Below are positions 1-64,000 of a stretch of DNA of 64,000 nt, piece by piece. Both the position numbers and the translations under genes were made by a program. The notes below the pieces were generated by a model. It was not told the DNA's origin and ran no database searches. It saw only the letters and a list, made by a program, of their open reading frames with translations. How positions within the stretch are numbered: the stretch's first letter is position 1; each line of letters opens with the position of its first letter. This stretch comes from Centroscyllium fabricii (taxonomy: Eukaryota), in assembly GCA_051313645.2 (NCBI GenBank), contig JBNRSN020000017.1, positions 87,668,001 to 87,732,000 of the forward strand, read 5' to 3'.

Positions 1-932
1 GTGGAGGTTTAATCGCCCATTCTGGCACCCATTTTGCCCAGCTCAATTTAGGCGCAAATTTCCTGCCAATCGCATTAGCATACGTCACAGTGCAAAAATC
101 AACAAAAGCAATCAGGGCCCGAGGAAAGCGTGCAACTCACACCAGAGATTCACTTCTTCAAGAAATTAAAAATTCCAAGCCATCTAACCATCATTTTCAT
201 GCACATTAGGCACAACATGTTTGTAAAAGCTTTTCAATCTTTAATGTGATTTACACTGATATCATTAAAACAGAAAATATAGGGCAGGTCCCAGTGAAGG
301 TAAAGAATGAAAAAGCTCAAAATAATTACAGCAAAGCAGCAGGAAACTGACTCTCGCCGCGCCAAAATTTTGGCCATTTAGAAGCAGCATAATTGCAGGA
401 AATTTGCGTGTGTGGCTCATTAGTCTGGGGCCGGAGCCATTATAATGAGCCGAGATGGGTTCCTACGCACTGATTGACTGGTGGGCGTAAAAAGAATGAG
501 GAGATTTGGTCGTAGCTTCATTATGTGCAGAACACACGTGCTCTCAAACCCGGGTTTGCTCGCTCTTGTACGCCGCGTATTTGCTTTATGCCCCGATGAC
601 ACTTGAAGCTGGGCGCAAACACACAGGATATTCCAGCCCGTGATTTTTAGTTCCGTCACCCCTTTGCTTTTTTTATTTTCATATTACCCATCAAGACCGG
701 CACTGATTGAGTACTCGTGGGCGATGCTTCCTCAAAGCTTTTTTTGGGGGGCTGCGAGGCCCATTTAATGCCGTCCATTCAAATTTCCACGCATGCGCGG
801 TTTGTCCATTTAAATGCCGGTGGGCTGGCTGCACGAGAACTCCAGACCGCTGCGTGACCACGCCGTTTAACAGAAACATTGCTCATGGGTACTTAAAAGC
901 CCGTAGAGCATGGAAATCAGGAAGCACCTTTT

Positions 933-1332
933 CGGCACGGTGGCATAGTGGTTAGCACTGTTGCCTCACAGCACTGGAGACCCGGGTTCAAATCCAGCTT
1001 CGGGTGATTATCTGTGTGGAGTTTGCACATTCTCCCCGTGTCTGCGTGGGTTTCCTCCGGGTGCTCCGGTTTCCTCCCACAGTCCAAAGATGTGCGGGTT
1101 AGGTTGATTGGCCATGATAAATTGACCCTTAGTGTTAGGGGGATTGAATATGTGGGGTTACAGGGATAGGGTGGGATATGTGTCGGTTCAGGCTCGATAG
1201 GGATCGCGGGATATGGGGACAGGGTACTGGGTTTGGATGATCAGCCATGATCTCATTGAATGGTGGAGCAAGCTCGAAGGGCCGAATGGCCTACTCCTGC
1301 TCCTAGTTTCTATGTTTCTATGTTTTCTATGT
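933..1332 (+). mobile_element. HE1-like V-SINE (tRNA head, V-domain, CR1-type 3' tail)
   Basis: A-box-like TGGCATAGTGG and B-box GGTTCAAATCC; V-domain TGTGTGGAGTTTGCACATTCTCCCCGTGTCTGCGTGGGTTTCCTCCGGGTGCTCCGG; tail GCCTACTCCTGCTCCTA followed by (TTTCTATG)n; six near-identical copies in the window. Confidence 0.9.
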
Positions 1333-1358
1333 CTCTGAGGTTATTGATAAGGCATCAA

Positions 1359-1489
1359 TGGGGACAAGGCAGGGACAGGGTGCTGGATTTGGATGATCAG
1401 CCATGATCTCATTGAATGGCGGAGCAGGCTCGAAGGGCCGAATGGCCTACTCCTGCTCCTATCTTCTGTGTTTCTGTGTTTCTATGTTT
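1359..1489 (+). mobile_element. Second 3' tail copy of the same SINE/CR1 family
   Basis: Repeats 1213-1330 (GATCAGCCATGATCTCATTGAATGGCGGAGCAGGCTCG...). Confidence 0.8.
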
Positions 1490-1644
1490 TCACACAATGG
1501 GTAATAAAAATCTGGATTGTCGTAAAAATCCATCTAATGTCCTTTAAAGAAAGAAATCTGCTGTCCTTACCTCGTGATTCCAAATCCACTTAACTACCCT
1601 CTGAATTGGCCAAATGCTGTGGCTGCTGGGGGGCAATTGGAGCT

Positions 1645-1800
1645 TTTAAGACTGAGATCGCTAGATTTTTGTTGGGTTAAGAGTATCAAGGGATATGGAG
1701 CAAAGGCGGGAAAATGGAGTTGAGGTACGGATCAGCCACGATCTCATGGAATGACAGAGCAGGCCCGAGGGGCTGAATAGCCTGATCCTGTTCCAATGTT
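1645..1800 (+). mobile_element. Old CR1-type LINE 3' end
   Basis: TTTAAGACTGAGATCGCTAGATTTTTG...AAGGGATATGG...GGGCTGAATAGCCT resembles other CR1 3' ends in the window. Confidence 0.65.
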
Positions 1801-2610
1801 CCTTTGTTTATGGGCACTTACTTGTTGAGACTCTCTCTACCACCTGGCCTGAACTTTCGGCCTTTGTGGGCCACATGGTGTCTACCTCAGAGCCCCAGGG
1901 GCCACGTGTAAAGCTTAAATCCATGCTCCCATTTATCTGGCTAGGTTTCTGGCTGCGGATAAAAGCAGAGCACCGGTGTTCCGATTCAGGATTTATCCGC
2001 CAGTGAGGCAATATAGCTGACAACAGTCCTTCCAAGCCCACACAATTCAAACAGAATAAAACAGCGAATAAGAAATATAAGCACAAAGACGACTGAGGTG
2101 CCTCCACTTTGTGGCCCAAGGTTTGGGTGGGAAAGAGGGGAAAGTGCTCCACAGGCAGCAGTTTCAACATCCTGGGGTAGAAATTGGTATGGGTTGCGCT
2201 CGCATTTTTGGGCGTAAAACGGGCGCACAGCATACCAATTTCGCAGCGAGGCGGCCTGTGCCCAATCTTCACAGGTGTTGGTCCCATTGCTAAATTTATT
2301 GGGCCGTTTTATTAAGACATTCCAGACGGATGCCTAAAACAGGCATTTGGCACCTTGAATATTTAAACGAGGGGCCTGGCCCCTTTGAGTACCCCTTTTA
2401 GAAATTATTCCAAATCTCCGCGGTCAGCAAGCAAAGACAGGTTGTGAAAAACTTTTATAATTAAAAACTGTTTCCGTGGAGCGTCGCCCCGCTGACATCA
2501 CAGGAGCAGCAATCACCCCCCTGCCCCATGCCAATCCCCCCTCTCCCCTCTCCTCCTGGGACATACCTGAGGGCTGCTACCAGCCAGGGAGGTGGCTGGA
2601 ATTGAACCCT

Positions 2611-3230
2611 TATTCATTCACAGGATGTGGACGTCACCAGCAAGGCCAGCATTTATTGCCTTTGAATTCTTGAATACAACTGAGTGGCTTGTCAGTTAAG
2701 TGGGTTTGGAGTCACATATAGGCCAGACCAGGTAAGCACAGCAGATTTCCTTCTCTAAATCCAGTAGTTTCACAGTCACCATTACTGATACAGGTCTGAC
2801 ACCGTTAATCCGGCATGGTCGGGACCAGGCTGGTGCCGGACTAGTGAAAAATCCGAACGACTGAAGCTTCGGCGACCATTCCAAATGGTCGCCGCGCACG
2901 CTGGTGGCCATTTTGAATGGGCTGCGCATGCGCTTGCCGAAGCATCAATCATTCGGTCTAACTCAATAGGAGTCGGGGAGAGGCCCGGGCATGCGCAGCC
3001 AAATGCGGCGGCAATTTTACGCATGCGCAGATCAGTCGGGGAGAGGCCCGGGTTTGTGCCGGACGACTGAAGTTTCCGGATTAACGGTGCCGGACCTGTA
3101 CTAGCTTTTATATTCCAGATTTATTTTGTTGAATTTTAAAGTACCCAGCTGCTGTGGTGGGATTTGAATTCATGGATCATTAGTCCAGGCCTGTAGATTA
3201 CTAGTCTAGTAACATCACCACTATGCTACC
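2611..3230 (-). mobile_element. tRNA-derived SINE with LINE-like tail, interrupted by a MITE
   Basis: Minus strand begins GGTAGCATAGTGGTGATGTTACTAGACTAGTAATC and ends GGCAATAAATGCTGGCC...GTGAATGAATA; homologous to 40720-41785. Confidence 0.7.
2791..3098. mobile_element. Tigger/pogo-like (Tc1-mariner superfamily) MITE
   Basis: TIRs CAGGTCTGACACCGTTAATCCGG / CCGGATTAACGGTGCCGGACCTG; TA target duplication at 2789-2790 and 3099-3100. Confidence 0.85.
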
Positions 3231-4189
3231 TTACCCATTGCCCGTGGGGGTGCAGCCAACGCTGACAACTCCAGCCAAGTGTGCACACTGATGAGGCCTG
3301 AAAACCGGTTTCCATCGCTCCCCAGGCATGTTGTTTCGGGCGCATGCTGGTCGCACAGCGCCAAGGCTGGCCCCAGAAAACAGATCCAGGCCCATTTCCA
3401 GTCCCTTCGCTCTAATATACAGCACTTCCACCCACACACAACATATGGTTGGAATAAGTTAAAGAAGATACAGCCAATATTTTTGTTAAGCAGATGCTCA
3501 ATGTAGTACGTCTGAGGAATATTAATATCAACCTACGAGCAATGGAAGGTTATCAATGTCAAATCAGTCTTCTACTTAAATGGAAACAATTATGCAAATA
3601 TTCAAGGTCTGAATCAGGTAGAGGTAAAGCTGGGGCAGGAATCTAAACATTACAAACACATCTCACCCCCTGGTTTTCTTCTCTTGCTGCTGTTCAAAGT
3701 GCCTTCGCACAACAAGTGAATTGATTCTCTTCTTGGATGGTGAATCCCCTTATTTTTTTCCCCCAGAGACCGTAGCCTCTCCATTATTCAGTAATCTGTT
3801 GCCTTCCTTTGAGTCCTTTCCACTGCCTCAAGGACGTTCCGCGAGTACAAATTACAGACCCTGATCGCAGGGCCAATGAGGGCGACTTTTTTTTAAAAGT
3901 TCGCCACCCTGGCTGTTCCAATCACATAGCTCACAGATGCAAAATGACCCATCAGTTCAAAGGTCGGGACCTCATTTCATGGCCAGCACCCTCTCACCCT
4001 CTAGCGAACTAGCTTGTCTGAAACAATCTAGACACCTCGTAAAAGCTACTGTGGGTGTTGCACAGCTGCATGCAAAATATCAGAGAGGCGACTTGAGAGA
4101 CAGCTTTTATTTCTTTTTTTGCAAGGATGTTTGATATCCCGGCCAACAACATCATAGTTTTTTGGGGTGGGAGGAACGTGAGCAGTCAG

Positions 4190-4915
4190 AAAGTTTGATT
4201 TTGATTTGATTTGATTTTGATTTGATTTTGATTTTATTGCCATATGTAACTGGTACAAGGGAATGCTTACTCCCCACTCACTCCCACATGTAAGTATAAA
4301 TATAAAAAGCAGAAGTAAAAACAAATACAGGTTGAGCACCGGTAATCCGGCACCCGATGGTCCGGCAGCTTCAGTGGTTCGGCACGATTGGAAACCGGCA
4401 CTCTTCATTTTGCGGAGCAGCTGCTCGGCGGCGCCACCGGTTCCTGCGAAGGGTGAGCGAGCGCCGAAAGCGTTGAGCATTTGGGTTTCTGTTTTTTAAG
4501 GTTTTGTAAGTGTTCTATCCCCGGGATCCCTCCCGGGGATTGTTCTATCCCCGGGCTCCCTCCTGGGGAGTGTTCTACCGCATGCTCCGGGCCCCGGGGA
4601 GTGTTCTACCGCGCGCTCCCCCCCCCCCCACCGAACCTTCAGTGGTTCGGAATTTTCAGTAGTCCGGCACCAGCCTGGTCCCGAAGGTGCCGGATTAACG
4701 GTGCTCAACCTGTATAGATGTAGACACAATAAGCAAATAAACAAACAAATAAGTAACAAGTGCGATTAGCAGTTCAGTAAGCGCACTGCCTGTGGGTAGA
4801 AGCTGTTCTTGAACCTGCTGGTCCTGGTTCGGATGCTGCGGTACTGACGGCCGGACCGCAGGAGGGAGAACAGATCGTGTCCAGGGTGATTGGGGTCCTG
4901 GATGATGGAGCGGGC
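4190..4915 (-). mobile_element. Rex1/Babar-like LINE 3' fragment, interrupted by a MITE
   Basis: (TTTGA)n tail at about 4193-4232; GGGTAGAAGCTGTTCTTGAACCTG motif shared with the Rex1-like copy at 24743-25455. Confidence 0.6.
4328..4712. mobile_element. Tigger/pogo-like MITE
   Basis: TIR CAGGTTGAGCACCGGTAATCCGGCACC / GGTGCCGGATTAACGGTGCTCAACCTG; TA TSD; internal 30-bp tandem repeat (GTGTTCTATCCCCGGG...) about 4 copies at 4510-4620. Confidence 0.9.
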
Positions 4916-5090
4916 CTTGGTTGGGGGGGGGGGGGGCGGTGTGGTAAGTGGAGTAAGACAGACACTTCAATGCCAATTTTAACCTTGCCCACTCAGCGGA
5001 ATCAGCGTGCAGTTAAAATGGCCCCTGGGACTTAGCTGCACTGATCTGGCTGCCGACTCGTGGGTTCTAATCTTAACCTGCTCGGCTTAA

Positions 5091-5490
5091 GGGGCGGCAC
5101 GGTGGCAAAGTGGTTAGCACTGTTGCCTCACAGCACTGGAGACCCGAGTTCAAATCCAGCCTCGGGTGACTATCTGTGTGGAGTTTGCACATTCTCCCCA
5201 TGTCTGCGTGGGTTTCCTCCGGGTGCTCCGGTTTCCTCCCACAGTCCAAAGATGTGCAGGTTAGGTTGATTGGCCAGGATAAATTGACCCTTAGTGTTAG
5301 GGGGATTGAATATGTGGGGTTACGGGGATAGGGTGGGATATGTGTCGGTGCAGGCTCGATAGGGATATGGGGACAAGGCAGGGACAGGGTGCTGGGTTTG
5401 GATGATCAGCCATGATCTCATTGAATGGCGGAGCAGGCTCGAAGGGCCGAATGGCCTACTCCTGCTCCTATCTTCTATGTTTCTATGTTT
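5091..5490 (+). mobile_element. HE1-like V-SINE
   Basis: Full-length match to 933-1332. Confidence 0.9.
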
Positions 5491-7560
5491 CTGCGCGGGC
5501 GGGAGGGACATGCGTCAGAAGGCAGTGGGGTCCTTCTTTAAATATTCAGATCAGGTTCTTATGGCATCATCAGAGCCCCACTGCCATTTTAACTGGCGGT
5601 CTGTGTGGGGGTGGGGGGGGGCCGGGGCAAGTGGTTGGCATTTCCTCACCAGGCCAACCTATCAGGAAGAGCAGCCTGGGGCACAAGGAAAGCTTGGGCC
5701 TGCCCTGCCCTCGGGTTTCCCCCCTTCCCCCATCCACGAGGCTTTCCCACAACCCCCACACCCCACCCCGCCCCACCACAACCACTTACCTGAGTGCCGA
5801 GTGGACTGCTCCTTCGGGTCCACGACAGGGGCCTCCTGCCACCCTACATTGTGGTCCTGCCCACCAGGTACCTGCCACATCTCGCCGGGTGCGGCCAACG
5901 CAGGTGAAGCCTGGGAGTTAAAATCCGCCGGGAGCCTCACGTTGCAGGGATTTGGACGGTTTGCCATCCACCTCGGGCCCCACCTTGTACAACTCCTGCC
6001 CCCAGTTAAATTCCACCCTTCAGTTGGAGAGGAAGGAGCAGGCAGGTCTAAAGATTGGTGCTCTGATTCAGGAATTCTCCACCAGTGAAGAAATATTGCG
6101 GATAACAGCCCTTCCAAGCCCACACAGTTAGGGGCAGCAGCAAACACTCAGCTGGGCAAGGAGGAAGTGGAAAGATAATCAGGTGGGGCAACAAGACGGG
6201 CAACGGGCAGGTTTCTCAACCTCTCACGCTCCTGCAGGATGTAGCAGACCTTTTCTGAAGGTGTGTTGATTGCTAATTGGGCATCTATGAAATAACACTT
6301 CCATATTTTTCTAGATTTCATTGTCAAGTGATGAGAGTGAGCCAGTCACTTAAATTGCTGTGGATTTAAATCATGTAATTCCCCAATCCGCCATTTGGGA
6401 ACAAATTATTGACTAATAAGAGAAAATGTCAAAAATTCTTGGGACAAAATGTAGAAAAGGACAATTCCTGTTGGCTATGTGCAGCATTAAGGAGGAATGG
6501 GACGTCGGCAGGCTCTTAACTTTGAAGGGGGTGCGGGGGAGGGGGGGCGGGGGGGAAGGGAGAGGAATGCGCCCATCAATTGTCTCGTCATATAGTTGTC
6601 GTTAAAGTTGATGGAGGAAGATGCCTGTTGGTGAGTAATAGTCATTGGGGAGAAAATGGAGTGAAAATGTGAAGAGCCAGAAATAATAACGTCGAACACC
6701 ACTGGGTCATAATCATGGAACTCCCTACCTAACAGCATTGCAGGACTGCGGCGGTTCGAGAAGAAGGCCCACCGCCACCTTCTCAAGGGCAACTAGGGAT
6801 GGGCAATAAATGCCAACCTTGCCAGCAATGCCTGCACCCCGAGAATTAATAATTTAAAACACTGACTGGAATTGTGGGTCCTTGACATTTCTCGAGTGTA
6901 TTTTAAAAGCTCTTTAAGTCCTCCTAGTCTGTTAGAGACCCAGTATGTTATATAAATATATATATATATATATAGTGGTTCCACAATATAATGGTACTGG
7001 GGGGTTTACACTGCAGCTCAGATTTGGATATAGTAGCAATATTGAAACAGCTGCTATCATCAGTCTAAAACAGGAACTGTGCATGTGTGAGGTTGTGAAT
7101 GCAAAGTTATTCAAATGCCACAACGGTGACTTTGAGCCTCTGCTCCGAGCCTTCCCCAATGAGGAGGGGTAGAGCTTTTATTCTCAACTTGTATCGAGTA
7201 CTTTTGTAGCGCAAGGTTGAATGAAAAGGAGAGGCTTTGAGTCAGCATTATACAGAACAACTGTCCAACCTCTGCTAGTAAGCACACCCTCCGTGCTGTG
7301 GCTGGAACAGCCACATCAAACCAGTCGATGCCTCGTCAGACACTGGTAGTTCAGAGAATATCACAGAGGGTGTGTTTACACTACAACTGTGGTATTGGTG
7401 TGAAGCAGTTTTGTTGGCACCGACACTGCAGTTATGATCTAAATCCATCTTCAATATGGAGTTAGGTTCTGGCCCGATACCAGAGTGAAGCAATGTGAGA
7501 GTCCCTATCAGACATAGTCTCACTGTTCAACAGTTCAAGCTCTGTGGCCTGATTTACACT

Positions 7561-7979
7561 CCAAGGGTAAAGGGTTAATGCCATTTACAAAAGGTTGCAG
7601 TGTAAAGAGTGAATGCCTTTTGCAGCAAGCCCAGTGTAAAGGGTTAATGCATTTTACAGAGGGCCCCGTGTAAAGGGTTAATGCCTTTTACAGAGGGGCC
7701 AGTGCAAAGGGTTAATGCCTTTTACAGAGGGCCCAGTGCAAAGGGTTAATGCCTTTTACAGATCCCAGTGTAAAGGGTTAATGCCTTTTGCAGCAAGCCC
7801 AGTGTAAAGGGTTAATGCATTTTACAGAGGGCCCCGTGTAAAGGGTTAATGCCTTTTACAGAGGGGCCAGTGCAAAGGGTTAATGCCTTTTACAGAGGGC
7901 CCCGTGCAAAGGGTTAATGCCTTTTACAGATCCCAGTGTAAAGGGTTAATGCCTTTTGCAGAGGGCCCAGTGTAAAGGA
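7561..7979. repeat. 31-34 bp minisatellite, left part
   Basis: Unit GTGTAAAGGGTTAATGCCTTTTACAGAGGGCCCA, about 12 copies. Confidence 0.95.
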
Positions 7980-8225
7980 TGTGGTAACCGTAATTACCAG
8001 TGTATATATATGGATGTGTTCACCTTCAACTCTGTACATTGTGTGCAAGGCCAGGTCAGCCACACCTCTAACTCCTCCCCTCAGGTGGGAGCATATAGGT
8101 GAGGGCCGCCCTGCCCCCGCTCATTCTCGCCTTGAACTCGACAGGAGACTAGCTCCATTGTAAGTGAATAAAAGCCTGTAGTTTGGGTAACTACTTGTCT
8201 TTCGTGTTTGATTGACGATACGTCA
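7980..8225 (+). repeat. 5' LTR (246 bp)
   Basis: TGTGGTAACC...ATACGTCA; TATA-like CATATA near 8092; AATAAA near 8167; last 78 bp repeated at 11651-11728. Confidence 0.9.
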
Positions 8226-8249
8226 ATTTTATTCACTTAAATTTAAAAC

Positions 8250-11200
8250 ATGGAGAGTAACGCAGTGAAACCGGATTGCCTCGATATCAATCCTCAGGCA
8301 CCCGATGCTGCTAACAACTTCGAACACTGGTTCGGCCTGGTCGAGGCCTACATGAAGGCTGTAAAGGCTACAAGTGATGAGGACAAACTCCAGGTACTCT
8401 CATCACGGATCAGCGGCCGGGTGTATTCCTTTATCCGCGGCCTCAAGACGTACCGGGAAGCGATGAAGAAACTAAAGGACTGCTACATGCGCCCGGCCCA
8501 CTTGGTCTATGCCAGGCATGTTCTGGCGACCAGACAACAACGACTCGGTGAGTCCAATGAACAGTTCTTACTAGCACTTCAAGCCCTCGCACGGGCCTGT
8601 GACTGCCAGCCAAGGACGGCGGAGGAAGAAGCGAACCTCCAAATACGGGATGCATATGTGGCTGGACTCAGGTCCAGCCAGGCCCGCCAGCGGCTACTGG
8701 AGCAGGACACACTGTCGCTTGAGTCTGCAATAACTCTTTCAAATGCGGTGGACGGAGCGCTCCGAAAGCTGGAGGCGTACGGAGACCACGGCCCACACGA
8801 TACCCCTGACCCCTGGGCGACACCGCGACAGGCCGAGACCCCCATGGTGGCACCGGCGGCTGCGAAGACACTGGCGGGGCACAGATGTTACTTCTGCGTA
8901 CAAGGGAAGCACCCGCGGGCGCAGTGCCCCGCAAGGAACGCGACCTGCGAGCAGTGCGCAAAGAAGGGGCACTACGCGAACGTGTGCAAGTCCAGCCCAG
9001 CCTCCGTCTCCAGACCCAACAGCGCGGCCTGTGAAAACAGCGATGCCACTCCATGGCCCAAAGTAAGGTGTTGCAGCGCGACCCAGCAGCGGTCAGCCGG
9101 GGGTAAATTGCGGGCGCCTCAGTCCCCCTTAACTGTACGGCGGAGGCCGGCCGCGCGCGCGGCACGGGTGCCGCCACTCCAAACACGACAGCGGACGGCC
9201 ATATGCAACCCCCTGGCGCCGCCATCTTATCCTCAGCGGTCGGCCATGTGCGACCCCCCGGCGCCGCCATCTTTTCCACCGCGGTCCGCCGCGTGCGAAC
9301 CATGGGCGCCGCCATCTTATCCTCAGCGGTCGCCGATGTGCGACCCCCGGCGCTGCCATCTTGTCCACCGCGGTCCGCCGCATGCGAACCACGGGCGCCG
9401 CCATCTTGTCCACCGCGGTCGGCCGCGTGCGAACCACGGGCGCCGCCATCTTGTCCACCGTGGTCCGCCGCGTGTGAACCACGGGCGCCGCCATCTTATG
9501 CACCGCGGTCAGCCACGTGCGAACCACGGGCACCGCCATCTTTTCCACAGCAGCCAGACTCGAGCACATTGCCAGCGCCGCCATCTTACGAGCGGCCATC
9601 TTGCCAACTGCCCCGGCCGGGGCCCCAGCTAGCGGAGGGCCCCCACTCACACACATACACCTCGGCCTCAGCCACTGTCGATCAGGCTAGGCCGCACACC
9701 TTGTCCAACTCCATGATGGGGATTAAGGTGGACAGGCACGTCACTAACTGCCTGTTCGACACCGGTAGCACAGAGAGCTTTATAAACCCCGACACAGTGC
9801 GGCGCTACGCACTGCGGACCCAGCCCACACACTGCCAAATCTCCCTTGCCTCAAAGTCCCACACGGCGGACGTCACCGGCTATTGCAGCATCACGCTCAC
9901 GATCAGGGATTGCATTTACCGCAACTTTAAGTTGTACATCCTCCAGCAGTTGTGCGCCGCAGTCTTACTGGGACTGGATTTCCAGTGCCACCTGAAGAGC
10001 ATGACGATGGATTTCGGTGGAAACCTGGCCCCCCTCACCGTCAGTAGCCGGGACAATCCCTACTTAAAGCAGAGCTCGACTTGCGGCCTGTCCACATTAA
10101 AAGAAAGTCGACCCCCCCTCACTGTTCGCCAATCTCGACCCCAAATGCAAGCCCATTGCTACTAAAAGTCAGCGTTACAGTGCAGGGGACCGGGCGTTTA
10201 TCAGGTTGGAATTCGGGCGTATGCTGCAAGAAGGGATCATTGAGGCTAGCACCAGCCCTTGGCGGGACCAGGTCGTAGTGGTTAAGACGGGCGAGAAACT
10301 GCGCATGGTCATTGACCCCCTCCCCCGCATCTCGGATATGGTAAACCAGATCGCCCAGTACAAGGTCTTTTCCACAATCAACCTTAAGTCGGCGTATCAC
10401 CAACTCCCCATCTGGAAATCCGACAGCCAGTACACCGCCTTCGAGGCGAACGGCCGGCTCTACCACTTCCTCCGGGTCCCCTTCGGCGTGACCAACAGAG
10501 TGTCGGTGTTCCAGAGGGAGATGGACCGTATGGTTGACCAGAACAGGTTGCAGGCCAACTTCCCCTACCTGGACAACATGACCATCTGCGGCCATGACCA
10601 GCAGGACCACGTAGCCAAACTCGCCAAATTCCTGCACACGGTGAAACGGCTGGATCTCACGTACAATAAAGACAAGTGTGTCTTTAGTACGGATCGGCTC
10701 GCTATCCTCGGATACGTGGTGGAAAACGGGGTCCTCGGCCCCGACCCATAGCGTATGCACCCCTTGCAAGAGCTGCCCTTACCTCACAACCCCAAAGCCC
10801 TGAGGAGATGTCTAGGGTTCTTTTCTTATTATGCGGAATGGGTCCCACAGTACGCCGATAAGGCCAGACCTCTCCTCAAGGCCGACGTCTTCCCCCTCTC
10901 GGAAGAAGCCCAAATGGCATTCGCTCGGATTAAGGAAGACATCATCAAGGCGACCATGCACGCCGTTGATGTGTCCATCCCTTTCCAGGTGGAGAGTGAC
11001 GCTTCGGACTTCACCCTTGCCACCACCCTGAACCAGCGTTTTTCTCCCGGACCCTACAGGGACCCGAAACTCGCCACTCAGCAGTGGAAAAGGAGGCCCA
11101 GGCCATCGTGGAGGCAGTGCGCTACTGGCGTCATTACCTGGCCGGTAAGCGTTTTACCCTGCTCACCGACCAACGGGGTAAGATCAAGAATGATAAGATC

Positions 11201-11655
11201 CTGCAATGGCGGATCGAGCTCTCGACTTACGAGTACGACATTCTTTACCGTCCAGGCAAACTCAATGAACCCCGGATGCACTGTCCAGGGGAACGTGCGC
11301 CAGCGCCCAGCTGGACCGGCTGAAGGCCCTCCACAATCGCCTCTGCCACCCGGGTGTCACCAGACTCGCCCACTTCGTCAAATCCCGTAGCCTCCCCTAC
11401 TCCATCACGGAGATAAAGGCTATGACCAAAGAGTACCCTGCCTGTGCTGAGTGCAAACCCCAATTTTACAGTCCAGACACGGCGCACATCATCAAGGCCA
11501 CCCGCCCCTTTGAACGCCTGAGCGTGGACTTCAAAGGCCCCCTCCCCTCCACTGACCGCAACTCGTATTTCCTCACGGTCATAGACGAGTTCTCACGCTT
11601 CCCCTTCGCCTTCCCCTGTCCAGACATGACGAGCGCAACGGTGATCAAACACTAG
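8250..11655 (+). pseudogene. Gypsy gag-pro-pol, disrupted
   Basis: ORF pieces 8250-9632, 9203-10165, 10206-10751, 10755-11390, 11084-11323, 11422-11655; 1-bp loss near 9345; YLDD changed to YLDN; stop at 10749-10751; integrase truncated. Confidence 0.9.
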
Positions 11656-11728
11656 CTCCATTGTAAGTGAATAAAAGCCTGTAGTTTGGGTAACTACTCG
11701 TCTTTCGTGTTTGATTGATGATACGTGA
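11651..11728 (+). repeat. 3' LTR remnant (R/U5 part only)
   Basis: Near-identical to 8148-8225; joined directly to integrase sequence. Confidence 0.9.
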
Positions 11729-12030
11729 AAGGGTTAATGCCTTTTACAGATCCCAGTGTAAAGGGTTGATTCCTTTTACAGATCCCAGTGTAAATGTTTA
11801 ATGCCATTTACAGTAAGCCTAGTGTAAAGTGTGAATGCCATGTACAGCGGGCCCAGTGTAAAGGGTTGATGCCTTTTACAGATCCGAGTGTAAAGGGTTA
11901 ATGCCATTAACAGCAAGCCCAGTGTAAAGGGTTAATGCCATTTACAGAGGGTCTGGTGTAAAGGGTTAATGCCTTTTACAGAGGGCCCAGTGTAAAGGGT
12001 TAATGCCTTTTAGAGGGCCCAGTGTAAAGG
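11729..12030. repeat. 31-34 bp minisatellite, right part
   Basis: Same unit as 7561-7979; resumes in register after the TSD. Confidence 0.95.
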
Positions 12031-13296
12031 CAGGAAAAAAATCAATTTCCTGTAACATTCACATTATAGATGATTTCTCAGATGAAAGGGCGTTTGTGGT
12101 CGGGGAATGTTCATTTTGATGTTGCTCTTTTTGTAATGCAGCCTTTTAGCCTTCAGTGAACAACCTCTTATCTCTCCACAGGCCTGACAGGGGTGCTCTC
12201 ACTGATTGACTCCATTGTAATTATCAATAGACTCCCAATTAGTCATGCACTCAAAAGCCATGGAATGAAGTGGCCCTGTTTTTAAAAATATGAAAGAGGT
12301 TTAATGACCACACAAGCGTTTTCTTTGCCTGTGGGAGAGTACATTCCCATGAATTTTTGATCTGGGCGTACTTTTGGTCACTACAAGGATGCACTTAGAA
12401 TATTAAAACACTAGCTGGCAATATTTAGCCTTTGAAAGGGATGCAGGAGCGGTTTAAGAGTCCCACTAATTTGTTTGCTAAGGCAGCTGTATATTCATTT
12501 TGTTGGGTTGAGAATGCCGGTGGTTAAAGAAAGGAAAAAACTTACTGCTTCACCCAATAATGCTACAGCTCGATTAATATTAGTATTTAAAGATTATCCT
12601 CATTCGATGATACTGTTAAACTATTTTGTTTTTTTTAAAGAAACTAACTTGATCAGCAGCTTATAACAGCAGAATTGTTTTGTGTAATTAAGACTGCAAC
12701 ACTGCATAAAAATGTCAGCAATAGTTAGATTTACGAAGGTTTCGCGATGCATCAGTCATGCTTCAGGGTCTCACACTACAACACATGGGTTTTGTAGCTT
12801 GCAGGGCGGCTATGACAGCTGCAGCCTCAGTACGTGCGTTTACGGTGCCTTACTGCATCCACAATAACAACAACTTTTATTTATATAGCGTCTTTAACAT
12901 AGTAAAACATCTCAAGGCGCTTCACAGGAGCGTCAGCAGACAAACTTTGACACTGAGAAGTCATACAGGGAATACAATGTACGAAATATAAGTCATACAG
13001 GGAATACAGGGTACGAAATATAAATACCGTGAATAGAATGTACTGAGTATAAGAAAGACCGGCAAATTATTAAAAAAAAAAAAAAAATGTATCCGGATGA
13101 CCAACATGCGAATCACCAAGAAGGGCTTTCCTAAGTCCAGTTAAATGTTATACTTGTTTTGTTTGTATTGTTATTGATGTACCATTTTTGTAATGCTTTG
13201 GCAACAACGGTTGATACCTTTCATGCCAATAAAGCTAATTGAATTGAAAAAAAAAAAATAGTGGAACCGGTGCCCAAAGGTTCAGTGAAAGAGGTA

Positions 13297-13650
13297 CAGG
13301 TTGGGCACCGGTAATCCGGCACCCGATAATTCCGCACCTTCAGTGTTCTGGCATGAATCCCGCTGGCCGGCCCACATGATCCCAGGGACGCTCGCGAACC
13401 GCCAGCACCCCGCGATACGCAGGACTCTCCCCGGCAGCACCGGAGAGTCCCAGGACTGCGAATCTACGTACCTCCCGGACCACCAGGTAGGCGGGCAATT
13501 TATTTGAGCACCGGAGAGTCGTCTACACGCACGCTGCGGCCACTTGGACTGGTCTGCGCATGCGCTCCCCGAACCTTCAGTGGTTCGGCATTTTCAGTAG
13601 TCTGGCACCGGCCTGGTCCTGAGGGTGCCGGATTAACGGTGCTCAACCTG
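13297..13650. mobile_element. Tigger/pogo-like MITE
   Basis: TIR CAGGTTGGGCACCGGTAATCCGGCACC / GGTGCCGGATTAACGGTGCTCAACCTG; TA TSD. Confidence 0.88.
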
Positions 13651-13652
13651 TA

Positions 13653-14598
13653 GGAGGAAAAATTGAGTCACGCCCCTACTTTTAGCGCCCCCAAAAAATG
13701 AGCACTCCCGCAGCTAAAATTCATTGGTAGCGCCCCAAGAGGGCGCGGCAAGGGAATATCGCGGCACGAGTGCCGCAGCAGCACACAGCCGGCACTCCAC
13801 AGGGTGTGCTGCAGAGGAGGCCGGGGACGCCAATGGGGGCAGGTGCTGGCAGGTGGCCAGCAATAAAAGTGGCCGCCCGGCAGCTCGCCTGCAATTAGCG
13901 CCGCCCCGGCCACAGGTAAACATAGAAACATAGAAGATAGGAGCAGGAGTAGGTCATTCGGCCCTTCGAGCCTGCTCCGCTATTCAATGAGATCATGGCT
14001 GAACATCCAAACCCAGCACCCTGTCCCTGCCTTGTCCCCATATCCCTCGATCCCTATTGAGCCTGCACCGACACATATCCCACCCTATCCCTGTAACCCC
14101 ACATATTCAATCCCCCTAACACTAAGGGTCAATTTATCCTGGCCAATCAACCTAACCCGCACATCTTTGGACTGTGGGAGGAAACTGGAGCACCCGGAGG
14201 AAACCCACGCAGGCACGGGGAGAATGTACAAACTCCACACAGATAGTACCCGAGGCTGGATTTGAACCCGGGTCTCCAGTGCTGTAAGGCAACAGTGCTA
14301 ACCACTATGCCACCGTGCCGCCCCCTCACCCCATCAGACATAGCGTCCGCCAGCATGTTAGGGAGTGCTACCGAAGACTGCGGCCGGGGCGCGAGCAGGG
14401 TGCTGCGCACGGCGATGGCATCTTCGCCGGCAGCACAGCACTGCAGGGCACTAACGGTTGCCGCCACCGCTAACCTCCTGCTGAATTTTGCGGGGTTCGT
14501 TGGTGGTGCTGTGCGCCCGGGCGCAAGTTGCTTGGTGCCCCGTTTGCACCCTCTTGGGGGGGGGGGTGAAGGCGCAAAGCAACTGAATCTTTCCCCCC
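13653..14598. mobile_element. GC-rich non-autonomous DNA transposon (family B, probably PIF/Harbinger), interrupted by a SINE
   Basis: Ends GGAGGAAAAATT / AATCTTTCCCCCC; homologous to 29713-30457 and 46486-47175; 3-bp flanks GTA/ATA. Confidence 0.6.
13921..14324 (-). mobile_element. HE1-like V-SINE
   Basis: Reverse complement of 5091-5490. Confidence 0.9.
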
Positions 14599-15027
14599 AT
14601 AGGTTTTAAGTAGCATCTTATAGGAGGGATAGAGAGGCGGAGAGGTTTAGGGAGGGAGTTCCAGAGCTTAAGGCCGAGGCAACTGGAGGCACGACCGCCA
14701 ATGATGGAGCGATTAAAATCGGGGATGCATCCCTCGGAAACAACTCAAAGCATTTCCTAAAGGGCTGGAAATGACCGTTAACAACAACTCGCATTTATTT
14801 AGCGCCTTTAATGTAAACAGGGCAGTCAGGAAAAGCAGGCAACAAGCATAAGGAAGCAGAGATTAGGAGGGATGACTACAAGATTTAAGGAGGAGAGGGT
14901 GCTGAAGAAGCAGAATGGTTCAGGGAGCGATTTCCACACAAAAGATTATTGGCCAAAGTGAGAGCACACAGAATAGGAGGTGGCCTTTTGGCTGGGGTTG
15001 GACAATGGTTGAGAGGTAGGAAACAGA

Positions 15028-15820
15028 GGGGGGGATTTTGACGGAAGTGCGGGAACCTGGTTGGGATTGGTCTGGGCGGGTTCCTGTCCCGCCCGCCCAA
15101 GGGCCTGCGAAGCCCATGCAATTTTAATTTAATTGAGTTGTTAAATCCCCGCCGGCAGCAGCAGGTGGTAATTAACTCAATCGAGTCGGGCTGCAGCGGG
15201 GGTCGAGCAGTTTGATTGACAGTTCCAGCACTGGTTGTTGACAGTTCCCATGGAAACACTCCACTGTGACATCACAGTCGAGTGGAACCAATGGGAAAGG
15301 TCAAGTGCTGGTGACTGACAGGTGGGCGGGCGGGCTCCGAATCCTTGACAGCTGTGAGCAAATGTTCAGAGCTGAGTTTTCTCAGTTTTTGCTCGCAGCT
15401 GCTGCAGACAGAACAGAGTAACTTACTCCTCTAAGGTGCTCGAGGCATGCCAAGCATTTGGAAGCATGTCCTTCACACCTTGAAGGAGAAAGTGATAACC
15501 AGCGCTGTGCTCCCGCTGGGGTTTAAGGTGATGGGGTTAGGGCGGGAAGCAGGGCAAAATGGCTGAGGGCCATTAAAATAGCATTAAAAATGCCAATTAA
15601 GGGCCATTAACGAGGTGACAACCCATCCCTGCCAGCCGGCGGCGGCAAGGTTTCGGGGCGGGGAATCTGGGCGGGGGAAAATGAACAAGCGGCGGGGATA
15701 CGGCGGGGGGCGCGGCACCCGCTGCTCCCACTATTTTGCTGGGCGGGACCCACTGCTCCCACTATTTTGCCGGCCGGGCCGCCCAAAACCCCACCTCACG
15801 GCCAAATGAAATTCACCCCC
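15028..15820. mobile_element. MITE family A (GGGGGGGATTTT TIR; probably PIF/Harbinger)
   Basis: Left TIR GGGGGGGATTTT, diverged right end GAAATTCACCCCC; internal homology to 16518-17365, 32922-33818 and 49196-49994. Confidence 0.7.
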
Positions 15821-16517
15821 TATATTCCTAAAGTGCAGCCTAGGTGGTGGAGGAGATGCACAAGAGGCTGGAGTCAGTGAAATGGAGAGTTTGGAGGGGG
15901 TTATAGGGCTGCTGGCATTACTAGCGAATGAACATTTATCTCATTCATTTGAGATTCCTCTGTCCACTATTTATATGGTCATGTTAACCTATTTATTTTA
16001 AACCTGTTAATGCCTCTGTTAGTTATACATCATTTGAAGTACAATTCTAGAACTGGAGCTGTTTCTATAGATTACAATGAAATGTTTGGGGAGTTTTGTT
16101 AACCTGCTGTTCGTTGTGTGGTTACTCTGAATTCACATGGGTTTATGTTATGCTCTGTTGCTACTGGCAATAGCCTGGGTGCTGAATTTTCTGCTAATGA
16201 GGAGTGGAAGGTTAGATTCGAGTTTCTCCTTCTAAACAAAGTCAACACTTTAATTATATGCAAATGAGAATGAGGTGCCCGGGAGAATTGGATGCAATAA
16301 ATGATGAAAATGCCGAAGTCCAATCTTCTGGAAATAGTAATTTGGTCCCCCTTTTCAGTTTTGTGTGAGTGCTTGGCTGAGTTCCTGTTATAATGTCGAG
16401 CTTTTTCAATTATGTAATAAAAGTATTAATTCATTTGATTAACTCCTTCACTTGGCCCAGATCCGGCCAGGTTTTGCTCTTCCTAGCTGGCCAAGACAGA
16501 TTAACAATAGACATAAT

Positions 16518-17365
16518 GGGGGGGGATTTTCCTCGGTCCGTGATGGTGGCGATCCTGCGGAGGCCGAATGGCCTACTCCTGCTCCTATCTTCTGTGTTTC
16601 TGGGTGGGGCCACAAATCGCGGAACCGGGGGGTCGCGACCCCCCTGCCCGCCGGATCGCTGCCGGCTTGCAAGTTTCGGGCGGCGCGTCCCGCCGTCCCG
16701 AAACTTTCCCGAACGTCGCCGGTGGGGATGCTCATTAAAGTAATTGAAGGCCCTTAATTGGTCTGCATAATGCCATATTAAGGGCCCTCACCTATTTTCC
16801 AGCCCTTCCCACCCAAACCCCGCAATCCTGAAACACCGCTGGTGAAACCCAGCGGAAGCACAGTGGCCTTGGTCACTTTTCCTTCAAGATATTGAAGGAC
16901 CTACAGCAAAATGCTTTCCAGGCCTTCAAGCCCTGGAGGTGTAAGTGACTCCCTTGGGTGAAGACCAGCTGTGGGAAAAAAAACGTAAAAATCTTACCTT
17001 GCCAGCTCCATTGACGCTCCATTGACAGACGGTCCCTAGCTGTCAAAGATTTGCATCCCGCCTGTCCACCTGTCTGTCAAAGCACTTGGCCTTTCCGATT
17101 GGTTGCACTCCACTGTGATGTCACAGTGGAGTGTTTCCATGGGAACTGTCAACAACTAGTTCCTGGAACTGTCTGTGTAGCTCCTCGCAGCCCGCTGGAG
17201 CTCCGACTCGATTGAGACAATTACCAGCGGCTCCCCGCACGCGGGGATTTAATTAATCAATTTGTGCAAAATTGCGTTGGGTTTCCAGGCCCTTGGGCGG
17301 GCGGGACAGAAACCCAACCCGACCAATCCCCGCCAGCTTCCCGCACCTCCTGGAAAATCCCCCCC
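16518..17365. mobile_element. MITE family A
   Basis: GGGGGGGATTTTCC...GGAAAATCCCCCCC; 3-bp TSD AAT. Confidence 0.85.
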
Positions 17366-18759
17366 AATGACTTTCAGATTTGATTCCAGCTCTTGGCAAT
17401 TCACCTTTCACTGTTACATTAGGGGTGATATTTGACCCTCTGCATATTCTGTATAAGTTATGTTGAAGGAGGGGGCAAAGGGAGATAAATCCCTCCGTGG
17501 TTGAATTTTTATTGTCCTAGCTATATTGTTCATACTACTCCACACTAGGCTTCAACCCTGGCCTAGTACTTGATGCCTTAATAGTATGTATTACATGAAG
17601 AGATTTAAAAACGAATCCAAGTTGAAAATCTTATCGTTCAACACCTCTTTCAAACAAAAATATTTACAATGTTTATAATAATGTGTCCAACTCTGACTGA
17701 CTAATCCAGGGATTTGATACATATTTCCGAGGTCTATTTTTTTCTTTTTTCCCATCCTTCATCCATCAGGCTCCTGCACTCAGGAACTCTCTTCCTAAAT
17801 CCTTCCACCGTACTCCATCCCGCTGTACTTGCAAAAATGCCCTCAAAAACAAGTAGGTCGTCATTCAACTCATTGCGGGGTTATCTTGACTTTGTGCGAT
17901 AGTGTAAAACAGGTGATAGCGAATCAGCCCATTTTACATCTCTCCCCATTTTTATTTCTATTGACTTCAATCAGAAGATTGATCAGAACCTTCCTCACAA
18001 ACAGTGGGCAACCATCAGCCACCTCAGAACTGGCCATGGTAGATGCTGCCACCTTCTCCATAGATGGAAGATTAAAGCATCCCCGTCATGCAACTGTGGA
18101 GCTCCTAATCAGACCCTGGAGCACATCAGAGGAAATTTGCAGGCAGCCTACAAGATACCCACGCTGGTACACCGGAAGCTTTGGCTTGGATATCTGACTT
18201 AGATATTGGCATTTGATTGGCTTTGCTACTACCATACAAAAGAAGGCCACAACTTAGGCTGCAACTTTGCCAGTGCTCAGCGGGCCCAATTGGTAGTGGG
18301 TCAGCTGTGAAATTTAAAAAGATTGACAGCAGGTCAGGAACCCACTGTCAAAACATGCAGAGCTGCATTTCCCGATGCCGGGTCTGCCGGCGCTGAGCAG
18401 ACCCAACAAACAGCCAATTCAAATCATTAGTGGCTTATTTACAGCCAATTAACAAAGCTTTTTGTCCCAGCTTCACAGGTCTCCCATGGGTTTCCCGCTG
18501 TGCCTAGACCTTGTCAGTGAAGCTGAGGCGTGAGGTCAGTGGCCATTGAATCAGCTGATGAGTTGACAGCTTCAAATGTCAACGCAAAGCTCTCAACTGA
18601 TTCAGCTATCTTCCCTTAAGCACTAGTATCTCTAAACTGCATTTCACTACAGATTCAGGATGCTGCAAGTCTTTACACAAGTCTCCATGAACTTATTACC
18701 TCTCCCACCATTGACAGATCGCTTCTGTCATCTCTAATTCACCTGCCATCTATTCCATC

Positions 18760-19720
18760 AGCATGGGTGCACTTTATACTCTCTCACCTTGGTCCTCAGA
18801 ATCTGAACATGATCAGCCCCAGCACCAGCAGCACCAGGCACACCAGCAGCACCAACAACAACACCACCAACCTTTTCCTCACCAACCTGATGCTGCACAG
18901 GACAGAGGGCATCAGCACCCGACCACATTGCTGCCTGGGACACCAGGGATGGCCTCACCATGGCCGCATTTACTTCACTTGACGCTGTATACCCTGGCTT
19001 CCACATGGTGCGCCAGGTTGGCAACACCCCACACCAGCACCATAAAACATCCCTACAATGCCCAAGCCTTTCCTTTCGCATTCATCAGCATTGTGGGGGT
19101 GGGGGGTACCGTTATGTCTCACCATTCACTGAAACTCACTAATCCACTTCCAAAGGTGCACACAAATCTCTCCAACAAAGCAAAGTGTTGAAAATAAAGA
19201 TTTCAACGTTTGACAGCACATTAACAGAAACTTCACATGAACATTGGCTAAAACACACAAGTGCCTACCCTTATGTGTTGTTAGTTGGTATGATTGGATT
19301 AGGATGAGGATGAGTGTGAGGGGTGGCTAGTGAGATGGACAAGTGATAATGTAGATAGAGAGGGATGGGTGGAGGTGCAAGTTAAGTTGGTGTGAGTAAG
19401 GATGTGTCGGAGTAGGGTAGGGGAAGCAGAGTAATGGGGATTTGATGAGTGGCACAGCAGGATGAGGTTGAGTGAGGCTTTGCAGTAATGTTTCGTGATC
19501 TACTAACAGCATTGAAAGGTTTGTGCCACTGCAGCCAGGTCCTCCTGATGACATCCCTGCTTGTTTCCTCCTGTGCAATGTGCAACCAGGCTGCTTTGGT
19601 CTCCTAGGGAGGTTCTCTTCCACCTATTGGAAGGGAAGAGAACCTCCCTGTGTGCTGTGACTCTGTTCATAAGCATTTGAAGGGAGTCATGGGAGAGCCT
19701 GGGTGCAGCCGTGCACCTTT
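18760..19720. pseudogene. Harbinger-type remnant: Myb/SANT-like ORF on minus strand (about 19490-19720) and Q/H-rich segment on plus strand
   Basis: Minus-strand pieces APRLSHDSLQMLMNRVTAHREVLFP and AAWLHIAQEETSRDVIRRTWLQWHKPFNAVSRS resemble the NAIF1/MSANTD-like Myb domain of Harbinger DNA-binding proteins; frameshifted. Confidence 0.6.
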
Positions 19721-20254
19721 GTGCAGTGCTGGTCAGTGTTTGCAGCACCTCAGTGCTGTAGAACACTGACAGCACAAATGTCAAAATAAAGTTGCACATG
19801 GTCCCTTTAAGGAAACCGGCTGATGATGCGTCATCAAATGATGTCATCAGATCTGCTTCCTTTAATTGGTCGGGAAACGTGCATCAGAGACTTCTGGAGA
19901 GAACTGGGAGTTCGGGGGGAGGTGGGGAAGAGACGAATGTTTGTGCCATCCTGTTATTTAAACCCACATACAGTACATTTTACGCTGGAGGTTCGGCCCT
20001 GGAATGTTTCAGCTCTAGTTTCTGGCAGAAACCTGAATTTAATATTTTTGGAGCTGGATCGTTTTCCATTCACAGTAACCGTTTTAATGTCTACATTACA
20101 TTGACAGGACCAGCTCAAATTTGACTTATAAATTGACCAGTGTTGCATGGAATTTCCTCTTTTGTTCCCCCTAAGCTCCAATGCTGTCCTGCACACTTTC
20201 CATCTTCTCTGCATTAGGACTGAAATAAAGACTCACCCTGCCCCATCACCTTTT

Positions 20255-21940
20255 TTTATTATTTGTTCATGGGATGTGGGCATCGCTGACAAGGCCAGAA
20301 TTTATTGCCCATCCCTTATTGCTGTTTTGAAGGTGGTGGTGAGCTGCCTTCTTGAACCACTGCAGTCCATGTGGTGAAGGTAGGAGTTCCAGAATTTTGA
20401 CCCAGCGACGATGAAGGATTGGCGATATACTTCCAAGTCAGGATGGTGTGTGACTTGGAGGGGAACTTGGAGGTGATGGTGTTCCCATGCGCCTGCTGCC
20501 CTTGTCCTTCTAGGTAGTAGAGGTCACGGGTTTGGGAGGTGCTGCCGAAGAAGCCTTGGTGAGTTGCTGCAGTGCATCTTGTAGATGGTACACACTGCAG
20601 CCACGGTATGCTGGTGGTGGAGGGAGTGAATGTTTAAGGTGGTGGATGGGGTGCCCATCAAGTGGGCTGCTTTGTCCTGGATGGTGTCGAGCTTCTTGAG
20701 TGTTGTTGGAGCTGCACTCATCCAGGCAAGTGGAGAGTATTCCATCACACTCCTGACTTGTGCCTTGTAGATGGTGGAAAGGCTTTGGTGAGTTAGGAGG
20801 TGAGACACTTGCCACAAACTGCCCAGCCTCTGACCTGCTCTTGTTGCCACAGTATTTATGTGGCTGGTCCAGTTAAGTTTCTGATCAATGGTGACCCCCA
20901 GGATATTGATGGTGTGGGATTCGGCAATGGTAATGCTGTTGAATGTGAAGGTGTGGTGGTTAGACGCTCACTTGTTGGAGAAAGACATTGCCTGGCACTT
21001 GTCAGCCCAAGCCTAACCGTCATCCAGGTCTTGTTGCATGTGGGCATGGACGGCTTCATTATCTATGGAGTTGCGAATGGCACTGAACACTGTGCAGTCA
21101 TCAGCGAACACCCCCACTTCTGCCCGTATGATGGAGGAAAGGTCATTGATGAAGCAGCTGAAGATGATTGGGCCTAGGACACTGCCCTGAAGAACTCCTG
21201 CAGTGATGTCCTGGGGCTGCGATGATTGGCCTCCAACTACCAGAACCATTTTCCTTTGTGCTAGGTATGACTCCAGCCAGTGGAGAGTTTCCCCCTGATT
21301 CCCATTGACTTCAGTTTTACTAGGGCTCCTTGATGCTACACTCGATCAAATGCTGCCTTGATGTCTAGGGCAGTCACTCTCACCTCACCTCTGGAATTCA
21401 GCTCTTTTGTTCATGTTTGGACCAAGGCTGTAATGAGGTCTGGAGCTGAGTGGTCCTGGTGGAACCTAAACTGAGCATCAGTGCGCAGGTTATTGGTGAG
21501 TATGTGCCGCTTGATAGCACTGTTGATGACACCTCCCATCACTTTGCTGATGATTGAGAGTGGACTGATGGGGCGGTAATTGGCCGGATTGGATTTGTCC
21601 TGCTTTTTGTGGACAGGCAGTTTATCACATTGTCTGATAGATGCCAGTGTTGTAGCTGTACTGGAACAGCTTGGCTAGAGGCGTAGCTAGTTCTGGAGCA
21701 CAAGTCTTCAGCACGACAGCCAGGATGTTGTCGGGGCCCATAGCCTTTGATGTATCCAGTGCGCTCAGCCATTTCTTGATATCGCGTGGAGTGAATCGAA
21801 TTGGCTGAAGACTGGCTTCTGAGATAGTGGGGACCTCAGGAGGAGACCGATATGGATCATCCACTCGGCACTTCTGGCTGAAGATGGTTGTAAACGCTTC
21901 AGCCTTGTCTTTTGCACTCACGTGCTGGGCTCCACCATCC
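20255..21940 (-). mobile_element. CR1-clade LINE, 5'-truncated, degenerate RT
   Basis: KAMGPDNI; GVLQGSVLGPIIFSCFINDL; FADD; MEYSPLAW motifs across frameshifted ORFs. Confidence 0.88.
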
Positions 21941-23051
21941 TGCTCTAACTCAGGACTTGGCAACTACGGCACTCCTCACCACTCCAGGGTTCCTCTTCTC
22001 CTACCAGCAGGATGTTAAACCCAATTTAGGCATCACTTCTTCTTGGTTTACCTCATCATCTCTCAGCCCCTATTCTACCTCACAATGTCTTGAAATGTGG
22101 GTCTTGGTACTTTGCCTGTTTATCAAAAGGAGATCCAGCAAATAGATTAAAGTGTGCACCTCTGCAAGAGGCTCTAAGTGCCCAAAGAAAGGCTTCCTAA
22201 AAAATGATTCACTACACAAAAGGACAGCAGTAAAACGATTAATGGTAAAATAGCTTCCGATTAGTGTAGAATATCCTAATTACAGTCCCCAAAGGTTGGG
22301 ACTTTGGCAGACTGCAATGTGGGGGGAGAAAACACGGAGACGACATTATGATATCTCTACAGGAGTTAAATATTCCCAATAAAAGACTTATTTATTAATC
22401 CTTCACCATTAAAAACAATGGGAGGTTTGAGTTCATTAATTACTTCCCCACAGGCTTATAACTTTTAATTGGTTATTAAGTACTCTTGAGAAAACGGTTT
22501 AATAATCTGTTCTCGCGATCTAATACCATTGGAAACAGTAATTAGTGTTGAATTAGGGAGGCGTGGGCCAGGCATCATACTGTGAAATGAATGAGAGTTT
22601 AGCACACACAAGATAACCTATTGAGGCTTAAGAGGGATTTGATTTAACAGCCTCCCACTTCCTAGAGACCTGAATATAAACTTCAAGTTATCCGTTATTA
22701 AGTACCACCATGTTCCAGCAATGTTCAGAGCCATGTGTAGTCAGCATCAAGATACTTTAGCTCGCTGCCCATGTGCCACAAGCTTCAGTTTATACTTGGG
22801 TAGTAACTTTGTGTTGCAACTGTAAGTCGGTATTATCAGTTATTCTGCTGATGTTACAGTCCATATAAATCCAAATTTATGCACATGCCACATCCTGTGG
22901 TGCAAATAAAATGAAACAAATGTTGGAGATCCCACAGTGCTGTTCGTAGCTAAAATGGAAAGGGTCTGATATGCAGTATTGAAGCACCTCCTCCCACACT
23001 TGTCACTGTGTATGGGAGAAGAGTTTGCTCGATAAGAGGTCAATGACTAAC

Positions 23052-23620
23052 ACAGAAACATAGAAGATAGGAGCAGGTGTAGGCCATTCGGCCCTTCGAG
23101 CCTGCTCTGCCATTTTGATGAGATCATGGCTGATCTTGGGTTCAAAGCCACTTCCCTGTCTGCTCCCCACTCGCTGACTGCACACGGCTCTAAACATTGC
23201 TGGAACATGGTGGTACTTAATAACGGATAACTTGAAGTTTATATTCAGGTCACTAGGAAATGGGGGGCTGTTAAATCAAATCCCTCTTAAACCTCAATAG
23301 GTTGTGTTGTATGTGCTAAACTCTCATTCACTCCATTACCTTGCAAAAATCTGTCTATCTCCACCTTAAGTGTATTTAATAACCCAGCCTCCACGGCTCT
23401 CTGGGGCAGAGAATTCCACAGATTTACGACCCTCTGAGAGAAGAAATTCCTCCTCATCTCAGTTCTAAAAGGGCAACCTTTTGTTCTGAGACTGTGCCCC
23501 CGAGTTCCAGATTTCCCCACGAGGGGAAACATCCTCTCTGCATCTACTTTGTTGAGTCCCCTCAGTATCTTATATGTTTCAATAAGATCACCTCTCATTC
23601 TTCTAAATTCCAATGAGTAT
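23052..23620 (-). mobile_element. CR1 LINE 3' end, interrupted by an inverted copy of local DNA
   Basis: EFRRMRGDLIETYKIL...RNFFSQRVVNLWNSLP plus HE1-like tail. Confidence 0.88.
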
Positions 23621-24742
23621 GACTTGCATTTCTATAGCGCCTTTCACGACCACCGGATGTCACAAAGTGCTTTACAGCCAATGAAGTACTTTTAAAGAGT
23701 AGTCGCTGTTGTAATGTGGGAAATATAGCTATGTAGGTATATAATTCCAGCCGTCACACACTACTGGAAGTAACTTATTCTTGGCCAATCGATTAAATGC
23801 TTAAAAGAAAATTGGAAGGATGTATTTTTTGTTTCCAGTTTTTTGATTCCCCCCATTTCTCTCCTGAATGTGTGGCCTCCTTGACAGGTACAGCTCCAAA
23901 ACCTCATCCAACTGGCTATGATTCATGTGTGAGCTATCACACCGTGGTTGACTCGTACCTGCCCTCTGAAGGGGCCCAGCAAGTTACCTGGTTGTATCAA
24001 ACCACTAGCAGCGGTTCAAGACGATGCCCCACCACCACCTTCTCAGGGCAACTAGGGATGGGCAATAAATGGTGGCCATGCCAGTGGTGCCCGCATCTCG
24101 ATAATGAATAAACAAAAAAAAAGTGTTGACAGACTATTGGACCACGTGGGATGGACGTCACATCTAAGTCCACCTCTCTCCATATATCGGAAAGCTCCTG
24201 TTTAATGAGTTGAAGGGGTGTTCTTTTGCCACAGACCCTGCGCATAAAAGCATCACCAAAAATGTAAATGGACCACAACAGACAAATAATACGGAAATCA
24301 TACTCTATCCCTGAGAACGGCTACTAGCTAACTTCATTCTGTGAGGTATGGGGCTTCACCAGAAAGGATTTAAGACCTAATCTCCATCCATCAGGCTGAG
24401 AATATTAAATAATGTGTCCCAGTATTTTAACAACCATAACCCGCACAGCATCGTGTGACTGTAATTGATATTCAGTACTGGAGAAACCTCCTCCCACACT
24501 TGTCACATGAGCCCCTCTCCTCTTCCAGGTGTCTGGGACAAGAGCTTGCTCGATAAGAGGTCAATCTGTAAAAGCTTGTTCCAAAGGATCATCATGAAAT
24601 CATGAATGACTCCTCGCCGTAAAGAGCGAGATCCATATCAGGCCGATCAAAAGTTAAAGAAAGCCTAGACTGAAGTGTGTAAATAATGATGTTGAACTCC
24701 ATAGGGACATATGCTAGCCATTGTCTACAAATTTGTTGCACT

Positions 24743-25455
24743 TCAATTCAATTCAATTCAATTCAATTCTTATTGTCATTGCAGAGTACTAGTACAATAC
24801 AACGAGACGAAGACTCGACGCTCCCGAGAGTAGTGCAAATAAATGACATGCAAATTGTATACAGTAAAGTACATTATCAGGTGTGCAGGTACCGGAGTTT
24901 ATTTTTAGAGTTCAGGAGGCTGACAGCCCTGGGGAAGAAGCTGTTCTTAAATTTAGTCGTGCAGGTGCGAATTGATCTGTAGCATCTCCCGGAGGGCAGG
25001 GGTGCGAACAGACTGTGGCTGGGGTGTGTGGGGTCTTTAATAATGTTCAGAGACCTCCGTAGGCAGCGTTTGAGGTAGATGCTTTCCATTGACGGTAGCT
25101 GGGTACCGGTGATTCGTTGGGCAGTTTTGACTACCCGCTGCAGGGTCTTCCGGTCCGAGATGGTGCAATTTCCATACCAGACTGTGATGCAGCTTGTCAG
25201 TATGCTTTCGATTGTGCAGCGGTAGAAGTTGGAGAGGATGCCGGATGACAGCCTGGCTTTCTTCAGCTTCCTTAGGAAGTACAGGCACTGTTGGGCCTTC
25301 TTAACCAGAGAGGAGGTGTTTAGTGACCAGGAGAGGTCTTCTGAGATGTGGACCCCGAGGAACCTGAAGCTGGACACCCTTTCCACCTCAGCCCCTTGGA
25401 TGAAGATGGGGGTGTGTCTTCTGCTTTCAGTCCTCCAGAAGTCCACTATGATCTC
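24743..25455 (-). mobile_element. Rex1/Babar-like LINE 3' fragment
   Basis: IVDF...FRFLGVHISEDLSW...KKAQQCLYFLRKL...FYRCTIESILT...SFFPRAV; (ATTGA)n tail. Confidence 0.85.
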
Positions 25456-25467
25456 AAAGAGGGAGTA

Positions 25468-25840
25468 ACATAGAAGATAGGAGCAGGAGTAGGCCATTCG
25501 GCCCTTCGAGCCTGCTCCGCCATTCAATGAGATCATGGCTGATCATCCAAACCCAGTATCCCTCGATCCCTATCGAGCCTGCACCGATACATATCCCACC
25601 CTATCGCCGTAACCCCACATATTCAATCCCCCTAACACTAAGGGTCAATTTATCATGGCCAATCAACCTAATCCGCACATTTTTGGACTGTGGGAGGAAA
25701 CCGGAGCATCCGGAGGAAACCCACGCAGACACGGGGAGAATGTGCAAACTCCACACAGATAGTCACCCGAGGCTGGATTTGAACCTGGGTCTCCAGTGCT
25801 GTAAGGCAACAGTGCTAATCACTATTCCACCGTGCCACCC
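25468..25840 (-). mobile_element. HE1-like V-SINE
   Basis: Reverse-complement match to other copies. Confidence 0.9.
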
Positions 25841-28026
25841 TTTAGTATCTAAAGTTTTCTTGCTATCTTTGACTGGCCTGCTTCATTTTGGATTTTTTTC
25901 CTTATCCTTAGTATCAGTGCAGTTTTTTCTAGAATGAGAGAACGAAAGAAACAAAGCACCTTATTCGCAATGAGTTTCTTTATAAGTGCAGTTACTGTTG
26001 TTATATGTGCAAAAATGGTAGCTATTTTGCATCAGCGCGCACCACAAGGCCATTGCGATGAATCCATTTTGCGTCAGCACGCTCCACAAGGCCATTGAGA
26101 TGAATGGCCAGCTAATGTATTTCTGATGGCACTGGTGAAGGATGCAATATTGGCCAGACCATTTGCTCTTTTTCAAATTGAGTCATGGGATCCTGAATGC
26201 GCACGTCAACCACCGGAACAAGCAGACAGGACATAGGTTTGTCTCTCATCTAAACAATGGGACCATTGACAATACAGCACTTCCTCGGTATTGCACTGAG
26301 TGTCAACCTAAATTATGATTTGAGGAATATCTCCACTCATAAAGGTGGACCCGAACCAATTGCTGACTTTGGTGCTCATGAATGGGCTGTAATTACTTCA
26401 TTTGTGGAGCTACTTTCATCATAATGATAGTTTTAAATCAACTTTCCTCTCATTTCTGAGAGAGCTTGGTTTGTTAACTCAGTATTTCAGCTAAATGGTA
26501 ATTGTTGTAATAAGGAGTGCTTCCAACAGCCCAATGAGTAAAAACACAGCTTGGTGGGGTGTTGGCCAACATAGGTCAGGTAGATGCCTGGTTTGAGCCA
26601 TAGTCTGTGTTGAGTTGCCTGAGCTCAGCCACAGCAGTGGAATGGCCGCCATAAGATGCCCCTCAGTTAAAGTTGAGAAAAGTCAACCAGGGTTCCTACT
26701 TCTAAATTTTAAAGGGCCCAAGTAGGACAGGCTAATTGGGCAGCTGAGGGGGCACATGGCACCCACCTATCAGTAGTTGCCCACCCCCCTTGACATTTTT
26801 TGCCGACCAACCTAATCCTACCTCTTATTTCCAATGGAAAATGTAGCTTCCTGCATAATAACAGTGACTACACTTAAAAAAAAGTATACTGTGAAGTGGT
26901 TTGGGATGTCCTGGGGTCATGCAAGGCATTATATAAATGTAAATTATTTCTTTCTTTAATTAATAAAGAAATGCAAGGTTTGATCAGTTCAGGGATACAG
27001 TTTATTTCAATATAATTTCCTGTATGTTAATACAGAAATAAAAGCACAAGTCTCCTTCTTTTGAGCATGTGATACAGCATACCATGCCAAGGGAGAGCTG
27101 CATACATAGACCGTCAGTCTATCATGCAGGAGGCTGCTTGGTATTTATATGTCTGTGTACAGCTGCTGCTCACCTATGAGACACTAGACGAATCAACACT
27201 AGCTCCTCAATCACACGCAGAGAGTTTGTCCTGCTCTCAGATCCCTCCGACACACTGGGCAGTCAGCATACATCCAGTTTACAGCAGGCAGTACAAGTGA
27301 GACATGCACGAGTCACGCAGTGCCAGATGCGAGCCAATTGGCAACTTCCATCCAGCGTGGACAGTCGATGTTGATTTGTGTGGTGCACCATTGCTGTCCT
27401 TCAGTGACACATTAGCACAACACAAGGCTCTGAGCATCATTGTTCCTAACGTCCACATTAATAACAGTGTCCAGGAGGCAGATGTCTGGCTCTGTGTAAC
27501 ATTAATCACGATGTGCTGTTGACATACAAGAGGAAGACAAATGATCTAAAAGGGCTCACTTTTCATCTCAAGATGGGCAAGGGCAGCAGTGGTATCTAAT
27601 CTGCATTCCTTGGTCTTACAGAGAAGGCCAGCCCTGATGAATGTTTAAAAGGCATCGAATACACCTGCTCTCTCATCGGCCTCAGGACCCGCCTGTGCTT
27701 TCTCCTATCTGGCCTACTACTCATTAGGATCCATAGAAAGTCTCCATCACTGCACCTGCTCGTCTCCAAGATCCATATGCGGCCACCTTAACTGCAGATT
27801 TAGTCACGTTCTCCCTATGCCTGAGGCATCGCTAGAAAACTCTTATCCACAGATGGGAATCTGTTTTTACACTAAACTATCTATGGTGGCATCTCCATCT
27901 CTTGCACCAAACCTTGGTTGTATTATGTTGCTCATGCCTCCTTTTGTTGATAGAGAAATAAACTATTGCTGCACCTGCCTCACAGCCTTGACTGCAGCAG
28001 CAGTGATTTAATGTGAATTACTGTGA

Positions 28027-28220
28027 CAGAGAGAGAGAGAGGGAGAGACCAAGAGAAAGAGAGAGAATGAAAGAGAGAGAGAGAGAGAAAGAGAGAAGGA
28101 AAGAAAAAGTAAGAGGAAGTGAGAAAGGAAAAAGAGAAAGAAAGAAAGCGAGAGAGAGAGAAAAAGAAAACAAAAGAAAAAGAGAGGGAGAGAAGGAAAG
28201 TAAAAAAGAAAGAGAGAAAG
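28027..28220. repeat. GA-rich low-complexity tract
   Basis: Almost pure purine run. Confidence 0.9.
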
Positions 28221-29059
28221 TCTGACTTGCATTTTTATAGTGTTTTTCGTGCACTCAGGACGTCCCAAAGTGTTTTACAACCAATGAAGAAACTTTGAAG
28301 AGTAGTCACTGTTGTAGGAAATGCGGCAGCCAATTTGCGCACAGTAAGATCCCACAAACAGCGACGGGATAATGACCAGATAATCTGTTTTATTGATTAT
28401 TGGGAATTATTAACTAGAAAATGCAACGCCGTGTTTTTTGTGCATGTACAATCGGACGAGTGGAGCAGATACCAGAGCACTGGCAGCCTCGGCAGTTTCA
28501 GGTGGATGTAAAGACACTACCAAACAGCTTGCTTGTAACACAGGGCTCGTGCACTAGAACATGTCCTGTCGTAGAGTTCTGCAGCTTTATACAGAGCCTT
28601 TTCCACATCAAGCAGACACCGTATCAATGTTTAAGAGCAGGTTGGCTAGGTGGTGGAAGAAGGGAAGGGGAATAAAGGTGTGGTGATAGCGACCCTCTGC
28701 CCAGTAGGGGGCAACAGAGGGTAAACAGAAAGTACATATTAAACAGAGAGCTTCCAGTAATGGCTGTTCCCAGCTCCCAGACAAGCTGTGTCTCTGTCTC
28801 GGTCATTTGAACACATTACAAAAGGAATATGGGAACCAGGTGGGCACTTGGGATTGGGAAGGCTGCTCATGTGGAGGATAAACACCAACACAAACTAGTT
28901 TTAATGTTATAATTTCCACATAATTCTATGTCGTGGCTTAACATCTCTGTTAAAGTCACAGATAAATTTATGTTGTACGTGTACTAAGATTTGCCAACAG
29001 TACCAAGGTCCAGGTGTAGGTTGGCACATGCCCGGCACGGAGTGTGCACCTCTCCTAAA

Positions 29060-30650
29060 AATTCCCTTGACGCCTCCATCCTTGCAAACTACCACCCCAT
29101 TGCCAACCTCCCGTTCCTCGGCAAAGTCCTCGAATGTGCCATCGCCTCCCAAACCCGTGCCCAACTTTTCCAGGGCTCCACGGTTGAATTCCTCCAATCA
29201 GGTTTCCACCCCATCACAGCACTGAAACGGCTCTTATCAAAGTCGCAAATGACATCCTATGTGACTGTGAACGTGGTAAACTATCCCTCCTTGTCCTTCG
29301 CGACCTGTCTGCAGCCTTTCGCACGGTTGACCGCACCATCCTCCTCCAAAGCCTTTCCTCCGTCATCCAGCTGGGTGGGACTGCACTCGCCTGGTTCCAT
29401 TTCTATTTATCCAGTCGTAACCAGTAAATCTCTTGCAATGGCTTCTCTTCCCGCTCCCACACTGTGACCTCTGATGCCCCCATGAATCTATCTTTGGCCC
29501 CCTCCTATTTCTCACCTACATGCTGCACCTCAGCGACATCTTCCAAAAACACGTCAGTTTCCACATGTACGCTGGTGACATCCAGCTCTACCTCACCATC
29601 ACCACCTCTCGACCCCTCCACTGTCTGTAAATTGTCAAACTATTTGTCTAATATCCAGTACTGGAGGAGCAGAAATTTACACCAACTTAATATTGGGAGG
29701 ATTGAAGTCTTTGAGGGGAGAATTGGGTTGCTTGCGCCAGCTGTTAGCACCCTAAGAGGGCTGCTAATGGGGCACATGGCATCTAGCGCCTGGGCTGGCA
29801 CCTCCCACGATATTCAGCGGGGTGCTGGCGGCGGCAGCAGCCGGTAGCGTCCTACGGTGTGACGCCACTGGCAATTACATCATCGCCGTGTGCAGCGCCC
29901 CGCTCGTGTCCTGGTCGCGAACTTGAGTCGTGCCCGCTGACGTACCGCCGGACGCTGTCTGCAACAGGGTCAGGGGGGCGCAGCAACAGCGCTGTTTAAA
30001 GGGGCGGGTGCCGGGTTGTCATTTTTCTTGCTGGCCGACTGAGCCCCCTCTGCTGTCCCCGGCCTTCCCCGATGCCCCCAACGCGGAGTGCTGGCTGTGC
30101 TCCATGAGCCCAGCACTTCCCTCGAGTGCTGGGCTCCTTTGGTGGCATTCCGTCCCCGGCAGTCCATCGGGGCTCTGGGCCGCGCCGCACTAGGCCACTC
30201 CCCTTTAAGAAGGGGAGTGAGGCCTTCAGTACCGTGGCGCGGCGCTCTGCAGAGCGTGGTGCTGCGGCAAGCAGTCACCCAAAATTGAGTGGTAGCACCC
30301 AAAGAATGAGGTGGGGTGCCTGCAGTAGCGCCGCACCCCCTACTTGGGGCGCTAAAAAACAATTTCCGGCGGACCGGCGCTAACTTTTTCGAGGCGCTAA
30401 AAGTAGTACCCCGCCGAGATTAGCGCCCCAGACGGGGCGCAACCCAATTTTTACCCCATTGTCTTCGGTCCCTGCCACAAACTCTGTTCCTTAGCCACAG
30501 ACTCCATGTCAACTCTCTGAGGCTGAACCAGACTGTTTGCAACCTTGATGTCATTTGATTCTGTGAGGAGCTTTTAACCACAAATCCGTGCCTTCAAAAA
30601 GACCAGTTACTTCCACCACCTTAACATCGCCCAACTCCGCCCCTGCCTCA
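29060..30650 (+). mobile_element. L2-like LINE RT fragment, interrupted by a MITE
   Basis: LDASILANYHPIANLPFLGKVLE and QSGF motifs, then frameshifted RT; sequence resumes after 30457. Confidence 0.75.
29713..30457. mobile_element. GC-rich MITE family B
   Basis: TIR GAGGGGAGAATTGGGTTGC / GCAACCCAATTTTTACCCC; interrupts L2; inverted homology with 46486-47175. Confidence 0.78.
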
Positions 30651-30867
30651 GATGAGCCAGGCTGGCTGGCCAATAATGCGAAAAGGACAGGGAGTGGGAT
30701 TAGAGTTGATAGCTCCAATTGAAGCACCATCACCGATACAGACACAATGGGCCAGCCTCTTTCTATGTTGTAATTTCTATGATGTGGAGGTGCCAGTGTT
30801 GGAATGGGGTGGACAAATGTAAGAAGTCACACAACACCAGGTTATAGTCCAACAGTTTTATTTTAAA

Positions 30868-30904
30868 TCACAAGCTTTCGGAGCACTGCTCCTTCATCAG
30901 GTGA
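30868..30904 (-). ncRNA. Minimal type I hammerhead ribozyme
   Basis: TCAC-CTGATGA-A-GGAGC.AGT.GCTCC-GAAA-GC-TT-GTGA: intact core, stems I and II, palindromic AGCT in place of stem III. Confidence 0.7.
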
Positions 30905-31765
30905 AGTGAAGAGATGCACATAGGCACAGCATATATATAGTCAGAGAACACTGCCAGATTGATTACAGGTAATTTTTCTAACTGCCCTTTATCACACCTC
31001 GGCAGAGAGATAATCACAGCAATCAAAGGTGTGAATGGTGTCCAAACAGGTCAGTCAGGAAAACATGCCATCAAAGAACAATGAAGTGGGGTCACAAGGG
31101 GACAAATGTTGCAGTGCTGGGGCCTGCATGAAAAACAAACAAAAAACAAACTAGAAACCACAAAAAAAAATTATTTTTTTTACTGGAAATCACAGCAGGT
31201 GATATAGAGAGAACAAGCCAACGATGACTCGAGTCTGGATGACTCTGCGTCAGGTGGGGTTACACGTAGCGTGACATGAAGCCAAGATCCCGGTTAAGGC
31301 CGTCCTCATGAGTGCGGAACTTGGCTATCAGTTTCTGCTCGACGATTTTGCGTTGTCGTGTGTCTCGAAGGCCTGCTTGGCTTCATGTCACATTACATGT
31401 AACCCCACCTGATGTAGAGTCATCCAGACTCGAGTCGTCGTCGGCTTGTTCTCTCTACACAGATGCGGCTGGACCTGCTGTGAGTTCCAGCAAAAAAGAT
31501 GTTTCATTTTTTTTAATGGTTTCTAGTTTGTTTTTTGTTTTTCATGCAGGCCCCAGCACTGCAACATTTGACCCCTTGTGACCCCACCTCATTGTTCTTT
31601 GATGGAATGTTTTTCTGACTGACCTGTTTGGAGATCATTCACACCTTTGATTGCTGTGATTATCTCTCTGCCGAGGTGTGATAAAGGGCAGTTAAAAAAG
31701 TTACCAGTAATCATCTGGCATTGTTCTCTGACTATATATGCTGTGCCTATATGCATCTCTTCACT

Positions 31766-31802
31766 TCACCTGACGAAGGAGCAGTGCTCCGAAAGCTTGT
31801 GA
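31766..31802 (+). ncRNA. Minimal type I hammerhead ribozyme
   Basis: TCAC-CTGACGA-A-GGAGC.AGT.GCTCC-GAAA-GC-TT-GTGA. Confidence 0.7.
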
Positions 31803-32849
31803 TTTCAAATAAAGCTGTGGGACTATAACCTGGTGTTGTGTAATTTCAATGATTCTAAAATCAACAGTGCCCTGGGATACTGGTTACCGTCTGACTCAGG
31901 TACCAAATTACAGAGTCTGGGTTTATTCCATCATCAGGGGACCCTAGAGCCAACGCTACCTCAATGAGACTCTGTTTACCTAACTCCACCCCCCCACCCC
32001 GCCCCCGCCGCCCACAAGAAAGATATTGAAAAAAAAGAAAATGGGTTATACACCTATCAAAATCCAATTCTGAGCCACAATCCCGATTGGGATATTCAAA
32101 TGGTTTAAATCCAGGAAACTGAAAAAGAAACAAAATTCACTCTCTTGGGATCGTCTCTTATCCATGGAAAATTATTTTATGTTTTCTCCTTTTTTCCTTC
32201 ATCAAGTCTCTTCCTCCCACTCATCATACCGTGAAAGGGCAGGAAGATAAACTGGCTCCAATCATCTGCCAACTCAGGGGTGGATGAGAGGTGCCTAGTT
32301 GACAATCTCGGCACTTGCTTTCTCCCCTCTGGGGAAGTGCTCGAGATCTGCCAGGGGCTTCCTGCTGATGTCAGGGCTGAGATCAGGAACTCACTAGGTA
32401 GGGGATTATCGACATAAACCTGTGGCCTTTCTTAAATGCAGGTCGAGACACCTCTATTTGCAAGCCTATCTATTGTAGCACAACCTCTGATGCAATTCGT
32501 TTCTCAGCCTCCTTAGCAATAGAGAACCGACTGGAAATATTTCCTTTCAAACCTGCTTTTATGGCTTCCAAAGAAAATATTAGTGTAGTAACTAACAAAA
32601 CCCTTTGAGTTTTTGCAACCCAATTTCTGTTTCCATTAACTTTTGCCTCACTTTTAACCCTTCACACCATTTTTCCTTTTGAATTTCTCCCTTTACTTTT
32701 CTCTCTTGAAAGTACGAGCTCATGCTAGGGTCTAGCTCCATGGGCTCTGATGAGAAGAGCTCAAATGTGACAGCAATTTTGGGGGAGATCACTGACTAAA
32801 TCAAATCGGAAAACACAGGCCTCTCCACTGTTTAACCACAAGAGGTGTT

Positions 32850-34020
32850 AACTGTGGCTCAGTGGGTGGCACTCTCTCTGAGTCATAAGGTTGTGGGTTC
32901 AAGTCCAACTCCAGAGACTTAGGGGGGGATTTTCACAAAGGTGTGGGGAATTGGCGGGTTTTGGGCAGATCAGGTTTCTGACTTGAATGTTCAAGGGCCT
33001 GGGAGCCCCACGCAATTTTGGCTTAATTGGCCAATTAATAGCCCACGTGTCAGAGCCCCTGCCAATACACAATTTCCAGTCAGAAAGCGTGGGTTGCTGC
33101 AGTTGTGATTTTAGACCTGCAGGAGCTTTTGATGGGCAGTTCTGAAGAGGTTGTTTACTTTCAATGTTGACACAGTCCATTGTAGTCACTAATGTCAACA
33201 AATGCTAAACCGCAGAACCTTTTGATGGGCAGTTCTGAAAAAGTTGTTTACTTTCAATGTTCACACTGTCCATTGTGAATCACTAATGTCAACAAATGCT
33301 AAACTGCAAGACCGTTTGATTGGCAGGTTTAAGAACACGCTGTTTGGAGCGCCTGTATTTGAAGCAGTAGAAATCATCCAACAGGTTAGTCTCTGAAAGG
33401 TGTTTTTCACAGCTGATTTTCAACCTATGGGGATACTTACACCTCCAGGGTGTTGAAGGCCTGTAAGGCACTCTGCTGCAGGTGCTTCAATGCCTTGAAG
33501 ATGAAAGTGAGCAAATCGAATGTGTTCCCGCTAGGTTTCACCAGCGGGGTTTCAGGATGGCGGGGTATGGGTGGGAAACGCTTTAAAATGGCGGAGGACC
33601 TTAAAATGGGATTATCCCTGGCAATTAAGGGCCCTAAATGAGCATTACAATCATCCCCGCCGGTGGCGGGCAGGAACGATTCGGGCCGGCTAGACACACC
33701 GGCCGAAAACTGCAAAGTGGTGGGGATCCAGCGGGAGGGGTCGGGACCCCCTGGTTTCGTAATTTTAAGCCCTGCCCCACCAGAAACCCGCCCTCACAGC
33801 CCGAGGAAAATCCCCCCCTTAAGCACAAAACTCAAGGCTGACATGACACTCCAGGAAGTGCTGCACTGTCGGAGGTACCGTCCTTCAGATAAGATGTTAA
33901 ACCGAGATCTTGTCTGCCCTCTCAGGTGGATATAAAACATCCTTTGGCACGATTTCAAAGAAGAGCAGGGGTGTTCTGGTCAATATTTATCCCTCAACCA
34001 ATATCTAAAAACAGATTACA
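32850..34020 (+). mobile_element. Deu-domain/SacSINE-like SINE, interrupted by a MITE
   Basis: Head GTGGCTCAGTGGGTGGCACTCT...GGTTCAAGTCC; body GCACTGTCGGAGGTACCGTCCTTCAGAT...CTCTCAGGTGGA; reverse copies at 37705 and 45030. Confidence 0.65.
32922..33818. mobile_element. MITE family A
   Basis: GGGGGGGATTTTC...GAAAATCCCCCCC; TTA TSD; internal tandem duplication of about 92 bp at 33128-33320. Confidence 0.85.
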
Positions 34021-35024
34021 AAGACAAAATACCACAGATGCTAGAAATATGAAATATGAACAGAAAATGTAGGAAATAGTCAGCAGATCAGGTAGCATCT
34101 TTAACAAAAGGTCATCGACCTGAAACATTAGCACTGTTTCTCACTCCACAGATGCTGCCTGACCGGCTGAGTACAGGAAACTCTTTTTTATCCGGCACCG
34201 ACGGGACCAGCGTGGAGCCGGTTGATCAGAAAGTCCGGATTACAGAGAGGTATAGTAAAAGGTATGAGAGCCCCGTACACAGCCACAGGTGCAGGAGCCC
34301 CGGTTACATGGCACTTGTGCGGGAGTCCCTGTTGCACGGCCACAGGTGCAGGAAGCCTGGTTACACAGCCACTAATATATAGTAAAACTTACCTGAACCT
34401 ACCCCCGAATTTTGCGGTTAAGAGAGATTTCCAGATATTTAGATGCTGGTTGAAAGAGAGTTTCCTGTATTTCCAGAATCTTCTGTTTATATACCTAAAA
34501 ACAGAAGATCTGGTCATGATCTCATTGCTGTTTGTGGGACCTTGGGAGGTGTGGCGGGGTCCCACAAATTGGCTGCCACGTTTCTTACATTCCAATAGTG
34601 ACTACACTTCTAAAGTACTTTGTTGGCTGTGAAACGTTCGGGGCCGTCCTGAGGTTGTGAAAGGCACTATATAAATGCAAGTCTTTCTTTCTGCAATGCA
34701 CGGGGGGGGGGGTGAGTTTCAAACGCAACGTAATCTAAGCACGGCCTCCGAATGTACCTCCAGCTCTTTTCAACCATGGTAGAGTCGTCCGTGGGCCTTT
34801 GTCCTTTCTCCCGGTAACTCAATTTAAATATGAAAGTTAAGCGCGGACTTTCAAAAGTTAAATGGGTCCAAATTCTTTTTTTGCGGAAGTGCAGCTTTGT
34901 TGAGGAGAGCGCGAAGGTTCCTATCTGCTCTGTTAATATCACTGTCCCAGCGTGGGCAAGTGTAGCTGCTTCATTTAGATATTTGTACAATCCATCTTTC
35001 TGTTGAATAACGTGAATGAATAAA

Positions 35025-35150
35025 TGGTGAAGGGTCCCAGACCCGAAATGTTAACTCTGTTTCTCTCTCCACTGATGCTGGCTGGCCTGCTGAGTATTTC
35101 TAGCATTTTCTGTTATTATTTCAGATTTCCAGCCTCCGCAGTATTTTGCT
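35025..35150 (+). mobile_element. Penelope pLTR fragment with decayed hammerhead
   Basis: AGGGTCCCAGACCCGAAATGTTAACTCTGTTTCTCTCTCC...CTGCTGAG matches 53024-53123. Confidence 0.7.
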
Positions 35151-36294
35151 ATTGTATTAGTGAATGAATAAAGAATGGCAGCTGAATGCGCTAAAGGGAT
35201 TTTTTATACTGACAGCTTGACAACAGTGGGAGAAATTGTTGATGTTGAACCTTCTGATTGGCTGTACTTTCGACTGAACAATTAACGGGACAGACCCAAG
35301 TGTGACTGATCGAATGATTAGTGCCTGTCCTCAGTGAACATCCCAGTTGTAGTTTATTTTTCACTTCATTAGACAGGCCGCACATAATGACATCTTTATC
35401 CGTCGTGCTTCAGGTTTTTTTTTGTAATAGCGCTCAACGGCCCTCAAGGATTTTATTTTCTAGCCTTCAAAATGAAATGTATTTCAAAAATGTAGCTGCA
35501 AAAAGCAGCAACCTCCCTCTGTACCTGTCCACGTGCTGACCTGGCAGTCCCAATCAAGCAAAACGTTCATTTTAGATTCAATCTGTTACAGACTGAAGTT
35601 CAATTTACACATGTATTTGCTCTTGGAATTGCATTTTTAGAATATTATTACTGTTCTGTTTGTGTCTCCGTGTTAGGGAGTTGCCACAGAAACAACAAAT
35701 GTGCTGAATCTTTTTTTTTAAAGAGCAAGGAGGCTTAGGTCAAAGTATGCAGATTGTGATGTAAGCGGTATTCTCAAACCCTGCAGTTCTGTAAAGCAAT
35801 GTGCTGCTTTTAGCCGTTTCTCTGATATTTTTCACTCCCATTTTGTCCCTCTTGTCCTAAAACTGCTGATTCACGCTGGGCTAGGATTCCATGAATGTTG
35901 TTCACTCTCTGACGCTCCCCCCAACACGGTCGATCCCACACTGGCCACGTAGGGATATCAACACTTCAGGATTGCCCTGGAGTCCCCCGGAATTAAAGAA
36001 TAATCCCCAGGACACTGCTGCGAGCAACTCAGGAAAAATATCATAGGGGCATGAACAAAAAATGTGTTTTCATCATTTTCTTTTAACATTTTAATTCATT
36101 AATTATAAAAATATTGCCGATTGGGGGGCAAAAAGGCTGTTTGACCAACAGTCAAGTGTAATCCAGTTGGGTATCAAAAATCATTGGGGCATCAACAAAA
36201 ACTGTCTTTTCTTCATTACCTTTGAGCAGTTTTGCTTAAATGGTGGAGATGCTGTTTGACTGGGTTGAGGAATATGTCCAACCAGGGTTTCCAT

Positions 36295-37260
36295 TTACAT
36301 TAATGATTTAGACTTTGGAATCAAAAACAAAATTTCTAAATTTGCCGATAACACCAATCTGGGGGGGATAGTCAACACTGAGGAGGACTGCAACAAATTA
36401 CAGGCGGACATTAATAAACTTGCAGAATGGGCATAGAATTGGCAAATGAAGTTCAACACAGATAAATGTGAGGTATTACATTTTGGTGGGAAGAATAGGG
36501 AGGTCACTTATCACTTGGAGGGTGTGAGTTTAGGTGGGGCAGAGGTACAAAGAGATCTCGGAGTACAAATACACAAATCACTAAAAGTTGCGACACAGGT
36601 TAGCAAGGCCATACAAAAAAGCAAACCAAGTACTAGGGTTTATTTATAGAGGTATAGAATTGAAAAGTAGGGAAGTTATGCTAAACCTGTATTGAACCTT
36701 GGTTAGATCACACTTGGAGTACTGCGTACAGTTCTGGTCACCATATTATAAAAAGGATATAGAGACACTGGAGAGGGGGCAGAGAAGATTTACAAAGATG
36801 ATACCAGAAATGCGAGAATATACATATCAGGAAAGGATGAACAAGCTGGGTCTCTTTTCTCTTGAAAAAAGAAGGCTGAGGAGTGATCTAGGAAAGGTCT
36901 TTAAAATTATGAAAGGTTTTGATAGAGTGGATACAGAGAGAGTGTTTCCATTTGTGGGGAAGAGCAAAACTAGAGGCCATCAATATAAGATAGTCACCAA
37001 GAAATCCAACAGGGAATTCAGAAGAAATTTCTTTACCCAGAGAGTGGTGAGAATGTGGAACTCCCTACCACAGGGAGTGGTTGAGGCGAATAGTATCGAT
37101 GCATTTAAGGGGAGGTTGGATAAGCCTATGAGGGAGAAAGGAATAGAGGGTTACTCTGATAGATTTAGATGAGGAAAGACGGGAGGAGGCTCGAGTGGAG
37201 CATAAACACTGGCATAGATTGGTTGGGCCGAATGGCCTGTTTCTGTGCCTTATATCCAAT
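36295..37260 (+). mobile_element. CR1 LINE 3' fragment
   Basis: SKFADNT; MKFNTDKCEVLHFG; HLEYCVQFWSP; RNFFTQRVV. Confidence 0.9.
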
Positions 37261-37434
37261 GTAACATTATGGCCACTTGATCAGCAGATGGAAACCTGGC
37301 TGAATTTCAGCTCCCCTCGCCCCCAACCTCCCCACCTGAGTGGGAATGGGGCGTAAGGGTGATGCCGAGCTTCCGGTCGCCTGTCATTTTAATTCACCGC
37401 CCCATTCCCACTCAGACCTCACCATACTCAGCTC

Positions 37435-37700
37435 TTGCATTGTTCCACGGAAACCCAGCGTAAGCTCGAGGAACGGCACCTCATCTTCCGATTAGGCACT
37501 TTACAGCCTTATTGAGTTCAACAATTTCAGATCAGAACCTCGGCCCCTATTACATTTTTACATATATTTTATATCCACACCTTGTCCTGTGTTTTTTCAG
37601 TCCTGATGAAGGGTTTTGACCTGAAACGTTAATCCTGTTTCTCTCTCCATGGATGTTGCCGGGCCTGCTGAGTTTTTCCAGCATTCTCTGTTGTTATTTT
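37435..37700 (+). mobile_element. Penelope 3' fragment
   Basis: CSTETQRKLEERHLIFRLGTLQP, then hammerhead core CTGATGA...GAAACGTT at 37603. Confidence 0.78.
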
Positions 37701-37704
37701 GTTT

Positions 37705-37990
37705 TTTGTGATGTTGATTGAGGGATAAATATTGGCCAGGACACCAGGGAAAACTATTCAGCTCCTCTTTGAAATAGTGGCCGTGGGATCTTTTATGTCC
37801 ACCTGAGAGAGCAGACAGGGCCTTGGTTTAACATCTCATCCAGAAGACGGCCCCTCTGACACTGCAGCACTCCACTGCAGTGCAGTGTCAGCCGAGATTT
37901 TTATGCTACATGTCCCTGAAGTGGGACTTGAACCCACAATATTCTGACTTACAGAGGCAAGTGTGCTACCCACTTAGCCACAGTCGACAC
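37705..37990 (-). mobile_element. Deu-domain/SacSINE-like SINE
   Basis: Reverse complement of the 32850-34020 family. Confidence 0.65.
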
Positions 37991-39439
37991 AATACCACAC
38001 TGGGAATTATCCTCACCAGCAGAAAAGAGAATATATCAGCAGGAGTATAAAAGATCAATTATGGAAAAAGATTATTACTTCACTGAGATCAGTTTTGGCC
38101 TTTAGGAACATTTGTTTTGGCCTTTATAAATGTTTGGTCTGTGGTAGCACTCAGGGATTGTGACTGACAGGGAATGTTAATACAGGTATAATAAAACTTT
38201 ATGAATTGTTTCTAAAGCAAATCTTTACTTAGATCCAATCGGTTCCAGATTTAGGCCCTCAAATTCCACAGTAGGTCCCATCACCCCCTCACGGTCTCCT
38301 GTCGGAGTTTGGATGGGAGACTGTGCAGAGGGGAATCCCCGTGAGATTTCAGGGTCTTAGGATCCCATCTACAATTGCTTTCTTACCATGGAATTGCATG
38401 TTTACAATGCCATTGCTGCCATGCTCGTGCTTTCCTGCAGATTCAGAGAGCTGCTGCTTCTCATTCGGGCCTGTAAAGTGCCAGATTCGATACCCGCCCC
38501 GTTCAGCTAGCTGATTACCATCCGATGGTGAAGCAGGTTCCCCACTCCCGATGGTTTCACTGGTAAATAGCGGAGGGAACCAAACGCACCTTGGAGTGGG
38601 TGCAGAGCACCACGAGCCGAAAAGGCAAGCGCGTTCCTGTCAGCAGTGCGGCCCTTAGTCTCGCCACCAGGCGGATGCCGTCGCTCTGTCCCTTGGCACC
38701 ACCCTGTGCCAGCCTGCACTCCGCAGCTGTGGCGTGTAATTAACTCTGCGCAGTGTCCTGGCACGGGCCACAGACAGACACTTATCCTCCAGTATGGAGC
38801 CAAAAAACAGCCACACAGCACAGCTGCACAGTACAAACCGATCACAGTGATGCCATCTACCCACAATGGCATCTCCCCGGTGGTGTGAATGTAACATTAT
38901 GGGTGGATTTATCCGCAACAGAGCAGCATATGGGATCAGAAGAATTGGCCAGGATTCTCTCTGTAAATAACCTATTGTTTTTTTTAAATTGTTTTCAGGT
39001 GCAGAATCAAGACCCATAGTGCATGAACACATCAACGTCAAAAAGACTCGGAGACAAAGTAAATCAAGACCTACTGGTTAGCCCGATGCCAAGATTGGGT
39101 TTCAAACCTTTGTGGGACGTAGCAGGAGGGCGGAGATGCTCCTTTAGAATGAGATGTGCCTGATGGATTCTCTTTCATTTTCCCAAGCGCATGAGGCAAA
39201 CATAAGAAAGAAGTAACTTGGTGTGAAAGCTTAAAAAGACCTTGCATTCATATCGCGCTTTTCACAACCTCAGGATGTCCCAAAGCACTTTACAGCCAAT
39301 TAAGTACTTTTTTTGAAGTGCAGTCACTGTTGTAATGGAGGGAAACAGGGCAGCCAATTTGCACGCAGCAAGATCCCACAAATAGCAATGAAATAAATGA
39401 CCAGTTAATCTGCTTTAGGTGGTGGTTGAGAGATAAATA

Positions 39440-39840
39440 CAGGTTGAGCACCGTTAATCCGGCATGGTCGGGACCAGGACCGTGCCGAATTTTTGAAAAC
39501 TCCGAATGGTTAAAGGTCGGCGAGCGCATGCGCAGACCGTTCAAAATGACCGCCGTGAAATTTTGAATGGTCTGTGCATGCGCTCGCCGAGAGGCCCGGG
39601 CATGCGCAGACAAGTGCGGCGGCCATATTGCGCATGCGCAGACCAATCGGGGAGGCCCGGGCATGCGCAGCAATGCACGGCGGCCATTTTACGCATGCGC
39701 AGGGCAGTCGGGTAGAGGCCTGGGCATGCGCAGCTGAGCACGGCGGCCATTTTGCGCATGCACGCACCAGTCGGCCAGATTCGTGCCGGACGTTTGAATT
39801 TGTCGGACAAACGGTGTCCGGATTAACGGTGCTCAACCTG
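39440..39840. mobile_element. Tigger/pogo-like MITE with internal repeats of about 61 bp, inserted in a SINE (about 39238-39895)
   Basis: TIR CAGGTTGAGCACCGTTAATCCGG / CCGGATTAACGGTGCTCAACCTG; flanks TA / CA. Confidence 0.88.
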
Positions 39841-40719
39841 CATTGGCCCGGACACCAGGAGAACTCCCCTGCTCTTCTTCGAAATAGTGCCGTGAGAGCT
39901 ATACGTTGACTTCCCAAGGTGGATAAATGTTTTATTTCAACTTAAAACTCAACGGTTAAAAGCTTGGGGGCGTGGAAGATAGATTTTCAATGGAATACGT
40001 ACTTTAAAAGCTTATTTTAACACCTGTTCATAAAGCGTTACTATTTTAACAATCCATGGCAGTTGCAGTCCCTGAGTTTGCAGGGCTATTGCACGCCAAA
40101 CATTTCTAAATAACAAAATGAGTCACAGTGAAATAATTTTTGAAATATCCTTTACCTTTATACTCAGTATTATATTCTCCTTTAGTGGTTAATCTGCCAA
40201 TGGGGGATGGAGCCATACGGGCCAGGAAGGTCGCAGGCGCTATCCCTGCCCTTTGGTGATGATTTAGTCAATCCGAGTGAGGTTTGGGCCAGCAAATCTC
40301 AGCAAGGATTCCTGCTGCTGATCACCACTCAGCGACTCTTGCTGGAAAGTGCATTTGCGAGGACGTTAAGAGGGAACTTGGACAGAACCTCCCAGCCTCG
40401 GGACCTCGAGCACCGAGACCTCAAGCACCGAGAAGGACGAGAGCAACAACCTCAGGCCAAGAACTCCCTCCAAGTCACACGGCATCCTGCCATCAGCATA
40501 TACAATAATTCCTTCTTCGTCACTGGGTGAATAGCCTGGAATTCCCGACCTGATACCATCATGGAAGCGTCATTAGCACAAGGAGTACAGCAATTCAAGG
40601 AGAAGGATATAAACGGTGGCTTTTCCAGTGCTGGCCACATACTGAGAACAACAACAAAAAAACTGGGAAACAACATCAGAAAATGCAGGATAAACTCAGC
40701 GGGCCAGGCAACATCCATT

Positions 40720-41785
40720 TTTTAAAAATTTGTTGATGGGATGTGTGTGTCGCTGGCTGGCTAGGCCTGCATTTAGTGCCCATCCTTAATTGCCCTTGAG
40801 AAGATGGTGGTGAGCTCCCTTCTTGAACTGTTGCAGTCCATATGGTGTAGGTACACCCACAATGTTATGTAGCGGTTGTTTACAACTGAGTGGCTTGCTA
40901 GGCCATTTCAGAGGGCATTAAGAGTCAACCACATTGCTGTGGGTCTGGAGTCACATGTAGGCCAGACCAGGTAAGGACGGCAGATTTCCTTCCCTAAAGG
41001 CCCTGTCACACCTAGACGTTTTAGCCAGCGTATGCAAATTTGGCTAAAACGCTGAACTTTTGACCTTTTTTTTCAGTTTTGGGCGTATAATAGCGTATTC
41101 ATAACGTATTGGACGTATGCATAACGTATTAGTAACGTACACAGAGCGTATCAATAACTTACAGATAACTTATACCAACGAATGCTTAGCGTTCACAACT
41201 TATGCCCAACGATAGTCTAACGTATGCATAGCGCGCGGCAGCGTATCGCCGACGTTTTAGATAAATTTTGATAAATTGGAAAACGCTAGCTTAAATCGTC
41301 AAGGTGTGACAGGGCATGACAGGGGCAATGTAATGTGTGTTCAACGATCGCCTAACGTGCCTACAACGTATGGCCAGCGTATGCGGAACGTATAAATCGT
41401 TACATTGATACGTCGTGATTTTTTGTGCATGCACAAAAAATCACGACTTATACGATGTATACAACGTATGTCCAGCGTATGCCAACGTGCTCTTAACGTA
41501 TGCATAACGTACCCATAACGTATCCGACGTAAACCAGTGTATTAGCCAAATTTGCATACGCTGGCTAAATCGTCTAGGTGTGACAGGGCCTTAAAGGACA
41601 TTAGTGAACCAAATGGGTTTTTGCAACAATCGACAATGGTATCATGGTCGCCATTACTATGACTAACATTTAATTCCAGAAATAAATTGAATTGAATTTA
41701 AATTCCACCAGCTGCCGTGGTGGGATTTGAACCCATATCCTCAGAGCATTTGACTGAGCCTCTGGCTTACTAGTCTCGTGACATA
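40720..41785 (-). mobile_element. tRNA-derived SINE with LINE-like tail, interrupted by a MITE
   Basis: Homologous to 2611-3230. Confidence 0.7.
40998..41591. mobile_element. PIF/Harbinger-type MITE (594 bp)
   Basis: About 50-bp TIRs AGGCCCTGTCACACCTAGACG.TTTAGCCAGCGTATGCAAATTTGGCTAA; TAA TSD at 40995-40997 and 41592-41594. Confidence 0.9.
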
Positions 41786-42516
41786 TTCTCTCCACGGGTG
41801 TTGCCTGGCCTGCTGAGTTATTTTCTGTTGTTATTTCGGATTTTCAGCATCTGCAGTATTTTGCAATCGAAAATAAAAACTGGGGCTTGACTCTGCTGCC
41901 CCCAGTGGTTGAATATGCTGAAAGTATTCACTGTGTCGAATCACATGGAAAGAACAGAGGCTCAGACGAGGTACTGGAGGCCAGCTTCCACCCATGGAAA
42001 CAAATCCTAGATGGAGCAGCGGAGAAGGGGTGGGGTGATTGGGGAGAAACACTATTCTGGATTCTAAACACACAGACCAAGGGGCACATCAGACGGTTCC
42101 ATCAGCATCACTGGAGCAAAGCTCGCCAGATTTACCAATATCATCCAAACCGCAAATTCATTGGCTACATCCCCTCGTTCCAACCTTTACTAACCTTTAC
42201 AGTGAAAGAAACAAAGATTTCTATTTAATGCTGCACTTCTTCATGTCTCGCAAACATCGGTAATTACTTTGAAGTGTTGGGTTAGCAGCCATTTTAAATT
42301 TAGGAAAATGCCACAAACGCAGTGAGGTGAAGAACCAGTTAACATAGTTTTGTTGCTGATATTCATTGAGAAAGGAAAGTTGGGCAGGACCCCACGCGAA
42401 CCATTTGCTCTTTGACCAGTGTCATGGAATGTGCAATATTACTGAATTTATCAATAATTGTATTGGGGTTGGGGGGGGGGGGGGATTGGCATTTTAACTT
42501 TTGCCAATTTTGTGAA

Positions 42517-42921
42517 ACATAGAAACATAGACGATAGGAGCAGGAGTAGGCCATTCGGCCCTTCGAGCCTGCTCCGCCATTCAATGAGATCATGGCTGAT
42601 CATCCAAACCCAGTACCCTGTCCCTGCCTTGTTCCCATATCCCTCGATCCCTCTCGAGCCTGCACCAACACATATCCCACCCTATCCCCGTAACCCCACA
42701 TGTTCAATCCCCCTAACATTAAGGGTCAATTTATCCTGGCCAATCATCCTAACCTGCACATCTTTGGACTGTGGGAGGAAACCGGAGCACCCGGAGGAAA
42801 CCCACGCAGACACGATGAGAATGTGCAAACTCCACACAGATAGTCAGCCGAGGCCAGATTTTGAACCCGGGCCCCCACAGCTGTGAGGCAACAGTGCTAA
42901 CCACTATGCCACCATGCTGCC
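42517..42921 (-). mobile_element. HE1-like V-SINE
   Basis: Reverse-complement match to other copies. Confidence 0.9.
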
Positions 42922-45309
42922 AATATTGGCTCGGTCACCTGGTAAACACTTCTCCTTGATTTTGATTTCCACAGTTGACTTCAAAAGCACTTTATTGGCT
43001 GTAAAGGGCTTTGGGACATCCCGAGGTCATGAAAGGCGCGATGTATAAATGTAAGTCTCTCTTTCTTTCTATTACGATTTCCCACCCTCATGCCCCAGGA
43101 CCCTAATCTTCCATGATCTCCTTTATTTCCACTTTCCAGGGAATAAGAGAGAAACAAAGGAACACGCTGGAGGTCAGACTCAGCAGCATGTGTCGTACTT
43201 AGTGAAAGGCCTCTATTAAAATTACACAGGCTCAGGTCAGCTGCTGACTGCAAATCTCAGAGTCTGGACCCAGTGTTCACAGCCCAACTAATTGTTTTTG
43301 TGGAGCTTCCTCGAAGGAGTAGTTTCTGAAGCCACACATGTAAGTCGTTAGTATAAAACGTTCTGGTTTGTTGAAGCGATTGGCTGCATTAAAACCATCA
43401 GAAGGCCAAGACTCACAGAATCCCGAGTGAGCAATCCCATCACCTACAAGTCCTTTGGCTTCGCCAATTGCTGTGGGGGGCTGGGGGTGTGGGGGGTTGT
43501 TGTGCTGCAATTAGCCTCAGCACCAGTGGGCTGGGGGAGGAGCAGGGGGTGGGTGGGAGCCTGATTTCCAGCTCCAGATCATTCTCCAGAGACCGACCCG
43601 ACCCTCAGCTGGGCTGCTTCACACAGTTGAATAGCCGACTGACTCACGCCGTCTAGGCTCACACATGTAGAACCATGACTTGGCTGATGTATTTGGAGGA
43701 AACGCACTCCAGCACAAATCACCTCCAGCGAGAGAGCAGCAAGGGAAAGAAAACTGGCAAAAGAAAAAAACCTTGTGTACAAGTAAGATATCACGATGAG
43801 GTGCCTGTACAAACAGAAGTCTTTATTTTAAGTATTGAATCAACATAAGCTGTAGGTGGCTTAAAAGAGGCAGGAGAGAAAAATAGTGTTATTTATATAA
43901 CACTTGATTACACCTCACAGAAACATCCCAAGGCCCTCACTTTGAAGTCCGATGATTTGTTACATTGGAATGCTTGGCAACCAATTTCTGTACAATAAGA
44001 TCTGACAGAAAAACCAGAGGGGAGATGAGAAGAAATTTTTTCCACAGCAAGTTGTTATGATCTGGAAGCAGATTCAATAGTAACTTTCAAAAGGGAATTG
44101 GACAAATGCCTGTACTTGCAAAAGGAATAATGTGCAGGGCTTTGGGGAAAGAGTGGGAGAATGGGACTAATTGGATCGCTCTTTCAAAGAGCCGGCACAG
44201 GCACGATGGGCCGAATGGCCCCCTCCAGCGCTGTTGGATTCTATGAATAAGAACATAAGAAACAGGAGCAGATCTAGGCCAATTGCCCTCGAGCCTGCTC
44301 CGCCATTAAATGAGATCATGGCTGATCATCGACCTCAACTCCACTTTCCCGTCCGATCTTCATATCCCTTGATTATCCTAGAGTCCAAAAATCTATCAAT
44401 CTCAGCCTTGAATATACACAAAGACTCGGCATTCACAGCCCTCTGGAGGGAGAGAATGAGAGCTGAGAAGCCAGGAACTGCACGGGGGTTTGGATGATAA
44501 AATGGAGAGGCTTGGGAATGACCAGTTAAATTGTCTTTGGCGGTGTTGCTGGAGGGAGAACGTGTTTACCAGGGCCCCCTGCTTGTACCGTGGGGTCTTC
44601 AACATACAACTGAACAGGTGGGCGGAACCTTGGTTTTAATACATTCCATCGGTAGCGCTTTGGGCTGGCAGCCTGGAATATTTTGCCCAGGCCTTGGAGA
44701 GGGCTTGAAGGAACAATCTTCTGACTCACAGGAGGAAGTGCCACCCACTGAGCTCAAGCTGGCAGCACCGGGACATCAAATATAGACATGCACACCGGAG
44801 TAAATTGTTAATATCTGTGACTGAAAGCTCACCGTGTGCCAATCGCTTAATTAGTTCCTGTTAATTCATTTTTTTCAGGCTCTGTGGGAGGTTTCCACTG
44901 TGCAGACTTTATTGAGGGGCCGCTGCCAGATTGGGGTGTTGACGATGCAACAATTGAATTTATGAAACTGATTTAATACTGACATGGAACTCAGTGGAAA
45001 AGGGCTTTACAACAAGACGAAAGAAAGGAGGACTTGCATTTCTAGAGTGCCTTTCACAACCTCAGGACGTCCCCAAGGCGCTTTCAGCCAATTAAAGTAC
45101 TTCTGAAGTGTTGCACTGTAGGAAAAGTGGCAGCCGATTGACACATAGCAAGCTCCCACAAACAGCAATGAGATAATGATTGAGGGATAAATACTGGCCA
45201 GGACACCGGGGAGATCTCCCGTGCTCTTCTTCGAAATAATGCCATGTGATCTTTTACCTACCTGAGAGCTTTAACGTCTCATCTCTCCCTCAGTACTGCA
45301 CTGGAGTGT

Positions 45310-45538
45310 TGATGCGCGATCATTTATACTCGAGACGGAGTTGAGAATACAACTGAGGCTTTTATTCACTAAGAACCCTGGAACATCCTTAGGCTGACTG
45401 GCAACTCCTTGTAGTGGGCCAGGCTCCCAGAGTCTGGGCCTATATCAGGTAGGCTGGGGGCAGAGTCAGCTTCAGGCATGCCCAGGCATGTAAACACACA
45501 GGCAAGAGGCAACTATATACAAACAGTGGTTTACCACA
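45310..45538 (-). mobile_element. Solo LTR (229 bp), related to the Mag-like element's LTR
   Basis: Minus strand TGTGGTAA...CATCA; 5-bp TSD AGTGT; shares AGTGAATAAAAGCCT with 8163-8177. Confidence 0.85.
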
Positions 45539-45584
45539 AGTGTCAGCCTAGATTTTGCGCTCAAGTCTCTGGAGATGGACTATG

Positions 45585-45800
45585 TGTTATGTCTGCACAC
45601 TGGGTTACAGTGTTGCATTAGAGTACATGAAGTTATTGTTATGTTATGTCTGAAATCTGTGATAGGTACTCGATTGATTTTGCCTGTGATTGTGATAGGT
45701 ACTCGATTGCTTTTGTCTGTGAGATTAGTTGGACACCATTAAAAAACAACACGAGTTCAGTTTTACAAGCTGCCAGAGATTTCACCCTGCAAACGCAACA
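45585..45800 (+). mobile_element. Solo LTR (216 bp)
   Basis: TGTT...AACA; 5-bp TSD CTATG; ATTAAA near 45738. Confidence 0.8.
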
Positions 45801-46485
45801 CTATGAACCCTCAACTTTCTCACTCAGAGGTGAGAGTGCTACCCACTGAGCCACAGCTGACATTCAAGGAGTAATAATCAAGATTAACCACAGAAGTGTT
45901 GGCTCATTTATATGTAGTTGGTTCTGAAGCTACCATTCCATCAATTTTTGCCCACAACTTGCCCAACACCTCAGTGACTGAAGATCGCTGTCCAGCATGG
46001 GAACTGAGGCACACAGCCTAGGAAGATCCCAGGTTCAATCTCTGTTCTGGCCTGGTCTGGGTGAGCTGATTTCAGCCCGGGCACTGTTGGTGCTGTTGCA
46101 CTTGGCCTCAAATGTTACTGGGCCAGGGAAGGGGAAAAACAGCAGACTTGGTTACCAGTCCCAATTGCTGAGCCCTGATCCCCCCGCTGGAATGTGAACA
46201 TTTGTGGTCAGGTTTCAGCTCTGCTCCGATGGCCAAGATGCTCGACTTCCAAACCTAGGTTTTCAGATCTCGGGAAATGTAGGCCTCACTGTCCAGGCTA
46301 CTCCATTAAAAATTGCCACTTGGGCAAGACATCAGAGGGCAGTCAGGGCATGTGAAACCGTAGCCCAGCGCAGGCTAGGGTGGGCAACCCTTCAGGATTG
46401 TTCTGGAGTCTCCAGGAATTAACGATTACACTGCTGGTCACTGCTACGAGCAACCCGGGAAGAAAAAAAATCATAGGGACGTTAA

Positions 46486-47175
46486 AAAATTGGGTTGCGC
46501 ACCGCTTGGGGCACTAACATTGGTGGGGTGCTACTTTTAGCGCCCCGAAAAAGTTAGCGCCGGTCCGCTGGAAATACTGCAGGCGCCCCACCTCGTTCTT
46601 TAGGCGCTACCACTCAATTTCGGGCGACTGCTTGCCGCAGCGCCACGCTCTGCAGAGTGCCGCGCCGAGGTGCTGCAGCCCTCACTCCCCTGATTAAAGG
46701 GGAGTGGCCTAGCGCGGCACGGCCCGGAGCCCCGTTGGACTGCCAGGGATCAGAATGCCGCCAAAGGAGCCCAGCACTCGAGGGAAGTGCCGGGCTCACG
46801 GAGCACAGCCAGCACTCCGCGCAGGGACATCAGGGAAAGCCGGGGACGGCAGAGGGGGCAGGTGCTGGCAGTTGACCAGCAAGAAAAATGGCCGCCCGGC
46901 AACCCCCCCCCCCCCGCTTTAAATAGCGATTCCCCGGCTGCAAGTACTCCCCCTGACACTGTCGGTGACAGCGTCCGGCGGTACGGCAACGGGCACGACT
47001 GAAGTTCATGGCCAGGGCGCGAGCAAGGTGCTGCGCTCTGCGATGATGTCATCGCCAGCAATGCAGCGCCACGGGGCGCTACCAGTTGCTGCCGCCACCA
47101 GCACCCCGCTGAATATCGCGGGAGGCGCCAGCCCAGACACTACGTGCCTTGCGCCCCATTAGCAGCCCTCTGTTC
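46486..47175. mobile_element. GC-rich MITE family B, ends eroded
   Basis: Inverted homology to 29713-30457. Confidence 0.72.
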
Positions 47176-48742
47176 GCTTTCCAAATGGCAGCGGAGAGGC
47201 AGGGCGCCACGTGGCTGGACTTGTCAGGTGGCCAATGGCGAGAGTGTGGGGGCGGGGCAGCTGGGGGGTCATGTGATGAAACCTGCAGGAATACAGCCAA
47301 CCGGAGTTGGCAACACTAGCGCACGTCACTGTCTTCCCGAGCGAAGGAGAGAAAATTAGCAAAGGAAAAGCAATGAAAAAGAAAAAGAAAACTGAAATCT
47401 TTTTTTCTGTGACTGACTCGTCCATGTCTGATGAACGCAACCCTGACCAGCGCTTCCCCGCACTCAGACGGAGGTGGAAACAAACTGTAATTTCACAGAT
47501 TACAAGAAAGATAGCATTAGAAAGCTTATTTGGAAATCTCTCCCAAGTTAACATGTCCTATTCGTCGTCCAACTTTTGGTTCAATTTGATATTGATTTCT
47601 AGCGAAGGCCTACAGCTGACACTAAGCCTCCTCGGTACATGAAATTCAGTGGGAGCTCATCGAATCCCCTGCCAGGTTACATTATCTGTTCCTTCGCTCC
47701 TGCCAGTGCTTCTCTCAAACACTTCAGTGTTTACCCCGTCCCATTAGAGAGCCACGGAGTCTATTAGAGAAGGTCATCAATTATTCAGGCCCTGCTCTTT
47801 GCAAACTCAATATCTCTGCAAGTGCCAATGTTTCTCTCTCTCTCTATTGTTCTGACCTCGCTACTGTGGAGACGAACCAGGTTTGATCCTCTCTTGCGTT
47901 ATCTTTTATTGTGTGTTCCCAGACCCAGCCAAAAAGACGCAGCACTGAACTAGGAAGGGGATTGGGTCAGGTCAAGAGTGTTATCTTCTAACTAGAAGCG
48001 AGAGAAAAGCATGCAAAAACAAATTCCTTCCCTCTCTTCTCGTCACCCAATGCAACTGAGTTAGTAGATTTAGCTGGAATGAAATAAACTCCATGGAACA
48101 AATCCACCCAGTCAGATCCTTCCTGGGATTCATCGCATTTAGAATATTTAAGGTAAAATCCATTCCTTAAATAAAGTATACGCTACATAGCTGAACATTG
48201 AAAGTGACCCCATGACCTGTTCAATATCGTGATCTGGATGAACACATAGATCTCGGTATAACAATGGAAAATGCTGGAAAAACTCAGCAGGCCCGGCAAC
48301 ATCCGTGGAGAGAAATATAGAGTCGACGTTTTGGGTTCCGACCATTTGTTAAGACTGACCTGCTGAGTTTTTCCAACATAATTCTCGGTGATGTGCCAGG
48401 ACAATGGTGAACTCCAGCCCACAAAGGACTGTGTCAGGCACCAGGTCAATCTGCAATGCCCCGGCAAAAAGCATGACAGATTTCCTCTACATTTCCCTGA
48501 CAATGCACTTCAACCAGAACATCGGAAAGTAAGATCGTGATTTGAGCGCTTTGCTGAGTATTTCAGAGCTAATTCAATCGTTTATTTTTGTGTGGCTAGT
48601 CACTGGGGGCATTGAACTGAGATTTAATTAACAAACTCAATTTAGTTATAATGGGGCAGGTGGGGGAAGAGGGGGTTGGTGTAATGGAGAACAGGTGTTT
48701 GGGGTAAATTGCAGTGGGGGTAACTTCAACTTTGGGCAATAG

Positions 48743-49031
48743 TGTAGCGTAGCTACCCGGGCAAACCTCTGGGTCTTCCCTTTAAGCCACAATCCCCATC
48801 TCACAGTCGGCCCCGCCTACATTTTGTCATTGGGTAGCCGACATCCCTGTCCTGGTTCCTGAGTGGCCTAGGGAACCGTCCATCACTTGTCCCTGTATGC
48901 TTTGCGCTTTTGCGCTCTTTTCCAACAGTCATTTTGTAGAGCTTGCTGAATAAAGACCTGTTTTACCTGTGTTCCCGTTCACTGCGTCTCTTTACTGGAA
49001 AATTCGAGTAGGATGTTGGATAACCACTACA
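48743..49031 (+). mobile_element. Solo LTR (289 bp)
   Basis: TGTAG...CTACA; 4-bp TSD ATAG; AATAAA near 48949; the empty site is visible in the duplicated copy near 50355. Confidence 0.9.
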
Positions 49032-49195
49032 ATAGTGTAAAAAGGGCGATATTGGATTGGCTGCCAGTTACATATCGCCCTTTTCATTTCTGTTGAGTGG
49101 CACATTGGAGAGCTCTTTCAGAGAGCCAGCACAGGCACGGTGGTCCAAATAGCCTCCTTCTGTGCTGTATGATTGTATGACGCAGTAATGACGAT

Positions 49196-49994
49196 GGGGA
49201 GATTTTCCCGAAGGTGCAGGAACTTGGCGGGGATTGGTCGGGTTGGGTTTCTGTCCCGCCCGCCCAAGGGCCTGGAAACCCGACGCTATTTTTGATAAAT
49301 TGATCAATTAAATCTCCGCGTGCAGGGAGCCACTTGCAATTGCCTCACTCGAGTCGGCAATCAAGGTGTTGCAGCTGGGAGCGAGGAGTTTGCCAGACGG
49401 TTCCAGGGACTGTCTGTTGACAGTTGCAATGGAAACACTCTATTGTGACATCACTATAGAGTGCAACCAATCGCAAAGGCCAAGTGGTTTGAGCGACAGG
49501 TGGACGGTTGCGCTGGAAATCTTTGACAGTTAGGGAGCGCCTCTCAATCCATCTGTCAAGATTACTTTTTAAAGTTTTTTCTCCACAGCTGGTCTTCAGA
49601 GAAGGGAGTCACTTACACCTCCAGGGTGTTGAAGGCCTGGAAAACATTCTGCTCTAGGTCCTTCAATGCCTTGAAGGTGAACGTGACCAAAGCCACTGTG
49701 ATCCCGCTGGGTTTCACTAGCGGGGTTTCAGGATGGCAGGGTTTTGCTGGGAAAGGGTTTAAAACAGGTGAGGGCCCTTAAAATAGGATTATCCAGCCCA
49801 ATTAGGGGCCCTCAATTACCTCAACGAGCATCCCCGCCAGCGGCGAGCGGGAATGATTCGGGACAGTGGGACATGCCGCCCGAAACTTACAAGCTGGCGG
49901 CGATCCGGGGGGGCGGGAGGGACCACCCGGTTCCACAAGTTTAGGCCCCGCCCCGCCGGAAAGCCTCCCTCACAGACCCGCAAAAATCCCCCCC
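49196..49994. mobile_element. MITE family A
   Basis: GGGGAGATTTT...AAAATCCCCCCC; inverted homology to 16518-17365. Confidence 0.85.
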
Positions 49995-50784
49995 ATACGG
50001 TGATGTGCCAGTGAATGGTGAACTCCAGACCACAAGACAGGACCCTGTCAGGCACCAGGTCAATCTGCAATGCCCCGGCAAAAAGCATGACAGATTTCCT
50101 TTACATTTCCCGGACAATGCACTTCAACCAGAACGTCGGAAAGTAAGATCGTGATTTGAGCGCTTTGCTGAGTATTTCAGAGCTAATTCAATCCTTTATT
50201 TTTCCGCGTGGCTATTCACTGGGGGCATTGAACTGAGATTTAATTAACAAACTCAATTTACTTTAATGGGGGAGTGGGGGGGAAGGGGGGATTGGTGCAA
50301 TGGAGAACAGGTGCTTGGGGTAAATTGCAGTGGGGGTATCTTCAACTTTGGGCGATAGTGTAAAAATGGCGATATTGGATTGGCTGCCGGTTACATATCC
50401 CCATTTTCATTTCTGTTGAGTGGGACATTGGAGAGCTCTTTCAGAGAGCCAGCACAGGCGCGGTGGTCCAAATGGCCCCCTCTGTGCTGTATGATTCTAT
50501 GATGCAGTAATGACTATAGTTCGTCGAACTGTCTGCCTTGACTTATCCTGTGTCATTGTCTCCTTACTGCAGATATACCAGAATCTCATGAACATCAAAT
50601 CGGGCCCTCGCAGCAATGAGCCTCACCACAGTGGCATCGCTACTTAAAGCAGGCACCAGCTCAGAGACATATATAGTGCGGGAGTGAGTCGAGCTTTAAG
50701 GGAGGGATTTATGCAACATTTATGCTCACATTCCTACCACCTGAATATGTTTCTGTAATATCTTAGGATTTTAACCTATTTAAC

Positions 50785-51175
50785 CTCAAGTTTCAAGTTT
50801 ACTTTATTTGTCACATACATCATTATACATGTACAAAGTGCAGTGAAATGCTTCGTCGCAAGCTCCATGTCTGTGCTTTCCGGATAACATTAAATACAAA
50901 TAATAAATGAACAATTATAAGAAGAAAAGGCATTTAATCGTCAGTATGCCGACCCTTGGCAGCGTCTTCATTTAGGATCCGGATGGCTTGGGGATAAAAG
51001 CTCCTCCTAAGCCTCTCTGTGTTTGTCTTAATGCTGCGGTAGCGTTTTCCTGACTGCAGCAGTGAGAAGCGGCCGTTGTTCGGGTGACTAGGATCCTTAA
51101 TGACCGTCTTAGCCTTAGTCATGCACCGCCTGGTGTAGATATCCCTCAGGTTAGGGAGTGCACCCCCGGTGGTAC
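50785..51175 (-). mobile_element. Rex1/Babar-like LINE 3' fragment, interrupted by CR1 (continues about 51971-52040)
   Basis: IKDPSHPNNGRFSLLQSGKRYRSIKTNTERLRRSFYPQAIRILN. Confidence 0.8.
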
Positions 51176-51970
51176 ATAGAGTCATAGAGTAATACAGCAC
51201 AGAAAGAGGCCCTTCGGCCCATCGCGTCCGTGCCGGCCATCAATCCCAGTCTATACTACTCCCATTTTCCCGTATTTGGTCCGTAGCCTTGTATGGTGTG
51301 GCATTTCAAGTGCTCATCCAAATGCTTCTTGAACGTTGTGAGTGTTCCCGCCTCTACCACCCTTTCAGGCAGTGAGTTCCAGACTCCAACCACCCTCTGG
51401 GTGAAAAAGTTCTTCCTCACATCCCCACGATACCTCCTGCCCCTTACCCTGAAATTATGCCCCCTAGTTATTGACCCCTCTACCAAGGGAAAAAGTTCCA
51501 CTCCATCCCCCCTATCTATTCCCCTCATAATTGTGTACACCTCAACCAGGTCCCCCCTCAGCCTCTTCTGCTTCAAGGAAAACAACCCCAGCCTATCCAG
51601 TCCCTCTTCATAGCTGAAGCTCCCCAGCCCAGGCAGCATCCTGGTGAATCTCCTCTGCACCCTCTCTAAAGCTATTACATATTTCCTGTAGTGTGGCGAC
51701 CAGAACTGCACACAGTACTCCATCTGTGGCCTTACCAGCGTTTTGTACAGCTCCATCATAACCTCCCTGCTCTTATATTCTATGTCTCGGCTAATGAAGG
51801 CAAGTATCCCATATGCCTTTTTAACCACCTTATCCACCTGTCCTGCTGCCTTCAGGGACCTATGTACCTGCACACCAAGGTCCCTCTGATCCTCTGTCTT
51901 CCCTAGCGTCCTACCATTCATGGTGTATTCCCTTGCCATGTTAGACCTACTGAAATGCATCACCTCACAA
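51175..51970 (-). mobile_element. CR1 LINE 3' fragment with open 235-aa frame
   Basis: QRDLGV...EYCVQFWSP...KNFFTQRVV; (TCTATG)-type tail. Confidence 0.9.
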
Positions 51971-52443
51971 CTACCCTCTGCAGGGCCCTACGGTCTTGTT
52001 TAATGCTGTTGCCATACCAGGCGGTGATGCTCCCCTACAGAACCTAGAAGGGATTTTGCTTGAACCTGGATGTTGTTACCTTTATCTGGTCATCTAGATT
52101 GTTGATTAAGACAATTAGGCAGAATACCAGATGAAACAGCCATCAGAATTATGTACTCTCGCATATCGCATTAGTTTTATGACAATGTGGTGTTGTTGAG
52201 CACATCTCATAGCAGTTTGCAGCCTTAATGCACAAATGGATTTCATTCAATGCACCCAGCAGGGCATAGCTAATCAAAGCACTCAGGTGCCTTCAGCTCC
52301 ATATCAAAGGATGTGGGACGGGGAGGCAGGAGGGTTTCATTCAAGCGATCGCAAAATACTGCAGATGCTGGAAATACGAGATAACACCAGAAAACGCTGG
52401 AGAAACTCAGCAGGCCAGGCAGCATCGGTGGAGAGAGAAACAG

Positions 52444-52480
52444 AGTTGACGTTTCAGGTCGATGACCTTTCTTCAGAAAT
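52444..52480 (-). ncRNA. Minimal hammerhead ribozyme
   Basis: ATTT-CTGAAGA-A-AGGTC.ATC.GACCT-GAAA-CG-TC-AACT; GUC cleavage triplet; palindromic ACGT. Confidence 0.65.
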
Positions 52481-53023
52481 GGAGAAGCCAGGAGGGGGGA
52501 TAGATTTAAAGCTTGTGGGGGCTGGGGAAAGGGGGAGGGGGGTGGGGGCTGAAAGAACAAAGGAAAGGATCAGCGACGGGCTAGAAGGCGGGGGAGATAA
52601 GAAACATTAGGAGAAATTCAAGGAACACAGGATGGCTCTGGATACATGTGAACAGCTCTGGCAGAGTAAAGAAAAAAGAAAAAAGCCCAGATGAAATTGC
52701 GGATTGAAAAAAGAGAGAAAAAAAAAATATATATATATATAAAAGTGTGGTAGGGGCCGAGGCTATGATCTAAAATTGTTGAACTCTTATGTTTAGTCCA
52801 GAGGGCTGTAGCGTGCTTAAGCGAAAGATGAGGTGCTGTTCCTCGAGTTTACGCTGAGCTTCCGTGGAACAAAGCAACAGGCCACAGACAGTGAGGTCTG
52901 AATGGGAGTGGAGCGGTGAATTAAAGTGACAGGCCACCGGGAGCTCGGTGTCCCCCTTACGGACTGAACGGAGGTGTTCCGCAAAGTGGTCACCCAATCT
53001 GCGTTTGGTCTCCCCAAATCTCC

Positions 53024-53060
53024 AGTTCTGAAGAAAGGTCATTGACCTGAAATGTTAACT
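53024..53060 (+). ncRNA. Minimal hammerhead ribozyme
   Basis: AGTT-CTGAAGA-A-AGGTC.ATT.GACCT-GAAA-TG-TT-AACT. Confidence 0.6.
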
Positions 53061-53809
53061 CTGTTTCTCTCTCCATCGATGCTGCCTGGCCTGCTGAGTT
53101 TCTCCAGCGTTTTCTGTTGTTATTAAGCTGGTAAATTTGAATGGTAGCTCTCCTCAAATCATAACTGAGGGAGGGGTCAGAGGTTGGTCTTTGACTCTCT
53201 GTCTCTCTGTCTCTCCCTGGAGAAGTCAGTTTGGGAAATGTCAGCCTGGAATAGTTAGAGACAGAGGGATCTCACTTTCCAATTAGCTAGAGGGAGATTG
53301 AGAGACTCCAGGTTGAGATATGAATGTGTAAGACCTGTACGAGCAAAAGGTTATTGTCAGTTAGTTCAGGGACGGTTAACCTGTAAGTGAGTTCAGCTCA
53401 TAACAAGGACAGGTTTGGATGCTTTATTGTTAGAGGAGTGACAGGGATTGATTGAACCTCACTGTAAAAATCGTGTCCTGTTCATTCATGCATTTCACGG
53501 AAAATAAACCAGTTTGTTACTTTGCAGTCACCTTCTGAAAAGCTAGGAGAATGAATGTGGTGGCACATGCATGTTCATATATCGAGTACACGCAGCAAGG
53601 AGTCTATTGCAACGAACCCCATATCACACTATAGTTTAACAGATATTAGGGAGTAACGGTGCACTCTAAATCATAGGGGACACAAGGTCTACTTACAGGA
53701 GTATCCAATGATGCTGAGCCCAAGAGAATATCAACTGCAGACCTGCAAATTATTTTGCCATGTCATGAGCCTTACTGTGAGTGGGTAACCCATATCCTAG
53801 GGTACTTAA

Positions 53810-56340
53810 AGAGGTAGCCCTGGAAATAGAGGGTGCATTGAGGATCATTTTCCAGAACTCAATAGACTCTGGATCAGTACCCACGGATTGGAGGGTGGCT
53901 AATGTTACCCCACTCTTTAAAAAGGGGGGCAGAGAGAAAGCAGGGAATTATAGACCAGTAAGCCTTACATCAGTAGTGGGCAAAATGCTCGAGTCCATCA
54001 TCAAGGATGTAATCTCGGAGCATTTGACAAGTAGGGATGAGATCGGACAGAGTCAACACGGGTTTACAAAAGGTAAATCATGTTTAACTAATCTATTGGA
54101 ATTCTTTGAGGAAGTAACTCGGAAAATAGATGGCGGAGAGCCAGTAGATGTGGTGTACCTTGACTTCCAGAAAGCTTTCGATAAGGTCCCACATAAAAGA
54201 TTAGCATGTAAAATTAAGGCTCATGGGATTGGGGGCAAAGTTTTGATGTGGATAGAGAACTGGTTGGCAGACAGAAAACAGAGAGTTGGAATTAACGTCT
54301 CCTTTTCTGAGTGGCAGTCGGTGACTAGTGGAGTACCGCAGGGGTCTGTCCTGGGACCTCAGCTGTTTACAATATACATTAATGATCTGGATCAGGGAAT
54401 TGAATGTAATATCTCCAAATTCGCGGACGACACCAAACTAGGAGGGGGGGCAGGCTCTGAAGAGGGTGTCAGGAAGCTACAGGGCGATTTGGATAAGTTG
54501 GGGGACTGGGCAGATAGATGGCAGATGCACTATAATGTGGATAAATGTGAGGTTATCCACTTTGGGGGCAAAAACAGGAGGGCAGATTACTACTTAAATG
54601 GCAGGAGATGGGGAGGTGCAGAGAGACCTAGGTGTTCTTGTACACCAGTCGCTGAAGGCGAGCACGCAGGTGCAGCAGGCGGTTGGGAAGGCAAATGGTA
54701 TGTTGGCCTTCATATCAAGAGGGTTCGAGTATCGGAATAAGGATACCTTACTGCAGCTGTACAAGGCACTGGTGAGACCACACCTCGAGTATTGTGTACA
54801 GTTCTGGTCGCCTCGCCTGAGGAAGGATGTTCTTGCCATGGAAGGAGTGCAGCGGCGTTTCACCAGGCTGATTCCTGGAATGGCAGGAATGACCTACGAG
54901 GAGAGATTGTGTAGTCTGGGCTTGTACTCGTTGGAGTTTAGAAGATTGAGAGGCGATCTCATTGAGACGTATAAAATTCTGAAAGGTCTGGACAGGCTAG
55001 ATTTAGAGAGAATGTTTCCAATGACGGGGGAGTCCAGAACCAGGGGCCACAGTCTAAGGATAAGGGGTAAACCATTTAGGACAGACATGAGGAAGAATTT
55101 CTTCACTCAGAGAGTGGTGGGCCTGTGGAATTCCCTGCCACAGAGGGCGGTGGAGGCCAGTTCATTAAACATATTCAAGAGGGAATTGTGTCACAGGGTG
55201 CCTGTTCCTTTAAGAATGAGAAACAGTTTTTGTGGTGCTTCACAGCTGTTTTGAGGACTGGGTTCCCTTGTTATGTCATTAATTGTTCTATTATCTGTCT
55301 ATTGCTTGTTGTGTCCTGCTCTCATTGCCTCCAAGTTATTGGCTATCACCAAATGGTTTGCTTGCTGGTTTTAGTTCATAAACTGGAGGTAGGCATGAGA
55401 GCGGCGCGGGATCATTGTATTGTATTGCATTGTAATGTGTTACTGAACTGGACTTCTAACACACATTCTTCAGGCCACTGGACGAAGTGGTTACTGCTGT
55501 TGTGCTGAGCTGCCGTCAGAGGCAAGGAGGTTTGGAGATCGACTGACTCAGCCTTTACTTTGCACTCTGCTATTTCTGGTGCTCAGGCTGTGTTGCTCGA
55601 CAGAGGCATTGGGGTGGAGATCATATCACTCTTCCTTGACAGTGCGCTCTGCTATCGGGAACCCAGCAATGGACAACTCATATGTGGAGTAAGGGCGTTC
55701 CCCTGCTTGTGGATCTGAATCCACTACTTGGACATTCGTTTCTTCATCCGAATCCAGGTTTGGACATTTGATACCTGTATGCAGAAGCTGTTCCCAAATC
55801 CTCTACGAAGTATTTGGATTGTGATGTCCTACTCGCAGAGGAGGACTTGTTCGTTTCTCTTTAAGTATTTGGATTGGGATGTCCTGCTTCTAGAGGAGAG
55901 CTTGTTTAAGTTGGACAGTTATGCCTGGACTTGTATTCCTCGGGAGAATGACGCGCTTGGTTGCGTGGCACCCCTCTATCCATTACTCACTATTTTGGGA
56001 AGTTTGTGCCAGTCTTTAGATAAGACTTGTGTTCAATATGTTTCTTATATAATTGTATGTTTATGCTATTTTATGGGGTTGTGTAATAAAGGAGTTAGTT
56101 ATAAAAGATGTTTCAGTGTCTCTGCATTTGGGCCCCGCCCTCATTCCGTTTACACCATTCCGTTACAGAATTGGATATATTTCTTCAAGCTAAAGGGATT
56201 AAAGGTTATGGAGAAAAGGCGGGGACGGGGTACCAGCTTGCTAAAGATCAGCCATGATCTCATTGAATGGCGGAGCAGGCTCGAAGGGCTGAATGGCCTA
56301 CTCCTGCTCCTATCTTCTATGATTCTATGATTCTATGATC
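53810..56340 (+). mobile_element. CR1 (HER1-like) LINE, 5'-truncated, RT domain largely intact, interrupted by a solo LTR
   Basis: NYRPVSLTS; QHGF; DFQKAFD; GVPQGSVLGP; FADD; frameshift near 54600; tail matches the V-SINE tail; (ATTCTATG)n end. Confidence 0.93.
55189..56167 (+). mobile_element. Long solo LTR (979 bp)
   Basis: TGTCAC...GTTACA; 6-bp direct repeat GAATTG on both sides; AATAAA near 56085; CR1 is contiguous once it is removed. Confidence 0.82.
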
Positions 56341-56349
56341 TCTGAGGGG

Positions 56350-57000
56350 TCATCCTTCAACTTGTCTTCAACCTGCAGCAACTGGGCAATGCGTGTTTTG
56401 CTTCAGACATGAGTGAAAGTGTTGATTCACATGGCAAATCCTTTGTGGCGGTCACAGACTGTGAATGTTCATTGAGTGGCATGCTTGTCTGTTAATTAAA
56501 TCTATGGGATGTCACACAGGTGCTTTAAATATTGCCAAGTGTGCAGTCAATGACACCCTGAGAATGTCACCTCGTTTGCCAAAACCTGTCGACCTCTTAT
56601 TGCCTACCACCCCTGTTAATGTATTTACCAGCAAGTGCGACATGAGTAATGCAGCACTGAACCCCAATCTAATCCTTGCTAAGTCTCCTGTCGTTGCCGG
56701 GGAAGAACCTACGACAAAAGTTGAGTGCCATCGTCATCTTTACCACTGGCACTGCAGTGCTGGCATTGCCACATGGTTCAAGAAGATGACACAACTCAGC
56801 AATGACTTCCTCAGTGTGGTGTAAGGTCCTTGGATATTGCTCCTTCACACAGTGCAGGCAGCTCTGTTGCCAGCAGTAGATGTGCTGCCTTCAGTAGTTG
56901 TAGATCTTGGTGGTCCGCTTCCTACGGTCGCAAACGTTCCTTATCCTCTTCTGTTATCTGTCCTCTTCCTCATCTTCATCCAAAGATATGACCAGCAGCG
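56350..57000 (-). pseudogene. Harbinger/HARBI1-like transposase remnant
   Basis: Frameshifted minus-strand pieces PVVKMTMALNF, QGVIDCT, KAP, INRQACHSMNI, VCD match HARBI1-type motifs (GAIDCTH, NRKGFHSIN.Q.VCD). Confidence 0.7.
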
Positions 57001-57090
57001 TGAGGCTCGCCGATGCCCCCATACTACTGAGGACTGAAACACTCGCGTTGCTTCATGCAATGTCTTGCTGCTGAGAGGCTGCCGACTTTA

Positions 57091-57470
57091 GGGCGGCATG
57101 GTGGCACAGTGGTTAGCACTGTTGTCTCACAGCACTGGAGACCCGGGTTCAAATCCAGCCTCGGGTGCCATCTGTGTGGAGTTTGCACATTCTCCCCGTG
57201 TCTGCGTGGGTTTCCTCCGGGTGCTCCGGTTTCCCCCCACAGTCCAAAGATGTGCGGGTTAGGTTGATTGGCCAGGATAAATTGGCACTTAGTGTTAGGG
57301 GGATTGAATATGTGGGGTTACGGGGATAGGGTGGGATGTGTGTCGATGCAGGCTCGATAGGGATCGAGGGATACTGGGTTTGGATGATCAGCCATGATCT
57401 CATTGAATGGCGGAGTAGGCTCGAAGGGCCGAATGGCCTACTCCTGCTACTAGTTTCTATGTTTCTATGT
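57091..57470 (+). mobile_element. HE1-like V-SINE
   Basis: Full-length match; splits the motif GCCGACTTTA|CCGGCTCAACG. Confidence 0.9.
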
Positions 57471-58149
57471 TTACCGGCTCAACGTCACCTAAAGAGGGGT
57501 CGCTATTCATGGTGTTCTGAGGTGGAAGGCGTGCGTGTGCAAATGATGTGATTGGTTCATTCAGAATCCCCGAACCAGCCAAAAAATGAACACCGGGTCT
57601 GCGTATTGAAAAGTGTCACCGGTGGAATTTTGGTTAATGGACCATGGGTAAAAATGTGCATACTCCATTAATATTTCTGCACTAAATTATTACACATTAT
57701 GGCACACTCAACGCACTAATTAACTTCACCTCCTCTTTATTACAAAGGTATCAATACGACACAGGGAATGCACACTGCTGTACAGATATCACACCCAATA
57801 GCATTTTACAGCGGCGTAACAGTCCTTTGTACATTACATAACAGGCTGTGTTACCAAGAGATCACTCCCAAATACATCAGCGGAATTAGAATCTGCTCTA
57901 ATTTAAAATGGTGCAACAACCCTGGATGTACCACACAATGCAGTCAGTATTATAAAGATATAACACATTGGCACATGTATGCCAGTATCTACTGTGGAGT
58001 AACAGACTATCTTACAATGGTGTAGCACTGTTGTATATGCAAAATTGTTGTTACCATTCCCTTAATGATCTGGAACTTGCTGTTTCATTCAGTGCATGAG
58101 GATCTGCCGACTTTACTGGCTCAACGTCACCTACAGAGGGGTCACCAAC

Positions 58150-58953
58150 AAGATGGTGGTGCGCATAAACGCAGTGGCTTTGCGTCTCCCAAGATGATGC
58201 TGTCCGCTGGTTCCCGTACTGGTTCTGAAGTGGACGGCGGGGTCGGCGTGGTAGAGCATCGGGATCCTTGCGATCGGAGCACCGGGGTTGACGCACTGAA
58301 GCCATCGTGGTCGGAGCGCCGGGGGCCTGAGCGTGGCCGGGGCATAGGGGCCGTCATGTCCGGAGCGCCGGGGCCTGCATGGCTGGGCGCCGGGAGCATC
58401 AAAGCCATCGTAGCTGGAGCGCCGGGGCCTGCGTGGCTGGGTGCCGGGAGCATCAAGGCCGTTGTGGCCGGAGCGACGGGGCCTGCATGGCCTGAGCATT
58501 GGGGCCGTTATGGCCGGCGTGCCGGGGCCTGCGTGGCCGGGAGCATCGAGGCCACCATGGCCTGAATACCGGGGCCTGCATGGCCTGAGCATCGGGGCCA
58601 TTATGGCTGGAGCGCCGGGGCCTGCGTGGCCGGGAGCATCGAGGCCATGGTGGCCTGAGCATTGGGCCTTTATGGGTGGAGCGCCGGGGCCTGCGTGGCC
58701 TGAGCATCGAGGCCGTTATGGCCGGACGCCGGGGCCTGCGTGGCCTGAGCATCGAGGCCGTTATGGCCGGACGCCGGGGCCTGCATGGCTGGGAGCATCG
58801 AGGCTGTCGTGGCCAGGGCCGGGGTCTAACAGACTGGGACTTACAGGAGAGGACATTTTAACATCTGCACCATTTCTTGGGAGATTGTATGTTTGCATTT
58901 TGTTGTATTATGTATGTTCACTTTACAATGACAATATATTGAATTGAATTGAA
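58150..58953 (+). mobile_element. Non-coding retroelement with internal GC-rich 45-51 bp tandem repeat and (TTGAA)n tail
   Basis: Starts near AAGATGG; unit GGAGCGCCGGGGCCTGCGTGGCC..AGCATCGAGGCC about 10 copies at 58300-58820; ends ACAATATATTGAATTGAATTGAA like the Rex1 tails. Confidence 0.55.
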
Positions 58954-59514
58954 TCTGGGGGACCTGGTGCATGAAACACAGAAGGTTAGTATGCAGGTAC
59001 AGCAGGTGATCAGGAAGGCCAATAGAATATTGCCTTTTATTGCAAGGGGAATGGAGTATAAACGTAGGGAAGACTTGCTGCAGTTATACAGGGTACTGGT
59101 GAGGCCACACCTGGAATACTGCGTACAGTTTTGGTTTCCATATTTAAGAAAAGTTATACTTACTCTCGAGGCAGTTCAGAGAAGGTTCACTCGTTGATTC
59201 CGGAGATGAGGGGGTGGACTTATGAGGAAAGGTTGAGTAGGTTGGGCCTCTACTCATTGGAATTCAGAAGAATGAGAGGTGATCTTATCGAAACATATAA
59301 GATTGTGAGGGGGCTTGTTTGGGTGGATGCGGTGAGGATGTTTCCACTGATGGGTGAGACTAGAACTAGGGGGCATAATCTGAGAATAAGGGGCTGCCCT
59401 TTCAAAACTGAGATGAGGAGAAACTTCTTCACTCAGAGGGTAGTAAATCTATGGAATTTACAATCTCAGAGAGTTGTGGAAGCTGCAACACTAATAAATT
59501 TAAAACGGAGATAG
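58954..59514 (+). mobile_element. CR1 LINE 3' fragment (continues at 63965-64000)
   Basis: HLEYCVQFW; RMRGDLIETYKI; RNFFTQRVV; resumes ...GAGATAG|ACAGTTTCC after the Gypsy insertion. Confidence 0.9.
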
Positions 59515-59759
59515 TGTAGCGCCGGCAGGGCCTAGGAACCACACGTGAGCCAGAGCTAGAGAAAACACAGCTTTAATATACTAGACAAAACAAGAAAGAG
59601 AGTGAACCACTCGCAACAAGCGTATTTAAACAGTCCCGCGGTTGGTGACGTCATCGCGTCGGCCAACGTGGCGACGTCGTCGCGTCACCCGGATGAGCGG
59701 GGCTTTGCTCCGCAGAGTTCCCGTGGCGGATTCGATGTCCCAGTGGGCGTGCCGCCACA
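59515..59759 (-). repeat. 3' LTR
   Basis: 3 substitutions relative to 63716-63960; preceded on the minus strand by short purine tract GGGGAG. Confidence 0.95.
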
Positions 59760-59801
59760 CAGCTCCCCGCAGAATCCGTCCGGGAGGAATAGTAACAGAG
59801 T

Positions 59802-62800
59802 CTATGTGTGCCGTTGGGGTGGCCGGATGATGCGGCCGGACCGTGTTGTCTGTTGCTCCTGGTTCTGCGGTGGAGTGTGGGCAGGTTTTGTTGCGGGAGG
59901 GCGACCGCGTCGTGGTGGTTGTGCGGGGACCGTTGTCTCACCCGCTATAAAGTGTGCCGGCTTGAGCCGGTCTTTTGTCACAGTGTCAGTCCTGTTGCCC
60001 ATTTGTAATTCAAAAGCTTTAGCTCCCGCCCGAAGCACTCTGTAGGGGCCATCGTATGGTGGCTGTAGTGGAGATCGGTGTCCGTCGCGCCGGACGAACA
60101 CAAATTTAGCGTTTTTAATGCCGTCCGGCACCCGAGCTGCCGTCTCTCCGTGCCGGGCCACTGGTAGTGGCTGGAAAGCTCGTGCCGGGTTGGCGAAGTC
60201 TTTTAAATACTGGTCGGCTGACCAGGGAGCGTTGGGCTCAGCCAGGAACTCGCCCGGCACCGTTAAAGTTTGGCCGTAGACGAGCTCTGCTGCCGAGGCG
60301 TTTAGGTCTTCCTTGACTGCCGAGCGCAGCCCAAGGAGAACCCATGGAAGGCGGTCGGTCCACGACACGTCCTTGAGCGTGGCTCGTAGCGATGCCTTAA
60401 TTGAGCAGTGGAACCATTCGCATAGCCCGTTCGCTTGTGGGTGGTATGCGGTGGTTCGATGTAGTGTCACCCCAAGGTCGCGGGCGATGGCCGCCCATAA
60501 TGCCGACGTAAACTGGGGTCATCTGTCGGAGGTGATGTCTGTGGGCACGCCGAAGCGGGCGACCCAGGTGGCGATGAACGCCCTGGCCAAGTCCGTGGTG
60601 CCGGTGGCGGTGAGGGGGACTGCTTCTGGCCAGCGAGTGTTGCGGTCGACCATGGTCATTAGGTGCGTGTGGCCCCGGGATGGCGGTAGTGGCCCGACGA
60701 GATCGATATGGACGTGGTCAAAGCATCTGGCCGGCACTTTAAAAGTCTCCAGCGGTGCCCTGATGTGCTTATGCACTTTGGAGCGCTGGCAGGCTATGCA
60801 GGAGCTGGCCCAGGCGCGGACGTCCTTGCGCAGGCCGCGCCATACGAACCGGGCCGAGATTAATTTGATGGACGCGCGGGCGCCGGGGTGGGACAGGTCA
60901 TGGAGGGTCCTAAATATGTGTTGCCTCCAAGCGTGGGGTACGACTGGCCTGGGCTGCTGTAGGGATACGTCGCAGCAGACGACGGTGGCAGCGGGGCCGT
61001 GCGCGATATTGGCCAAGTGGAGGCTGGGGAGATTAGCTGCTGCGTTGAGCAGGTCGGGGTTGGCCAGCTGGTCCACGGCCAGCTGGGCGTAATCGACCGG
61101 CAATTGGGCGGCGTTAATGGTGGGGCGTGAAAGGCAGTCAGCGACCACGTTGTCGCGGCCGGAAATGTGCTGGATGTCAGTAGTAAATTCTGACTCGGCC
61201 GCGAGTTGCCGCTGCTGCCTGGCCGACCAGGGTTTGGCGACCTTAGCCATCGCAAACGTGAGTGGCTTATGGTTGCTGAAGGCTGTGAAGTGGCGGCCCT
61301 CCAAGAGGAAACAAAAGTGTCGCACTGCCAGATGGAGAGCGAGTAGCTCCCTATCGAAGGCGCTGTATTTAACCACTGGGGGCCGGAGTTGCCGGCTGAA
61401 AAAGGCCAGGGGCTGCCACGAGTTGCCGGTCCACTGCTCAAATACGGCCCCGACCGCATGGTCAGAGGCGTCGGTGGTGAGGGCTACTCTGGCGTTGGGC
61501 CTAGGGTGGGCTAGGAGGGTGGCGTTTGCCAGGGCGGTTTTAGTTGCGGTGAAGGCGGTGGTGGCGTCGGCCGTCCACTCGACCGCAGCCTTGTTGGACT
61601 GCCCGCGGGTGGCCTGGTATAAGGGGGCCATGAGAGCGGCTGCTCCCGGGATAAAGCGGTTATAAAAATTAACCATGCCTAAGAATTCCTGCAGCTCTTT
61701 AATGGAGTGCGGGCGGGATAATTCCTGTACCGCCTGCACCTTGGAGGGCAGGGGTATGGCCCCTGTTTGGGAAATGCGGTGGACGAGGAAGTCAATAGTC
61801 TCGAGGCCGAATTTGCACTTGGTGGGGCTTAAGATAAGGCCGTGTTCGGCCAGGCGCTGGAACAGGGTCCTGAGGTGCAGGAGGTGTTCCTGGGGGGAGG
61901 TGCTGGCCACGAGGATGTCGTCTAAATAGACGAAAATGAACTTCAAGTCCCGTAGGACTGAGTCCATGAGGCGCTGGAAGGCCTGGGCCGCGTTTTTAAG
62001 GCCGAAGGGCATCCTGAGGAACTCGAAGAGCCCGAAGGGGGTAATAACGGCCGTTTTAGGAATGTCCGCCGGGTGTACCGGCACCTGGTGGTAGCCACGC
62101 ACCAGGTCGATCTTGGAAAAGATCGTACAGCCCGCTAATCTGGCGGAAAAATCCTGGATGTGGGGTACGGGGTACCTATCCGGGGTGGTGGCGTGGTTTA
62201 GGCGGCGGTAGTCGCCGCAGGGGCGCCAACCTCCGTCGGGCTTGGGGGCTATGTGGAGAGGAGAGGCCCAGGGGCTGTTGGAGCGGCGGATTATACCGAG
62301 TTGCTCCATGGTGCGGAACTCGGTGCGCGCTATCTCCTGCTTGGCCGGGTCGAGCCTACGGACGTGGGCATGGACGGGAGGGCCTGTGGTCGTTATAAAA
62401 TGCTCCACCCCGTGTTTGGCCTGTCGGGCGGTGAATGTGGGATTGGTTAGGGCGGGGAACTCCGCAAGGAGTGTGCCGTAGGCATCGGAGTCCCGGGAGC
62501 GGCATTGGGCTGCCGCGTGGGCCAGGAGTGCGGGCCCTGTGGAGCATGGGATGGTCATCATGGTATTCATGTTGACCAAGCGGCGCCGGGTTACGTCGAC
62601 CAGTAGGCCGTAGGCGCAGAGGAAATCTGCCCCGAGGAGGGGCGATGTGACCTGGGCTGTAACGAAATCCCAGGTGTACGTGTGGCTTGCAAGGGTAATT
62701 TTAAGCTTGCGGGTGCCGTATGTTTTTATACTGGAGCCGTTGGCCGCTGCTAGTGGCGGGCCCCGGGTGCCTTGTTTGGTTTCTGCAGGGGAGGCTGGCA

Positions 62801-63626
62801 CGATGCTGTGCTGCGCGCCTGTGTCGGAGAGGAACCTGAGGCCTGTGCCGCTGTCTGTAGCAAAGAGCAGTGCTGCTGTGTGGCCTACAGACATGGTGGG
62901 GGCTGAGTTGGGCCGTGGCTTGAACACGCATGGCTGGACGCAGCGGTGCGCTTTGTTGTCGAACCGCGTGTGGTAGCACCAGCCGGTGCTAGAGGGACGC
63001 GGTTGCCTAGGTGGGCGCGGGGCCCTAGGTTCAGGCGTAAAGTTATGCCTGGGGGGTGATTGGCTGCGCTCTACCGATGCGGAGTTAGGGTCGCACGTGG
63101 TTGAGCGGGTGCGCTGCGCCTCCATGAGCCTGTCGGCTTCCTCTCTGAGCTCGTCATCGCTCCGTTGGCCAAGGGCCGCCATGGCTGGTCTGATGGCGCG
63201 GGGCAGTTTAAGAAGGAAGACGGTGCGGAAGAGGGAGGCAGGGTTGGGTGTGAGCGCTTGCATCTGACCTAAGAGGTCCGATGGGTCTGCGTCCCCAAGT
63301 TCAGGGAGGTCGAGGAGCTGGCAGTCGCGCTCAAATTGAGAGGGGGTAAAAAAAATTATAAGCGCGGCCTTGAGGGATTCATACCTGCCTGCGGTGGGCA
63401 CACGCTGTATTTTTGACCACATCCGATCGATCGTCGACTGCGGTAGGGCTGAGAAGACCAGGTCGTATCGGTCGTCCCCCTGGATGCCATGTGTGCGGCA
63501 GCTGGTCTCGATGCACATAAACCAGGCCGCTGGCCGTTGCTCCCAGAACTCGGGTAGAGTTAGTCCACGTCCGACGTTCTGGCCAAGTCCTTGCGTTCAT
63601 GGAGCTTGGTTCCTTGTGTTTACCAT
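59802..63626 (-). pseudogene. Gag-Pol polyprotein frame with two in-frame TGA stops
   Basis: ATG at 63626; [13 protein letters not shown]; CYHTRF...C...C; SDTGA; YLDD; TDAS; HHCC; D-D-E region; stops at 63597-63599 and 60519-60521; no frameshift. Confidence 0.92.
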
Positions 63627-63702
63627 GTTTTCTATTTAAAAGTTCTTTGGCTGGTGGTCCCAGATCCTGCGGCAGCTTTTCTTCTTTGGAAGTCGTTCCA
63701 AT

Positions 63703-63714
63703 TCGGGGTCACCA
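63703..63714 (-). promoter_or_regulatory. Primer binding site, tRNA-Trp
   Basis: TGGTGACCCCGA, 1 nt inside the 5' LTR; complementary to the tRNA-Trp 3' end. Confidence 0.88.
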
Positions 63715-63715
63715 C

Positions 63716-63960
63716 TGTAGCGCCGGCAGGGTCTAGGAACCACACGTGAGCCAGAGCTAGAGAAAACACAGCTTTAATATACTAGACAAAACAAGAAAGA
63801 GAGTGAACCACTCGCAACAAGCGTATTTAAACAGTCCCGCGGTTGGTGACGTCATCGCGTCGGCCAACGTGGTGACGTCGTCGCGTCACCCGGATGAGCG
63901 GGGCTTTGCTCCGCGGAGTTCCCGTGGCGGATTCGATGTCCCAGTGGGCGTGCCGCCACA
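63716..63960 (-). repeat. 5' LTR
   Basis: Direct repeat of 59515-59759; ATTAAA and TTTAAATA signals on the minus strand. Confidence 0.95.
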
Positions 63961-64000
63961 ATAGACAGTTTCCTAACTGATAAGGGGTTACGGGGAGCAG

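Follow-up and report, generated by a model that had tools for sequence, protein, structure and literature searches.

An LTR segment around the poly(A) signal pairs with the PBS position in an animal Ty3/Gypsy clade and may act as a self-primer

What primes reverse transcription in a Ty3/Gypsy element whose PBS position holds no TGG and is instead the exact complement of a piece of its own LTR? The question is raised by a broken element at 7980-11728, on the plus strand of the 64-kb stretch of DNA analysed here (the window). Its best solved-structure relative is Ty3 Gag-Pol, and it shows the TG...CA LTRs, the target-site duplication and the gag-PR-RT-RH-INT order of a Ty3/Gypsy element. The 5' LTR (246 bp, 7980-8225) is followed by a gag ORF at 8250-9632, which carries two CCHC-type arrays in its conserved part (8265-8990) and runs on into a 45-bp tandem repeat, and by a broken pol in four frame segments (9692-11646) with protease, RT (YLDN), RNase H and the N-terminal part of integrase. 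The remaining integrase, the PPT and the U3 of the 3' LTR have been deleted from this copy, leaving a 3' LTR remnant (11651-11728; arm, P2 and U5, as defined below) that differs from 8148-8225 at 3 of 78 nt. Because this remnant, together with a target-site duplication matching at 4 of 5 positions (7975-7979 on the left, 11729-11733 on the right), fixes the 5' LTR end at 8225, we could confirm the placement given by an earlier, sequence-only reading of this DNA: LTR end at 8225, gag ATG at 8250, and no TGG between them.

The surroundings of the element are rich in repeats. It sits in a 34-bp tandem array that is present on both sides (7496-8063 and 11750-12049), and the 45-bp repeat between gag and protease (about 8-10 copies, ~9143-9619) is missing from complete relatives, while GC-rich repeats resembling it are found at 58331-58797. 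The internal deletion (11647-11651) brings integrase up against the LTR at a point 13 nt ahead of the arm, near 8150, which is also where the loose ends of subfamilies begin in contigs from public runs. A long imperfect inverted repeat of ~250 bp, MITE-like, lies at 31205-31456.

The feature of interest is a pair of segments, which we call the arm and the PBS. The arm, 8161-8173 (TAAGTGAATAAAA), includes AATAAA at 8167-8172 and is the exact reverse complement of 8227-8239, with a 53-nt loop between them; the resulting 13-bp stem extends neither inward nor outward. A single A (8226) separates the LTR-terminal CA (8224-8225) from the PBS match. The complementarity described earlier was thus re-derived exactly, including its start 1 nt past the LTR. 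The 3' LTR remnant carries the arm unchanged, and a diverged solo LTR on the minus strand (45310-45538), confirmed here with a perfect 5-bp target-site duplication, retains the arm core, AGTGAATAAAAGCCT, with T at the equivalent of 8162. The longest LTR complement starting at most 3 nt from the LTR end measures 13 nt in the real sequence; when the LTR was dinucleotide-shuffled 20,000 times, it never reached 12 nt (0/20,000; maximum 11). A second Gypsy element in the window (59515-63960, minus strand, nearly whole, with 245-bp LTRs that are 99% alike) served as a control: it has a TGG-type PBS, and merely an 8-nt LTR complement past its LTR. Its site resembles the tRNA-Trp site given for the CsRN1-clade element GyRex2 in the available part of PMC3587641. 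Helices as such are not rare in this DNA, since about nine other window sites hold inverted repeats of at least 13 bp with short loops, and the predicted total folding energy of the leader is ordinary (z -1.55; 13/200 shuffles fold as well). The case for the helix is one of position and covariation, not of stability.

Covariation was assessed in relatives picked by gag protein homology (~35% identity) and not by the stem. Metagenome contigs yielded 135 loci related by the gag alignment; 80 of them entered the analysis and 78 could be scored, L016 and L080 lying too close to contig ends. Scoring, by a search that required CA-N-T near the gag start, gave a duplex score of at least 12 one base after CA in 54/78 loci, 9-11 in 9/78 and below 9 in 15/78. 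Applied to 600 random positions, this search gave 12 or more in 4/600. Many of these loci are repeats from few assemblies, and they were therefore grouped by gag DNA into 19 families (L080 excluded), 17 of which have a member scoring at least 12. In L016 the duplex is visible by eye across the wrap-around end of the contig, and in L032 the arm lies off the contig. Where an LTR pair was present (23 loci), the LTR end was cleanly fixed by the 3' LTR in 11, all of which continue CA-A-T. A full duplex was found in 18/20 loci with open gag, versus 36/58 with broken gag. Four later loci (L081-L084) came from prokaryote assemblies; L084 is without its 5' end, and the other three (3/3) score 14, 14 and 13, with L083 having T as spacer and no RCCU. 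Host contamination is the probable reason why elements of an animal clade turn up on contigs from bacterial genome assemblies. No relative was seen in four scans of viral contigs.

For comparison between families, we used 18 representatives, i.e. the window element and one intact-duplex member from each of 17 families, so that the figures that follow are a best-case count. Over 13 positions in 18 representatives, Watson-Crick pairs stand at 233/234 positions, against a maximum of 188 (of 234) in 100,000 permutations of the family labels. Helix positions 1-4 are nearly constant and positions 5-13 show 2-4 pair types each, giving 17 distinct PBS 13-mers. The compensatory changes between the PBS and the AATAAA region that the sequence-only reading had asked for are therefore present in relatives, with complementarity kept and both sides changed. 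The same reading would have fallen with a normal tRNA PBS in the family; TGG occurs within the first 6 nt after the LTR in 0/18 representatives, and it stands. The idea that a tRNA PBS was deleted in this one copy was rejected on this count (18/18 without TGG), as was a chance origin of the arm/PBS match, on the LTR shuffles, the label permutation and the random-position null. The conserved arm/PBS helix is real, clade-wide and well supported.

A second hairpin, P2 (RCCU...RGGY; 8174-8188 in the window), adjoins the 3' end of the arm. RCCT lies directly 3' of the arm in 16/18 representatives and closes P2, which has at least 4 bp in 16/18 (null mean 3.3, maximum 10 in 5,000), the two representatives without a 4-bp P2 being L002 and L024. 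The window P2 is weak, with 5 pairs of which 3 are G-U; other copies have A at 8185 (37-75% of depth), which pairs with 8177.

Changes on one or both strands are also seen within families. One locus, L007, is ~1% from its sisters and has a G>T change of the arm in both LTRs together with the matching C>A transversion in the PBS. L007 has ~25 private changes over 4.2 kb, from which we estimate the chance that the partner base was hit independently at ~0.002. This is a single case, and selection could also produce it. Two further two-sided changes are found, in L010 and L012, and one-sided changes outnumber two-sided ones within families, an excess that post-insertion decay would give (examined in L003 alone). 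Variants were also read from contigs of public runs that contain the window element's family (X1, X8, X10 and X11), in which they are unphased. The shares of 8162 A>T and of its partner change, 8238 T>A, were 25% and 26% in X1, 25% and 24% in X8, 23% and 17% in X10, and 33% and 48% in X11. At another arm position, the change 8166 G>T is frequent (35% in X1, 37% in X8), and its partner change at 8234 is absent among the 40 variants listed out of 85; the X8 tally includes a single C>A place, already taken by 8288, which leaves no room for a partner at 8234. Subfamilies whose U3 and U5 differ from those of the window element are suggested by loose ends at 8150 and 8202.

Where the arm would lie in the transcript was judged from promoter motifs. 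A TATA-like box (8093-8099), whose function is inferred, lies 68 nt ahead of the arm in the LTR of the element and is retained at the corresponding position of the solo LTR, 73 nt ahead; 8093 varies in other copies, and a group of 7 loose ends in X1 has a canonical TATA box there. An initiator-like motif (8121-8127) puts a predicted start at A8123, 29-30 nt past the TATA-like box and 38 nt before the arm, so that the arm is predicted to be internal, at +39 to +51 of the transcript. A clear TATA/initiator pair was not found in the LTRs of seven relatives. The earlier suggestion of an internal R segment as primer fares accordingly in two parts: the polarity and the constant 1-nt offset agree with a primer, and the internal position is a prediction from promoter motifs.

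The same helix would bear on the poly(A) signal. In predicted folds of the window leader, AAUAAA has an unpaired probability of 0.05 with the PBS and 0.88 without it, and in 12/16 relatives it is predicted to be unpaired at above 0.3 once the PBS is left out. AATAAA or ATTAAA lies inside the arm in 14/18 representatives. Occlusion of the 5' poly(A) signal, also proposed earlier, is thus predicted by folding; it cannot be the whole story, as 4/18 arms are without either hexamer, and in L008 and L014 the hexamer lies outside the helix.

We propose that a cut, predicted at the 3' end of the arm, turns the arm into the primer of reverse transcription. Self-priming in one form or another, from the 5' or the 3' arm, appears likely from the sequence comparisons, and its 5' arm form is, in our judgement, probable. 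The arm fits a primer role because its 3' end faces the LTR end and the one-base offset is fixed. The 5' leader would fold so that P2 stacks on the arm/PBS helix, and the element's RNase H would then cut after ...AAA (8173), as in Tf1. From the cut end, RT would copy the spacer A, U5 and P2, yielding a short strong-stop DNA (53 nt in the window element, 20-72 nt in relatives), which would jump to the 3' end via the sequence that separates AAUAAA from the poly(A) site. Such a jump would account for the position of the arm's end at the poly(A) signal. As a likely side benefit, the helix would hide AAUAAA in the 5' LTR while the 3' LTR copy stays open, the masking being limited to the 5' LTR because the PBS comes after it. 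Less certain steps are that the arm lies ~40 nt inside the transcript, and that the primer sequence is returned to the PBS during plus-strand synthesis. The fullest version of the proposal is tentative, and we would sooner doubt it than rely on it as a whole: a widespread animal, non-chromovirus Gypsy clade would have evolved self-priming independently of Tf1, with a 13-16 bp helix acting both as primer/PBS duplex and as 5' poly(A) switch, an internal primer ~40 nt in, a cut placed by the stacked RCCU hairpin, and a primer copied back into the PBS. Copying of this kind would let both strands drift together without two separate mutations.

A variant of self-priming would take the primer from the arm of the 3' LTR, over 4 kb or from a second packaged RNA. 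A cut after ...AAA there would remove P2 and the poly(A) tail, and RT would copy to the cap and jump via the R segment upstream of the arm. The sequences and the polarity are the same, the 3' remnant has the exact arm, templated PBS changes fit equally well, and on this route the predicted 38 nt ahead of the arm would have a function. Against this, the 5' arm lies only 20-72 nt from the PBS, with a pairing probability of 0.88-1.0 in local folds, and should occupy the site first; the portions of the literature examined offered no precedent. We regard this route as unlikely.

The helix might instead merely silence the 5' poly(A) signal while something else primes. The hexamers in 14 of 18 arms, and the predicted masking with the PBS and opening without it in the window element and in 12 of 16 relatives, are what such a function would produce. 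It has no use, however, for the four arms without a canonical hexamer, or for L008 and L014; it also does not need a partner strand exactly 1 nt past CA, and it leaves the absence of any other PBS unexplained. Silencing as the sole function is, on this evidence, quite unlikely.

Very unlikely, in our view, is a helix that serves packaging, dimerisation or a U5-IR-like structure and is opened for another primer, such as a host RNA fragment or a protein. Precedents of a kind exist: the Tf1 PBS is flanked by structured leaders (PMC10085805, available part), and non-canonical, unexplained priming is described for Skipper and Tcn2-5 in the accessible text of PMC7175516 and PMC5006619. In the present clade, however, the PBS position is itself one strand of the helix, and one host RNA cannot match all PBSs because these comprise 17 different sequences across the 18 families represented. 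Priming by a host tRNA half or small RNA, with the LTR match as a by-product, is hardly credible: half-tRNA priming exists in copia lineages according to the part of PMC6317226 available, but here the arm and the PBS covary, both among families and inside them, and an Rfam search of 7980-8400 gave nothing above threshold (three matches lay far below). A search of the 64-kb window for tRNA genes found none.

Self-priming from the 5' arm is the reading we carry forward, and its interest depends on which clade the element belongs to. The window RT piece is 70% identical to a ray protein and 47-57% identical to the other relatives checked, versus 30% identity to the second Gypsy element in the window. 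The names of the proteins it matches make a cartilaginous fish the probable host. Named relatives, at the protein level, come from rays, a tunicate, a sea cucumber, a sea anemone, nematodes, a crab and spiders. Five complete relatives, 4.0-4.2 kb in length, have a single ORF of 1,166-1,188 aa. Two CCHC arrays are present in 5/5 complete loci and in 7/8 proteins checked, the eighth being without a gag part, and a chromodomain search at E 0.1 found none in 5/5 complete relatives, the corresponding part being deleted in the window copy. By this chromodomain test, the clade is not Tf1/sushi. Two CCHC arrays are typical of the Gag of Mag and of Micropia/Mdg3 elements (PMC2577118, in the part available) and, being shared in this way, are not specific to Mag. 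The description of the element as Mag-like therefore holds in a restricted sense: two CCHC arrays and the missing chromodomain fit it, which is a fit by domain features and not by a tree. Two further observations concern the clade at large. In place of YxDD, the catalytic motif of RT is YxDN in the window element (10560-10580) and in several relatives whose ORFs are fully open (L010, L011, L014 and L015), and other members keep YLDD. At the far end of the element, the PPT is followed by AA before the LTR TG in 8/8 loci checked (L002, L004, L010, L014, L015, L024, L033 and L079); the opposite end has CA, then one A.

To our knowledge, self-priming has so far been proven in one element alone, the yeast Tf1. 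If our proposal is true, it would add a separate animal origin of self-priming, beyond the chromoviruses and the one plant copia lineage for which it has been predicted, and we infer that priming of this kind would escape control by host tRNA fragments. The 17 helix sequences with fixed geometry form a natural series on how RT and RNase H pick the cut, and on whether a primer can be internal. PBS-finding tools would miss such elements because the PBS complements the element's own LTR and not a tRNA.

In HIV-1, the polyA hairpin hides AAUAAA in a helix in the 5' repeat only, but its masking strand lies inside R/U5 and a tRNA primes; in the window element, the predicted masking strand is the PBS. 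The sizes of Cigr-1 (a 245-bp LTR and one 3.6-kb ORF) resemble those of the window clade, and we take it to be a candidate member by size alone. Cigr-1 is placed under Mag in the supplement of PMC6238403, as far as that source was available. The Mag lineage (A, B and C clades) shares with the present clade the two CCHC arrays in Gag and a wide animal range (PMC2577118), as well as a clear AATAAA in the LTR (PMC3601003), going by the accessible portions of both. Self-priming is unmentioned for Mag or other animal Gypsy clades in the available portions of PMC3601003, PMC8220671, PMC6238403 with supplements, PMC3587641, PMC12471100 and PMC2774666, and the literature examined, where accessible, does not report it for Mag or Cigr-1. 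A full-text literature search gave no description of the arm/PBS/poly(A) arrangement; Repbase Reports, the Cigr-1 paper and most subscription papers fell outside its scope, and a prior note may exist.

Among the sources available in part, self-priming is attributed to Tf1/sushi and Tcn1 chromoviruses and to TAR/Houba copia elements (PMC6317226, PMC4600332, PMC10085805, PMC6934838, PMC5006619). The plant TAR/Houba/Osr-1 Ty1/copia lineage and the Tcn1 chromoviruses are alike in that self-priming is likewise predicted from PBS-LTR complementarity; TAR, however, belongs to another superfamily, Tcn1 is a chromovirus, and a link to the poly(A) signal is unmentioned in the accessible text (PMC6317226). 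The nearest parallel is with Tf1/Tf2 of Schizosaccharomyces pombe, Tj1, Tosmo1-3 and the Tf1/sushi chromoviruses, which share the Ty3/Gypsy domain order and have a PBS right after the LTR that complements the element's own LTR, with no tRNA site (PMC7175516, PMC4600332, PMC10085805, in the parts available). Unlike these, the window clade has no chromodomain, carries two CCHC arrays in a single ORF of ~1,180 aa, and has an arm overlapping the poly(A) signal. In Tf1, it is the opening 11 nt of the transcript that base-pair with the PBS, and the RNase H cut falls behind them (PMC7175516, available part), whereas the window arm is predicted from motifs to be internal, at some distance from the first 11 nt. 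The Tf1 PBS is also flanked by a pretzel structure (PMC10085805, available part); a Tf1-like pretzel of three duplexes was not evident in 20 local folds of our elements, in which a different hairpin recurs, the LTR-internal one adjoining the arm. What the present comparisons add to the sequence-only reading is this abutting P2 hairpin, an arm change with its matching PBS change in one copy, and a promoter-motif prediction of an internal arm.
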